NCBI RefSeq assembly: GCF_009914755.1 | Contig: NC_060927.1 | Source: the human T2T-CHM13v2.0 reference genome, Homo sapiens | Direction: 5' to 3' (one strand) | Length of the DNA stretch: 64,000 bases | In this document: positions 1 through 64,000 of the stretch, piece by piece | How positions within the stretch are numbered: the stretch's first letter is position 1 | Layout of the letters: each line of letters opens with the position of its first letter | The notes under the pieces: model-generated | Told to the model about the DNA's origin: nothing | Database searches by the model: none | What the model saw: the letters and a program-made list of their open reading frames with translations, nothing else | Position numbers and translations under genes: made by a program

Positions 1-74
1 TGTGGAAAATGCCTGAAAAAGAAAACATTATAGTAAAAATATTATGTATTTGTTTTGCTATATGCCAGGCACTA

Positions 75-232
75 TTATATGCATGTATGTATACACACAG
101 ATATATGTGTATTTTGTACATGTATATATGTGTATACATATATATGTGTGTGTGTATTTGTATGTGTATATATATGTGTGTGTTTATATACATGTATGTG
201 TGTATATATGTATGTGCATGTGTGTGTGTGTA
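75..232. repeat. Degenerate (TG)n/(TA)n microsatellite
   Basis: Alternating tatgtgtgtatata runs; source of the C/V/Y/M-rich ORFs at 9-379. Confidence 0.95.
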
Positions 233-544
233 TTCCAAGTTTTTCAACAACCCTTTGAAGTTGATGCTATAGCTTTCATATTACAGGGAGGAAACTGTGT
301 CTCTAGGAAGAAAAGTAAACTTTCTAAGATTTCAAAGCTGGAAAGTGGCAGAAACAAGATTTTCACCCAGTCTGTCTAACCAAAGAGCACCTTATTCTAA
401 TATTCATTTAAAAATGAAATGTTATTTAATTTCAATTTGAGAAAAATTATAATCTACCTTAGTTCAAATAAGGCTAATTCATTAAAATGAGAATTTATCT
501 ATTGTATTTTTTTATCTCTCTCCTGACTTTCAACATTTCATCAA

Positions 545-1083
545 GCAAGAAAACAAGAAGGAACAAATGAATGAAAGAAAGAAGAAAGGAAAAACGGAAA
601 GAATGAGAAAGAGAGAAGAGAAAGAGGGGAAGGGAAAAGAGAGGAAAGAAAGGAAGGGGAGTGGGAGGGAGGAGGGGGAAGGGAGGGAAGGAGGAAGGAA
701 GAAAGGGAGGAAGGGAGGAAAGAAGGTAGGGAGGAAAAGAGAAAAGAAGGAAGGGAGGGAGGAAGGGAGGCAGGCAGGCAGGGAGGGAGGGAGAAAGGAA
801 GGAAAGAAGGTAGAGAGGTAGGAAGGAAGGAAGAAAGGAAGGCGGGAAAGAAGGAAGAAAGGAAGGAAAGAAGGTAGAGAGGTAGGAAGGAAGGAAGAAA
901 GGAAGGCGGGAAAGAAGGAAGAAAGGAAGGAAAGAAGGTAGAGAGGAAGGAAGGAAGGAAGAAAGGAAGGCGGGAAAGAAGGAAGAAAGGAAGGAAAGAA
1001 GGTAGAGAGGAAGGAAGGAAGGGAGGAAGGAAGGAAGGAAGGAAGGGAGGGAGGGAGGGGAAAAAGGGAAAAGAAAAGAGAAA
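545..1083. repeat. Polypurine (GGAA/GAAA/GGGA) tract with a 64-bp higher-order repeat
   Basis: Almost pure purine strand; the rare ggcggg recurs at 841, 905 and 969 (period 64). Confidence 0.95.
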
Positions 1084-1400
1084 GTCTCTTCTGTCCTCCA
1101 AGCCCACATTTTTAAACTGTCTATGGTTTCAAATATTTCTGATCATCACATTGTTGCAGATTCGAGGTGTGCATTATGAAATTTTTACTTTCTATATTTG
1201 GCATCAATTAAAAAACCTACATTATTATTTTCTAGGGTATTACTCAGATAAATTCATTTGATGATAGCTAGTGGATCTTTTGAAGATATCATTTTCAATT
1301 CAACAAAAGAATGGTTTCAGCATACTCTAAGAAATTAGAAATCAATCCCCAATATTATATATTTTATCTCCTTTATTTAACTGCTCTAGGTCATATTATT

Positions 1401-1684
<284 letters not shown>

Positions 1685-2283
1685 TCTAGGTCATATTATT
1701 AAAATTAATTGTCTAGCCTTGTCAGGTATATGTTGAAAATATTTGCCTAGATATCTAGTCCTCAGGTTCTCTCTGTACAGGGTTATAGATATATTATTTA
1801 TGAATGATAAAGTAAAAAGCTATACCTAGGTTTTCGCCATAACATTGAAATTTACAACTCAGAAATCTAACATCGATTGTTTACTTCATATTCCAAATGC
1901 AAAAATTTTCAGTACAATTACAGACAATAATAGGAATTAAAATATATTTATAAATTTAATATAATCACTATATACATATACATAGTTTTAAACTAAGTGG
2001 CTACAAATACAGCTGATGCCCCTTTGTGCCCCTGCCCGACCTAACTGTGTACTTCCCCTTATGCTCATGGGCAGTGTTAATAAATTCGAGGCTTATCTTT
2101 CCATTAAAAATAGATATGTACATATGATACATTTTTCACTAAAAAATGTATATGAATTTTATCATATTGTATGTAGCCTTCTCCAAATTGTTTTCTATTC
2201 AACATTATGGATAAAGTCCTACCATTAAATAAATATTTAAATGTATAAATAAGAACTTGATAATCCTGCATCCTCTTCAACTA

Positions 2284-2535
<252 letters not shown>

Positions 2536-3379
2536 CTATAGTTCTCATTAAGATTATTCATTACTTTTGCCAGATATATTTAGATATCATTTTACTTTTA
2601 CTTTTCAATATAATTCAAAAATTGTTATGACTTCTTTATTCTTGATTTTTTCTCTTCTGATCAGCTCTACTCTATGATTTACAACACCACCTTAGATTTC
2701 GAACTGGATATTTACATATTTGTTTCCTGCCTATACTTTTTCTCTATCAATAATCACAGATCTAGTTTAAGCAAAGATTGTAAAAAATTCTTAGCAAATC
2801 TTATCACAAAATATTACTTGGGCTTACGGACAAATTCCCGAAACCTAATGCTTCCATCTTTCTTTCTACTGTTTAGTTCATTCTGCTGGCACTTTAAAAC
2901 AAGATATATTTAAAAATAAATAATAATCTATGCAAACCAGTTTTTAGTCAAATAGAGTGCCTCTAGAAACCTACTATTTAAGAGCACTATTAAATTTTGA
3001 ATTTGTTTGGTAGTCTTGAATTGTTCTCTTTCTGAAAATCTTTGGCTTATATTTCATATATTGTGTAAAACAAACCCCAACGTTGACATATTAGGGCAAA
3101 AATCACTGTAAGAGTTACAACAAAAACTACAAGAGCTGGATCTTAGAGGAGTCAACAGCTTCAGGTACAACTTGGTGAAGAATGCTGCCCGAGAACACTT
3201 CTACAAGACAGCCAAGTGGCATGGCAACCAAGTTGCCCACTTAGGCTCTCTATTTTGGAAAAGATAAATACTTGATTAAAAGAGCAGAGAGCCACCAGCA
3301 CTCGGGTGTGGATATGGTTTTATGCAAAGTGTGGCATACTGTACTTCCATGGAAGTGCAAAACCACATAGTAGTAGAGT

Positions 3380-3560
3380 GTAAAGTCTATACCCCCAAAT
3401 ATCTGTGTGATCTTTGGAAAATTATACATTCTTTGTGAGTCTCAATTTCTCTACCAGTAAAATGAAAATTACAGTCATACTCACTTATTTGAGATATTTA
3501 GAAGGATTATGAATTTCAAGAATATAAATGTTCAATGTGTAAATTACAATAATTAATAAA
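3380..3560 (+). mobile_element. MIR fragment
   Basis: MIR core-like tgtgatctttgg...tctcaatttctctaccagtaaaatg. Confidence 0.6.
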
Positions 3561-4024
3561 CGGTCACACTTATGATGTTAGTTTGGAAAAACTGTACTAA
3601 ACTTCCCTAGATAGCTAGAGAAACAGTATATTTTGCTTATTTGGATTGTTTTATCTCTAAAAATTCAAACAAATAATACTATAGCTCTGTTTCTTCTGTG
3701 AAATTTAAAAAGCCATGTTGATGAAAGATCAAATACAAAAAGAAACTCTGTTATGCAAATAAAACTGATTTGATCGAATGGACCTTTCAAAAATAGAGTA
3801 AACACACATACACACACCAAGAATATGTGATCATATACATCCTTATGTCAAATATTTCAGTTATTCAAACACTTGTTTTATTTTAAAAATTTGGATTCTG
3901 TTTCTTTTTGTAGCAATAGCACTAAGCAAAAACAAATAGATATGTAGGCACTAAACATTGTTAATTCTGCAATAGCTGGGATTCAGCGTTTCTTAAAACA
4001 TTAAACAAAATAAAACAATAAAGC

Positions 4025-4385
4025 TGTATTAGTTTATTTGGGCTACTATAACAAAATACCATTAATAAGGTGGCTTTTAAGCAACAGAAATTTATTTCTC
4101 GCAGTTCTGGAGATTGGAAAGTCCAAGATCAAGGCAATGATCTTGAGTTGGTATTTGATGAAGGCCTGCTTCCTCACAGACAGCATCCTTCTTCCTATAT
4201 CCTCACATGGAAGAAATATTGGGGCTCTCTCAGGCCTCTTTTGTAAGGACATTAATCCCATTCATGAAGGTTCTATCCTCATGACCTAATCACCTTTCAA
4301 AGGTCTCACCGTCTAACATCATCACATTGGTGATTACATTTGAATATATGAATTTTGAGGGCACAAAAACGTTCACACCTTTGCA
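4025..4385 (-). mobile_element. MLT1A-like MaLR solo LTR
   Basis: tgtattagtt...aacagaaatttatttctcgcagttctggag...aagtccaagatcaagg...catgacctaatcacc. Confidence 0.85.
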
Positions 4386-4699
4386 AAAGCCAACCAACAC
4401 ACATTAAGAAGCAAACAAAAACAGGATCAGTTTTCATTAGAGTACAAATCCCAAAGATTTTGAATAGGAAATAGTACATAATTTCTCTAGTTTACTTAGT
4501 TACATATATTAGTCACAGTTATGGAAAGGGTAGGCAGAAGGTCATTAATATTATTGAGCTATCTGCTGAATAGATTTTACATTAAACAAATATATAATTT
4601 GGACAAATTACTGGCTAATATATTCTTTTAGAATTAGATGCTTTGCTTAATTATCAATATTTTAAAACTGATTTATGGTAGTCTATTCTCAGTCATAGT

Positions 4700-5320
4700 T
4701 GTGATCATTTTAAAGTGAAGACATATACCAAATCACATCACTTCTTGGAAAAAAAACAAAAACAAAAATTCCCATCCCTCTCCTAACTCACTCAGAATAA
4801 AATCTCATGCCCCTACCTTTGCTTACCAGGTGGTCCCAGTTACTACAACCTTATGATTATTTTCCCAGACCTAAAATTCTATCTTTACTCTTTTTACTCA
4901 GTGGGCCTCAGTCACTCATCTCCTTTTTCACTTTTGAATGTGCCAATCATGCTTATTGCAGTGTTACATTTACTGTTCCTTATGGTTTGAAATTTTTTTC
5001 CTAATACATCTGAAAGACTTCTTCATTATCACTTCATTCAGGTTTCTGCTCAAATGCTTCTATATCTGGAATAGTACCTTACTCAACCCACAGTTTACCA
5101 CGCTGTAAAGCAGCTTTCATCTTCATAGCTCTTATCACCATTAACATAATAGACATTGACCTGTTTACATTCTGTTTGTTCCCAGTTGAATGTAAATTCC
5201 AGGAGAGCAGGAATTTATTTCCCATTTGTATTTGCAGCACCTACGAGAGTTCTTGGCACATAATGGGAACAAAATATATATTTGTTGAATCATTCAATCA
5301 ACTGAATGAATGAATGAATA
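4700..5320 (+). mobile_element. L2 3' fragment
   Basis: aatgtaaattccaggagagcagg...ggcacata...tttgttgaat followed by a (tgaa)n tail; left boundary approximate. Confidence 0.7.
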
Positions 5321-6994
5321 ATAATATAGTCATTAAGGACTTTTTAAAGTTTAAGTATTTGAAGTTGGCAATTAAAAGAATACAGATCTCTGGATAACAG
5401 GCAGATAGAAGATAAAAATACTGATTTGTGTTTTATGTCTTTAATATTTTAATTTAGATGCTAAAAATGTTGCTAGATAAAAAAGTACTCCTTGGAATCT
5501 GCTAGTATAGGTTCATGTTATTTTACCATAAAGATGATAATTATACATTCTTTATCAGCCACTAATTTAAATTCTTTAAATATGTTATAAAATTTCAGTC
5601 CTATTCACTTGCTAATTTGACATAAACTTCTTTTAAAGAAGCTACATTGTATTACATGTTATGTGTATGTCATTCTAATCTCAAGTTTAACTTTTCCTTT
5701 TTTCTACATAAATGAGTCACACAGTGTAAAAGGGAGATTTTCAAATCGTCACTAGAGATTAAAAGAGTGATCCCCTCCCTAATATGTGAAACTTGAAGGA
5801 ATTAGATTAGAAAATATTTTGATGGAAAACATAGGTTGATTGTGCTGCCACAAATACCATAATTGCAAAACAAAGAGGAAGGGAAAAGGGGAAGGCACAA
5901 TAGATTATTTGTATGACTCCCAATCCTGTGTTGTACATGCACACACATAAACAAACACACACAGATTCATTAGTGTATCTTGATCGTGAGTGATGCCTCC
6001 TGTCAAAAAATAGACAGACTCTGTGGAGCCCTACACAGAGGAAGAGAACTGAAGCACTACCTAGTCAGTAGCTGGGGCTACAGGTATTATGAGTGACCTG
6101 GTGAAGAGGGACTGATGGTAATGAGACATCCAATAATGCTTATTTCATAGACTGGCTTGAAAGGTCCCTTTTCTTGTCGGATTTAACCTTAACAAGCAGC
6201 CAAATCTAGGTTGTGTTGAATAAATGTAAAATTCAATGTCCTATCACCTTACAATATTACTTCTTCTCCACACAAATAACAGAATCTTTAGGAAGCTGAA
6301 AATCACAATAACTTTAATCCCTTTCCCATTGGTTTTGCTCTGATATTGAATAAGGTGTGGAGGATTTCCACAGTCACTTAGGAGCCTTACTTGGTTTCTG
6401 CTATGGAACAAAGAACACTTAGGTCTGTAAGTTTGAGCACACAGGGAAAAAAAACACAGATACAGACACGTAAAAAAACTCTAAAAGTTTAAATAGCAAA
6501 AATAGATAATAACATGTATTCCACAATAAACATGGGTCAAGTATTACTTTGAGCTTTTTATAGGTATTGAGTAATTTATTCATTTAAAAAAATCAAATAT
6601 AATACTTAAAATTACAAAGGTAATTATTTCCAATTTGTCTTTTTTTATCCATATATATAGATATGGATCTATATATGAATGGATATAGTTATAACTATGT
6701 AGATATTAATTTTCTATATAAGCATTAATTAAATAGGAAATGATAGTAAACATGGCAAATTATGCCTAAATTATATTTTAAATGTTAATTTAAAAGCAGA
6801 GAATATAATTATGGCAAATAATTTAATACATTAATTTTCAAAGGAAATTCAGATTCTTGAAAAACAAACATAAAACAATTGAGGCAATTTTTCTACTTTA
6901 TAGATGAGTAAATCAACTCAAAGAAAATTATATAAGTTGCTTATAAACACTTAGGAATAAAACACTTCCTAATCATGAGATAAAATGTAAAACT

Positions 6995-7305
6995 AGCTGG
7001 ACACAGTGGCTCATTCCTATAATCGCAGCACTTTGGGGGGCTGAGATGGGCAGATCACTTGAGGTCAGGAGTTCGAGACCAGCCTCGCCAACATGGTGAA
7101 ACCCCGTCTCTAATAAATTTACAAAAATTAGCTGGGTGTGATGGTGTGTGCCTGTAATCACAGCCACCCAGGAGGTTGAGGCAGGAGAATCTCCTGAAAC
7201 CAGGAGGTGGAGATTACACCACCGTACTCCAGCCTGGGTAACACAGCAAGACTCTGTCTCAAAATAAATAAATTAATAAATAAATTAATTAATTAATATA
7301 ATAAA
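6995..7305 (+). mobile_element. AluS (Sz/Sx-like) with a small right-arm deletion and (AAAT)n tail
   Basis: Alu dimer lacking the gttgcagtgagcc segment near 7210. Confidence 0.92.
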
Positions 7306-7919
7306 TAAGTAAAACAAAACATATATTAATAGTAAAACTTATATATAATTATCACAATCACATCAATATTCTATAAGTAACAGCATTCCACATTATAGAA
7401 AAAGATGATCTTTTAAAGTTATGTTTCAGATTATTATTAAATTGATAGCAACCATCAACCAAGCTATCCCAAATAAAATTAGAGAGCAATTTCATTTATG
7501 AATATAGTAGAAAATAATTTTTAATATGTCTAAAAAGTATTCAATATTATAATAAAACCTATAAAATCCAAATGTTTATTCTAATAATATGTATTATGTT
7601 GTATATTTGTATATTAAGATGTATAGTAATATATTTCACTGGTGTGATACTTTAAGGGAAGAAAATGAATGTAGATCACATCAATAGATGCTGACATATA
7701 ATTTTATATAATTAAGCATGTGTTAATGAGTAAAGCAAATAATAAACTCCTGTTGGCTTAAGGGGTTATTCTTAAAAGTGGCATTAGATCTATCTGAAAC
7801 CAACAGCATAAATTAATTACTACATGCGACCCTTCAAGCTCAAACACTTACAAGTAAAGCATGGAAACAAAGAATGAAAATAAATCATTTCAAAGACAAG
7901 GTTTATGAAAAAAACAACG

Positions 7920-9001
7920 TCTTTTGAAAAGTGTCTGTTCATATGCTTCACCCACTTTTTGATGGGGTTGTTTGTAAATCTGTTTAAGTTCTTTGTAGAT
8001 TCTGGATATTAGCCCTTTGTCAGATGGATAGATTGCAAGAATTTTCTCCCATTCTGTAGGCTGCCTATTCACTCTGATGATAGTTTCTTTTGCTGTGCAG
8101 AAGCTCTTTAGTTTAATCAGACCTCATATGTCAATTTCGGCTTTTGTTGCCATTGCTTTTGGTGTTTTAGTCATGACACTTAATGCAGCCAACAAACATA
8201 TGAAAAAAAGCTCATCACCACTGTTCATTAGAGAAATGCAAATCAAAACCACAATGAGATAGCATCTCACATCAGTTAGAATGGCAATCATTGAAAAGTC
8301 AGAAAACAACAAATGCTAGAGAGGATGTGGAGAAATAGGAATGCTTTCATACTGTTGGTGGGAGTGTAGATTAGTTCAACCACTGTGGAAGAGAGTGGGG
8401 TAATTCCTCAAGGATCTAGAACTAGAAATACCATTTGACCCAGCAATCCCATTAGTGGGTATATATCCAAAGGATTATAAATCATTCTACCATGAATACA
8501 CATGCATACGTACGTTTACTGCAGCACTATTCACAATATCAAAGACTTGAAACCAACCCAAATGCCCATCAATGATAGACTGGATAAAGAAAATGTGGCA
8601 TATATACACCATGGAATACTATGCAGCCATAAAAAAGGATGAGTTCGTGTCCTTTCCAGGGACTTGGATGAAGCTGGAAACCATCATTCTCAGCAAACTA
8701 ACACAGGAACAGCAAACTAACACAGGAACAGAAAACCAAACACCGCATGTTCTCACTCATAAGTAGAAGTTTAACAATGAGAACACATTGGCACATAGAG
8801 GGGAACATCACACACCAGTGACTGGGGGTTAGGGAGCCTGTTGGGGGTTGGGGGGCAAGGGGAGGGATAGCTATAGGAGAAATACCTAATGTAGATGACA
8901 GATTGATGGGTGCAGCAAACAACCATGGCACGTGTCTACCTATGTAACAAACCTGCACGTTCTGCACATGTATCCCAGAACTTGAAGTATAATAAAAAAA
9001 A
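7920..9001 (+). mobile_element. L1PA7-like 3' fragment with 5' inversion (7920-8176 inverted, about 8175-9001 sense)
   Basis: ORF2 C-terminal peptides on both strands ([11 protein letters not shown] on minus; WIKKMWHIYTMEYYAAIKK on plus), 3'UTR and poly(A). Confidence 0.93.
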
Positions 9002-9589
9002 TCTGTAGTATATCTAAAGTCTTTCATTTTAATTTTAGTTCATTTCATTTAACAATTTGCCAGCCAAAAGAGGGCTATGGCAGCAAGGAGATGGTTAGGG
9101 GATTGTACAAATTATTTCAACCATCCTTTTCTCTATGTTCTCTGAAATGGCTATTAATAGTATTGGATTTCCTGGATTAATTATCATGATTGATTTGTAT
9201 TTCAAAGTGTGAATTTTATTGTATTTCCTTAATTTTGTAATTTAGCTACTCCTGATATTTTCTTTTAGCAATCAAAGTTTTAATTCCAAATAACCCATAC
9301 TTACACACAAATTTTCCTTTCTCTTTTTAAATAACAGTCTATCATTCATTACTTAATCTGTTTGATCTGCAGATTTGAATTCTTATCCGCAATCTCAGAT
9401 GCACAGCATGCGACAACCAAGCGATAGCGTCTAATCGAACATAGCCTAAGAGACTTCTTCCATTCTGCCTCATTCGTAAGCTGCTATTCATTGTCCTAAC
9501 ACTAATTCCCATCCATCATAAGAGAAACTGATTTCTCTTTGTTTCCTTTGGGAACCAAAGCCTCTGATACCCAGTTTTATCACTCACGA

Positions 9590-9912
9590 GTTTTACCTTA
9601 AACACCAGAATGTGATTCAGCCATTTTTATTTTACTACTTTATAACAAGGATGGCCTTTCCTTCGTTACCCAATAATATGTGCTTCATTTCCATTTGATA
9701 CTTCATCAGAATGGTCTTTGCCATTCCTATTTCTAGCAAATTCTCTTCAGGCTTACATAAGTATTTCCTAAGAAGGTTGAGTCTTTCTCAATAGTCTTCT
9801 TTCTGAGTCTTCACCAGAGTGACACTTACCAGTACATTCAGGACAATAGAGGCTTTTTCTAGCATGCACTCCAAAATTTTTCCAGCCTGTACCCATTACC
9901 CACTTCCAAAGA
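9590..9912 (-). mobile_element. MaLR (MST/MLT1) internal fragment
   Basis: Resembles MaLR-int: ttccagcctgtacccattacccacttccaaag. Confidence 0.6.
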
Positions 9913-10766
9913 ACACAGTAGTTTTTGTAAATATTACTAAATAGTAATAGTATATACTTCCAAATTGATAATCAATTTACTGTAACTTCTTCAATGTATG
10001 AGAGTTTTCGTTTCTCAAAAGTTATCAGATAATAATTTGCCAATCTAATATATTAAATCATATCTAATTTTTGCTTGATGTGTGCTTCTTTCATTACTCT
10101 TAGGTTTGATTGTATTTTGTACTCTTTTTTAATACTCTGAATATGTCAAAATATCCTTTCAGTTTTCTGCAGGTCCTGCTCATTCTCATCTATAAGATCT
10201 TAACACAAATAACATTGCTCCAGAGAAGTTAGTTTGGATTATCTTATATGTGGTTTCTAATTACTTTTTTTCTCATCTCTTTGAAAATGTCTTTTATGAC
10301 ACTGATCACAACTTGTACTGTCTTGCCTAATTATTTGTTAATTGTTTACATCCTCTGTTCCACAACCCACAAATCAATGTACTCCATGTTGACATGTATT
10401 ATAACTCTTTTGTATACCATAACCCAACGTCAAAAAGAACTTCACACGTAGTATTATTACATAAGTTCTTGTGCCATAAATTAATTAATCATAAAACAAT
10501 TATGTGCCAACTGTAGAAAATTTCAACTAGAGTATAATTTCCAGGAAAGGAAAGATTTTTTCCTATTAATTAATGAACTAAAAAAGTGCCTGGTATTTAA
10601 TATATATTTAATATTTATTTATGAAATTGAATTATTTTGATTCCTCAGAAGTTGCTTAAGGTTATCTGCTATTTTTAATCCAAATAATATATAGTTAAAA
10701 TTGCTAAAAATCACATAAATAGAAAAAGTATTATTTCCAAATTAAATAAGTATTGGGTGTTACATC

Positions 10767-10803
10767 ACACACACACACACACGCACACACATACACACAC
10801 ACA
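10767..10803. repeat. (CA)n microsatellite
   Basis: Interrupted CA run, seen directly. Confidence 0.9.
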
Positions 10804-13480
10804 AACTTTATCTCTGCAACTTATATTTTGAGGGCTAATTTAAATCATGGTGAAGATTTTCCTTTAAACAAAAAAATTAGAGAAAAAAAGATAAAGTCGA
10901 TATTAACATATTAAATCAGTGTTGGTGGACAATTGAACTAGATCATGAAGGATCATCTTTAGAGCCTTTCTAAACATAAAATAACTTCGTTATTTTGGCG
11001 AGTACATGAAACAGCTCACAAATGAGCTGACACTTTGCAGGAAGCAATTATTGCCTAAGGTAGGAAGTTTAAATGTTTGCTTTTCTTTTATGCATCATGA
11101 AGGGGGAAAGGTCTTCCTATAAGTAAAAAAGATAATGACGTTGACACAAAGATTATAAAGAGCCATATTGCTTTGAAAAACTCTCTGAAATTCTAGTTAA
11201 AGATCAAAACACTCTTTTACAAAGCACATCTGAACAATGTGTGATTGGAAGATGGCAAGAGTTGTACTACCAAATCTTTGCTGGTAGTACAGCTTTTCCA
11301 CATATTAAATCATCCCTCCTTCCTTTGTTTTTCTTTTTTGAATGGTTGTATCAGAACAAAGAAAGCTGATTATATGTCTTCCTGTAGGGAAAAGAGATCA
11401 AACTACTCAATGTGATGGTTTATGTATATAAATATACTTGTGTATATAAATACCAGTTTCTTCTTATTGTTTAGCTGGATCTATGTGTGTCACACTTTTA
11501 CACTTTTGCATAAACCAGCAAGTTTGCTACAGCTAACAAAGCCAAAAGCATTGCTACAGATGTTCTTTTTGTTAATTGGAAAATAAACTTAATGAAAAAA
11601 ATTAAGTTATTCTACTCAGCTTATCTATGCTGGGCAGCTGGTTTAACTCAGTCCTTCATCATGCATCTCAAATGCTCCATCCAGGACAGCAGAACAGCCT
11701 AGGCACGTCCTCAAGATAATGCGAGGGACACACACTTGCAAATAGAAACCTACCCATAAATCACCTCCAAAAGCCTAGGCTTAGAACGGGTATATTATTT
11801 ACTTCTACTTCAGTCCTTGACCAAGCGCACATAGAGCTAAGGGGTAAAGCTGGTCACTCTGCACATGGTGAAAAGACATTGTCCAAAAATGTGGACATAG
11901 ACAATAAAAAGAAGGAAGGGATTGGATCTATGGGTGCATTGACTGGTGCTTTTGTAACTCCTTCTAGCAATGTTAACTTATTTTAAAATACAGGTTAGGA
12001 AAGAGAAAACATTTCTGAGAACTTTGGTCTTTAAACTGTCAAATGTATGGGTCTAGATACCTACATTAGGGCAATAACTACAATGGAAGTCTAATAGTTT
12101 ATGGTAGAGACATTAGTTTTTCCCTTTTAATTGCTGTAAGCCTTTCTGGTTATAATTCTTATTTTTAGAGTCATATGATTATGCTATTATAGGCTACTAA
12201 GGGCTTGATAAGAATATACTGATTTAAACATTATCACTAGTGCAAAGGAGTATCAGATTAAACATTAAATCCTTAAGTAATTAACTTAATAAGTTGCTTT
12301 AAAGAAAATACCATGACAATCTTCACTTAACTGGAGTTAAATCATTTTATCTAATTTTGTAATTTTATTTATTGATAGAAAAATATATAGCATGAGACTC
12401 TGTAATGTGCACAGTTTTCTACATCTTCACTTTTTGCAGTTATCCCTAACTGGTTTAATATATCTTAGTAAACTAAAATTCTATTTAACATATACTGTAG
12501 AATTAAGATCACCAATTCAAAGAGCATGATATATGCTAACTCCTATATAATGTAGTCATCAATATTGACAGCCTGCAACCTGTTTTCGAAGTTAAAGAAA
12601 CAAGATTTTGACAATATGTTATCTAAACTGTTTGTATAAAACAAAATATTTTTGCCAAACTAAGTGTTTTTGAATTGAAATTCTAAATAATGCTGTTAGG
12701 TTAAGAGACTTAGTCCCAAAAGCTGCATACATTGTTTCTGAAATCATACAGGAAAAGAGAGCCATATAAACACACAAAAAAATGTGAAAAGTGCATTACT
12801 CCAGAAACGTATACACTATAGTACTCATCTGTAGAAAGACTCTTGAGTTCTAACATTGCCTCATATATTTTTACTATCTTTTTCAACACAGTGAAGGGTG
12901 GTTACTCATGCTTTTGGCAAATGCAGAAATTGAGGCTGGGAACTAAATAAATGAGATCAGGTATCAGTGTAATAAGCATTATTATATACATATGAATTCA
13001 GTTCTCTTTTAGCTTATATAAAAGGTACTTCATGTGTGAATTAGGTTTGGTAAATATAATGAGTCCGTCAATTAGTAACTGGAGCCAGAAAATTTTAAGT
13101 GCCCTTTCTTTGAAAATTCATATGGGATACTGAACAAAAAGTGGGACAGAAAAGTAAGAGTCTAGTAAAAATATTTGCAACCGTGGATAAGCAAGTTTAA
13201 ATTTAAAACTGCTGAAAATCTTCACAATACCACCACCAGGTAGGCATGTTTATAACTACGTACAGAAAAATACACTCAGCAACACAATTATAATTTTAAT
13301 TCGTATTTTAAAATCAGGATACAATCTCCAACAAAATAAAATACATAGAAGAAAATATTAAATTTTTGTATCATGTAAAGATATGAAAATTTGTTGTAAA
13401 GTCCAAAAAGCTAAACACGGTCTCTGCTTATTACTCTGGGATCGTTGCTTACTATCCCCATTCCTCATTCCCTGGTGTTT

Positions 13481-14312
<832 letters not shown>

Positions 14313-14334
14313 TTATTTTTTAAAGGAAATCATA

Positions 14335-14727
<393 letters not shown>

Positions 14728-15242
14728 TTAAATATTACTACTCACCCTACAGATATCTGCCTAAGAATCATTTCCATCTGCAAGTCTCCTCTGGCCCTTC
14801 TAATAGTATGCTTACATCCCAAATGTGCAACATCTATGTGCCCTGACATATTTCATGTTGTGTTACAATTGTGAGTTTACTTATCTGTATACTCCCTTCA
14901 CTCGTCTGTAACATCACTGAGAAATGGTTCTCTTTTTATCTCATATAATAACTATCAAAAAGAGAAAAATAAAGATGATATGCAAAAAACAACATGCATT
15001 GTGGCATGCCAGAAGATGATACGGGCTGTAGACTAATCCCTATCTAAATTGTTTGAGGGCCGCCAATTTAGTTTTTGAAAGATGAAGTGAAAAACATTTA
15101 TGGTGATTAAAAAGAAAGGCCAAAATGCTATCAAAAAAACTGGGTGAAAAGCACCCGAAATTATAAAGATTGAGTATACATATATATACATTTGGAGAAG
15201 AAAAAAAAATTAAAAATTCAGTTACAGTGGCATATTCACAAA

Positions 15243-15745
15243 CTGTGTTAATCAGGGTTATACAGAGAAACATAACAAATAGAATATTAGGTATGGATTA
15301 GATAGAAAGAGAGAGAGAGGGAGACGGAGCGGGAGAGGGAGGGAGAGGGAGGGAGGGGGAGAGGGAGAGAGAGAGAGAGAGAGAGAGAGATTTATTTTAA
15401 GGAATTGCCTTATGTAATTTTGGAGTCTGGCAAGTCACAAATCTGCCAGGTCGGCCAGAAGTTGGGAGACCCAGGGAAGAAGTCATGTTGTAGCTCCAGT
15501 CCAAAAGTAATCTGCTGGCCCAATACCTTGTCCTCCAGAAGACATCTGTCTTTTTTCTCTTAGAGTCTTCAAGTAATTATTAGAGATGCATTCCCACATG
15601 ATGGAAGGTAATCTGCTGTATTCAAAGTCTACTGATTTAAATGTTACCCTTTAGAAATAACTACACAGCAACATCTAGACTTGCATTTGACCAAATATCT
15701 GGGTACTAGGACCTACCTAAGTTGACACATAAATTTAACCATCAC
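15243..15745 (-). mobile_element. MLT2 (ERVL) solo LTR with (GA)n
   Basis: Ends aagttgacacataaatttaaccatcaca; contains atttattttaaggaattg. Confidence 0.85.
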
Positions 15746-17189
15746 AACACTGGAAAAGTGAGGTTTGAATTAATTTTTTCTCTCTAGGTTTTAGCCCACT
15801 GGCCAGTTATTTAGTCTCCTTCGTTTCAAAACAAAAGTCATAATGAGACCAGGTTTGGAAAATGAGGTGCCTGATGGAATCTGCCTGCCCTAGGCCTTAC
15901 TTTTGAAGAATTAATGGCTACTTTTTATTCATAGTAGTATTCCTGTTATTAATTAGAGTAATTCTGTGCTGTATTTTGCTGTTATAAGCACAGACTTTCA
16001 AGTGATGTAATCAACAACTTCCACAGCCTTATATTCCAAAGACCTGAATCTAAATTATTGAATATCATTAGTAAAGCAATTCTAATCAAATATTCACAAA
16101 CTCTTGTGACAGCCTTCAAATATCTACAGAAAAGCAAAGAAAAATTTATCATTGTAAGTATTACAAGGTCATTATTAATTAAAAAGAAAGGTGTTTATAA
16201 AACAGACTAGTGCATGGCAGATGGCACATTCACAATAAATGATATTGTTATTTTGATTACCACTTCATCTTTCTGTTAGAAGAGCAAGCAAGTAGGAGAA
16301 TAAGAATAAAAATCACATCAATGTGGACTAAGGCCTATCTTAATCCATGCATAAACTTATGCATTACATAATATACTTTTACACCTTCCAAATGTTTGCA
16401 TGAAAACATACTAAAATATAATGTCAAACTGTTAAAAAATAAATGAACAAGAAAGTTACATTACCACAATTATCTTAATATCTTGTATAGAGAAAGAAAT
16501 TAACTTCAGAGTATTCTACCAAACTCAATGTGTATCTTGCAATTACATATTTCTTGTTATAAAAGAGATTGATTCCTAATAATATAGCCACATATGAGTC
16601 TAGCTTGTCAGTGCAATATGCCATCAAAAGGGGAAAATAACTACTTAGGGAGAAGTTAGGTAAAGAGCTCTTTAGGCTGACCTTTTGCTGATAAATTGAT
16701 GATGTTCTCATTAGCAGCAACCCTGCTATTTGCCCTCAATAAAAGATAACATCCTGCTGTTAACGTAATTTCCATTTTTGTGATTTAATGACACAATTAT
16801 ATTGAAGATACTTTTTCCAAATGGATTAGGGTTTAAAAGAAGGTAAAAATGTTTTAAACATTTGTATTCTGTTTTCCCCAAACCAAATAATGTTTTTCAC
16901 ATTGTGTGATTATATACGATAAATACATCAGAAAGGTGGGTGACACTCAAGTCATTTTTAAATATACTTGCTACTAAAAATAATGGTTATTAAACCTTGT
17001 ATTATAAATATTTTAATATTTTTGTCTTCTGGTACAGCTGGCATTATTGTCCATAGGATAGTCAATTTATTTTGTACCGTGAAAAATATTACATCTTTTT
17101 CTCTGAAATTCAGATAACTCTTTTCATAATTTAACTGAATCCTGATATGGCAAAAGCCTGGTCATTAGATATATTTTCAGAAGGGAAGC

Positions 17190-17370
17190 AGCATATCATT
17201 ATGGGGAGAGCAGAGACTTTGAAATCTGGCAGATATATGTTTAAATTTTGGCTTTAACCTTTATTAGATAAGTGATTTTGAACAAATTATAGTCCCTAGA
17301 AAAATATTAGTTTTTTTCATCTGATTACGTAGTGAATGGAAAATTAGATAATGGATATAAATCACATGGT
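17190..17370 (+). mobile_element. MIR fragment
   Basis: agagcagagactttgaaatc...gtgattttgaacaaatt...ttttcatctg. Confidence 0.55.
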
Positions 17371-18530
17371 TTATAACTGATGCCAAAGCTCAGGCCTTTT
17401 AACTTGGGGCATCTAATGATTTAATGAAAGAGGACACCAAGGAAGGAGTTTCTTTCATTGTTGAGTCTCTTGCCTTGATTCATGGGACAATTAAATAATC
17501 CATAAATTGTGATATATATATATGTGTATATATATATGTTTCTGTGGGAATCATTTTTTCTTTATTTTATTATGATTCAAATGTTTGTCCATAAAATACT
17601 ATTAGTATATTTCTTAATTGTACTGGTCAGTTTGTTTTTGAGAAAAGGACATAAAAAAGAAAAGCTCAATAGAAATCATGTAAATATTGAACACTTGTAG
17701 AGCATTGTGGCTCCTATAATCAATTCCAAAGTAAAGACAAGGCTTTTATCAGACTGTCCTCCCACCACTGCCCCCCCGACACACACACGCACACTTTCCC
17801 ATAGACATGAGTACCTGGACAAGAAAAGACAGACAGTGGCACCTTAGTTGGGCAACTGCTGTACTCAGAGGAAAAACAGGGATCCGCTAAAAGGCAAAAG
17901 CCAGCAGAGATTGCTGTCCCCTGTAGGGTGCAAAAAAGATATTGTTGGCTGGTGAAGTACTAGAATTTCTAGTAGAAACAGACACTGTTATGACCAAGGC
18001 AGAAACATCTTAGAATTTCCCAGAAATATTAGGGGTCAGATTTTGCAGATATTTAGATGTCTATTGTAAACAATCAGAGACAGAAAGCGGCCAAAATCTG
18101 AAAATATTTGTTTTCAAAGTTATGTAATAACATAGCTTTCTATAACTGTATGGCATGTTACCATTGTGCTGTTATAAACAATAGAGATTTGCCCTTTAAA
18201 AAACAATATTCTATGTATGTATATATATATGTATGTGTGTCTATATATAGGATATAGAAACATTTATATGTAAGGTAGCAAATATAATATATATTAAATT
18301 GACCGTGAAATATGTGCATCTGTAGATTCAAGTAGATCTGTATATTTAAGTACACCATGAAATATGTGAATCTGAAGAAAAAATGTTTAGAAGCAGCACA
18401 TCTCTAAACAATGGCAAAAGTCTGAATTCTGCAATTCATTTTTCTATAAACCAATATATAAATATTTCAACATTCTGCACATTAATATTGTAATATGCTA
18501 AAACTGTTACATTTTAGTATGCCAAAGTGA

Positions 18531-18849
<319 letters not shown>

Positions 18850-19368
18850 ACAGGCATATTGTTAATACCTCATGTAAATATAAATAATTTAACTCATCAT
18901 TTTACTACATAAAATTTATTGTTTAAAGTTATTGAATTATTAATACACTGCATGTATTATATAAGGTAGATATTTTCATCAACTACATTGGAAACTTTAA
19001 CTGTAATATTTTCTGAACTTTTATAAAACATGAGGGTTTGTTTTTACATTATTTATACTGTGAATTCAACATTAGCAGATTGTTGAGAATACAATTAAAA
19101 ACTCATAGTATTATTGAACTCATTGTATATATTTAAATAAGAATAAAATATTTTTTACTCCAAAAATGTTTACTCTTCCATGGTTGTTTAGTTCAAGATG
19201 GACCAGTGATCACTCACTTCAATTTTGAACAATCCTTTTAACTTTCTATAGCAAAGGCTGTTAAATGAAATAATATCTATAATTACGATTTTCCTATATT
19301 TTTTAAATTTAGAACTTTATATTTCATTTAATCAACCATCTTTAATCTTTCATAATTTTTTTTTTTTT

Positions 19369-19583
19369 CGGAGACAGGAGTTTTATTATTCAAATCAGTT
19401 TTGCCCAAGCATTCCAGGATCAGAGATTTTAAGGATAATTTGGCGGGTGGAGGAAAGCCAGTGAGTCAAGAGTGCTGATTGGTTGGCAGGAGATGAAACC
19501 ATAGGGAACTGAAGCTGTCCTCTTGCACTGAGTCAGTCAGTTCCAGGGTGAGCCACAAGATCACATGAGCCAGCTTATCAATC
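19369..19583 (-). mobile_element. LTR8-like (ERV1) fragment, apparently carried here as an L1 3' transduction
   Basis: ggagacaggagttttattatt...gaagctgtcctcttgcactgagtcag resembles LTR8; poly(T) on both sides; truncated just after its AATAAA on the minus strand. Confidence 0.8.
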
Positions 19584-19618
19584 TTTTTTTTTTTTTTTAA
19601 GATGTGTGGTATTATTTC

Positions 19619-20554
19619 TTTTTTTTTATTTTTATTTTTTATTATACTTTATGTTTTAGGGTACATGCGCACATTGTGCAGGTTAGTTACATATGTATAC
19701 ATGTGCCATGCTGGTGCGCTGCACCCACTAACTCATCATCTAGCATTAGGTGTATCTCCCAATGCTATCCCTCCCCCATCCCCCCACCCCACCACAGTCC
19801 CCAGAGTGTGATATTCCCCTTCCTGTGTCCATGTGATCTCATTGTTCAATTCCCACCTATGAGTGAGAATATGCAGTGTTTGGTTTTTTGTTCTTGCGAT
19901 ACTTTACTGAGAATGATGATTTCCAATTTCATCCATGTCCCTACAAAGGACATGAACTCATCATTTTTTATGGCTGCATAGTATTCCATGGTGTATATGT
20001 GCCACATTTTCTTAATCCAGTCTATCATTGTTGGACATTTGGGTTGGTTCCAAGTCTTTGCTATTGTGAATAGTGCCACAATAAACATACATGTGCATGT
20101 GTCTTTATAGCAGCATGATTTATAATCCTTTGGGTATATACCCAGTAATGGGATGGCTGGGTCAAATGGTATTTCTAGTTCAAGATCCCTGAGGAATCAC
20201 CACACTGACTTCCACACTGGTTGAACTAGTTTATAGTCCCACCAACAGTGTAAAAGTGTTCCTATTTCTCCACATCCTCTCCAGCACCTGTTGTTTCCTG
20301 ACTTTTTAATGATTGCCATTCTAACTGGTGTGAGATGGTACCTCATTGTGGTTTTGATTTGCATTTCTCTGATGGCCAGTGATGATAAGCATTTTTTCAT
20401 GTGTTTTTTGGCTGCATAAATGTCTTCTTTTGAGAAGTGTCTGTTCATGTCCTTCGCCCACTTTTTGATGGGGTTGTTTGTTTTTTTCTTGTAAATTTGT
20501 TTGAGTTCATTGTAGATTCTGGATATTAGCCCTTTGTCAGATGAGTAGGTTGCG
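19619..20554 (-). mobile_element. L1PA2-like 3' fragment (about 0.93 kb)
   Basis: Near-consensus ORF2 C-terminus ([20 protein letters not shown]...) and young 3'UTR (cacattgtgcaggttagttac); GAG rather than the Ta ACA diagnostic. Confidence 0.93.
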
Positions 20555-20662
20555 CATTCTCTAGAGAAGAACGATCACCAATAGCAAATGGCAGTTGGAA
20601 TAACGCAACACCAAACGCTGCTTTCACGCTCATGAGAGAACACAAATATCTCCTCCTCGTGG
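20553..20662 (-). pseudogene. U3 snoRNA (SNORD3)-like 3'-domain retrocopy fused to L1
   Basis: Minus strand ccacgaggaggaga...tgagcgtgaa...caactgcc...attggtgatcgttcttctct aligns by eye to U3 from about nt 76 (CCACGAGGAAGAGA...TGAGCGTGAAG...CAACTGCC...ATTGATGATCGTTCTTCTCT). Confidence 0.88.
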
Positions 20663-23435
20663 CATAATTTTCAAAAACCACAATTAAGTGGGCCTCCAGA
20701 AGACAATTAACAGTATCAGTTCCCAAGTTCTGATTTACACTGATTCATTACTGACAATATGCCTTTCTCTCATCTTACATCTTTCAAACTTTATACATAA
20801 AACTGGGTGTTGGCTTCCTGGATTTAACCTGGGCTCAATGTCATCACCATTCATAACCTTTCTCTTATTCTACCACTTTCAGATAATTTAGGTTTACTGA
20901 AGTCAGTAGCGGGTCTCCATCTGTTAGTCCTTCCTTCATGAATAGCGATCCGGCAGCCATCTAAAACAACTAGCAAGGTAAATGGAAACTTTGCTCAAAT
21001 GCATTTAAACAATTAAGACAAGAAAAATGAGAGAAATCCTCCATAATACATTTAGAAAGAGCACAATGCCGTTTTCAAAGTTTAGATGTCACTCATGTCT
21101 CTAAATTATTATCATGTGTAATTATTGAAATAATGAAAGATTTTACAAGTTTGCACTTAAGGGTCCCATGAAGCACATAAACTCCACTGTGTTAATTCCA
21201 TACTATAGACATCAAAGATGGAGTAATTCAAACTGAGTTTACAGAAATAACATAAATTTTAATCCAGTCACAGAATAAAGATATCATTATGAAACATTTC
21301 ATGAGGCTATCATTTCAAAAAGCCAAACTGGGCCACATGAATAAATAAATTCATAAATAAATACAACAAAAAATGGATATGAGATATTAATCTTCCACAG
21401 ATCTATAAATATACATCTGTCTATGAATTCATATTAATATTTATTTTGCCATAGGTCAAGAAAGCTTGAGAATGCAAGGGTGAGATGAAGGCAGAAAATA
21501 TGGTTAAGGAAGTGAGAAAAGTAAGATCTGACAGCTTAAGATTAGTAAATTCTCATATGGGATATTAGAAGCAAAGAACAACCCTAAAAGTTTGCAGGAT
21601 AATTTATTGTAATAGAATAATATGTTCTAAATTGTTTTACAAATTGTATCTTTATATAAAATGTAAATTTTATGTTTTTGTATTTTTTTATGTTTTAAAG
21701 CTTTACAATAGTATTACACAATAAAATGACAATAGAAATTATTCCATTGTATTAGAAAGTTAAAGTGAAAGCTTATTAAACCTTAAACTTCATAGAAAAG
21801 ATAGTAAAATATTCTAATCGGTTGCATTTTGAAGGATAGCTCATTTTAAAAAATATATATGAAATAATATAAATTAATTAGATTTAAGAAACATAGATCA
21901 TTGTTTTTTTCCAAAATTGTTTTACTAACTGATGTCAAAAAAGTGTCTTAAAATTAGTGCTCCTATCTCCCGTTTACTATTCTTCCCATATCAAACCCTT
22001 ACTTATTTTAGATATCAATTACCAGTTTAAAAGTAAACATGTAATAGTTGTAACTCTCCATAATTATGTTTTCTTCCATTAACTTTTAAATTTATCTTCC
22101 ATTGTTTTTCTTCTGTTATTCTGGGTCTAGTGCCTTACCATACAAAAGATACTGATTATAACTTAGTTGATATTTGAGGTTTGAAAGAGTGGTTGTGTTT
22201 TGAGTCCTTCAAATGTGTTTGAAAATTAAATCAACAACAACAATAAACATGTTTCTTTGATTGTAAGAGTACTTTTTGTTTGAGTAGGGAAAAAAAGCTT
22301 AGTAATATATCAAGTTAAATAATCTAAAACAATTATTACATTTAACACATGGAAGAGAAATATTGTTTTAAAAATATAGCATATACGGTTTGCCAATTGT
22401 ACTCAAAGCTCTTTTGTGGGTGACAGGCAGAGTCAACACCTTATAAAATGTAATTCACATTTGTGGACAATATTGACACTGACCAATAACCAATTTCCTC
22501 TCCTTGAGCATGACAGACACGATAGTTTGTGCTCATTTCCAGTTAGGCACAGGTATAGGACTAGTTCTGGGCAATGAAATGTGAGTAGAAGTAATGTTTG
22601 TTTTTTACAGTTGAGATAGTGACATTCTCTGCTCATGTGACATTCCCTGTTCACTCTCTCTTTCTCTCTCAGTCCAGCAATGATTGTAAAAGTTCTGAGG
22701 TTGTTACTGCATCAAAATTTAGTCTATATTGACTGTAATACTGTTAAACATAATTTCAAACATACATCATGATGATTCTTTACAACCCTGTATAGGAAGG
22801 CCAAGGGTAGTAGTCAAAGCCTGGCAGGAATCTTGTTTACCTAAAGATAAAAGCAGATGGTATAAGTGACATCTGCCAACAGACATAGGTGGAGGATACA
22901 GAAAAATTCACATAGTCCATCAGTTATATACATGATTTGAGTTACCCTCAGCACCTGTCTTTTCAATAAGAATCAGTTTAGCTAATACATGATCTCAAGG
23001 AGAAGAATGCCAGAGTCAAAGAATCAGGAGAGCAAAACAATAGTTTTCTAAATGGCCTGAATCATTTGTAAATTATCTACAATATTCAAATCCTGTAAGA
23101 CTAGAAGTTATATCATATTCCACTTACTCTGTGAATGAAAGTCCAAGGTTTAGAGGAGAGGAGAGAAGAACTAAGACCACTGTATGTTAAAACTCAACCA
23201 TTAATATTTCTTTTCATTTAATTAACTCACTTTCTGGGAGAACTTGATGTTTGGTTTGACTACTCAGTTTTTATTTCATGAGCACTACATCCTCTTATTT
23301 TTTAGGGCCTTCCTTTTATGTATCATAAGTTTCTGCAGTTTACCATCTGAACACTCTATAATTTTAACTTCCAGACGATTATTCTCCTCACATTATGCTA
23401 TGCAAAATTGATCCTTATCTGACATTCTTTCAACC

Positions 23436-23437
<2 letters not shown>

Positions 23438-23466
<29 letters not shown>
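23438..23466. repeat. (CA)n microsatellite
   Basis: Pure CA run, seen directly. Confidence 0.95.
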
Positions 23467-24276
23467 GATTACATTACCCCAAGTCTCTGGTTTTTGCTCT
23501 GGTTCTATTGAAAGGAACTGACTCCAGCACAGCGAACTGGACATGCAAGTAAGAAACCCTGTATTGACCCATGACGGAATATATAGAGACTCTAGGCAAG
23601 AGCAGAAAATCAGCAATAACATCTAATGAGCCAAACAGCCAATCTTGGCATCAAGTGGGTATAAAACTTGACTGCAGGGCTTCCCTTGCAGATCCAATGT
23701 AAGTAAATAATGATAAAAGTCTTACTTATACTATGCAAATTAAAATAGTATCTAACTTTTTAAGGAAAGACACTTGGAAATATATTTCTATATAATCATA
23801 AAAAGTCAAACTCACACATAAGCCTTCAATTAGCTGATACATTCTTTAAATGATTTTCCAATGCACTAACACCTAGAAGGGAAAAATAAAACTTATTATA
23901 ATAAAAAAGGATGCACATCGTTGAGAAATCAATAGGTAATTTTGTCCATTGATCCCTTCTTTTTTCCTTGCCCCAAGGTGCATGAAAAGAAATAGCTTGA
24001 CAGTGGTTTCCGATTTTTAGATATAATTGCAAATCCTTTAATTCTGGCTTAGGCATAGGCATTTGTCATATTATAGCTAATGTATATTAATATATATTTT
24101 CCTAAATTTACAAAGTAATAATGAGAAAACAAATAAAATACAAAATTTAGGATTTCTTTTACTTTGTCGATTTTGATTTAACAGAATCTCATTCTAAAGA
24201 TTATGAAGACTGACCATATCGGTAATAAATGAACACTGATGTATTTTAATTTAAAAGACATTTGGAGGTTCTTACA

Positions 24277-24332
24277 AATTTTTTTCACTTACATTTAATC
24301 TTCTAATTTTTTTCACTTACATTTAATCTTCT
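24277..24332. repeat. 28-bp perfect tandem duplication
   Basis: aatttttttcacttacatttaatcttct x2. Confidence 0.95.
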
Positions 24333-24687
24333 AAATTATCTTTAATTTTTATGTTGTGGCTCTTTCCTTTTCAAGCTTCAATTCTTTCTCTTACCACCTT
24401 TCTTATTCTTCCATGCCTGGGTCATAGAACTAAATTTACCTGTTCCACAAATGTCATTATCAGTATGTATTTTATTTTAAGCAAGTCCATCTCCTCAGAG
24501 GATTCCCTTGTATCCTGCTAAGCAGGTAAATGTTTGGCTCCCCGAGTTCTGAAAATCACAGGAGTAGGAGACTGGAGGTGTTACCGTCCAGAATGCAGTC
24601 CTTAATCTGAAGCCCTGGATTTCACAATGCACTTTCCATCTGCACTCACAGAAGTCTTATGCCACTAAACTGAATCAGGCTCTTTGA

Positions 24688-25040
<353 letters not shown>

Positions 25041-25387
25041 GGTTCTTACAAATTTTAAATATCCAAGAAACGTAATTTTTATTCTTGTAAGCCATCGCGT
25101 GTAATATGACCAGTGTTTAAAATACCTTATGGTATCTGCAATGACACTTATGAGGCATAAATTTATATAAATGCTTATGTCATGGGTTGAAAACGCAGTG
25201 GTGGGGTCTTAGGATAGAAAATAATACATGCCCTTCATACAAATAAGCTAAGAACAAGTACAGCAGCATGCTGCCTTGAGGAGGGCACTGTGGAGAATAA
25301 CGCAAGAGGAAGGGGCAGAGAGAGCAGACAGTCTGAGCCCACTTCCCAATTTGGCCCAAGACAGGCAGGAAAGGGAGACAGTACAAA

Positions 25388-25530
25388 GTTTATTTTTTAA
25401 TATATATCAACTCATATTTGAAGTTCCAGGGTACATGTACAGGATGTGCAGGTTTGTTATGTAGGTAAACGTGGTTTGCTATGGTGGTTTGCTACACAGA
25501 ACAACCCATCACCCAGGTATTAAGCACAGT
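25388..25530 (-). mobile_element. Older L1PA 3'-end fragment
   Basis: gggtacatgtacaggatgtgcaggtttgtt...cccatcacccaggtattaagc. Confidence 0.85.
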
Positions 25531-26222
25531 CATTAGGGAAAACTCTCAAGGATTCAAAGGAGTATAAAAATCAATTTTAAAATAAAATATTATGTGGAAT
25601 TGTTATTTAATACTTATTGAAAAAGTTAATTCTATTAGAAAAAGCAGACATTAATTCTTTTTTTTAGATTCAAAGTAAATGGAAATAATATAATGGATAA
25701 AATACATAGAGTTAATGGCTTTTAATCCTTATTATTAACTCAGGCTACTGGAGCCACATAATAACCTTAATGTCTAATGAATATATTATTTCAGAATAAA
25801 GTTCTTTTCGGAGAGTGGTATTTAACTGTTGAATGCCCTTTATCTCAAGAGAATTGATTTGCATTTAAATGAGCAGTCCTTCAAGTAATTATCCATGGAG
25901 ATTTTTTTTAATATAAAAAGTGTTGAGTACCTGTTTTAGAACATATAGAAATTACGGTGTACTTTGGTTAACACCGATAATGTTGGACAATTAAATTAAT
26001 ACTTTAAAAATTATATTCTCTACCACTTAATAAACTAAATTAATTAAAGATTCTTAAGGAAATAATACATTATCCACTTCAAATTAAGGAACAGCAATTT
26101 TTTACTGTTTTGAGCATCAGTATACATCTTGATAGGATAATTGGGTGGTGTGCCATTTAAAAATACAAACAAATCCTCAATTATCATCATTATTTACTTA
26201 TATCAAAATTTTTACTCCAGGA

Positions 26223-28616
26223 GAAACATACCTCCGAGATATTGTGGGTTTGTTTTCAGACCATTGCAATAAAGTGAATATCACAATAAAGCAAGTCCTA
26301 TGAATTCTTTTGGCTTCCCCATGCATATAAAAGTTATGTGTACACTGTACTGTAGTGTACTAAGTATGCAATAGTATTATGTCTAAAAAAAGTACATACC
26401 TTAATGACAAATACATTATTGCTAAAAATGTTAATGATCATCTAATATTTTGGTGAATCATAAACTTTTTGCTGGTGAATGGTCATGACTTCACGTTATT
26501 GGCTGCTGATTGATCAAGTTGGTGGTTGCTGAAGGTTGAGGTGACTGTGGCAATTTCTGTAAAATAAGATAACAACAAAATTTGCTGTATCAATTGACTC
26601 TTCATTTCATGAAAGATTTTTCTGTAGCATGCAATGCTGTGGATAGCACTTTATCCACAGTAGGACATCTTTCAAAATTAGAGTCAACCCTCTCAAATCT
26701 TACCATTGCTTTATAAACTAGGTTTATGCGATATCGTAAATCCTGTGTTGTTTCAACGATGTTCATAGCATCTTCACCAAGACTAGATTTCATCTCAAGA
26801 AACTACTTTATTTGTTTATTCAAAGAAGCAAATTCCCATCCATTCAAGTTTTACCATGAGATAGCAGCAATTCAGTCACATTTTCAAGCTCCACTTCTAA
26901 TTCTAGTTCTTTTGCTATTTCCACCATATTTGCAGTTATCTCCTCCACTGAAGTCTTGAGCTCCTCAAAGGTACCATGAGGGCTGAATCAATTTCTTCCA
27001 AACTCCTGTTAATGTTGATATTTTGACCTCCTATGATTCATAAATGTTCTCAATGAGATCTAGAATGGTTAATCCTTTCTGACTTTGCCCAGATCCATCA
27101 GAAGAATCACTATCTTTGGCAACAATAGACTTAGAAAATGTATTTATGAAATCATAAGACTTGAACATCAAAATTCTCCTTGATCCATGAGCTTCAGAAT
27201 GGATGTTGTGTTAGCAGGAATGAAAACAACATTAATCTCCCTAGACATCTTTATTAGAGCCACCAAGTGACCAGGTGCATTGTCAGTGAGCAGTAATATT
27301 TTAAAAGAAATATTTTTTCTAAGTAGAAGGCTCAACATTGGGCCTAAAATATTCAGTAAACCATGCTGTGAACAGGTTATGTTTTTATCCATGCTTTGTT
27401 ATTTCATCTGTAGAGCACAAGCAAAGTAGATTTAGCGTAATTCTCAATAGCACTAGGATTTTTGAAACGGTACATGAGCATTGGCAACAAGTTAAAGCCA
27501 CCAGCTGCATAAGCTTCTATTCAGAGAGTCAATCGGTCCTTTGAAGATCTGAAGCCAGGAAGTAACCTTTCTTTAGCTATAAAAGCCCTAGATGGCAAGT
27601 TTTTCGAATAAAAGGCTGTTTTGTCTATATTAAAAATCAGTTGTTGATTATAGCCACATTCATCAATGATCCTAGCCTGATTTTCTGGGTAACTTGCTAG
27701 TTTCTACATCAGCATTTGCTGCTTCACCTTGCACTTTTATGTTTTGCTTTCTTTCTCAAACCTCTGAACCAACCTCTGCTAGCTTCAAGCTCTTTTTTTT
27801 TTTTTTTTCTCAGCACCTTCCTCACCTCTCCTTTAGCCTTCATGGAATTAAAGCGAGTAAGAGCCTTGCTCTGAATTAGGCTTTGGCTAAGGGAAATATT
27901 CTAGCTGATTTGATCTTCTGTCCAGATAGCCAAAACTTCCTCCATATCAGCAATAAGGCTGTATTACTTTCTTATAATTTGTGCATTCACTGGAGTAGCA
28001 CTTCTAATTTCTTTCAAGAACTTTTCCTTTGCATTCATAATATAGCTATTTGGTACAAGAGGCTTAGTTTGGAGCTTATTTCAGCTGTTGACATACCTTT
28101 TTCACTATACTTAATTATTTCTACCTTTCTATTTACAGTTAAAGACATGCAACTTTTCCTTTCACTTGAACACTTAGAGGCCATTGTACGTTTATTATTT
28201 GGCCTAATTCTAATACTGTTGTGTCTCAGAGAGTAGAGAGGCCTGAGGAGAGGAAGGCAGACAAGGGAAAGACAAGGGAAACACTGGTCAGTGGAGCAGT
28301 CAGAACACATAAAACATTTGTTTATTAAGTTTGACTACTAACATAGGCACAGTTTGTGTCACCCCAAAGCAATTAGTAACATCAAGGATTGCTAATCGCA
28401 CATCACCATGACATATATAATCATAATATAAAGTTAAAAATTGTGAAAATTATCAAAATGTGACAAAGACAAAAAGAGGGCACTTGCTGTTGTAAAAATG
28501 GTGCTGATAGACTTGTTCAATGCAAGTCTATCAATTTGTAAAAAACCTTCAGTTTGTAAAAAATGCATTACATGCAAAGAGCAATGAAGTGAAGTTCAAT
28601 AAAACAAGTTATACCT
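26223..28616 (-). mobile_element. Tigger1 DNA transposon, near full length (about 2.4 kb), decayed transposase
   Basis: Both TIR-like ends; pogo-type transposase remnants ([12 protein letters not shown]...[18 protein letters not shown]; MASKCSSERKSCMSLT) on the minus strand. Confidence 0.93.
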
Positions 28617-29698
28617 TATCGGGGAATCTGCCCCAATATTCGCATAGGCTCATTTCTATTTTCCTTAAGCGTCAGCCAGCTTGAGAAATAAAGGGACAGA
28701 GTACAAAAGAGAGAAATTTTAAAGCTGGGTGTCCAGGGGAGACATCACATGTCGGTAGGTTCTGTGATGCCCCACAAGCCTCAAAACCAGCAAGTTTTTA
28801 TTAGGGATTTTCAAAAGGGGAGGGAATGTACGAATAGGTGTGGGTCACAGAGATCACGTGCTTCACAAGGTAATAGAATATCACAAGGCAAGTGGAGGCA
28901 GGGCGAGATCACAGGACCACAGGACCACAGGACCGAGGTGAAATTAAAATTGCAAACGAAGTTTCGGGCACCATTGTGATTGATAACATCTTATCAGGAG
29001 ACAGGGTTTTGAGATCAACCGGTCTGACCAAAATTTATTAGGCGAGAATTTCCTCTTCCTAATAAGCCTGGGAGCTATGGGAGACTGGGGTCTATTTCAC
29101 CCCTGCAGTCTCGACCATAAGAGACGGCACACCTAGGGGGACTGTTTATAAGCCTATACCTCCAGGCACATATTCTCTTTCCCAGGGATGTTCCTTGCTG
29201 AGAAAAAGAATTCAGAAATATTTCTCCCATTTGCTTTTGAAAGAAGAGAAATATGGCTCTGTTCCGCCCAGCTCACCAGCGGTCAGAGTTTAAGGTTATC
29301 TCTCTTATTCCCTGAACAATTGCTGTTATCCTGTTCTTTTTTCAAGGTGTCCAAATTTCATATTGCTCAAACACACAGGCTGTAAAATTTGTGCAGTTAA
29401 TGCAATTATTACAGGGTCCTGAGGTGACATACATCCTCCTCAGCTATAAAATGACAGGATTAAGAGATTAAAGTAAAGACAGGCATAGGAAATTGCAAGG
29501 GTATTGATTGGGGAAGTGATAAGTGTCCATGAAATCTTTACAATTTATGTTTAGTGACTGCAGTAAAGACAGGCATAAGAAATTATAAAAGTATTAATTT
29601 GGGGAACTAATAAATGCCCATGAAATCTTCACAATCCATGTTCTTCTGCCATGGCTTCAGCCAGTCCCTCCGTTTGGGGTCCCTGACTTCCCACAACA
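28617..29698 (-). mobile_element. MER11 (HERV-K11/HML-8) solo LTR with 6-bp TSD
   Basis: Minus strand starts tgttgtgggaagtcagggacccc; TSD atacct at 28611-28616 and 29699-29704. Confidence 0.92.
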
Positions 29699-30421
29699 AT
29701 ACCTCTATGTGTTACCCTTTAAAAACCATCCAGCACAAATATGTAAGATTGTAGAAAATGTATAAACTGAATATATGTATTATCTTATAAATACAAAAAA
29801 TGCTTTGAAATTATTTCAAATTAATAAACTAATTTTGCATGTTAAGTGCTATAGAATGTTTATGATCATTTAAAACCCTATGAAAAACTGTACTTCTAAT
29901 GCACTTCTAAGATTATCTTGCCATTATTTTTAATATAAAGAAACGACAGCCATACATTTACTTTGTTAAGCTACTAATATAATCCTTTACCCAATACTGA
30001 AAATCTTCTGGTTTCTATTCAATCTATTTACTTCTTTTCCAACTCATTTAGAAAGAGTAATGAATCACCTCTAATTTAAAAAGGGGAAAGAAGATTAAAA
30101 ACAAATATGCTTACATGTATACTGTTCTCTTTCTAGTATGAGTGGGCTGTCTCTTCCAGTTCTCTTTATATAACATACTACATAAAATTAGGATTAACTT
30201 GCAGCTGATGTGAAATAGCTCTTTGGTTATGTCCAGACATTTGTGGAACTACAGCACTGAGCAACTGGCCAAGATAGCATTAAAAGGTAATAATATTGAT
30301 TTATAATATACTGTTTAAAGTCCTGAAATCATGCTGGATATTCCTTGTGCAAACTTGTGTATATTATTTATTAACAATGTATAGAATAATTTTTCATCAT
30401 CTGCATCTCATATGGGATATG

Positions 30422-30473
30422 TAACCAGTGGGATATAAAATATTTCATAACCAGTGGGATATAAAATATTTCA
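30422..30473. repeat. 26-bp tandem duplication
   Basis: taaccagtgggatataaaatatttca x2. Confidence 0.93.
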
Positions 30474-30689
30474 TTATATCTATATTTGTATCTTTGTTTA
30501 TCTGAGAATGAAATACCTTGAATATATTGGTGGTTTACGAGTCATAGACAAATTGTTTCTTTTGCAACTCTTTAATCTGAGCTTGGATATTTCAGAACTT
30601 TTTAATTGTGTCTATGTATTTTGTATCTCTTCCTTGGAAAACAAATCATAAGTTTTGAAAACTATATTTTAAAAAATGTAAATCTTAAC

Positions 30690-33015
<2,326 letters not shown>

Positions 33016-33024
33016 TTTTGGTGA

Positions 33025-33490
33025 CTTACTAGTCACGATTCTCCAGAGAAATAGAATTGGTAGGATGTAGCTAGTTGGGTAGATGGATGGGTGGGTGGAC
33101 AGATAGACAGATAGGCAGATTGATTGATTTATTTTAAGGAACTGGCTCATGTGATTGTGGAGGCATGGTAAATCCAAAATCTGACCTGGGAGGCTGATTG
33201 GCTGGAGACTCAGGAGCAGTTCAAGTCCAAAGACAGTGAGCTGGAAAACCAGGTACAGCCAATGCTGCAGTTGAAGTCTGAAGGCAGTCTGCTGGAGAAT
33301 TCTCTCTTGTTTGGGGAGATCAGCCTTGTGTTCTATTGAGGCCTTCAACTAATTGGATAAGGTCAGCCAATATTATAAAGTACAATATGCTTTATTCAAA
33401 GTCTACCAATTAAATCTCATCCAAAAGCATGCTCATGGAAACATCCAGAATAATGTTAGACCAATTATCTGGGCACTAAATGAACCACCA
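33025..33490 (-). mobile_element. MLT2 (ERVL) LTR
   Basis: ttctccagagaaa...ttttaaggaactggctcatgtgattgtggaggc. Confidence 0.82.
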
Positions 33491-34692
33491 CAGTAACCAG
33501 TGAAGGGTTCCTTTACTGACAGTTCAAGAACAAAGGGAATAACATCTGTGGCTTATTAAATAGCACTGCCGGTCATCCGAGCACAGACAAATATTATCTA
33601 ATGATCATTTATTTAATTTAAAAATACTCTTAGAACATATTCATTTAAGAACGTGTAAAAATACTTTAAAGGAAGGAAGTAAAATTCAATTGAATGAAAG
33701 CAGTACTTTTGACCTTTGCTATTTAGATTATTTTCCAGTGTTAATTCTTTTTTTTTTTTTTGCAATGCATTCTCTCTCTTAGAAGCAGCTGAAAGTGTGC
33801 CAATTAATTACTTTTCATTTTAGTTCACAATGAGTTTTTTCTTTATTTTCATAACCTCATGCTAATTTTCTACTTCAGTGAATTTAAGACAAAACAAAAT
33901 GAATCTATTTCAAATAGGCAAAAATTAACCCAATATTTCTTTTTCTATTAAGAGGCACAAAACCCTTTTAAACTTTCATCTATTGTTAATTTATATATTC
34001 AAATTTTAGCTTATAACAAAGGTTATCACTCCTCTATCATTTCAATTTGTTTTCGGCCACCTTCTCCATCATTTCAATGATAGTACTAGTTTGAATAGTC
34101 CAAGGTTATGAAATGCTATGTCATCACAGTTTGACAACATCAAGTTAGGGTGGTGGCTTGCAAGGCCAGATTACTGCCATTAATGGCCTAATAGTAGTCA
34201 GTTTATTGCCATGGTCACCATTCACCAGAATGTTCCTCCTTCCCGTAGTGTGGTTACCATGCACCAGAGTTGCCCCCTTCTGCTAACTATGTGGAAGATT
34301 CTGAAATTTATCATATTCAGATATAGAAGCTTTATTTGTCGTTACACACTGGCAAGAAATATAAAATAGTATCAATTGTGGATATTCAGGGAAGATATAT
34401 AGCTTTCTGATAATCTCATTGCCTGGGCTTGATATTAAGTGCATCTACTCCCTAAGATCAACAGAATTTGCAGCCAGAAATTTTCTTCACAACGTCGATT
34501 TTTAAATCTAGAATCACTGAGTGCTGAAAGATGATTCATGCAGATATATGATGTTACGCCTGTTCAGATATTCTTACGATACCAAATAATCTCACTGTCA
34601 GAACATGTATCTGCTGGATTCAGAGGCTTTCTTGCCTGAATAGACTTAGACGTCAATGCCACATTTTTGTTGCTTGGTTTCCTTTTTGAAGA

Positions 34693-35085
34693 CTGTATTA
34701 GTTTGTTACGGCTGTAATAATAATATAGCACACATTTGGGATGGCTTAAGCAACAGAAATGTATTATCTTACAATTATGGAGGCTAGAAATCTGGGACAA
34801 ACGTGTGAGGAGGGTTGGTTTCTTCTGAGGCTTAGTCCTCTCTCCTTGCCTTGTACCTAGCTATCTTCTCCCTTGTCTTCACATGGTCTTCCCTCTGTGT
34901 GTTTCTTTGTCCCAATCTCCTCTTATTATAAGGACACAAGTCATATTTGATTAGGGCCAACCATAATGGCCTCGTCTTAAAATAATAACCTCTTTAAGGG
35001 CCTGATATCCAAATATAGTCACATTCTGAGGAATTTGGGGTTAGAACTTCAACATAGGAATTTAAAGGGCACACAATTCACTACA
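34693..35085 (-). mobile_element. MLT1B-like LTR
   Basis: tgtattagttt...cttattataaggacacaagtcata...cacattctgagg. Confidence 0.82.
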
Positions 35086-36009
35086 GAGACCCCAGAAGAT
35101 TATCTCTGTTCTTTAGAGGTAGTCATCTTTAAACGTGGTTTGATATAATTGTCTAAGCAAGAATTGTGTTCAAAATGGACAAAAGATAAATCTATATCAC
35201 ATAATCTAAGTATAATTAAAACACTGCATTTCTATAAAATTGAGACTTGCTGTATTGACCAAAAACATTACCAGCAATAAGTTGTAATGCTTTGGAACAC
35301 AACTTTGTCGTGTTATTTAAAACTAATCAGTTACAAATTGTAAGAATTTGATTCATTGGTAATCATTAACAGGAATTTATATTTATCTATAGATGAAGTA
35401 AATTATACATGAAGTCCTACTTAGAAAGTGATGGCTCACTGTGTTTTTCTATTTTTTGACAATATTATCTTCTGACTATTACATACAAAACCAATGTAGA
35501 AAATGTGGAACAGAGTCAGCAAGTAGAGCATAGTTGAAGATGTGATCAGAGGTGTAAGAGGCAGGTGCATTCGGCGACAATTTCTGCAGGGGAATGTAAG
35601 AAGTTTGGCTTTTACTCTGTAATGACAACCCCATGGCAGTTTTTAGGACATAATGGTGACCACAGAGTAGACTTTGAATAAAAAAGAAAATAAAAATTAC
35701 TAATACCTTCAAATGTTCACTCATATGAAGTACTAAAATTTGGTAATTAGGCAAGTGTGTAAAATAAGTTGATACAGCTGTATAAACGTGTGTATATAAA
35801 ATATTTTCTGTAGGACAAATCATCTGTTATACAATCATGCTATTCATAAATGTCAATAGTAGCCACAGATTTTTAGATAGACTAGTCACTGAAACAGTTT
35901 GGGTAATCATACAAGAGTTACATATCCAGAAGTTACTGAAGGAATTCAGTGGAGTCAAGACACCAAGCAGAAAGCTAAAAATGTTATCAAACTCTGGGAA
36001 CAATTTGCA

Positions 36010-36442
36010 TTCCCCCATTCCTTCAAAGGATATATTGAAGTGCTAATCCCCAGTGCTTCAGGATCATTGTAGATGTAATTAGCTACGATGAACTCATACT
36101 GGAGTAGGGTATGCACTTAATCCAATATGACAGGTGTCCTCATAAAAAAGGCCATGTGGCCATGTGAAGGCAGAGACACACAGCGAGAATGCTATGTGAC
36201 AACAGAATCATAGGCAGAGTTACGCAACTGCAAGCCAAGGAATGGCAATGATTGACAGCAAGTCACCATATGCTAGAAATAAGCAAAGAAGAATTCTCCT
36301 ACAGACTTCTGTGGGAGCTCAGCCCTGCCTACACCTTAATTTTAGACTTCCAGCCCCTAGAACTGTGACCGAATACATTTGTGTTGTTTTAAGCTACCCA
36401 GTTCATGGTAGTTTGTTATGGCAGGCCAAGGAAAATAACACA
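36010..36442 (+). mobile_element. MLT1C-like LTR
   Basis: tccaatatgacaggtgtcct...caagccaaggaa...agacttccagcccctagaactgtga. Confidence 0.8.
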
Positions 36443-37007
36443 GGATCTAAAGTGCTTCTCCAGGGAGTACTTTGTCATTTATGATAACATCTATTTAAGT
36501 GAAGGTTACAACTCTGCTGAAACAGAATTGTTTCCTTCTAGCCCAACTTTACCTCTTAAAGGCAGAACTGGTCTAACAAATATGTAGTGTTACCTGATGT
36601 GGTACTGCTACTTGGATAAGAAAAACAAAAACAAAAACAAACAAAAAACCCCAAGAATAAGGAAACTCCAGAAATAGATATACACATGTATGGAAATTTA
36701 GAATATGGTAAAACAGGTATCTAAAAATTGAGGTATATCAATTGGATTAGGCAACAATCAATATTTGTGGAACTAAGTGGCCATCTGGAAAACTATTAGA
36801 TATATATTTCATAATTTACAACAAAATAAATCCAAATTTTACCATAAAGTGTGAAAAAAAATATAAAAATAATTTTCATTCTACCTCACCCAAAAGGCAG
36901 CCTGTTAAAACAAAACAGAAAATTTAGGACTATAAAAAATACTGATAAATCTCACAATATTAAAGAAAAATCTATGCTAAATATGCAAAGGATAGATGAA
37001 AAATGAG

Positions 37008-37522
37008 TGTGATGATTACTGTTATGTGTCAACTTGATTGGGCCATGGGGTGCCCAGATCTTTGGTTAAACATTATGCTAGGTGTATTTTTGAGGGTGTT
37101 TCTAGATGGAATTCGATTTGACAAACTGAATAAGGCAGATTACCCTCCCTAGAGTGGGTGGGTCTCATCCAATTCCTTGACGGCCTTAATAATATCAAAA
37201 GGCTGAGTAAGAAATAATTCTCTGTCTCTGCCTGACTGTCTCCAGCTGGGACATTGATATTCTGTCTTCAGAGTCATACACAGATTGGAATTTATGGCAT
37301 CAGCTTTCCTGATTCTCAGGCCTTCAGATTTGGACAGGAGCTACACATCAGTTCTCCTGGGTCTTCAGCTTGCCAGCTGCAGATCTTAGGATATCAAAGT
37401 TTCCAAGCCTCCATAATCATGTGAGCCCATTTTTTAAATAAATTATATCTCTCTGTCTCTGTCTCTATTTCTCTGTTAATTTTCTTATGGCTTCTCTTTT
37501 TCTGGAGAACCTGATAGATACA
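37008..37522 (+). mobile_element. MLT2B-like LTR inside old L1ME sequence
   Basis: tgtgatg...ttatgtgtcaacttgattgggcca...tctggagaacctga. Confidence 0.85.
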
Positions 37523-37564
37523 ATGAGTTAAAAAAATCCAATTTATTGACAAAATTCAGAACTT

Positions 37565-37770
37565 TATATATATATATGTGTGTGTGTGTGTATATGTATA
37601 TATGTGTGTATATATGTATATACACACATATATACATATACACACACACACATATATACATATATATACACATATATACACACATATATACACATATATA
37701 TATACATATATACACACATATATACATATATATATATACATATATACACACATATATATACCTATATACT
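37565..37770. repeat. (TA)/(TG)/(CA) compound microsatellite
   Basis: Seen directly; source of several spurious ORFs. Confidence 0.95.
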
Positions 37771-39144
37771 TCTGTAAGTCAATAAGAACTTAGCAACATG
37801 GTCAAAAATGAGCAAAATATCATAAAAATTAAAAAATAATGGAAAAGAATGGAAAATAAAATGTAAATATTTGTATTTACATTTTATTTGTATAAAAGAC
37901 TTTGAACATCTTTTATAAGATAAATTTGAATTTAAAATAAAACAAGTTACCATTTTTCACCTCTCAGGTTGACAAAGATCAAATATTTGACATTATCTAT
38001 GTATTCAAGAATTAACATAAGAGATACTGCAATAAAGTGAATATACTGGTATTTTCTGTACAAAGGGTAATTTTGCTATAGGCTCCAAATTAAAAGTATA
38101 CATATCCTATGATTGAATAATTTTATATCATAAAACTATATTCATATTTTTAAAATAATGATGTATTTTTGGCCTTATTTATTGCAACATTATTTTTCAT
38201 AGAAAATATCATCAATGAATGTTCAGCAACAGAAAATTGATTAAATAATCTATTGTACACTATGATAAGCAATGACATACTCTATATCTGTAAATAAACT
38301 AAGAAAAAGTTAGCTTAAAGAAAACTGATTTCCTTTAGCATGATTGATAATGAATCAGTTATGAAGCTCTTTTAGGACTAATACGGAAAAACTTATAAGT
38401 TATGTTGCTATCACCAAAGAAAAGCAAGGTGTGCTACAGTGTACACACTGTATGCTATTATTTGTAAAATAAGGACACATGGAAAACACACATATAGTTT
38501 TATATATACGCACACATAAACATGTGTATATGTGCATATACACATATATATGTGTGTATATATATATATTTAATTGCTGATGTGCATCTGTGACTATATA
38601 TGTGTTTATATCTAACAACATGCCAACAAAATTGGTGACTATAGTTTTGCTCTTCTTAGAATAGGAAGTTCTTGGGCTGAGCAAGAAATACAAAAATTTT
38701 TATTGTGTCCAGTTTTCTATGTATTTTTAATTTTTGATATCTATAAGTGTCCAGTTTTCTACATATTTTTACTTTTTGTATCTATATGTATACTAAGTTT
38801 TAAGTGTTCAGCATAATGTGGATAATGGCATATATCTTTCTCAAATTCAGACTCAATTATTTTGCATTCCTCAAATAGAGAGGTTTTCATATGACCCTTT
38901 AATTGTACTCACCTGGGACTGAGAGACTTTGATAAAATAAACAGAAAGTGAGTAATATAAAGAAAGCAAGCTTTTGCATAAAATGGAAATAATGTGGAAT
39001 TGAAAAATATTGAAACAGGGAAATTACCCAGTGGCATGTATTAACAGGTTTTCCCAACATGACTACCATAGATTATTGAAATAAGAGAATTCACCCACTA
39101 CAATGATATCACATATGGTCCACATTCCTACTTGCATTACCTAT

Positions 39145-39518
39145 TGATATGGTTTGGCTCTGTTTCCCCATTCAAATCTCAGCTTGAATTTCAATAATCC
39201 CCCACATGTCAAGGGCAGGACCAGGTGGAGGTAATTGGATCATGGGGGGCTGTTTCCCCCATGCTCTTCTCTTGATAATGAGTGAGTCTCATGAGATCTG
39301 ATGGTTTTACAAGCCTCTGGCATTTCCCCTGCTTCCACTCACTCTGTCCTGCCACCCTGTGAAGAAGGTGCCTCCTTCTCCTTTGCCTTCCACCATGATT
39401 GTAAGTTTTCTGAGGCCTCTCCAGCAATGCAGAACTGTGAGTCAATTAAACCTTTTTCCATTATAAATTACCCAGTCTTGGGTATTTCTTCATAGCAGTG
39501 TGAGAATGAACTAATACA
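39145..39518 (+). mobile_element. THE1D-like solo LTR
   Basis: tgatatggtttggct...ctaataca. Confidence 0.9.
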
Positions 39519-41758
39519 CTTGTCCTAGCCTTGAATCATTCATAAATAGGTAGAGAATAAAGGCATATACAAGAGCAGAATTTAATCCTTGTCCAAGAGA
39601 AATTTCCTTGAAAAAAGAATCAAAATATCATGTCCCAGGTTAAAACTGGTACACTGTCTACCACTTTTCCCATCAAGATGTGAGGTTTATTCTTCTTTCA
39701 CTTGAATGGGGATTGGCTCTGTGACTGTTTCACCAATAAAAAAACATAGTTAACAAACTAAGCCAGTTTGTTAATGCTACTGGCAATCTCTGATCCTTCT
39801 TTCTTAGCATACATGCTTTGGGAAAAGCCAGCTTCAGTGTAAAGGATTTGAATACACTAGACTAGCATGCTGTGAGGAAACCTAAGCTAGCCACATGGAG
39901 AAGCCACATGAAGGGATCACGTGGAGGGACAGAGAAGTAGGGGGAGAGAGAGAGAAGAAAAAACCCTTAAACCTCAGATGTTCCAGGCATCCAATCTGTG
40001 TTTCTAGGCATATACGTAAGGAACACACCTTGCCTATTCGCTCAGTCAAGCTTACACATGACTCTGGTCCTATTTGCCTTCTATCTGGAACCACACAAGA
40101 AACCAAAAGCATCAAATATCCACCTGAGACAATTAACCATCAGAAATATGAGAGATGATGACAAATTTTGGCTTTGAGAGATTGTGTGTTATATAAGGTT
40201 TGGGGGTGATTTGGTACAAAGATATAGATAATGAGAAAAGAAATTACTTTGTGAGAGTGAATTGCTACTGTGAATTTTTTTCCTTAATGAAGATATGTGA
40301 GATTGGCTTGGGAATGGGCAGCAGGCCTGTTTAAAAGGCCTTAAAAAGACTGTTCATAAATGACAGGTAGCAATTTGTTATGAGGCTATTTACAAAAATG
40401 TGTTTTTTAGTGACAAAAATTGGTTATACCCTCATGTGTGGTAAAGTGGAAGTAGAATACATTTCTGCTGAATTTGTAGACTTGGCTAAGTAGATTTCAA
40501 GGTAAAACTTTATGAAGTCCATCTGGTTTCTTGTAGCTCTGCTTGATAATGTACAGGTAGAGAGAAAAACTGAAAAAGGAAATGTTCTGTCTCAAAGTAG
40601 AAAATAGAGAAATTATTTCTGAGGCAGCATTTGTTGTGTTCAGAAATGAAATGTTTTCTAATCTCCAATCTCTCCCAGGAAAATACTCTTAAAATAAAAA
40701 ATGTCTTGAGGGCAACGAATGAATTCGGGACACTGGTCATGTTTTCAAGAATGACACTCTGAGACTCTCAGTTAAACCCTCAGAAACATGTAATGCAGTG
40801 GTTCATAAATCCTCTCTGCTAGACAAGCAGTCCTGTAATATTCTCAAGGGTATTGCCCTAAGATGCTCTGACTTGGGTGACTTGTCTAATGAAGTGGATT
40901 ATAATTTAAAGTCCAAAAATTTTTAAAGTAATTTTACCTATTTTGGCTAATTTATGTATAAATTAAGGTCACCATCTTCTATGGGTGCAGTTTGTGGTGC
41001 CCTAAAACAATTACAATAGTAGCATCAATTTTTCATGGGCGGAAGCAGGCTATGAAATCTATTTAGCATGACAGAAAGAAAGATAAAGAAAGAAAAGAGA
41101 GAAAGGGAGAGGAGAGGGAGGGACAGAAGCAAGGAAGTAGGACCATTTAATATGCAAAAAATATGACTCCAAAAACAGAACTTAGCAGGCGGAATGAAGA
41201 TCCACATAGAACCACCCTCCCAGAGCAGGACTGGGCGCTAATCAAGGAACAAGTGACATGAGACTGACTATATTTTAGAATTCCCCTGGACCTGTGACTT
41301 CTCCATGCCTTCCTTTTTCTCCTTTGTTTAGAATAAGAGTCATCTACTGCAGGTTCCCACGTCTCTTCCCTTTGTATGTCAGGTGTGAGGAGGACAGATG
41401 ACTTGCTCCTATAGTTTGCAACTTTAGGTAAACAGAAATAATACTTAAGAATCCAAATACGAAAAATTGTTCCAAAATAGCCTTATTGTCACCTGGAGCT
41501 GGTTTAAATGACAAGATCTGGGAACTAAAAACTGAAATTGACTTCATTACAGGATGAAATTTTGGGAATTTTAGGAGGGGGTGAATGTATTTTGCATTTA
41601 CAAGAAATGCAAATAATGTATGTCCAGAGGGTAGGTTAAAGATGGATGTCCTCCACCAAAAGCTGAATTTGCCTCAGACCTGTGACTACTCTATAACTAA
41701 CAGAATGTGTCCGAGCCTTGCTGTGCCAGTTTCAGTTCTAGCATTTGAGAGTAAGTGG

Positions 41759-41870
41759 GGAGGGGCACAGTGGATCATGTCTCTAATCCCAGTGCTTTGG
41801 GAGGCTGAGGTGGGAGGATAACTTGAGCAACACAGCAAGACCTTATCTCAAAAAAAAAAAAAAAGAAAAA
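41759..41870 (+). mobile_element. FLAM/Alu monomer with internal deletion
   Basis: taatcccagtgctttgggaggctgaggtgggaggat...aacacagcaagacc followed by an A tail. Confidence 0.85.
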
Positions 41871-42057
41871 TGAAAACAGAATGAAGAGTAACAGGGACTT
41901 CTGTTTCCTAATGTCTAGGAACACTGGGGAGTAGCCAACTGCCAAGTTTAAAGTCCTATTGACCTGAGAGTAACTCCCTGCAAAAGAGCCCAAGACTGTC
42001 ATATGGAATGGCCTCATAGAGCAAGAGAGAGAACCCAATTGTTCCACTCCTTACATT

Positions 42058-42539
42058 AGAATTAGTTTCTCATTGCTGCTATAACAAATTACTGCAAATT
42101 CAGTGGCTTAAAACAACACAATTTATTATCTTAAAATTGTGAAGATCAGAAGTAAAAATGTGTAACTGTAGGCTAAAGTCAAGGTGTCAGTAAGGCCGAT
42201 TCCTTCTGGAGACTTTGAGAGGTAGGTCTCTTTCTCTGTCTTTTCTAGAATCTAGAGGCTCCCTGCATTTCTTAGCTCCTTAGGCCACTTCCCAATAATG
42301 GCATCTCTTCAACCTCTGCTGCTTAGTCACACCTTTTATTTCCCCCCTCTGTCTTGCCCCTCTCTTTTAAGGACCCTTGTGATTATATCAGTCCACCCAG
42401 ATAGTCCAGAATATTCTTCATTTTAAGATCCTTTAGATAATCACATGTGGAAAATCCCTTTTGTGAAATATTCACATGGTGCAGGGATTATTAGGTATGC
42501 CATTTATTTCTGGTGTGAAAGGGGCACTATTCTACCACA
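42058..42539 (-). mobile_element. MLT1C/D-like LTR
   Basis: attgctgctataacaaattac...ggcttaaaacaacac...ctaccaca. Confidence 0.8.
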
Positions 42540-43899
42540 CCATCTGAAGTTCCAGACATGTATGTTGCTATGAAAGCTGTCTTGGCTCATCTGGCCAATT
42601 CGAGCCTTCAAAAGACTGCAGCTTTAGCCATCATCTGAGAGCGAACACATTGCAGATCATACACAAGAACTGTTGGGCTGAGTAAAATCTACAGAAATAT
42701 AAAAGTTAGTATTAAATTTTTTATTCTAAGCCTTAGCTTGTGGTTGTTTGTTATACAGCAATAAATAACCATAATTCTGTAATTGATAAGACCAGGATTT
42801 CCTAACTACGTATCCGGGAAAATAAAAAAGGCTGTATACTGGGTCAAGGTAAGTTGGGTTGGGAATAAAGAGGAGTGCTTCCTCGGGATTCTAAATACTG
42901 ATAGTGCATATGCAATCATTCCCAGTCACTGTGATAAAGGTTGCAGGGTTCCAAAAGCCTATCTGTGGATGTGGGGTAAAAGGAAGCACTACATACACAA
43001 ATTGCTAACATGTATTCCAAGGAATTTGTTGTAATTTCAATGATGGAATACTATTGATGTGTACATAATGAATATGTTTTTTTAAATGCCACTCTTATCT
43101 AAATGAACAGGTTATAATATCTTCCTTCCTGATATTTAATTGGTTTTGTGGAGTGAGGTTGCATCAAAGATACAGACTGTGGATAATATGAAACATTGCA
43201 AATTCTCTGACAGACTTCTAATTGTTGTTCAATGTCTGTTTTGTGTTACTTTTTATGATAATAGTTGAATGTTGCTCATACACCTAAGCGTGGACTACAA
43301 TTTCCAGCTCCTTTCATATCATGTGATAAAAGCTGGGTTGGTACATGCCACTTTTGCGTCTTGATTGTAACATATGGATGCTCTTCTTTCCTTTCGTTTT
43401 CCTTTTGTGCATATAGATATGGATACGGAAGACAGTGTCCACATGAATAGGAGACTATTTGGTGAGGAGATAAAAAGAGCTTGGGACCCTTACAGTCTTT
43501 CTGAAATTGAGATAATCCTCCAAATAGAGCCACTAACTTCCAGACTATGAAGTAAAAGGAAAAACAGCAACAATAACAAGAACCTTCTATCTTATTTAAG
43601 CCATTACATTTTATAATCACTTTTTGTTGTTGTTCTTGTTATTAAGGTAAAAGCTAAGTGAGGTAAAAGCATAGTAGTTAAGATAAAAGCTAAGTTTACC
43701 CTAACTACTATAAACCTGGAGGAAGATTTATTCTCACCATTACATACTCTTGGAGAAATAAAAAGTAAGACTTTTATTGCAAAAATGGTGACTGCATAAA
43801 TCTTGTATTATAGCCTTGGTTAGCTAGTAAGCAAGAACAGCAACGAGATGAAATTACATAAAGAGAACAATAGTCATTTCTCCAGATATGTGATTGTGA

Positions 43900-44432
43900 C
43901 TGTATTAGTTCTGAATTCCTGTGTAAGAAGATACTCTAAAATGTAGCAGCTTAAATGACAAACATTTCTTATCTCTCAATTTCTGTGTCAAAAATCAAGG
44001 CATAGCTTAGTTGGGTGTTTCTGACCTAAAATTTTCTATAGATTGTAGCAAGCTGTTGACCAGTAATCAAGCATCTCAAGTCTTGACTAGGTCTGAAGGA
44101 TTCACTTCTATGCTCACTCATAGCTTCCTTTGTTCCTCCTGGGCTTTAGGGCTAAGGCATCAGTGTCTCACATGGGCCTCTGCATAGGGCCATTCACAGC
44201 AATGTAGCACCTTGCTTCTCCCAACACTAGAGGTAGAAGAAAGGAGAAACAACAATACAGAATCTAATATCTTTACAGACATGACTTCAGAAGTGAAGTG
44301 TCATCACTTTGCTGTAATTTTTAGAAGCCAGTCAGTAAGTTCATTCCATCTGCCACAGAAGAAGTTTCTACAGGAGAATCGATAGCAGAAGACAGGGATC
44401 ATGGGTGGCCATCTTAGAGGCTGCCTTTCACC
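43900..44432 (-). mobile_element. Old MLT1 LTR
   Basis: tgtattagtt...ggccatcttagaggctgcct. Confidence 0.65.
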
Positions 44433-45120
44433 CACCGTAGAAAGCAAAGTTTAGCAAACTCAAGGAAAATGTCTTTTTAGATAGAACTTACTGACAGCTT
44501 CTTTTTCATCTCTTTTGCAAAGATAGAGCAATCTGCTTTTCCACCAGAAGGAATGCCGCACATTGTTACAGGCCTGCCTCAAGTACGCTTATTATTTCTT
44601 ATTATTTTCTCAAGTAGTAAAGAATTTTCTAAACTAGTAAAGAATTCTGATAGAGATGTTCATCATTTGTATGGTTATCCATTATGCTGATAATAAGGTA
44701 GTAAGTTGGACAGAGGCAGAAAAGCGTTTTGATCTGGTAAAAGTATCAAAACATATTTTTAGTTTGTCAGATTGTTCTGATTAAAATATAAGAATATGTG
44801 GATCATTTCACAAATTACCTTGCTATGTCTACCTTGGACTGGAGCTGATAGGCCACTTAGGGATAGTCTAGCAAGGTAAACCATAAATTGTTGATCACTG
44901 AAAACATTCAGAGATGAGAATGAAACACAGAGGTAGTAAGAATATTTAGAGTTTGAAGAAATAATTTCTAAGACCTACACCAATTATTAGAACCTAAGTA
45001 CCAATTTAAAAGATAATAAAGTGTTTTTTTTAAACTGAAGTGAACAGTGTTGCAGTGGTCATTGGGTGAATCTATAAAACTTTTAGAGCAAGCATCCCTT
45101 ATGCATCTCGTGGAGCCCAG

Positions 45121-47387
45121 TGATATGGTTTGTATGTGTCCCCACCCAAATCTCAACTTGAATTGTGTCTCCCAGAATTCCCACATATTGTGGCAGGGTC
45201 CCAGGGGGAGGTAATTGAATCATGGGGGCTGGTCTTTACCGTGTTAGTCTTGTGATAATTTATCATGAGATCTGATGGGTTTACCAGGGGTTTCCGCTTT
45301 TGCTTCTTCCTCATTTTCTCTTGCTGCTGCCGTGTAAGAAGTGCCCTTCACCTCCAGCCATGATTCTGAGGCCTCATCAGCTATGTGGAACTGTAAGTCC
45401 AATTAAACTTCTTTTTCTTCCCAGTCTCAGGTATGTCTTTATCAGCAGTGTGGAAATGGACTAATACAGTAAATTGGTACCAGTAGAGTGGGGTGTTGCT
45501 GAAAAGATACCTGCAAATGTGGAAGCAACGTTTTAACTGGGTAACAGGCAGAGATTGGAACAGTTTGAAGGACTCAGAAGGAAGCAGGCAAATGCGGGAA
45601 AGTTTTGAACTTCCTAGAGACTTGTTGAATGGCTTTGCTCAAAATGCTGATAGTGATATATGGACAATAAAATCCAGGCTGAGGTGGTCTCAGATGGAAA
45701 TGAGGATCTTGTTGGGACCTGGAGCAAAGGTGACTCTTGTTATGTTTTACCAAAGAATATGGTGGCATTTTGCCTCTGCCCTAGAGATTTGTGGAACTAC
45801 GAACTTAAGAGAGATGATTTAGGGTATCTGGTGGAAGAAATTTCCAAGCAGCAAAGCATTCAGGAGGTGGCTTGGGTACTGTTAAAGACATTCAGTTTTA
45901 AAAGGGAAACAGAGCATAAAAGCTCAGAAAATTTGCAGCCTGACTATGGGATAAAAAAGAAAAACCCATTTCTGGGGAGAAATTCAAGCCGGCAGCAGAA
46001 ATTTGCATAAGTATCAAGGAGCCTAATGTTAATCCCCAAGACCATGAGGAAAACATCTCCAGGCCATGTCAGAGACCTTCCCAGCAGCCCCCCTCATCAC
46101 AGGCCTGGAGGCCCAGGAGGAAAAAGTGGTTTCATGGGCTGGGCCCAGGGTCCCCATGCTATGTGCAGCCTAGGGACTTGGTGCCCTGTGTCCCAGCCAC
46201 TCCAGCTGTGGCTGAAAAGGGCCAACATACAGCTCAGGCTATGACTTCAGAGGGTATAAGCCCCATGCCTTGGCAGCTTCCATGTGGTGTTGAGCCTGTG
46301 GGTGCACAGAAGTCAAGAATCTCCACCTAGATTTCAGAAGATGTATGGAAATGCTTGGGTGCCTGGGTGAAAGTTTGCTGCAGGGGCGGGACCCTCATGG
46401 AGAACATCTGCTTGGGCAGCGTGGCAGGGAAATGTGGGGTTGGAGGCCCCACACAGAATCCTTACTGGGGTGTTGCCCCCTGAAGCTGTGAGAAGAGGTC
46501 CACCATCCTCCAGACCCCAGAATGGTAAAACCACCAACAGCTTGAACCATGGGCCTGGAAAAGCCACACACACTCAATGTCAGCCTGTGAAAGCAGCCAG
46601 GAGGGAGACTGTACCCTGCAAAGCCACAGGGATGGAGCTACCCAAGACCATGGGAACCTACCTTTTGCATCAGCGTGACCTGGATGTGAGACACGGAGTC
46701 AAAGGAGATCATTTTGGAGCTTTAAGATTTGGCTGCCCTGCTGGATTTTGGACTTGCAGGGCCCTGTAACCCCTTTGTTTTAGCCAATTTCTCCCATTTG
46801 GAACAGCTGTATTTACCTAATACCTGTACCCACATTGTATCCAGGAAGTAACTAGCTTGTTTTGATTTTACAGGCTTATAGGTGGAAGAGACTTGCCTTG
46901 TCTCAGATGAGACCTTAGATTGTGGACTTTTGAGTTATTGTTGAAATAAGTTAAGACTTTGGGGTACCCTTGGGAAGGCATGATTGGTTTTGAAATATCA
47001 GGACATGAGATTTGGAGGGGCCAGGAGCAGAATGATATGGTTTGGCTGTGTCTCCAATCAAATCTCAACTTGAATTTTATCGCCCAGAATTCCCATATGT
47101 TGTGGTAGGGACCCAGGGGGAGGTAATTGAATCATGGGGACTGGGCTTTTCCATGCTATTCCCAGGGTAGTGAATAAGTCTCATGAGATCTGATGGGTTT
47201 ATCAGGAGTTTCTGCTTTTGCTTCTTCTTCATTTTCTCTTGGTGCCGCCAGGTAAGAAGTATCTTTCACCTCCTGCCATGATATTTGAGGCCTCCCCAGC
47301 CATGTGGAACTATAAGTCCTATTAAACCTCCTTTTCTTCCCAGTCTTGGGTATATCTTTATCAGCAGTGTGAAACTGGCCTAATATA
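45121..47387 (+). mobile_element. Complete THE1A element (5'LTR 45121-45468, internal, 3'LTR 47033-47387)
   Basis: Two similar LTRs of about 350 bp; internal segment starts gtaaattggtacca; MaLR ORF remnant MDNKIQAEVVSDGNEDLVGTWSKG. Confidence 0.95.
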
Positions 47388-48429
47388 ACACCAGTGATCT
47401 TATAATATTTGAAGTATCAACTACAAAGCTACAAACTGAATGAAGGCTCCAGGAAAGCAGTTCTACAGCAACAGAAGCTAGGCTATTTCACCTGAGAGTT
47501 GCTTGAAGACACCTTTCAGTAGTGTATTTTAAATAGACAATTAGGCAGTTATTTAAGAATAGGCAGAACTGTACTTACCACCAAAGGATGTTAAATAACA
47601 CTAAGAGAACAAAGTCAGTCATCTCTTGCATGATTCTAAAAAAATATTTTAAGAAAACTGAGGTACTTAAAATAATTATATTTCAATAATATGTAAAAAG
47701 AATTTGATATTAACTGTATGGGCCTCTGAATTTTAGATAGTGTTTTTGAGCCAATTTACCTATGGCAATGGTTGATTAACTGAGAAGAATTAAGCTCACA
47801 AGTGTAAAACCATCTGTTCAGCTGCAGAAAGACCCATGCAAATCAGTCCAACAAGCTGGATTTAAAGCAGTGTGGCTCTCTGTACTTATCCAATTCACGT
47901 ATTATGATTCTGAAATTGGGCCGGAAGGAATAGAGCGTTAAAAGGGATCTTGTTTGGGAATAGGCAACATCATGGCCTTTTTATGTCAATGTTAACAAAC
48001 CAGTCACATCTGTAGGAGGGAATTGCTGGAGACTGGAACAAAACAATTGATCCTTTACTGCAGCCTGTGTAGGTGGCAATTATTTGCAGCAATGAGATGA
48101 GCAGATGCCAGTGCACACAATGTGCTAAAGGTTCAATGGCAGTATACTCCCCTGCTGTAATCTAAAGCCATGCCCAGTGTTCAGAATTTTCTGGCATTTT
48201 ATCAGCAATGACACATTTGCCTTCAGTCTGTGGAAAGATCCAGAGAACATCAGCATGTTTAAAGTCAATTTTGACTAGTACTGATACTTCAACGGGTTTG
48301 AGCTTCAGCTGATAGAGCCTACTCTGTAATTGAACTTGCTTAGACTTCTCTTACTGAATGGTGAATTGTCACAAAGTTTGAAGTTTAAAAAAAAATAGAA
48401 AATCATTATTCTATAGTTTCCATGGGCTA

Positions 48430-49135
48430 CAGTGTGGCACATTTTAGTTGGGTATCTGGTTCAAGTGTTCACCAGCCTTGTTCTCATACGGAAGCTGGAC
48501 TAGGGAATGCTTCTTCGGACTGTTGACAGAATTTATTTCCTTGCAGTTGTGGAACTTTCCAGCCCCCATGATTCAGTTACCTCCTCCTGGGTCCCTCCCA
48601 CAACATGTGGGAATTCTGGGAGATACAATTCAAGTTGAGATTTGGTTGGAGACACAGCCAAACCATTATCATTCCGCTTCTGGCCCCTCCAAATCTCATG
48701 TCCTCATATTTCAAAACCAATCATGCCTTCCCAATAGTACCCCAAAGTCTAACTAACTAACTAACTAACTAATTTCAGCATTAACCCAAAAGTCCCCATT
48801 GTGCTGCTGGCTGTGGGTCTAGCACTTCTCTCGGTTCCACCACTTTCAAATGAGTTCAATAGTAATGGCCCCTCTTCATCTCAGCTGGGGAGAATCTCTC
48901 TCACAAGAAATCTGTCTCAAGCTCTCTGACTTCTTCCACAGCCAGTATAAGGCAAACTCTTTAAAGGATTTATGTGATCAAATTAGGCACATGCAGATAA
49001 TCTTTCTTTCTAAATGTCACCTATGCCATATACCATAATCATGGGAGTAAACCCCATCATATGAACAGTCCCAGGGATTATGTAGGACAAGGAACAGGAA
49101 GCCTTGGGGAGCTCCTGTGAATAATGCCTACCACA
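48430..49135 (-). mobile_element. Old MLT1 LTR interrupted by a THE1A fragment
   Basis: cagaatttatttccttgcagttgt...tgcctaccaca. Confidence 0.65.
48561..48795 (-). mobile_element. THE1A internal/LTR junction fragment, inverted, containing (CTAA)n
   Basis: Reverse complement aligns with 46924-47142. Confidence 0.9.
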
Positions 49136-51105
49136 GAATCTATGGCAAATACAACAATATAAACTAAAATTCTAAATTGTCTACCAAAAGAGATCACTGA
49201 CTTACATTTTAGCAGGCCAGGAAACATGTCTTAGAGCCCAGAGTATGTGGAAGCAGTGCACATATCTTTAACATTTTATATTTATATTACCCAAAAAGGA
49301 ATTAAAGTGACATTTTATGTTATGTTACCCAATAAGGAATAAACAGCATACAAATGGAGTGGGAAACTGAAACAAATGCAACAGAATACAGGTGTAAGAA
49401 GCTGGAATGAGGGAGACAAGGGCTTGCCTTGACAGAAGAATGTGATGTGATCAATCTAAATTTATGGGCTTACAAGGGAGTGTTGCTTTTTGAATGTATC
49501 CCAGACGATACAGTTGAAATGGCTAGAGTGAGAATGAGTTATATAACTGACAGCAAAATACAAAAAAAAAAAAACTACCTTTTGAGAAAACATTTTATTT
49601 GAGTTATGATTATTTCAGTACTAATAATTATAATGCATTTCCCAAGACAGGCACAAGAGAATCCCAAACAACTGTGATTATCATCTGAAAGTGATTCATT
49701 ACTGCGTGGTGCACTGGGATGAAGAACCTAAAGTGACCAGATGAAAGTGTAAAGGCTGAATATTTTTTTAAAAATGTTGCAGCTGCATCTTCATTTTTCC
49801 TTAGTCCTGTCTGCTCCTACTCCTTTATTTCCCTTGGACTTCCCTATTTAGTTGAAGCCTTTGCCATCTCATGCCCACCTGCTCTAAATCCAAATTATCT
49901 TCCATCTCCTCTTTTTGTGCAGGGAACTAGAAAACCATTTGCCCCTCATCTACAAAGGGAAAGCTAATAAATTCATATCAGTTTATTATGTTGTGAAAGT
50001 AAACTCATGGAAACTCTCCCTTCATTTTCCTTTGTATTCCATGTGACAGCCCTCTCTGTTCCCTTTTAGAACTGAGGTTCTCAAGAGAATTTTCCTCATA
50101 TGGTTGTTTAAGTGCTAAATTATATGGTATATTAAACTATGTCAAGCTGTCTAACACAGAATAAGAGAAAAAGGAATGGAAATAAAATTAATATATGATG
50201 TATAAATTGTTAGATTTTAGGGATTCAAATGAAAAATAAACCCACCACTGCCTCTAAGTTAGAGAAAAGATTTCCCATCTCAAAAGTATGAAGATTTCTT
50301 CAGGAATCATCCTTGCAGGAGGAACCTGCAAGGACAATTTGAAGAATAAGATTTCTTCCGGAATTATTTACCCTTTCCTTCTGGTGGGATTTGGGAGTGT
50401 TGGACCCGGTGGGGAAGGAGGGGTTGCTTCCTAGTTCCAGGCACTTGTAGCATAATCCCCCTTGCTAGCCTGCTAGTTTCTCCACTGGAGAAACTCCTGC
50501 CACCTCCTCTGCAAGAAGCAGTGGAAGCCCCAGATGCCTAAGACAAAACGCAAAAAACCAAATAGCAAAGCAAAGTTCTGGAAATTAGATTTACAAAGGG
50601 ACCACAGCCCACAGCCCACAAAAATGGGTCAGGATCTGTGTGATAAACAGCCTGCTAAAATTATTAAGAAAAGAATGAATAGGATCCAGAGTCTCTGAAC
50701 ACAATAGCCAAAATGTCCAAAGTAAAGTTGAGAATCACTTGAGAATCACTCATCATACTAGGGACTGAAAAAAAATGTCAACTTGAGAAAGAAAAGACAA
50801 TCAAATGAAGCCATCACTGAGATGAAAGCAGCTATCAAAAAATATGTAAACAAACAATTAAAAATTATCTTGATGTGAAAAAATAGAAAATCTTAGCAAA
50901 GAAATATAAATTTTAAAGTGAACTAAATTGAAATTATTTCAATTTGAAAAACGAGATAAATTATAAGAATGTGTTATTTTGGTTAACAGCAGAGTAAAGA
51001 TGACAGAGAATAGAATCAATGAACTTTTGGGCAAAACAATGTAATTTACCCAATCTGAACAACAGAGGAAAAAAAGAAGACTGAAAAAAGAAACAGAGCC
51101 TCAGG

Positions 51106-51136
<31 letters not shown>

Positions 51137-51256
51137 GAAAAGAAAGAAAAAACAAAAAGAGCGGAGCCTCAGAAACAGTGAGACAATAGCAAATTTTCCA
51201 ACATTTGTACTATGAAGGCTCTGAAAGAAACAAAAGACTGGAGCATGAGATCAGCC

Positions 51257-52064
<808 letters not shown>

Positions 52065-53884
52065 CCAAGAAATATTATAACTCAGCTTCTGAAATAAAGA
52101 CAAAAAAAAAAGTCTTAAAAGCAGCCATAGATAAATGACATGTGACTTATAGGGGAACATCATCAAGTCTCATGACTGGATTTCTCATCTAAAACCAGGA
52201 GGAAGTGGCATATTCATTCCAGTGATGTTAGAAAAGAACTATCAATTGTGGATATTCTGTAACTTTTGAAACTATCCTTCAAAAACACGGGGGAAATAAT
52301 AACATTCTCAGACAAAAAAAAACCTACAAGAATTTGTACTATCAGACCTACTCTTAAAGAATGACTAAATGATGTTCTTGCAACACAAAGAAAGGAGAAA
52401 ATAGGAATCTCAAAGCATCAGAGAAGAAATAACAATTAAACAAGTAGAAATATGTGTAAGTACAACTAACCATCCTCCTCCTAAGTTTGAAAAAATAATA
52501 TGTGATGACTGAAACAAAAATTATATAACACAATCAAATCTCAAGATAATGATATTTAATAGTGGGTAAGGTAAGTGGATCTAAATGAAGTAAGGCTTCC
52601 ACACCCCACTCAGAGTGATAAAATGTTGATACCGGTTGACTGTGATACATAGCATATGTGAATTGCAATGTACAGAACAACTACTAAAGAAACTATATCA
52701 AGACAGAATTCCCTCAAATATTCTAGTAACCCCAAAAAAGACAAGAAAAGGGACACATTTTTTTTCATAATAGCCAACAACTAGAACCAACCCAGATGTC
52801 CTTCAATGAGTGAACTGTTTAAAAACTGTGGTATATTCATACCATGAAATACTCCTTAGTAATATGAAAGAACAAATTAGGACATGTGAATCATCTTGGA
52901 TGAATTTCCATGGAATTACGCTGAATTGAATAAATCAATCCCAAAGTTTACTTATTGTAAGGTTCCATTTATGTAGCATTATTAAAATGACAACATTGTA
53001 GAAATGGAGAACTGATTCATGCTTGCCAAGGGTTAGAGATAAGCAGACAAAAGTTGATGTGACTATGAAACAGTGACAGAAAGTATCCCTGTGGTGATGG
53101 AATTATTCTATATTTTGACTGTATCAATGTCAGTATCCCTGCTATAATATTGTACTATAGTTTTACAAGATGGCGCCATTGGAGAAAAGTGAGTAAAAGA
53201 CTCACAAGCAATCTGTATTATTTCTTATAATTGAGTATTTTATGATAATTGATGGAATCCCGTATACAATTTACCTCCATCTCCCATGTTTTCATGAGTT
53301 GTTTTCTTATACCTGTTTTTACTTTATATATTCATTGTGCCAACTGAACATCCTCAGATACACTCTATGTTTGAAATAAAGATTGTTCTGAATCTCATGA
53401 AACTGCAAAAGCTATTGATTTTTCACAAAGAGCTTAAAGATAGCATCCGAAATCCCTGTGGAAAATATGCCTGGAGACCGAAGTGTAATTTTCATAAGTC
53501 CAAACATTTGTTGAATTGAGGTGACTCTGTGAATCAAACATGAAGCCTGACTCTCCTCCTCTCTCAAGTGAAAATACTGTTTTCAAAAATACTTGTTTTT
53601 CAAAGAGAAAAGCATATCTAGATGAAAAATGTAGATATGAAAACCTAGAAATGACACAGGAAAAAATGCTGAAATTACAATTGTCTCATAGTCTGTAATG
53701 TTTTAACTAAGCTTGTTTCATTAAAAATATTTATGAAATAAGAATATGTGGATTGTTGTAAAGAACATGAATTTTTTTCTATCAGAAATGTTCAAGTAAT
53801 TCAGCAATCTGCCTGAGCATTCATCCCCGATTCCCAAACTTCTTAATGTTCCGTGATTGCTTAGAAGATAATAATCCATCTCTT

Positions 53885-54770
53885 TAATATACAAATGGTC
53901 AATAAACATATGAAAAGATGTTCCACATCACTAATTATCAGGGAAATGCAAATCAAAACCACAATGCAATACCAACTTACTTCTGCAAGAATAGCCATAA
54001 TTTAAAAATAAAAAAATAATAGAAGTTTGCATGGATGAGGTGAAAAGGGAACAGTTTTATACTACTGGTGGGAATGTAAACTAGAACAACAACTTTGGAA
54101 AGCAATATGGAGATTCCTTAAAGAACTAAAAGTAGATCTACTATTTATCCAACTATCCCACTACTGAATATCTACCCATAGGAAAATAAGTCATTATATG
54201 AAAAAGACACTTGCACACACATATTTATAGCAGCACAATTCACAATTGCAAAAACATGCAACCAGTCTAAATGCCCATCAACCAATGAGTGGATAAACCA
54301 AATGAAAGATATACATATATACACACATATATACATACACATATATACACACACACACATATATATATATATACACACACATATGTATGTTATGTATGTC
54401 CATACACACCATGGAATACTACTCAACCATGTAAAGGAATGAAATAATGGCATTCAAAGCAACCTGGATGGAGTTGGAGACCATTATTCTAACTGAAGTA
54501 ACTCAGGAATGGAAAACCAAACATAGGCTCTCACTTATAAGTGGGAGCTAAATATTATGATGCAAAGGCATAAAAATGATATAATGGGCTCTGGGGACTT
54601 GGGGGAAAGTGTGAGGGGAGGTGAGGAATAAAAGACTACACTTTGGGTACAGTGTGCACTGCTTGGGTCTCAGGTGCACCAAAATCTCAGAAATCACCAC
54701 TAAAGAATTTATCCATGTAACCAAACACCACCTGTTCCCCCAAAACTACGGATATAATAATTTTTAAAAA
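53885..54770 (+). mobile_element. L1PB-like 3' fragment with internal (TA/CA)n
   Basis: ORF2 end and 3'UTR tgcaccaaaatctcagaaatcaccactaaagaa. Confidence 0.88.
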
Positions 54771-56804
54771 CTGAAGAAATAAGGTAGATGTGAGTTTTCA
54801 TATTACAGAGAACATGTACCATATATACTGATATATAAGCAGCCAAAAATTAAATACAAAAATAACAAGAATACAGATACATATTCTTTCAAAACCTAAA
54901 TAATATGCTAGATAACATTTCAGATGATCAACTCTCATAATATTTTTTTATTACAGTCGACTTTCTAGTGGTTTCAGTCATTTTGACACTTATCAACTTT
55001 GGAGGAATCTTGAAGCATCACCACATTCATGTAGTTACTGATTTATTGATGCTATTATTTGTTAAACAAATACATATTTCCTATCTGCAGTATACAGTGA
55101 TCCCTAAGGAGAAGAACATTAAGTGCTTGTTAAAATATCCACAGACCTAGATAGAATGCATTATATATGTGAAAATCTTGCTGTCATCTAGAGGGAGGAA
55201 TTATTTCTAATAGGACTGGGAAACGATTAGAAGAGAAGGAGATTAATTTATTTTAAAAGTAGATGTAGTGTAAATATGACCAAGAAAAACATTACTACAT
55301 AGGCTACCCTTTTCCCCAAGCAGTTACTAGGTGTGTCTACTGAACTATCTAATAGATAAAGGCAAATGGCCTCAAATATTTAACTTGTATAGAAATACAT
55401 ACTTCTCTGCAAGCAGAGATACACATGTATTAACATAATGTAACTCAAATGTACAATCAAAAATATATTTACTGTACAACTTATAAATGCAAGTCTATAA
55501 GTACATGGGAGTGATCAAATAAAGATGACCCAGTTATAAATAAACTACAACAACAAAAATTTTGAAAATAACAAAGCACCCAGCAGAAAGTCTCAGTGTA
55601 CATGGTGTCAGAATCTATGGTAACTATAAGTTAGCTATTGATAGTTTAGGGAGGGCATGTCTACATTTTCTCTGCATCATATTAAGAGAACTCAAATCAC
55701 ATAAAACTTCAGCCTTAATTAAAGTAACTCTATGATATATGATGTTCTTTTATTTTTATAATAGTTGAAAATTGCATTATACTCACACTACCAAGGCAAG
55801 CATTTTTTAGCAAATGCATCTCAATAGCATCTTTCTGAATTTTACTTTAAAATTTTAATGTAATTATTTAAGGTATGCTTATGCACAAAGAGGGAAATGT
55901 TTTTACTTTATTATTTAAAAATTGTAATGCAATATACATTATTCCAAATTGACAGCTTTTCCCCCATGACTACCTACATAATTGGTTTGAAATGAAAAGG
56001 TAAAGACATTTAAAGGGCTTTTCTTTTACAGAAACTTAAAGTGATACAGCTGTTTCAGCTAGGGCAAATGATTATAAATTATTAGTGTCAATCAAAGACG
56101 TGATTTCCATTTCCTGATTAAATCTATACAAAAGATCTTCAAACACACAGTTCGGCTGCCACCAAATGACAAATCAATCAGAAAAGACAATACAAGTGAG
56201 TGATTAGGCTGCAGGAAAAAGACAATAGTATGTGGGTGGCATTTTCTCCCTCATTCAAAGCCCTATTATTAATCAGAAAATGTGAGTGGCCGTTTATTGC
56301 ATCTACTTTTATTTAAACATTAAAAGGTTTCAATATGAACATTCTATATCCTAAGACATTGAAACAACAAAAGAAATGGCTTCAATGGCTTTTAAATATG
56401 TTGGCTTAAGAGAACAATGTAGGTTTACTCAAATGCATTAAAAAATGTGAGTGGGTAGCAATTGCTTTGAAGCAAAAAAAAAAAAAAAACCCTACAGATG
56501 ACTTAATTAAAGAACAAAAATGTCAAGCTTTTTCCATGTTTTCTAGATTGATTTACACCCTTATCAAGTTGGTTGTCATGTCCAATAGAGTTTGGTTTCC
56601 ATCACTAAACTCAACAGACTTTAGGCACCAAAACATGAAATTTGAAAAAATGTTAGCAGCATTGAATTCAGAGCTTAGAGAGAAACTTTGATTTTAAAGA
56701 ATTAAGCATATATTCTTTTCAATTTCATCAGTAAATTTTTTGATAAGTCATAAACCTCTTGACATATTTAAGTCTAAAGCATTTAAGCTTGTAAATGTTC
56801 TGAA

Positions 56805-57090
56805 TAATGTTATATACTATATATATACCTACATATACATGTATATATGTATATATCTGAATGTTATATATTACATATATATAACTACATATATATGTAT
56901 ATATGTAGGTATATATAATATATATGTAGGTATATATGTATATATGTATATATATGTAGGTATATATAATATAATATATATGTAGGTATATATATAATAT
57001 ATAACATTATTTATATATACCTACATATATATCTCTATATATGTGTATATATATGTAGGCATATATAAATAATATCTGGATATGTAGGTA
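56805..57090. repeat. AT-rich (TA)n / tatatgtagg repeat
   Basis: Seen directly. Confidence 0.9.
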
Positions 57091-57369
57091 TAATCTCTAG
57101 ATTTAATACTTTAAAATATTAGGTATATAGGTATAATCTACATATTTAGTACTTTATTTTAGAATGCAATAGGTATTTTGATGTCTAATTTATGAATGAT
57201 TTAAACTTATCCTCAGAAAAGCATTGGCAATAGATAGGTACTCAAAATACTTTAAAAAGCAATTATCAAAATAAGTATTTCCATTCAAATTTATAACTGT
57301 AAAGTGTTTTTTTTTAAAGGTACTCACTAATTTATGCATCTAATATATTGAGTAGTTTTAAACTTAATA

Positions 57370-57671
57370 CAATTTTTCCTCTTTATCCCTGGAGAATTGC
57401 TTCCAGGAACCTCTTCCGATGCCAAAATTCAAGGCTGTTCAAATCCCTTACATAAAATGATGCAGTATTTCTTATAACCTACACGCATCCTCCCACGTAC
57501 TTTAAATCATCTCTTGATTACTTGTAATACCTAATGTAATGTAAATGCTATGTGAATAGTTGTTATATGGTATTTTTCATTTGTATTGCTCTGTTTTTTT
57601 TTCAAGTATTTTTAATCCATGGTTGGATGCATCTGCAGGTGCAGAACCCATGGACACGGAGAGCCAACTGT
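57370..57671. mobile_element. MER2 (Tigger-family MITE)
   Basis: ataacctacacgcatcctccc...tactttaaatcatctc...gaacccatggacacggagagccaactg. Confidence 0.85.
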
Positions 57672-59897
57672 GTATGTATACAATTACTTTCTGACGTATT
57701 TATGAAATAAAAATAATATTAATACATTAGAAGTAGTATAAACTAAACCTCCATAGTAGTAATACTTCAGAATATATTGTTGTTCTCCTTTTATAGATCA
57801 GATGCCTAGCAAAACCTTGTGAAAGTTGTACAGCATACTAGTGGCTGGTGTTAAGTTTTAATTATCCACGTATCTGTTTTTAACATTCAAAGATTACATA
57901 GCAATTTTTCTAGAAATGTGGGCTAATTAGTGACACTTGATATAAATGAGGAAATTCAATTGCATTTTTTTCTTGAGATACAGAAAATGCCAGCATTCTC
58001 CTCGTTATATTCTGTACTCCCGTCCCCATCTACCATTTTTTTAATTGGGCTGTAGAATGATCAACGTCACACCAAGCCAATTTATCCACCATTGACCTAC
58101 GTAACTGTTTTTGTTATTTTTTGCAGCTTTGAATGTGAGAATAAAAGCATTTAAAAAAACCTTCAGTGTCATTACTTTGATGCTTCTCTGAAATGCTGTT
58201 AATTTTTTCCTCTAGACAAATCACTAGGGAATAGCAGTAATGAACTTCCCAGGCTTTATATATCTAGCTCTCAAGTGAATTTTGAACGTTCATGTGTGGG
58301 CAAAAATGTGTGTTTTTGCACATAATTTAGAAAAAAAAGTGATTGTGTGTTTTTACCACCAATGACTCCAAAACTAATCAATATATTTTATATAATGTTA
58401 TTTCAATGTTTTATTTAAATTTCCAAATAGATATATTTGTTATATAAAATCTACTCACCATTAACTCTACCAAGAACATATAGCAGAATATATACTTCAT
58501 GTGAAGATAGATATTAACTTCCATGGTTTCTAATTTAACCACACTTATCCTGGTAATGGACATAGAGCAGGGACAAATTTTGCCTTGTTACTTAGTTACT
58601 AACTTTCCTTAAAAGAAAAGCTTTTAGTCAAAATATTTTTACCTCCGTAAATAACTATTTTGAATAAAATATATTCAAAATTTAACTCGATCAGGCTTTT
58701 ATGTGCACCATTTATTATGCAGAAAAATATTTTCACTCAATCTTTTTGTTTCAAAAACAAACTTTACAAAAGGCTTACTTAGCATCAAAAATTAGATTTT
58801 GTAGTAGATTGCACTATTTTAAGATAATATGCCTTCTTCTTTCTTCCTAGAGAATTATATTTATCTCATCCACATCTGGCTTGGTTATGAAATGTTATCT
58901 GTTATATGCACCTCTGAGCAGAAACTTTCAAGTTCATTGATTAGTTTCAACAAGTTCTCTTTTTTCTGAGCCATAATAAATGCAAAGTCCCAGATAGGGG
59001 CTATTCTTTTAGCCTCAGCTTCCAAATTATGAATAAACCATAGCAGAGTTCCAGCCTGCCCAGCATAGATACAGACATTTTTTGTTTTTGTTGGAAGTCT
59101 CTGAGGTTTAGAGTTGTTTATCATCAAAATGATTCTAGAATAAACTGATAGATACAGCTAAAAGAGAAAAACTAAATTGTTACTCTTCCCTCTCTCTGGG
59201 CACTCAAAATTTATATTGTCTTAACAAAATAACATTTAGTTACATTGCATACATAGCAATATATTTTCTATCATAGCAATACGTATTTGAGTACCTACTA
59301 TTTGCAAAAACAAACAAACAAACAAAAAACTGGATTAAGTGTGTAAATTATTTGTAAAGGATAAGTAGCCATAGTTGTGAACAGGACCTAATACTACAGT
59401 TTGTGTAATAAGACAGGAACATGGAGTGTAAGAATGTCACAAGGCAATGTGTGATTCCTTTCCAATTAAGTTTTGTAAAGGAGGCTCCCATGAATTGGAG
59501 ACTTCTTTGTCAAATATTCCTGAACAATGTGGGAAATTAACAGTACATTAAGTGATGGTAAATTTTAGATTTGGGGTGGAAAATACATTTAGTGGCTAAC
59601 AGAGTGAAGAAATGCACAGAAATGAGAAGGAATGAGGTCTGCTCAAGGCTAAACTTTTGGAGGCTCTTTGGGACAGTCATTGAATGAAAGACTGGAAACT
59701 GTCTTTGGATCCTGATTTCCCCAACTGTTCTGCTAAAAAACACTATTCAATAAGTATACTCCAAAATTTGAGTTATTTTCCAATTAGTGGAAAATACAGA
59801 AATAGGAAAATGAAGAACAGTTGTATTCATGCTGAGCTCCCCACATAATTTAATATACTGATATACATTGTGAATCTCCACTATGTGAATAACAGTA

Positions 59898-62148
59898 TGA
59901 TATGGTTTGGCTGTGTCCCTACCCAAATCTCATCTTGAATTGTAGTTCCCATAATCCCCACATGTCATGGGAGGGACCTGGTGGGACGTAATTGAATCAT
60001 GGGGGTTGTTACCTTCATGTTTTTCTTGTGATCATGAATTCTCATGAGATCTGATGATTGTGTAAGGGCTTTTCCCCCTTTTGCTCAGCACTTCTCCTTC
60101 CTGCCATCATAAGAAGAAGGATGCATTTGCCTCACTTTCTGCGGTAAGTGTAAATTTCCTGAGGCTTCCCCAGCCATGTGGAACTGTGAGTCAATTAGAC
60201 ATCTTTGCTTTATAGATTACCCAGTCTCAGGCAGTCCTTTATAGCAATGTGAGAATAAACTAATATAGTAAATTGGTACTGGAAGTGGGGCACTGTGATA
60301 AAGATAACAGAAAATGCAGAGGTAACTTTGGAACTGGGCAACAGGCAGAGGCTGGAACAGTTCGCGGGGCTCAAAAGAAGACAGAATGATATGTGCAAGT
60401 TTGGAACTTCCTAGAGACTTGTTGAATGGCTTTGAGCAAAATGCTAATAGTGATATGGACAATGAAGTCCAAGCTGAGGTGGTCTCAGGCAGAAATGAGG
60501 AACTTCTTGGGAACTGGAGCAAAGGTGGTTGTTTTTGTGCTTTAGCAAAGAGACCGGCAGCATGTTGCCCCTGCCCTAGAGATTGTGAAACTTTGTACTT
60601 GAGAGAGATGATTTACGGTATCTTGCAGAAGAAATTTCTAAGCATCAAAGCATTCAAGAGGAAGCAGAACATAAAGGATTGGAAAATTTGCAGCCTGACA
60701 ATGCAATAGAAAAGAAAACCCCATTTTCTGGGGAGAACTTTAAGCCTGATGCAGAAATTTGCATAAGTAATGATGAGCTGAATATTAATCAGTAAGACAA
60801 TGGGGAAAATGTCCCCAGGGCATGTGAGAGAACTTCACAGCAGCCCCTCTCATCACAGGCCCAGAGGCCTAGGAGGAAAAAATGGTTTCTTCAGCAGGTC
60901 CAGGGCCCCCCTGCTGTGTGCAGCCTCTGGATTGCTTTCCTGCCACTCCAGCCAAGTAAAGGGGCTCAGAATGTTACTTCAGAGGTGCAAGCCTCCAGCC
61001 TTGGCAGCTTCCACATGGTGTTGGTCCTGCATGTGTGCAGAAGACAAGAATTAAGGTTTGGGAATCTCTGCCTAGATTTCAGAGAATGTATGGAAACACC
61101 TGGATGTCGAGGCAGAAGTCTATTGCAGAGGCAGAGCTCTCATGGAGAACTTCTGCTAGGGCGGGGGGAAGGGAAATGGGGTCAGGGCCCCCTCACAGAG
61201 TCCCCACTGGGGCACTGCCTGGTGGATCCATGAGAAGAGGGCAACCTTTCTCTAGGCCCCATAATGGTAGATCCACCAACAGCTTGTATTGTGCACCTGG
61301 AAAACCCAAAGACACTCAATGCCAGCCTGCAAAAGCAGCTAAGAGGGGAGCTGTAACCTGAAATGTCACAGGGGTGGAGCTACCCAAGGCCACGTAAGCT
61401 CACCTCTTGCATCAGCGTGCCCTGGATGTGAGACATGGAGTCAAAGGAAATCATTCTGGAACTTTAAGGTTTAATGACTGCCCTCTTGAATTTCAGAGTT
61501 GCATGGGACCTGTAGCCCTCGTGTTTTGGCCAGTATCTCCCCTTTTGAACAGGTATATTCACCCAATGCCTGTACTCCCATTGCATCTAGGAAGTAACTA
61601 ACTTGCTTTTGATTTTTCATGAGCATAGGTGGAAGAGACTTGCCTTGTCAGAGATGAGACTTTGGACTTGAGTATTTGAGTTAATGATTAAATGAATTAA
61701 GACTTTGAGGGAGTGTTGGAAAGGCTTAATTGTGTTTTGACATGTGAGGACATGAGATATGAGAGGGGCCTGGGGCATAATGATATGGTTTGTCTGTGTT
61801 CACACCCAAATCTCATCTTGAATTGTAGTTCCCATAATCCCCACGTGTCATGGCAGGGATCCAGTGGGACATAATTGAATCATTGGGGTGGTTACCCCCA
61901 TGCCGTTCTCATAATAGTGAGTTCTCTTGAGGTCTGGTGGTTTTATAAGTGTTTCTTTCCCCTTTTGCTCAGCACTTCTCCTTCCTGCCATCTTGTGAAG
62001 AAAGATGTGTTCGCTTTCACTTCTGCCATGATTGTGAATTTCCTGAGGCCTCCCCAGCCATGCAGAACTGTGAGTCAATTAAACCTCTTTCCTTTAAATA
62101 TCCACTCATGGGCAGTCCTATATAGCAGCATGAGAATGAACTAATACA
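59898..62148 (+). mobile_element. Complete THE1C-like element (5'LTR 59898-60267, internal, 3'LTR 61781-62148)
   Basis: Paired LTRs; internal ORF remnant MDNEVQAEVVSGRNEELLGNWSKG. Confidence 0.94.
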
Positions 62149-62536
62149 CGGTTTCAGTCTTTTTTCTAAGATTACACGACCACAAACAACTTCTCACATT
62201 GCATCTTTGTTAATATTCCCTGAAACTACTCTATTTGAAACCCAATTAGGAAATTACTGTAGCAAAATTTTCAATAATTTGTGAAATAATAATTAGGTGC
62301 TTAATTCTTTACAGTATTGGATTTCAAACTTTTCAAGTATGAGGGTTTTAAAAATAAAAAATAATTTTATGCCCCCCCCATAAAATAGTAGTTGGACTGG
62401 ATGTGTGATTAAAAGTATTCATAGCTGAACTGAAATTCCTAAGTTTACATATTCCCAATTTACTACTTAGATGTGTTAACACTGTGCAACGAAGTTATTT
62501 AACTTCTCTTTACTTCACTTTCTCAACTGCAAATTA

Positions 62537-62981
<445 letters not shown>

Positions 62982-64000
62982 CTATGTATAATATCCACAA
63001 GTTAAAAATTAAGCAACTTATAAAATGAATATTTGATTAACATCAACCCACATATTTGGAATATAATAGCGCCTACTTGTGCAAGATATTTATTTAGTCT
63101 GCCTTCAGTACATGGTGTCTACATGAATTTACAATTCTTTGTAACACTCTGGGGAGTAACTCAGCCATTTGAGAGTGACTGAAGGTTTTTGAAAAGAGAA
63201 ATGACAGAAAGAAAGGTATATTTAACACAATAAATTTTCTGGGAAGAATGTAGAGAAGATTCAGTCAATGAGAGAGAGGTGGCAATGAGATCAGTGGAAA
63301 AACTCTCATATTCCCCAAGGGCTGTGTGCATGTAAGCATTATTTCACTAAAACATCAATAAATGGCTTCAAGGCAAGAATTTTATCATATGCTTTAAAAA
63401 TGGTCAACTCTTTTCAGCATAAATGAAATAAATCAAGTCCAAAAAAGGTCTAAAAGGAAGCACAGAAAGAGAGGTAAAAGAGAAAGTTAGGAGATATCTT
63501 ATTTCTAATATATAAAGCTGATGCTGATGCCATTCTTCACCAGCACTGCTCAATATTGTGGCCTTGAGTGGCCCATATCCAGGCCAATAAAGGAAACTTT
63601 GATATGAAATGAAAGATGAAGAAAGATGTATCAACTATAAGTCCCTGCCTTAAAAGAGCTATTATGGGTTCCTAACAGATTGCTTACCTAACCTGTAATC
63701 CAAGTCATTGGGATAACATTTATATTCAAACAGCATTTGAAGTGCAGAATATATGGACCATACCTGAATTTAGTATTTTTTCAACATGTTTCTAAAGCAG
63801 ATGATTTGGTGCAATGCCAGCTTACATGTGGGGATAAAGAAAAGTCTATGGATTGAACCTGTATGCATTTTTGCTGAAATATGGATTAAAATCAGAAAAT
63901 AGGTTAAAATTCAGGGGAAATCAGGTTAAATGAAATTTAGATAAATTATATCAAAAATGTAACAATTTCTCAGAGAGATAACATAATGCTTATTGCAGTA

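What the first reader, a model, noticed from the sequence alone, without database searches (positions are those of the whole stretch)
19356..19640. Serial 3' transduction recording a three-generation L1 pedigree
Seen: three A tracts on the minus strand (19619-19640, 19584-19598, 19356-19368) separate a 20-nt tag (gaaataataccacacatctt) and about 215 nt of LTR8. The LTR8 piece ends about 13 nt after its AATAAA. Inference: a grandparent L1 donated the 20-nt flank, and the parent L1 landed inside an LTR8 and used that LTR's poly(A) signal.
Basis: partly seen in the sequence, partly recalled or inferred. Interest (0 to 1): 0.7.

Follow-up and report, generated by a model that had tools for sequence, protein, structure and literature searches.

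The report
Four-source L1 insertion preserving U3 fossil
This is one young jumping-gene (L1) insertion stitched from four sources: it likely carried along flanking DNA from two earlier, now missing landing sites (a known process), and it also holds half of an atypical small RNA gene whose living copy differs at 14 of 109 letters, likely because that gene has mutated unusually fast since.

Summary
The three A tracts, the 20-nt tag and the 216-nt LTR piece lie with the L1 inside one 9-bp target-site duplication. The LTR piece matches one solo LTR at chr20:15,669,209-15,669,424 (214/216; next best 84%), so it is not ancestral here. That donor has no L1 in CHM13, and no sibling or grandparent was found. 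The tag is not unique flank: it is ORF2 sequence of an older L1 (7,602 near-matches). Both captured pieces start at TC|AGA endonuclease-type sites and end 13-26 nt after AATAAA, so nested 3' transduction from lost sources is likely (0.72) but not shown; nested transduction is already known. This U3/L1PA2 chimera is catalogued (PMC13174262) and is the only one of 22 with the U3 3' half. I traced it to the atypical U3 in TEX14: shared stem-loop deletion plus 16 shared derived sites. All 14 differences lean to the TEX14 gene (12 clearly), roughly 10-30 times the change in the rest of the insert. The copy is likely a dated snapshot of a decaying, hypermutable RNA gene.

The parts
20663..20671 (-). 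Target-site duplication, 5' copy (AAAATTATG); the opposite strand reads TTTT/CA, a degenerate L1 endonuclease site
   Evidence: sequence
20554..20662 (-). 109-nt 3' half of the atypical TEX14-intron U3 snoRNA (from U3 position 76), sense to the L1, carrying the stem-loop deletion
   Evidence: Rfam RF00012 43.7 bits, gathering 34; best match chr17:59,499,505-59,499,613 at 87%; identity of that locus
19640..20554 (-). 5'-truncated L1PA2, last ~915 nt; 1-2 nt microhomology with the U3 piece
   Evidence: best relatives 97-98%; L1PA2 label from PMC13174262 Table S2
19619..19640 (-). First A-rich tail, containing AATAAA (last one 19630-19625)
19599..19618 (-). 20-nt tag: ORF2 sequence of an older L1, starting at a TC|AGAAA site about 405 nt upstream of where the chr3 L1 is truncated; inferred first transduction
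19584..19598 (-). Second A tract (15 nt)
19369..19584 (-). 216 nt = positions 366-581 of a 687-nt solo LTR at chr20:15,669,209-15,669,424 (minus); CCAAT at +103, TATA-like TTAAAA at +153, AATAAA at +198; inferred second transduction
19356..19368 (-). Terminal poly(A), 13 nt (last four A shared with the TSD)
19351..19359 (-). Target-site duplication, 3' copy

Best explanation
A single L1PA2 insertion bounded by one 9-bp duplication holds a U3 half, an L1 3' end, a 20-nt older-L1 tag and 216 nt of a chr20 LTR; the two 3' pieces are likely nested read-through transductions from a grandparent and a parent L1 that are absent from this genome, and the U3 half was likely joined by a template switch or RNA ligation during the same event. 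Inferred order: (1) a grandparent L1PA2 inserted into an older L1's ORF2 at TC|AGAAA, and its transcript was cut 25-26 nt past the last AATAAA of its own tail, taking in the tag. (2) Its daughter inserted in the same orientation into the chr20 solo LTR at TC|AGAT and read through to the LTR's AATAAA. (3) That RNA was reverse-transcribed at chr3; after about 915 nt of L1, synthesis continued on the 3' half of the TEX14 U3 RNA. Both source L1s would have been polymorphic and lost from this lineage. Since then the chr3 copy changed little while the transcribed TEX14 U3 gene gained 12-14 substitutions in the same 109 nt. Shown: anatomy, donors of the LTR and U3 pieces, nature of the tag, direction of the U3 differences. 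Inferred: existence of both source L1s, order of events, joining mechanism, cause of the fast change.
For: One TSD around all parts and no internal TSD. One LTR donor at 214/216, next 84% among 40 scored of 1,425 candidates. The chr20 junction is TC|AGA; 0 of 28 other LTR copies have it, and 3 of 687 positions in this LTR fit T[CT]|A[AG]A. The piece starts about 150 nt upstream of the TATA-like box, so an upstream promoter is needed (inferred from motif positions). The tag's ORF2 site is a real target: two Alus and one older L1 inserted there independently. The tag differs at 3-4 letters from the same place in one young L1 copy, and 16 of 19 examined tag-bearing loci align to the chr3 L1 at only 87-93% (three gave no alignment), so it is not the parent's own ORF2. 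A PAS 10-30 nt before the end is usual for transductions (PMC13009371, passages). Non-reference donors and nested transductions are documented. U3 and L1 were scored as contemporaneous by multi-species alignment (PMC13174262 Table S2).
Against: No L1 at the chr20 donor: 30 kb around it gave only one 68% old-L1 hit. No sibling, parent or grandparent in CHM13, though only 7 of 78 non-self hits and 3 of 15 were read. Two successive sources must both be lost. The TSD is only 9 bp and four of its bases are A shared with the tail. The insert already shows one RNA-to-RNA join, so further joins are not far-fetched. The last T of the tag is not in the common L1 version. TC|AGAT is a weaker endonuclease site than TC|AGAA.
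Confidence: 0.72

Rival explanations
1. Multiple template jumps in one event: reverse transcription began on a polyadenylated chr20 RNA ending in the LTR, jumped to the poly(A) end of an L1 RNA, then to U3. No L1 ever stood at chr20.
For: No L1 at chr20 in CHM13; the U3 join shows that this event joined RNAs; other LTR copies end in an A run at the same site (L008, L016, L023), so LTR-terminated RNAs are copied.
Against: The junction falls on a TC|AGA site private to this LTR copy (0 of 28 others; 3 of 687 positions). The LTR RNA would need a 5' end or a jump exactly there, upstream of its TATA-like box. The tag still needs its own explanation.
Confidence: 0.15
2. Two generations only: the parent at chr20 is real, but the tag is a templated filler picked up from older-L1 RNA or DNA when the parent inserted, not a transduction.
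For: No grandparent or other tag-bearing young L1 was found; 20 nt of a 7,600-copy sequence cannot be assigned to a locus.
Against: The tag starts at the cut site used by three independent insertions and ends 25-26 nt after AATAAA, as read-through predicts.
Confidence: 0.08
3. Separate insertions piled up at one site (an LTR retrocopy first, then the L1; or an older U3 pseudogene next to a younger L1).
For: The U3 piece is 13% from its closest relative while the LTR piece is 0.9% from its donor, which at first sight suggests different ages.
Against: One TSD encloses all, with no second TSD at the inner junctions. The U3 differences lean to the chr17 gene, not the copy. The shared deletion is reported in human and chimpanzee but not gorilla (PMC5967550). 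Published alignment calls U3 and L1 contemporaneous.
Confidence: 0.05

Closest known systems
U3/L1PA2 chimera hg38 chr3:80627044-80628077 (Law and Burns, Cell Genomics 2026, PMC13174262, Table S2)
   Same: The same element: strand, sizes, subfamily and spacing agree; listed as U3:76-175, contemporaneous by alignment.
   Different: The U3 sheet gives no TSD, no 3' tail pieces and no donor U3 gene; TEX14 and LTR8 do not occur in the main text or the six readable supplements. It is the only one of the 22 U3 rows that does not start at U3 position 1-8.
Nested 3' transductions: L1-Ta transduction family (Salvador-Palomeque 2019, PMC6425141); SVA with three sequential mobilisations (Ebert, bioRxiv 2020.12.16.423102)
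   Same: Internal poly(A) tracts separating captured flanks; donors can be absent from the reference (passages).
   Different: There the source elements were found; here both are missing, the subfamily is L1PA2, both flanks are repeats, and a snoRNA half is fused at the 5' end.
Atypical U3 ENSG00000212195 in TEX14 intron 2 (Hoeppner 2018, PMC5967550; PMC9055567)
   Same: Stem-loop deletion, box C variant and 16 further shared derived sites. Its published 3' flank and box sequences match locus L055 letter for letter.
   Different: The chr3 copy keeps near-typical box C' (6 of 7) and box B (9 of 10), which the present gene has lost. No link between the two loci was found in my searches.
Germline hypermutability of transcribed snRNA-type genes (Seplyarskiy, bioRxiv 2022.08.20.504670; bioRxiv 10.64898/2026.10.12.758683)
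   Same: Reported 14- to 32-fold excess (passages) brackets the 10-30-fold estimated here.
   Different: Those papers use present-day variants in spliceosomal snRNA genes; 'snoRNA' did not occur in either main text. Here the excess is seen as accumulated change against a fossil copy.

Membership tests
L1 insertion with 3' transduction | TSD encloses L1 and the extra 3' sequence | tested here: met
   9 bp, 20671-20663 and 19359-19351
L1 insertion with 3' transduction | Endonuclease-type cut site and terminal poly(A) | tested here: met
   TTTT/CA on the opposite strand; A13
L1 insertion with 3' transduction | Extra sequence maps to another locus and is not ancestral here | tested here: met
   chr20 214/216; no other part of the LTR in the 64-kb window
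L1 insertion with 3' transduction | Poly(A) signal 10-30 nt before each end | tested here: met
   13 nt for the LTR piece, 25-26 nt for the tag
L1 insertion with 3' transduction | A source L1 stands directly upstream of the captured piece in some haplotype | tested here: inconclusive
   Absent in CHM13, the only genome held; junction is an endonuclease-type site; other haplotypes and apes not available
Serial (nested) 3' transduction | Two captured pieces from different loci, each between A tracts | tested here: met
   tag = older L1 ORF2, LTR piece = chr20
Serial (nested) 3' transduction | Intermediate generations or siblings carry the inner tag | tested here: inconclusive
   None found in CHM13; not all weak hits were read
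U3/L1 chimeric retrogene | U3 sequence fused in sense to a 5'-truncated L1 inside one TSD | tested here: met
U3/L1 chimeric retrogene | U3 and L1 arrived together across species | not testable with these tools
   Taken from PMC13174262 Table S2, found_by_msa_prediction = 1
U3/L1 chimeric retrogene | Typical (not defining) form: U3 5' part starting at position 1-8 | tested here: not met
   Starts at position 76; 21 of 22 catalogued rows start at 1-8
LTR8 | Best match to the LTR8 family model | not testable with these tools

The most novel reading that the evidence does not exclude
The chr3 insert is a dated molecular fossil of the TEX14 U3 gene, copied from a natural 3' cleavage half of that RNA soon after the human-chimpanzee stem-loop deletion. 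It shows the living, still transcribed gene has since gained about 13% substitutions and lost boxes B and C', which argues for decay driven by transcription-linked hypermutation rather than a new function. The same insert records two lost L1PA2 source elements, one of which should survive at the chr20 LTR in some ape haplotype.
Probability: 0.55. Interest if true: 0.58.

Novelty: new variant of a known kind. Interest (0 to 1): 0.4.

Why it matters
The pedigree itself is a tidy case of a known process and has no evident function. The added value is the U3 half. Hoeppner et al. left open whether the TEX14 U3 is decaying or gaining a new function. A retrocopy made after the deletion gives an internal reference point: 12-14 changes on the gene's branch against 0-2 on the copy's, with loss of protein-binding boxes. 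That measures snRNA-type hypermutation over millions of years at one locus, and shows the atypical U3 was expressed in the germ line or early embryo. It also gives a precise prediction for ape genomes (an L1PA2 with this tag at chr20:15,669,424).

Tried and rejected
Grandparent candidates rejected after reading: chr10:127,746,359 and chrX:44,841,042 are Alus in the same ORF2 site; chr9:128,312,031 is an older L1. chrX:125,430,171 and chr10:26,631,447 share only 11-13 nt after the tail. chr3:5,521,500, chr6:56,620,991 and chr21:11,815,040 are L1 ends next to this ORF2 region with different junctions. Relatives sharing two rare 3'UTR variants (4 non-self places): chr4:159.63 Mb and chr1:13.47 Mb were read and have no tag; two were not read. 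The alignment was uninformative (non-homologous). The L089 row was misaligned (inverted L1), was dropped from the distance figures and redone. The last four columns are L1, not U3, and were dropped. An independent hairpin skip as the cause of the U3 deletion was rejected because 16 other derived sites are shared with the chr17 gene. The one readable supplement of Tang 2018 (PMC6191304) had no hit for the hg38 coordinates and is too small to be a locus list, so human specificity is open. Szak 2003, Macfarlane 2013, Brouha 2002 and Beck 2010 were not held and were not read; the locus may be listed there or in Buzdin's catalogues. mmc7.pdf of PMC13174262 and bioRxiv supplements were not seen.

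Full report
1. Observation. On the minus strand the window reads: L1 3' end, A-rich tract 19640-19619, tag 19618-19599, A15 19598-19584, LTR piece 19584-19369, A13 19368-19356. AATAAA at 19387-19382 lies 13 nt before the end of the LTR piece. The insertion is larger than the finding: upstream of about 915 nt of L1 (20554-19640) lie 109 nt of U3 snoRNA (20662-20554; Rfam RF00012, 43.7 bits against a gathering score of 34). The 9-mer AAAATTATG stands directly before the U3 piece and directly after the last A tract. Four of its bases are A shared with the tail; the other five occur at 0.27% of nearby positions. No second TSD occurs at the inner junctions.

2. The LTR piece. A genome search gave one near-identical donor, chr20:15,669,209-15,669,424, at 214 of 216; the next best of 40 scored matches (1,425 candidates) was 84%. 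It is positions 366-581 of a 687-nt solo LTR, and no other part of that LTR occurs in the window, so the piece is not ancestral at chr3. The donor is uninterrupted in CHM13; 30 kb around it hold only a 68% old-L1 match. Two features point to a former L1 there. The junction is TC|AGA, found in 0 of 28 other copies and fitting a pattern that only 3 of 687 positions in this LTR meet. The piece also starts upstream of the CCAAT (+103) and TATA-like (+153) motifs, so the LTR's own promoter is unlikely to have made it (inference). Some other copies end in an A run at the same place (L008, L016, L023), so this poly(A) site is used.

3. The tag. It is L1 ORF2 sequence: 7,602 matches at up to 2 mismatches against 20 for the control. 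Of the 15 other exact matches, 14 are in the same ORF2 context and none follows a poly(A). Of 19 tag-bearing loci examined besides chr3 (the output lists 20 rows with the chr10 Alu locus), 16 or 17 align to the chr3 L1 at 87-93% and the rest gave no alignment; the tag lies about 405 nt upstream of the chr3 truncation point, and one young L1 copy differs from it at this place. So it comes from an older L1, not from the parent itself. Its start, TC|AGAAA, is a proven target: two Alus and one older L1 inserted there independently. It ends 25-26 nt after the last AATAAA in the first tail. This is what read-through past a TSD gives. But no young L1 followed by the tag exists in CHM13 apart from chr3: one search found only self; the two other hits, 3 of 15 and 7 of 78 were read and rejected; one search found no second exact poly(A)-LTR junction (three 2-mismatch hits not read). 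Two relatives sharing rare variants have no tag.

4. The U3 piece. The best match is chr17:59,499,505-59,499,613 at 87%; SNORD3-type genes on 17p match at 74-76%. The chr17 locus is ENSG00000212195 in TEX14: its 3' flank and its box C', B and C variants match those printed in PMC5967550 (supplement row) and PMC9055567 (passages). The chr3 copy shares its roughly 21-nt stem-loop deletion and 16 further derived columns. Hoeppner et al. (section 11 read) report that deletion in human and chimpanzee with gorilla intact, Pol II support, and 78 SNPs in 196 nt; they left decay or new function open. In 109 columns the two differ at 14. Against nine old U3 pseudogenes and SNORD3, all 14 lean to a change in the chr17 gene; two are ambiguous, leaving 12:0 (binomial p 0.0005; 14:0, p 0.0001). 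The copy keeps near-typical box C' (6 of 7) and box B (9 of 10).

5. Rates. The LTR pair differs by 0.93% (95% interval 0.11-3.3%), about 0.5% per branch. The L1 differs by 2.2-2.4% from its six best relatives, at most about 1.2% per branch. The TEX14 gene's branch is 11-13%, so roughly 10-30 times faster. Reported germline excess at transcribed snRNA genes is 32-fold (19-50) and 14- to 26-fold (passages of two preprints); neither names this gene. Caveats: small counts, some of the 14 sites may still be polymorphic, and a lost paralogue as donor cannot be excluded without ape genomes.

6. Mechanism. Most likely (0.72): grandparent L1PA2 in an older L1's ORF2, parent in the chr20 LTR, then reverse transcription at chr3 with a switch or ligation to the U3 3' half; both sources polymorphic and lost. 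The anatomy and donors are shown; the source elements, order and joining step are inferred. Rivals: multiple template jumps without a chr20 L1 (0.15), templated filler as tag (0.08), piled-up insertions (0.05).

7. What is known. The U3/L1PA2 chimera is row 4 of the U3 sheet in Table S2 of PMC13174262 (hg38 chr3:80627044-80628077, U3:76-175, contemporaneous by alignment; section 10 read). It is the only one of 22 not starting at U3 position 1-8; most others end near 70-76, where this one starts, which fits the cleavage those authors propose (inference). Nested transductions and non-reference donors are in print (passages). I found no paper linking this insert to TEX14 U3 or to the chr20 LTR (searches; term look-ups); four older L1 transduction papers were not held, and unseen supplements may list it.

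8. Verdict. Observation confirmed, interpretation partly supported and unproven. New variant of a known kind. Interest 0.40, carried mostly by the U3 fossil rather than the pedigree.

Noticed in passing
window 19332-19390 (minus): A predicted terminal exon of lncRNA LOC105377177 (19332-22840, hub annotation) ends about 20 nt past the insertion, 50 nt after the LTR's AATAAA and 9 nt after an ATTAAA at 19346-19341. The captured poly(A) signal, or priming on the A tracts, may define this predicted end.
   Followed up: no
L071 (chr10:127,746,359), L072 (chrX:44,841,042), L076 (chr9:128,312,031), L086-L088: The same short ORF2 region of older L1s has received at least three independent insertions at one cut site and three more nearby: a recurrent endonuclease target inside L1.
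   Followed up: partly
L056, L057, L062, L063, L065, L067-L070: Nine old U3 pseudogenes resemble the TEX14 U3 lineage more than SNORD3 at several columns, suggesting that TEX14 U3 or a shared older state was their source.
   Followed up: no
L055 (chr17, about 60 nt upstream of the TEX14 U3): A stretch resembling the SNORD3 upstream element at the same spacing; the PSE label is recalled. The 5' half of the gene is also diverged from SNORD3.
   Followed up: partly
L058 (chr17:19,138,051): One SNORD3-type copy has its own 6-nt deletion in the same terminal stem-loop.
   Followed up: no
L064 (chr8:47,447,131): An internal U3 fragment sits directly beside L1 sequence in opposite orientation; possibly another chimera or an L1 insertion into a U3 pseudogene.
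   Followed up: no
L008, L016, L023, L024: LTR copies that stop at or near the poly(A) site and continue in an A run, i.e. likely processed LTR-terminated RNAs; L016 and L023 look like a duplicated pair.
   Followed up: no
window 18545-18850 (minus): An Alu-like element with an A tail about 500 nt downstream of the insertion; it explains the weak SRP and microRNA Rfam hits.
   Followed up: no

What the first reader, a model, noticed from the sequence alone, without database searches (positions are those of the whole stretch)
19351..20671. One composite retro-insertion: U3 snoRNA domain + L1PA2 + two transduced tails in a single TSD
Seen, reading the minus strand: TSD (cataatttt at 20663-20671), U3-like segment 20662-20553, L1 3' end 20554-19641, poly(A), 20 nt unique, A15, LTR8 fragment, poly(A), TSD (cataatttt at 19351-19359). 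No TSD flanks the L1 alone. Known: snRNA/snoRNA-L1 chimeras and L1 3' transduction are each described. Inference: all parts arrived in one TPRT event. Repeat annotators would split this into unrelated pieces. Caveat: the TSD is short and partly merges with the poly(T).
Basis: partly seen in the sequence, partly recalled or inferred. Interest (0 to 1): 0.85.

Follow-up and report, generated by a model that had tools for sequence, protein, structure and literature searches.

The report
U3-variant/L1PA2 chimeric retro-insertion with tails
This is a young LINE-1 insertion that picked up a piece of a U3-like small RNA at its front and two short extra pieces at its back; the U3/LINE-1 fusion at this site is already in a published catalogue, so it is largely ordinary.

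Summary
On the minus strand a 1,303-bp block lies between two copies of AAAATTATG. In order it holds a U3-like fragment, 913 nt of L1 3' end, an A-rich tail, 20 nt, A15, a 215-nt LTR fragment and a short A tail. Those two 9-mers are the only copies in the window.

- **Already published.** The U3/L1PA2 fusion at this locus is in Table S2 of Cell Genomics 2026 (PMC13174262). It is flagged there as arriving together in a multi-species alignment.
- **Correction.** The "20 nt unique" stretch is not unique. It is sense-strand ORF2 sequence of an older L1.
- **LTR fragment.** It is 99% identical to one LTR on chr20 and ends at that LTR's poly(A) site. CHM13 has no L1 next to that LTR.
- **U3 piece.** It comes from a divergent U3 variant whose only other copy is on chr17, at 87% identity. 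Of their 14 differences, 13 are derived on chr17 and none on the window copy.
- **Age.** All three parts carry few private changes: 0 of 109, 0-1 of 213 and 12 of 913.

Best reading: one target-primed reverse transcription (TPRT) event, using a serially transduced L1 RNA followed by a template switch to U3-variant RNA. A later insertion of the LTR piece into the tail is not excluded.

The parts
20663..20671 (-). 5' copy of the target-site duplication, AAAATTATG. The preceding bases give the cleavage site TG/AAAA.
   Evidence: D12
20554..20662 (-). Fragment of a divergent U3 snoRNA variant, U3 nt 76 to about 205. It lacks the 5' domain and the last 12 nt, and has a 24-column gap in the terminal hairpin that it shares with the chr17 copy.
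   Evidence: Rfam U3 43.7 bits. 76% identity to the 17p U3 genes and 87% to chr17:59499505-59499613. 0 of 14 differences derived on this copy.
19641..20553 (-). 5'-truncated L1 3' end, 913 nt (ORF2 C-terminal part plus 3' UTR). The published table calls it L1PA2. The C at 20554 is shared with the U3 piece, giving 1 nt of microhomology.
   Evidence: 29 nearest copies are 97.4-97.8% identical; 12 of 913 private differences. Junction. Family name.
19619..19640 (-). First, impure A-rich tail. Its last AATAAA (19630-19625) lies 26 nt before the end of the following 20-mer.
19599..19618 (-). 20 nt of sense-strand ORF2 sequence from an older L1 subfamily. Read as the first bases of the 3' flank of an earlier source L1 (a short 3' transduction).
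   Evidence: Young L1 relatives differ here at 3-4 of 20 positions (7 of 29 reach this site). An Alu on chr10 used the same site as its target.
19584..19598 (-). Pure A15 tract. Read as the genomic tail of the immediate parent L1.
   Evidence: None of the 11 genomic copies of the LTR family inspected (chr20 plus 10 others) has an A run at this point.
19369..19583 (-). LTR fragment copied from chr20:15669212-15669424. It starts inside the LTR and ends 13 nt after the LTR's AATAAA (19387-19382).
   Evidence: 99% identity to chr20 (2 differences), 84% or less to all other scored copies.
19360..19368 (-). Terminal poly(A), 9 A. It runs into the 4 A of the target-site duplication.
19351..19359 (-). 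3' copy of the target-site duplication, AAAATTATG.

Best explanation
One L1-mediated TPRT event of roughly L1PA2 age produced the whole 1,303-bp block.

1. L1 endonuclease nicked at TG/AAAA.
2. Reverse transcription started on the poly(A) of an L1 read-through RNA. That RNA already carried two generations of 3' flank. The first is 20 nt of an older L1 in which a grandparent element sat, polyadenylated 26 nt after the L1's own last AATAAA.
3. After copying 913 nt of L1, the enzyme switched template onto a U3-variant RNA. It landed 12 nt before that RNA's 3' end, with 1 nt of microhomology.
4. It copied back to U3 nt 76, and the cDNA was then joined to the target. This created the 9-bp duplication.

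Shown: the anatomy, the repeat, the source of the LTR piece, the low private divergence of all parts, and the published joint arrival of U3 and L1.

Inferred: that the two tails were collinear with the L1 RNA, and the order of steps.
For: - **Repeat at the ends.** AAAATTATG occurs 2 of 2 times at the outer ends, on the same strand, abutting the first U3 base and the last poly(A). No repeat of 8 nt or more flanks the L1 alone.
- **Published co-arrival.** Table S2 of PMC13174262 lists hg38 chr3:80627044-80627969(-) L1PA2 with U3:76-175 at chr3:80627978-80628077(-), proximity = 1 and msa_prediction = 1. Segment lengths, strand and U3 coordinates match mine, with one constant offset of 54,585.
- **All parts look young.** U3 piece: 0 of 109 private changes, with 1 site ambiguous. 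LTR piece: 0-1 of 213. L1: 12 of 913, where its 29 neighbours have 5-12.
- **LTR piece.** It has one 99% source; all other scored copies are 84% or less. It ends 13 nt after AATAAA.
- **The 20-mer.** It is older-L1 sequence, not the sequence of the young L1 itself. Its start is a site L1 endonuclease has used elsewhere, as an Alu target-site duplication on chr10.
- **Literature on transductions.** Two poly(A) tracts around a short piece are typical of partnered 3' transductions, and 248 of 349 transductions in one dataset were under 100 bp (passages of PMC13009371).
Against: - No L1 lies next to the chr20 LTR in CHM13 within the 1.5 kb of flank held on each side of the match.
- The supposed parent insertion site there (TC/AGAT) is a poor L1 endonuclease site.
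- Apart from the window itself, none of the other 8 matches to an A run plus the 20-mer is an L1 tail of this kind. Only the chr10 match was read in detail, and it is an Alu target site.
- No other copy joins an A run to the LTR piece. The only other match has 3 mismatches and diverges after 23 nt.
- No L1 copy shares the four clustered private variants. The best is 97% of 76 nt, with 40 of 760 candidates scored.
- The U3-variant source is not present unchanged. The best other copy is 87% identical.
- The only 'empty-site' comparison is a 69-81% identical paralogue on chr8. It also lacks 8 nt of the repeat, so it shows the block is an insertion but not that it came at once.
Confidence: 0.6

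Rival explanations
1. A single TPRT event, but the LTR piece was a separate polyadenylated RNA. Reverse transcription began on an LTR-derived transcript from chr20. It then jumped to the poly(A) end of an L1 RNA that carried the 20-nt tag, and later jumped to the U3-variant RNA. No parent L1 ever sat in the chr20 LTR.
For: The chr20 LTR has no L1 beside it, and the fragment start is a poor endonuclease site. The same insertion shows at least one template switch, L1 to U3. Multi-part chimeras from double jumps are described in a fungus (PMC2104539, search listing and abstract start only).
Against: The fragment start lies inside the LTR and no TATA-like motif precedes it in any of the 11 copies inspected, so it does not look like a transcript start. 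A jump onto a poly(A) end would be expected to copy a longer A tract than 15, though tracts shrink with time. 3' transduction is the commoner route to this layout.
Confidence: 0.17
2. Two events. The U3-L1 chimera, with its 20-nt tag and poly(A), inserted first. Later a retro-copy of the chr20 LTR transcript inserted at the start of that poly(A), at CTT/AAAA. That is an ideal L1 endonuclease site, and it would leave a duplication made only of A.
For: The site TCTT/AAAA at 19599/19598 fits the endonuclease preference. An all-A duplication would be invisible, so the outer repeat does not exclude this.
Against: The downstream A run would then hold the new tail plus at least 15 A, but only 13 are present. 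It needs a rare RNA to hit one particular 15-bp tract within a short time: the LTR piece has only 0-1 of 213 private changes. No other retro-copy of this LTR above 84% identity was found among the 40 of 1,412 first-look candidates that were scored.
Confidence: 0.13
3. An old resident U3 pseudogene lay at this site. The L1 with its tails later landed directly beside it, with a target deletion or without a duplication, and the 9-nt repeat is chance.
For: The U3 piece is only 76% identical to the functional U3 genes, which at first sight suggests great age.
Against: - The divergence is shared with the chr17 variant. The window copy has 0 private changes against 13 on chr17 (two-sided binomial p about 2e-4).
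- The chance of the 9-mer at a given position is about 2.6e-5.
- The two parts have the same orientation and abut exactly.
- The published alignment-based call is contemporaneous.
Confidence: 0.03

Closest known systems
U3 snoRNA/LINE-1 chimeric insertions (Cell Genomics 2026, PMC13174262, Table S2, sheet U3, 22 loci)
   Same: This very locus is row 3 of that sheet. It shows a sense-oriented U3 piece fused directly to a 5'-truncated L1PA2, called contemporaneous by multi-species alignment. The paper states that U3 in such chimeras is mostly sense-oriented and truncated (passages).
   Different: - It is the only 1 of 22 rows with the U3 3' domain (76-175). The other 21 start at U3 nt 1-8 and end at nt 29-89.
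- The table gives no target-site duplication for the U3 sheet and ends the L1 at its first tail. The 20-mer, A15 and LTR piece are not recorded.
- The variant origin of the U3 piece is not noted.
U6/L1 and other snRNA/L1 chimeras formed by template switching of the L1 reverse transcriptase
   Same: Small RNA at the 5' side, L1 3' end at the 3' side, one poly(A)-terminated unit inside one duplication, and an endonuclease-type cleavage site.
   Different: In the sheet rows I read, the U6 pieces are near full length (1-105 to 1-107). Here the switch landed 12 nt inside the small RNA and copying stopped at nt 76.
Partnered L1 3' transduction, including short and serial ones
   Same: The L1's own tail is followed by non-L1-3'-end sequence and a further poly(A). 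The last piece ends 13 nt after an AATAAA. The duplication follows the last tail. Two poly(A) tails and lengths under 100 bp are common.
   Different: The defining link to a source L1 is missing. The chr20 source locus has no L1 in CHM13, and no element with the first tag was found. The first tag is itself L1 sequence.
Classical 3'-truncated U3 retropseudogenes (about the first 65-70 nt of U3). The description is recalled, not read here.
   Same: Derived from U3-type RNA by reverse transcription. Such copies are visible in this genome as matches to nt 1-58 up to 1-77.
   Different: This copy holds the other half of the RNA (nt 76 onward), derives from a divergent variant, and is fused to an L1.

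Membership tests
snRNA/snoRNA-L1 chimeric retro-insertion | Small-RNA piece fused directly, in sense, to the 5' end of a 5'-truncated L1 3' part | tested here: met
   The U3 piece ends at 20554 and L1 homology starts at 20554/20553, on the same strand.
snRNA/snoRNA-L1 chimeric retro-insertion | One target-site duplication around the whole unit and an L1 endonuclease-type cleavage site | tested here: met
   A 9-nt repeat sits only at the two outer ends. The site is TG/AAAA. A row with the same site is marked as an EN motif in the paper's table.
snRNA/snoRNA-L1 chimeric retro-insertion | Both parts present or absent together across species | not testable with these tools
   No primate genomes are held. 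The published table gives found_by_msa_prediction = 1 for this locus. Private-substitution counts agree with it.
L1 3' transduction | L1 tail, then extra sequence, then a new poly(A), with the duplication after the last tail | tested here: met
   Three A tracts separate the L1, the 20-mer and the LTR piece. The repeat follows the last one.
L1 3' transduction | The transduced piece ends at a downstream polyadenylation signal | tested here: met
   AATAAA lies 13 nt before the end of the LTR piece. The L1's last AATAAA lies 26 nt before the end of the 20-mer.
L1 3' transduction | The piece maps to a unique locus lying directly 3' of a source L1 | tested here: not met
   The unique 99% source is chr20:15669212-15669424, but no L1 adjoins it in CHM13. 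No source was found for the 20-mer. A non-fixed, lost parent would explain this but is not shown.
Functional U3 snoRNA gene | Full-length RNA with the 5' domain and terminal boxes | tested here: not met
   Only model positions 81-214 are matched. The last 12 nt and the first 75 nt are absent.

The most novel reading that the evidence does not exclude
The U3 piece may be a dated snapshot of the RNA of a promoter-bearing U3 variant gene on 17q (CHM13 chr17:59499487-59499688).

- Since the snapshot was taken, the gene has changed at 13 of 109 positions and the snapshot at none.
- That is 9-16 times what the co-inserted L1 and LTR pieces give as a neutral yardstick.
- If so, the strong germline hypermutability reported for primate Pol II-transcribed spliceosomal snRNA genes also applies to a U3-type gene.
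- L1 chimeras could then serve as frozen references to measure such hypermutability.

The alternative is that the true source gene was lost from the human genome.
Probability: 0.4. Interest if true: 0.55.

Novelty: already known. Interest (0 to 1): 0.3.

Why it matters
The core, a U3/L1PA2 chimera at this site, is already published, and both mechanisms are textbook for L1. The added value is annotation.

- The insertion is 1,303 bp long, not the about 1,030 bp recorded, and includes two appended pieces whose origin is traced here.
- It is the single catalogued U3 chimera that holds the 3' half of U3. It begins at nt 76, close to where the catalogued 5' pieces mostly end. This points to a recurrent break or stop in U3 RNA near nt 70-76.
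- Its U3 part derives from a divergent variant gene. The 13-to-0 split of substitutions between that gene and the retro-copy is unexplained. If it reflects hypermutation of a transcribed snRNA-type gene, it would be of wider interest.

Tried and rejected
- **Grandparent L1 search.** I looked for an A run followed by the 20-mer, allowing up to 2 mismatches. There were 9 matches. Besides the window, the only exact one is an Alu target site on chr10. The other 7 carry 2 mismatches and were not read in detail.
- **A run joined to the LTR piece.** One weak match (3 mismatches) proved unrelated after 23 nt.
- **L1 copies sharing the four clustered private variants.** None was found. The best is 97% of 76 nt, with only 40 of 760 candidates scored.
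- **Further members of the U3 variant lineage.** None was found among 19 matches.
- **20-mer as a jump within the same L1 RNA.** Rejected. The 7 of 29 young relatives that reach this site read differently at 3-4 of 20 positions.
- **LTR fragment start as a splice acceptor.** Rejected on reading. The G (and perhaps the A) of the AG is kept in the window copy.
- **LTR fragment start as a transcript start.** No TATA-like motif precedes it in the 11 copies inspected. Not settled.
- **Promoter similarity, chr17 variant versus a real U3 gene.** Over 350 nt the local alignment is no better than shuffles (11 against a mean of 10.4). Only an 11-nt motif at the same distance from the start (10 of 11 bases identical) stands out.
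- **Orthologous primate loci.** These could not be examined, as no such genomes are held.
Full report
**What is there**

Read on the minus strand, the region holds these parts in order:
- AAAATTATG at 20671-20663
- a U3-like segment, 20662-20554
- 913 nt of L1 3' end, 20553-19641
- an impure A-rich tail, 19640-19619
- 20 nt, 19618-19599
- A15, 19598-19584
- a 215-nt LTR fragment, 19583-19369, with AATAAA at 19387-19382
- nine further A
- AAAATTATG again at 19359-19351.

The preceding bases give the cleavage site TG/AAAA.

Rfam scores the U3 segment at 43.7 bits (gathering score 34) over model positions 81-214.

The 9-mer occurs twice in the 64-kb window on both strands, and only at these two ends. 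Dinucleotide shuffles give 3.28 per window, about 2.6e-5 per position.

The repeat finder reports it as family D12. It finds no direct repeat of 8 nt or more that pairs the L1 5' junction with a site after either internal A tract.

**The locus is already in print**

A full-text search led to [quoted passage not shown] (bioRxiv 2025; Cell Genomics 2026, PMC13174262). I read passages of it and Table S2 parts 1-2 and Table S3 part 1.

Sheet U3 of Table S2 has 22 rows. Row 3 gives:
- L1PA2 at hg38 chr3:80627044-80627969(-)
- U3:76-175 at chr3:80627978-80628077(-)
- found_by_close_proximity = 1 and found_by_msa_prediction = 1.

My alignment of a real U3 gene to the window also gives U3 76-175, at CHM13 chr3:80682563-80682662. 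A single offset of 54,585 maps both the U3 and the L1 coordinates. I therefore take it as the same locus.

The paper's alignment-based call means that U3 and L1 are present or absent together across species.

The table gives no duplication for the U3 sheet and ends the L1 at its first tail. The 20-mer, A15 and LTR piece are not recorded there.

This is the only 1 of 22 rows with the 3' domain of U3. The other 21 begin at nt 1-8 and end at nt 29-89.

**The U3 piece**

It is 76% identical to the functional U3 genes on 17p. That alone would suggest an old pseudogene.

Its nearest relative is a full-length variant at chr17:59499487-59499688, 87% identical over 109 nt. That copy scores 78.3 bits as a complete U3. 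No third member of this lineage was found among 17 and 19 matches.

The two copies share many derived states and a 24-column gap in the terminal hairpin.

I polarised their 14 differences with 13 other U3-type copies. Thirteen are derived on chr17, none on the window copy, and one is ambiguous. The two-sided binomial p is about 2e-4.

So the window copy has a branch length of about zero. This fits a young insertion and argues against an old resident pseudogene.

The chr17 copy has CTCACCATCAG at about -62. A real U3 gene has CTCGCCATCAG at about -63. The wider upstream region shows no similarity above shuffles. I recall that this is where the proximal sequence element of snRNA-type promoters lies. 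That label comes from no call.

**The L1 piece and the junction**

The 29 nearest genomic copies are 97.4-97.8% identical. Only 40 of 5,692 candidates were scored.

Against the 80%-or-more majority state of those 29, the window has 12 private differences in 913 nt. The neighbours have 5-12. This fits the L1PA2 label of the published table.

L1 relatives read ...TTTTCG before CAACC in 22 of 29 copies. The C at 20554 therefore belongs to both partners, giving 1 nt of microhomology.

The switch landed 12 nt before the 3' end of the variant RNA, and copying ended at nt 76.

**The 20-mer**

It is not unique.
- With up to 2 mismatches it has 7,602 matches in the genome.
- In 10 of the 11 other exact-match loci inspected it lies inside L1 ORF2. 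In the eleventh (L030) a 5'-truncated L1 begins at it. L1 ORF2 sense sequence continues after it in all 11.
- Four further exact matches were not inspected.
- Young relatives of the window's L1 that reach this site (7 of 29) read differently at 3-4 of the 20 positions. The 20-mer therefore comes from an older L1 copy, not from the same RNA.
- On chr10 an Alu used this very site as its target.
- The L1's last AATAAA lies 26 nt upstream of the end of the 20-mer.

This fits a short 3' transduction from a source L1 that sat inside an older L1. Such short pieces between two poly(A) tracts are common: 248 of 349 transductions were under 100 bp in PMC13009371 (passages).

No such source was found.

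**The LTR piece**

It is 99% identical (2 differences) to chr20:15669212-15669424. All other scored copies are 84% or less, with 40 of 1,412 candidates scored.

At chr20 the LTR continues on both sides. The copied part begins inside the LTR and ends 13 nt after its AATAAA.

One of the 2 differences is derived on chr20: 8 of 10 other copies share the window's state. The other is ambiguous. The window copy therefore has 0-1 private changes in 213.

There is no L1 within the 1.5 kb of flank held on each side of the match at chr20. The junction site there (TC/AGAT) is a poor endonuclease site. In all 10 other copies inspected, the sequence before the fragment start is GC-rich and has no A run.

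**An ancient paralogue of the flanks**

The 5' flank matches chr8:89294767-89294975 and the 3' flank matches chr8:89294976-89295239, at 69-81% identity. The two matches are directly contiguous.

The chr8 copy lacks the whole block. It also lacks 8 nt of the repeat (AAAATTAT).

This shows the block is an insertion with the stated outer limits. The paralogues are far too old to show that the parts came together.

**Reading**

The U3 piece and the L1 came in one event (about 0.9).

That the whole block did so is likely, but not forced by the repeat. A later retro-copy landing at CTT/AAAA, the start of the A15 tract, would leave an all-A duplication.

Against that later-insertion reading:
- the downstream A run is only 13 long;
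- the LTR RNA has no other young copy;
- such a hit on one 15-bp tract is improbable.

Within the single-event reading, serial 3' transduction is the commoner route. The missing parent at chr20 leaves room for a jump from a separate LTR transcript.

**Unexplained**

The source of the U3-variant RNA is not in CHM13 in unchanged form. I see two possibilities.

- The master gene was lost.
- The chr17 gene is the source and has since changed 13 of 109 positions. That is 9-16 times the yardstick set by the L1 (1.3%) and by the chr20 branch of the LTR (0.5-0.9%).

A 2026 preprint reports 11- to 16-fold higher rare-variant density and a 25.6-fold higher de novo rate at human Pol II-transcribed spliceosomal snRNA genes (passages of bioRxiv 10.64898/2026.10.12.758683). 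U3 is not covered there.

On the coding strand, the chr17 changes are C>T 4 against G>A 1, and A>G 4 against T>C 2. That is suggestive only.

**Verdict**

It belongs to known kinds, and its core is already catalogued. The new content is the two appended pieces (one of them mis-described as unique), the variant origin of the U3 part, and the 13-to-0 asymmetry.

Noticed in passing
L002 (CHM13 chr17:59499487-59499688, minus strand): A full-length divergent U3 variant (Rfam 78.3 bits). It carries an 11-nt motif (10 of 11 bases identical) at the same distance upstream as in a real U3 gene. It holds 13 derived substitutions in 109 nt relative to the retro-copy in the window. Where the 17p genes have TGATGA, it reads TGGTGA (the box C label is recalled).
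   Followed up: partly
L084 (CHM13 chr8:89294767-89295239): An old paralogue (69-81% identity) of both flanks of the insertion, contiguous at 89294975/89294976. Only these two copies were found, so the flanks belong to an ancient duplication or a very low-copy repeat. The chr8 copy lacks 8 nt of the target-site sequence.
   Followed up: partly
PMC13174262 Table S2, sheet U3: In 21 of 22 catalogued U3/L1 chimeras the U3 piece is the 5' part, mostly ending at nt 68-76. The window's piece begins at nt 76. The same point of U3 RNA therefore acts as entry point in most cases and as stop point here.
   Followed up: no
L036 (CHM13 chr10:127746359-127746383): An Alu inserted into an older L1 ORF2 exactly at the 20-mer site, with a target-site duplication beginning AGAAATAAT. 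L1 endonuclease has therefore used this site more than once.
   Followed up: partly
L012, about 200-900 nt upstream of the chr20 LTR (minus strand): An intron-less, coding-like stretch lies next to the LTR and looks like a processed pseudogene. It was not searched.
   Followed up: no
window 19332-22840 (minus strand): According to the hub's gene table, an exon of another transcript of lncRNA LOC105377177 spans the whole insertion. It ends about 20 nt past the 3' target-site copy. The retro-insertion is therefore exonised in a predicted model.
   Followed up: no
window 18561-18850: Below-threshold Rfam matches to SRP RNA, mir-1268 and mir-3135. None reaches its family's gathering score. I take this to be an Alu-type repeat beside the insertion, which was not checked.
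   Followed up: no

What the first reader, a model, noticed from the sequence alone, without database searches (positions are those of the whole stretch)
20553..20662. Captured U3 is a divergent, CpG-retaining variant limited to the 3' domain, with its hairpin skipped
Seen: the piece is only about three-quarters identical by eye to canonical U3 (box C TGATGA reads tggtga), yet it is fused to a near-consensus L1 and keeps about six CpGs, so decay in place does not explain the divergence. It starts at about U3 nt 76, the start of the 3' domain. The about 21 nt between TTCTCT and AGAGAA is missing, leaving the palindrome ttctctagagaa (20557-20568). It joins L1 through a cg microhomology just before box D. 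Known: self-primed U3 pseudogenes usually copy the 5' about 70 nt instead. Inference: the donor was an expressed non-canonical U3 paralogue or a processed 3'-domain RNA, and RT jumped the stem-loop.
Basis: partly seen in the sequence, partly recalled or inferred. Interest (0 to 1): 0.75.

Follow-up and report, generated by a model that had tools for sequence, protein, structure and literature searches.

The report
U3-variant/L1 chimeric retrocopy, donor lineage found
This is a dead retrocopy in which the L1 reverse transcriptase joined half of a U3 small nucleolar RNA to an L1 tail; the half came from a divergent U3 gene lineage that survives on chromosome 17 and already lacked the "skipped" hairpin.

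Summary
On the minus strand, 20662-20553 is U3 nt 76 to about 206 (Rfam 43.7 bits). It is 76% identical to the canonical genes, box C reads TGGTGA, 21 nt of a hairpin are missing, and it keeps six CpGs. It joins a young L1PA2 3' end through a CG overlap.

A full-length U3 paralogue at T2T chr17:59,499,493-59,499,688 shares 17 derived substitutions, the box C change and the same 21-nt gap. It has a PSE-like box, a perfect octamer and a CpG-rich promoter. The donor lineage therefore already lacked the loop, so RT skipping is refuted.

No copy more than 95% identical exists. The chr17 gene differs at 15 of 110 sites, and 14 of those changes are its own. Either it has mutated about 7-10 times faster than the retrocopy, or a sister donor was lost.

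The U3+L1 pair is already listed in Law et al. 2026, Table S2. It is the only one of 22 U3/L1 chimeras there that carries the 3' domain.

New here:
- The insert runs on to 19356.
- It includes a 216-nt polyadenylated copy of a chr20 LTR transcript.
- A 9-bp duplication, AAAATTATG, flanks the whole composite.

It is a neutral fossil of moderate interest.

The parts
20663..20671 (-). 5' copy of the target-site duplication AAAATTATG. It is preceded by TTTTTG and abuts U3 nt 76.
   Evidence: sequence; a chr8 paralogue runs straight from the 5' flank into the 3' flank, acting as an empty-site proxy.
20553..20662 (-). U3 snoRNA 3'-domain fragment (nt 76 to about 206 in canonical numbering) of the variant lineage. 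Box B is intact, box C reads TGGTGA, a 21-nt hairpin is absent, and box D and the 5' domain are missing.
   Evidence: RepeatMasker U3:76-175 in the table read.
20553..20554 (-). CG shared by the end of the U3 piece and the start of the L1 piece (junction microhomology).
   Evidence: 26 of 29 L1 copies read ..TTTTC or ..TTTTT followed by GCAACC at this place.
19619..20554 (-). 5'-truncated L1PA2 3' end (about 914 nt) with an A-rich patterned tail (19640-19619).
   Evidence: 97-98% to 39 copies; tip length 1.5%, 11 of 918 private sites; L1PA2, hg38 chr3:80627044-80627969.
19599..19618 (-). 20 nt of L1-ORF2-like sequence between the L1 tail and the next A run. Most simply a short 3' transduction from a source L1 nested in an older L1. 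Not proven.
   Evidence: it matches L1 ORF2 contexts; no source element found, and 0 of 29 closest L1 copies carry it.
19584..19598 (-). A15 run, read as the poly(A) tail of the L1 RNA.
19369..19584 (-). 216-nt 5'-truncated copy of the 3' end of a transcript from an LTR-like repeat at chr20:15,669,209-15,669,424. It ends after an AATAAA, where the chr20 sequence continues.
   Evidence: 99% identity; other copies at most 85%; 216 nt, 2 mismatches.
19356..19368 (-). A13 run, the poly(A) tail of the LTR-transcript copy. Its last 4 A are shared with the duplication.
   Evidence: absent from chr20.
19351..19359 (-). 3' copy of the target-site duplication AAAATTATG.

Best explanation
Window 19356-20662 (minus strand) is one L1-mediated retro-insertion of hominid age. 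It sits at a TTTT/CA-type nick site and is flanked by the duplication AAAATTATG.

Read 3' to 5', the order in which the cDNA was made:
1. Priming on the poly(A) tail of a transcript ending in an LTR on chr20 (216 nt copied).
2. A switch to the poly(A) tail of an L1PA2 RNA that carried about 20 nt of read-through flank (about 914 nt copied).
3. A switch, at a CG overlap, to an internal site 11-12 nt from the 3' end of a U3 snoRNA.
4. Copying of that U3 RNA up to nt 76, the first base of the 3'-domain closing stem, followed by joining to the target.

The U3 template was not canonical U3. It came from a divergent paralogue lineage whose only other copy in this genome is a full-length Pol II snRNA-type gene at chr17:59.5 Mb. 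That lineage had already lost the 21-nt hairpin and had already mutated box C.

The retrocopy has no function of its own. It is a dated snapshot of that RNA.

**Shown:** the anatomy, the duplication, the shared derived states, the promoter elements, and the ages of the parts.

**Inferred:**
- Template switching rather than RNA ligation.
- One event rather than two.
- The chr17 gene being the actual donor and having since mutated about 7-10 times faster than the retrocopy. I give this last step about 0.55.
For: **U3 identity and limits.**

**Variant lineage.**
- The chr17 copy is full length: Rfam 78.3 bits, model 1-219.
- It shares 17 derived substitutions and the 21-nt gap with the window piece.
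- Only these two copies were found, with all 17 and all 19 candidates scored.

**Promoter of the chr17 copy.**
- CTCACCATCAG at -63 to -53 (TCACC core at -61..-57), against canonical CTCGCCATCAG one nt further upstream (TCGCC at -62..-58).
- Octamer ATTTGCAT at -225..-218, against canonical ATGCTAAT at -226..-219.
- GGGGCGGGG at -254..-246.
- CpG observed/expected is 1.0-1.2 from -425 to +175, against 0-0.5 in most flanking windows. A further patch of 0.76-0.84 lies at about -1025 to -725.

**Young age of all parts.**
- L1: tip length 1.5%, 11 of 918 private sites.
- U3 piece: 2 of 110 private changes, both at CpG.
- LTR piece: 2 of 216 differences from its chr20 source.

**Borders.** AAAATTATG lies on both sides. 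A chr8 paralogue joins the two flanks directly.

**Literature.**
- Law et al. 2026 (PMC13174262), Table S2, sheet U3, lists this locus as an L1PA2 + U3:76-175 chimera. It was found both by proximity and by multi-species alignment.
- Doucet et al. 2015 state that U3 chimeras are 3'-truncated and arise by internal switching (passage).
- A 2026 preprint reports 11-16-fold higher rare-variant density in human Pol II snRNA genes (passages).
Against: - No donor more than 95% identical is present. 15 of 110 sites differ from the chr17 gene, while the co-inserted LTR piece differs from its source at only 2 of 216. The chr17 gene may therefore not be the donor.
- The spectrum of the 14 changes private to chr17 is mixed transitions. 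It is not the non-CpG C>T bias that the preprint describes, and U3 genes were not in that study.
- The LTR piece could be a second, later insertion at the TT/AAAA edge of the first insert's poly(A) tail. Its duplication would then be made of A only and invisible. Doucet et al. 2015 raise exactly this ambiguity.
- Four of the nine bases of the duplication are A next to a poly(A) run.
- The origin of the 20-mer is unproven.
- Neither variant RNA folds better than shuffled sequence (z 0.11 and -0.86, against -2.15 for canonical), so the donor RNA may have been unstable.
Confidence: 0.8

Rival explanations
1. One reading: the donor RNA had the hairpin, and the reverse transcriptase jumped across the stem-loop, leaving TTCTCTAGAGAA.
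For: The deletion removes a predicted hairpin of canonical U3. One canonical-cluster copy (L005) has its own 6-nt deletion in the same hairpin, so the region tolerates deletions.
Against: The genomic chr17:59.5 Mb paralogue has its own promoter and shares no L1 with this locus. It lacks exactly the same 21 columns.
Confidence: 0.02
2. The donor was a sister gene of the chr17 paralogue that has since been lost or is absent from CHM13. The chr17 copy is only a cousin.
For: - 15 of 110 differences from chr17, against 2 of 216 for the co-inserted LTR piece and its source.
- No copy above 87% identity elsewhere.
- The canonical U3 genes sit in a multi-copy cluster, so gene turnover is plausible.
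Against: - The window lineage has only 2 private changes, both CpG transitions of the kind expected after insertion.
- A sister gene would therefore have changed at no site between the duplication and the retrocopy, while the chr17 copy gained 14 (binomial p = 0.004).
- At the 0.17%/Myr rate used by Law et al., 12.7% would need about 75 Myr. Either way the chr17 copy must have evolved much faster, or the sister must have been strongly conserved and then lost.
Confidence: 0.3
3. Two separate insertions. First a U3/L1PA2 chimera with the duplication AAAATTATG. Later a retrocopy of the chr20 LTR transcript landed at the start of its poly(A) tail.
For: - CATCTT followed by an A run gives a near-perfect L1 endonuclease site on the other strand (consensus recalled, not tested).
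- A duplication made only of A would be invisible.
- Doucet et al. 2015 name this alternative for tripartite chimeras.
Against: - No inner duplication is visible, and all parts are equally young.
- Retrocopies that are neither Alu nor L1 are rare, so a chance hit on one given 15-nt tail is far less likely than a second template switch. This is my own rough estimate, not a computation.
Confidence: 0.2
4. An old canonical U3 pseudogene fragment decayed in place, and a young L1 later landed beside it by chance.
For: 76% identity to canonical U3.
Against: - The differences are shared with the chr17 paralogue (17 sites plus the gap).
- Two CpGs occur where canonical U3 has none.
- Only 2 private changes.
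- Direct abutment with the L1.
- Law et al. score the two parts as contemporaneous in the multi-species alignment.
Confidence: 0.01

Closest known systems
U3 snoRNA/LINE-1 chimeric insertions (Buzdin et al. 2003, seen only as cited by others; Law et al. 2026, Cell Genomics, PMC13174262, Table S2 read)
   Same: - Sense-oriented U3 segment fused directly to a 5'-truncated L1 3' end.
- The U3 segment is truncated.
- This very locus is row 3 of the U3 sheet.
   Different: - All 21 other rows carry the 5' domain: they start at nt 1-8, and 16 end at nt 68-76. This one carries nt 76 onward.
- Its U3 comes from a divergent paralogue. A chr19 chimera and two 5'-domain copies I checked are of canonical type.
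- The table gives no duplication for it and does not mention the LTR piece.
Tripartite chimeric retroelements made by double template switching (Gogvadze et al. 2007, PMC2104539, passages read)
   Same: Three RNA-derived parts in one orientation, each 3' part ending in an A tract, flanked by one short direct repeat.
   Different: - That paper says the two human cases then known lacked identifiable repeats. The mouse cases are B2-U6-L1, with L1 as the 3'-most part.
- Here the 3'-most part, the first template, is a non-L1 LTR transcript, and L1 lies in the middle.
- Two successive insertions are not excluded.
Self-primed U3 pseudogenes (Bernstein et al. 1983; recalled, and cited in Weber 2006, PMC1687206, passage read)
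   Same: They are truncated at about the same hinge position (nt ~65-72). Several such copies were seen, and two were read.
   Different: Those hold the 5' ~65-70 nt and have no L1. This one holds the complementary 3' part fused to L1.
Pol II snRNA-type genes with elevated germline mutation (bioRxiv 10.64898/2026.10.12.758683, passages read)
   Same: - The chr17 paralogue has the same promoter layout: an octamer near -220 and a PSE near -55.
- It carries 14 private changes against 2 in its retrocopy.
   Different: - U3 genes were not in that study.
- The spectrum here is not clearly the one reported.
- Expression of the chr17 gene is untested.

Membership tests
U3 snoRNA (Rfam RF00012), window piece | Covariance-model score above the gathering cut-off | tested here: met
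   43.7 bits against 34, but for model positions 81-214 only. The last ~17 nt of the hit are L1.
U3 snoRNA (Rfam RF00012), window piece | 5' domain (boxes GAC, A', A and hinges) that pairs with pre-rRNA | tested here: not met
   The piece starts at nt 76. Immediately 5' of it lies the target-site duplication.
U3 snoRNA (Rfam RF00012), window piece | Intact box C (TGATGA in the canonical genes) and box D | tested here: not met
   Box C reads TGGTGA. The true box D is absent; the CTGA at the end of the Rfam hit belongs to L1.
snRNA/L1 chimeric retrocopy | RNA segment fused in sense to a 5'-truncated L1 3' end with a poly(A) tail | tested here: met
snRNA/L1 chimeric retrocopy | One target-site duplication around the whole composite | tested here: met
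   AAAATTATG at 20671-20663 and 19359-19351. The chr8 paralogue joins the flanks. Four of the nine bases are A next to a poly(A) run.
snRNA/L1 chimeric retrocopy | All parts of the same age (a single event) | tested here: inconclusive
   - Private divergence is 1.2-1.5% for L1 and 1.8% for U3. The LTR piece differs 0.9% pairwise from its source.
- Law et al. flag U3+L1 as contemporaneous.
- The LTR piece cannot be placed in the same event without other primate genomes.
Pol II snRNA-type gene (chr17:59.5 Mb paralogue) | Proximal element near -55 and an octamer-containing distal element near -220 | tested here: met
   - 11 of 12 bases match the canonical U3 proximal box, offset by 1 nt.
- ATTTGCAT at -225..-218.
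- A GC box at -254..-246.
This rests on similarity only; factor binding was not tested.
Pol II snRNA-type gene (chr17:59.5 Mb paralogue) | 3' box downstream, and actual transcription | not testable with these tools
   The downstream sequence is a T run followed by CAGATG. I recognise no clear 3' box, judged against a recalled consensus. No expression data are available here; the retrocopy itself shows that an RNA of this lineage existed.
Self-primed U3 pseudogene | 5' ~70 nt of U3, no L1 and no poly(A) | tested here: not met
   It holds nt 76 onward and is fused to L1.

The most novel reading that the evidence does not exclude
The chr17:59.5 Mb U3 paralogue is a germline-transcribed Pol II snRNA-type gene that no longer evolves under full constraint, and it is the donor of the window piece. 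The L1PA2 chimera on chr3 then freezes its RNA sequence of about 7-9 Myr ago.

- The 14-against-2 split of substitutions, with the co-inserted LTR copy (2 of 216) as an internal clock, would be a direct long-term measure of roughly 7-10-fold transcription-linked hypermutation. It would extend that phenomenon from spliceosomal snRNA genes to U3-type genes.
- The piece would also be the reciprocal 3' product of the hinge cleavage that Law et al. propose for the 5' U3 fragments in chimeras.
Probability: 0.4. Interest if true: 0.55.

Novelty: new member of a known kind. Interest (0 to 1): 0.38.

Why it matters
The object itself is ordinary: a neutral retro-insertion of a known class, and the U3+L1 pair is already in a published table. 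Three details could interest specialists.

1. **A dated fossil of a variant U3 gene.** The piece shows that a U3 paralogue with a mutated box C and a deleted hairpin made RNA in the germline or early embryo. Comparison with the living gene shows a strongly asymmetric substitution count. That can be tested at once against ape genomes and human variant densities.

2. **The complementary U3 fragment.** It is the only catalogued U3/L1 chimera carrying the 3' domain. Its 5' end falls exactly where the others end. This bears on whether U3 is cleaved at the hinge before capture.

3. **A candidate human tripartite chimera.** The composite has a recognisable duplication, and its first template was not L1.

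Tried and rejected
- **Rfam search of the whole genome.** It scored only 50 of 29,704 candidates and missed the chr17 variant. The DNA searches found it.
- **First look for a duplication.** It assumed that the insert ended at the first or second A run. The only result was AAATTATGCCAC against AAATAATACCAC (10 of 12; 308 of 2000 shuffles score as well), which I rejected. The true 3' border was found later.
- **Source L1 followed by the 20-mer.**
  - The 24-mer has 56 genomic matches, all in L1 contexts in the copies I read.
  - The 29-mer that includes the A run has 5 matches: the window itself, two Alu insertions at the same L1 ORF2 site, and two older-L1 contexts.
  - 0 of the 29 closest L1 copies carry the 20-mer.
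  - So no source was found.
- **L1 pieces in the outer flanks.** None found.
- **U3/L1 sense chimeras among 30 full-length U3 loci.** None found. The L1 hits listed are repeats in the flanks of my L1 loci, plus one antisense L1.
- **Promoter homology by BLAST.** It found only the U3 body. A direct alignment was needed.
- **Folding.** It gave no support for a stable variant 3' domain.
- **Earlier findings of this scan.** Not open.
- **Papers not held.** Garcia-Perez 2007 and Buzdin 2003. What I say about them comes from citing papers or from recall.
- **Searches for a described human chr17q U3 variant.** Nothing relevant appeared in the listings. They cover only the held library, so this is weak evidence that it is not in print.
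- **Supplements not seen.** I did not read the supplementary figures of Law et al. (S3C/D). The bioRxiv supplements are closed. Either may bear on the U3 truncation pattern and on whether U3 genes are hypermutable.

Full report
**What is at the coordinates.**
- The U3 similarity lies on the minus strand. Rfam's U3 model matches 20537-20658 at 43.7 bits (cut-off 34), model positions 81-214.
- The last ~17 nt of the hit are L1 sequence whose CATCTGA imitates box D.
- Alignment with the canonical genes, which I took from the window's own genome, places the true U3 part at 20662-20553, that is U3 nt 76 to about 206.
  - 74-76% identity to the five canonical genes.
  - TGGTGA in place of box C.
  - Six CpGs.
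  - 21 missing columns, leaving the palindrome at 20568-20557.
  - A CG shared with the L1 part. 26 of the 29 closest L1 copies read ..TTTTC or ..TTTTT followed by GCAACC there.

**The L1 is young.**
- The adjoining 918 nt are 97-98% identical to 39 other genomic copies (40 of 5,706 candidates scored).
- In a star decomposition of pairwise distances among the 30 copies I could fetch, the window copy's own branch is 1.5%. It has 11 private sites in 918.
- RepeatMasker calls it L1PA2 (table read).
- With the 0.17%/Myr rate used by Law et al., that is about 7-9 Myr.
- Decay in place therefore cannot explain a 24% difference from canonical U3.

**The donor lineage.**
- A DNA search of the whole assembly with the piece scored all 17 candidates. 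It found one relative well above the canonical genes: chr17:59,499,505-59,499,613 at 87%.
- That locus is a full-length U3 (Rfam 78.3 bits, model 1-219).
- A search with it scored all 19 candidates and found no third member.
- I polarised the alignment with three canonical genes and eight old retropseudogenes. The window piece and the chr17 copy share 17 derived substitutions, a 1-nt gap and the same 21-nt gap. At five more sites they keep a state that the canonical genes have since changed.
- The hairpin was therefore already missing in the lineage, and RT skipping is refuted.
- The chr17 copy is not a retrocopy:
  - BLAST finds nothing but the U3 body in common with the window.
  - Its upstream region aligns with the canonical U3 proximal box at 11 of 12 bases, offset by 1 nt.
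  - It has a perfect octamer at -225..-218, where the canonical genes have ATGCTAAT at -226..-219, and a GC box at -254..-246.
  - CpG observed/expected is 1.0-1.2 from -425 to +175, against 0-0.5 in most flanking windows. A second, weaker patch (0.76-0.84) lies further upstream, near an Alu fragment.
  - Apart from Alu fragments, no other RNA family is found in its 3.2 kb.

**Is the chr17 gene the donor?**
- The two copies differ at 15 of 110 sites.
- Fourteen changes are private to chr17. Two are private to the window, and both are CpG transitions. One site changed in both lineages (binomial p = 0.004).
- The window copy is thus almost pristine, as its L1 age predicts. The living gene has changed at 12.7% of sites.
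- Either the donor was a sister gene that is now gone, or the chr17 gene has evolved about 7-10 times faster than the retrocopy.
- A 2026 preprint reports 11-16-fold higher rare-variant density in human Pol II snRNA genes, and 5-8-fold in other primates (passages only). U3 genes were not included there, and the spectrum here is mixed.
- I favour the fast-evolving donor, at about 0.55. A sister gene would have had to stay unchanged while its twin gained 14 changes.
- The 5' domain of the chr17 gene differs from canonical at about 12 of 75 sites (my count by eye), against about 36 of 110 in the 3' domain. That hints at past constraint on the 5' domain.

**The insert is larger than the finding.**
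- After the L1's patterned A-rich tail come 20 nt that match L1 ORF2 contexts, then A15.
- Next come 216 nt that are 99.07% identical to chr20:15,669,209-15,669,424.
- That stretch belongs to an LTR-like repeat. The scored copies other than chr20 are 81-85% identical (40 of 1,140 candidates scored).
- In chr20 the repeat continues on both sides. In the window it is cut at its 5' end. It stops after an AATAAA and is followed by A13. It is therefore a retrocopy of a polyadenylated transcript.
- Immediately after it comes TTATG. AAAATTATG thus lies at 19359-19351 and again at 20671-20663, directly before U3 nt 76.
- An old paralogue on chr8 runs without a break from the 5' flank into the 3' flank. 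That confirms that everything from 20662 down to about 19356 is inserted at one site.
- The simplest reading is one target-primed reverse transcription with two template switches: LTR RNA, then L1 RNA, then U3 RNA.
- The 20-mer would then be a short read-through of the source L1. Two independent Alu insertions start at the same base of L1 ORF2, so that base is a proven nick site. No source element was found, however.
- A later second insertion into the first poly(A) tail cannot be excluded. Doucet et al. 2015 raise the same caveat.

**What is known.**
- Law et al. 2026 (PMC13174262; passages and Table S2 read) list 22 U3/L1 chimeras. This locus is among them, as hg38 chr3:80,627,044-80,627,969 L1PA2 plus U3:76-175.
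- All 21 others start at U3 nt 1-8, and 16 of them end at nt 68-76. This is the only one with the 3' domain.
- The authors propose a specific cleavage that yields U3 fragments. The piece here would be the reciprocal fragment. In the Rfam structure, nt 76 is also the first base of the closing stem of the C'/D core.
- A chr19 chimera and two 5'-domain pseudogenes that I read are of canonical type, so use of the variant is special to this locus.
- Gogvadze et al. 2007 (passages) describe tripartite chimeras. They note that the two human cases then known lacked identifiable repeats.
- I found no description of the chr17q variant gene in two full-text searches (listings only).

**Verdict.**
- On the interpretation: the non-canonical donor is supported, RT skipping is refuted, and a processed 3'-domain RNA remains possible.
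- It is a neutral fossil of a known class, and the U3+L1 pair is already catalogued.
- The added value is the donor lineage with its promoter, the asymmetric divergence, and the full three-part anatomy with its duplication.

Noticed in passing
window 19369-19584 (-), and L095 (chr20:15,668,700-15,669,800): A 216-nt retrocopy of the 3' end of an LTR-terminated transcript from chr20, with only 2 mismatches to its source. It lies inside the same composite insert. I did not determine the repeat family.
   Followed up: partly
window 19599-19618 (-): A 20-nt L1-ORF2-like stretch between the L1 tail and an A15 run. It is either a short 3' transduction or an extra template. No source was found.
   Followed up: partly
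L088 (chr10:127,746,150-127,746,480) and L089 (chrX:44,840,950-44,841,270): Two independent Alu insertions sit at exactly the same base of L1 ORF2, just before GAAATAAT. This suggests a recurrent endonuclease nick site inside L1 itself.
   Followed up: no
L007-L030 (full-length U3 retropseudogenes): - Many carry a short 3' trailer (TCCCATT-like), then poly(A) and a duplication.
- The present canonical genes are followed by TTTTCCTT instead.
- These copies seem to derive from 3'-extended precursors of an older U3 gene with a different 3' flank.
   Followed up: no
L005 (chr17:19,138,015-19,138,225): One copy in the canonical U3 cluster has its own 6-nt deletion in the same hairpin that the variant lineage lost. 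It scores 181.5 bits against 199.2 for the others.
   Followed up: no
window 20537-20553 and the RefSeq pseudogene LOC124906335 (20546-20658): Both the Rfam hit and the RefSeq cmsearch pseudogene extend into L1 sequence (..CATCTGA taken as box D), and both stop 4 nt short of the true 5' end at 20662.
   Followed up: yes
window 19332-22840 (-): - The whole composite insert lies, in sense, inside an alternative exon of the predicted lncRNA LOC105377177 that ends at 19332.
- That is shortly after the inserted AATAAA (19387-19382), the A13 run and an ATTAAA (19346-19341).
- The insert may supply that isoform's 3' end, or the end may be an internal-priming artefact.
   Followed up: no
window 18561-18850: Hits to 7SL, mir-1268 and mir-3135, all below their gathering scores, are an Alu element.
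   Followed up: no
L032/L048 (chr17:59.5 Mb): By my recalled and untested conversion of coordinates, the variant U3 gene would lie near TEX14/RAD51C on 17q. I could not check the annotation.
   Followed up: no
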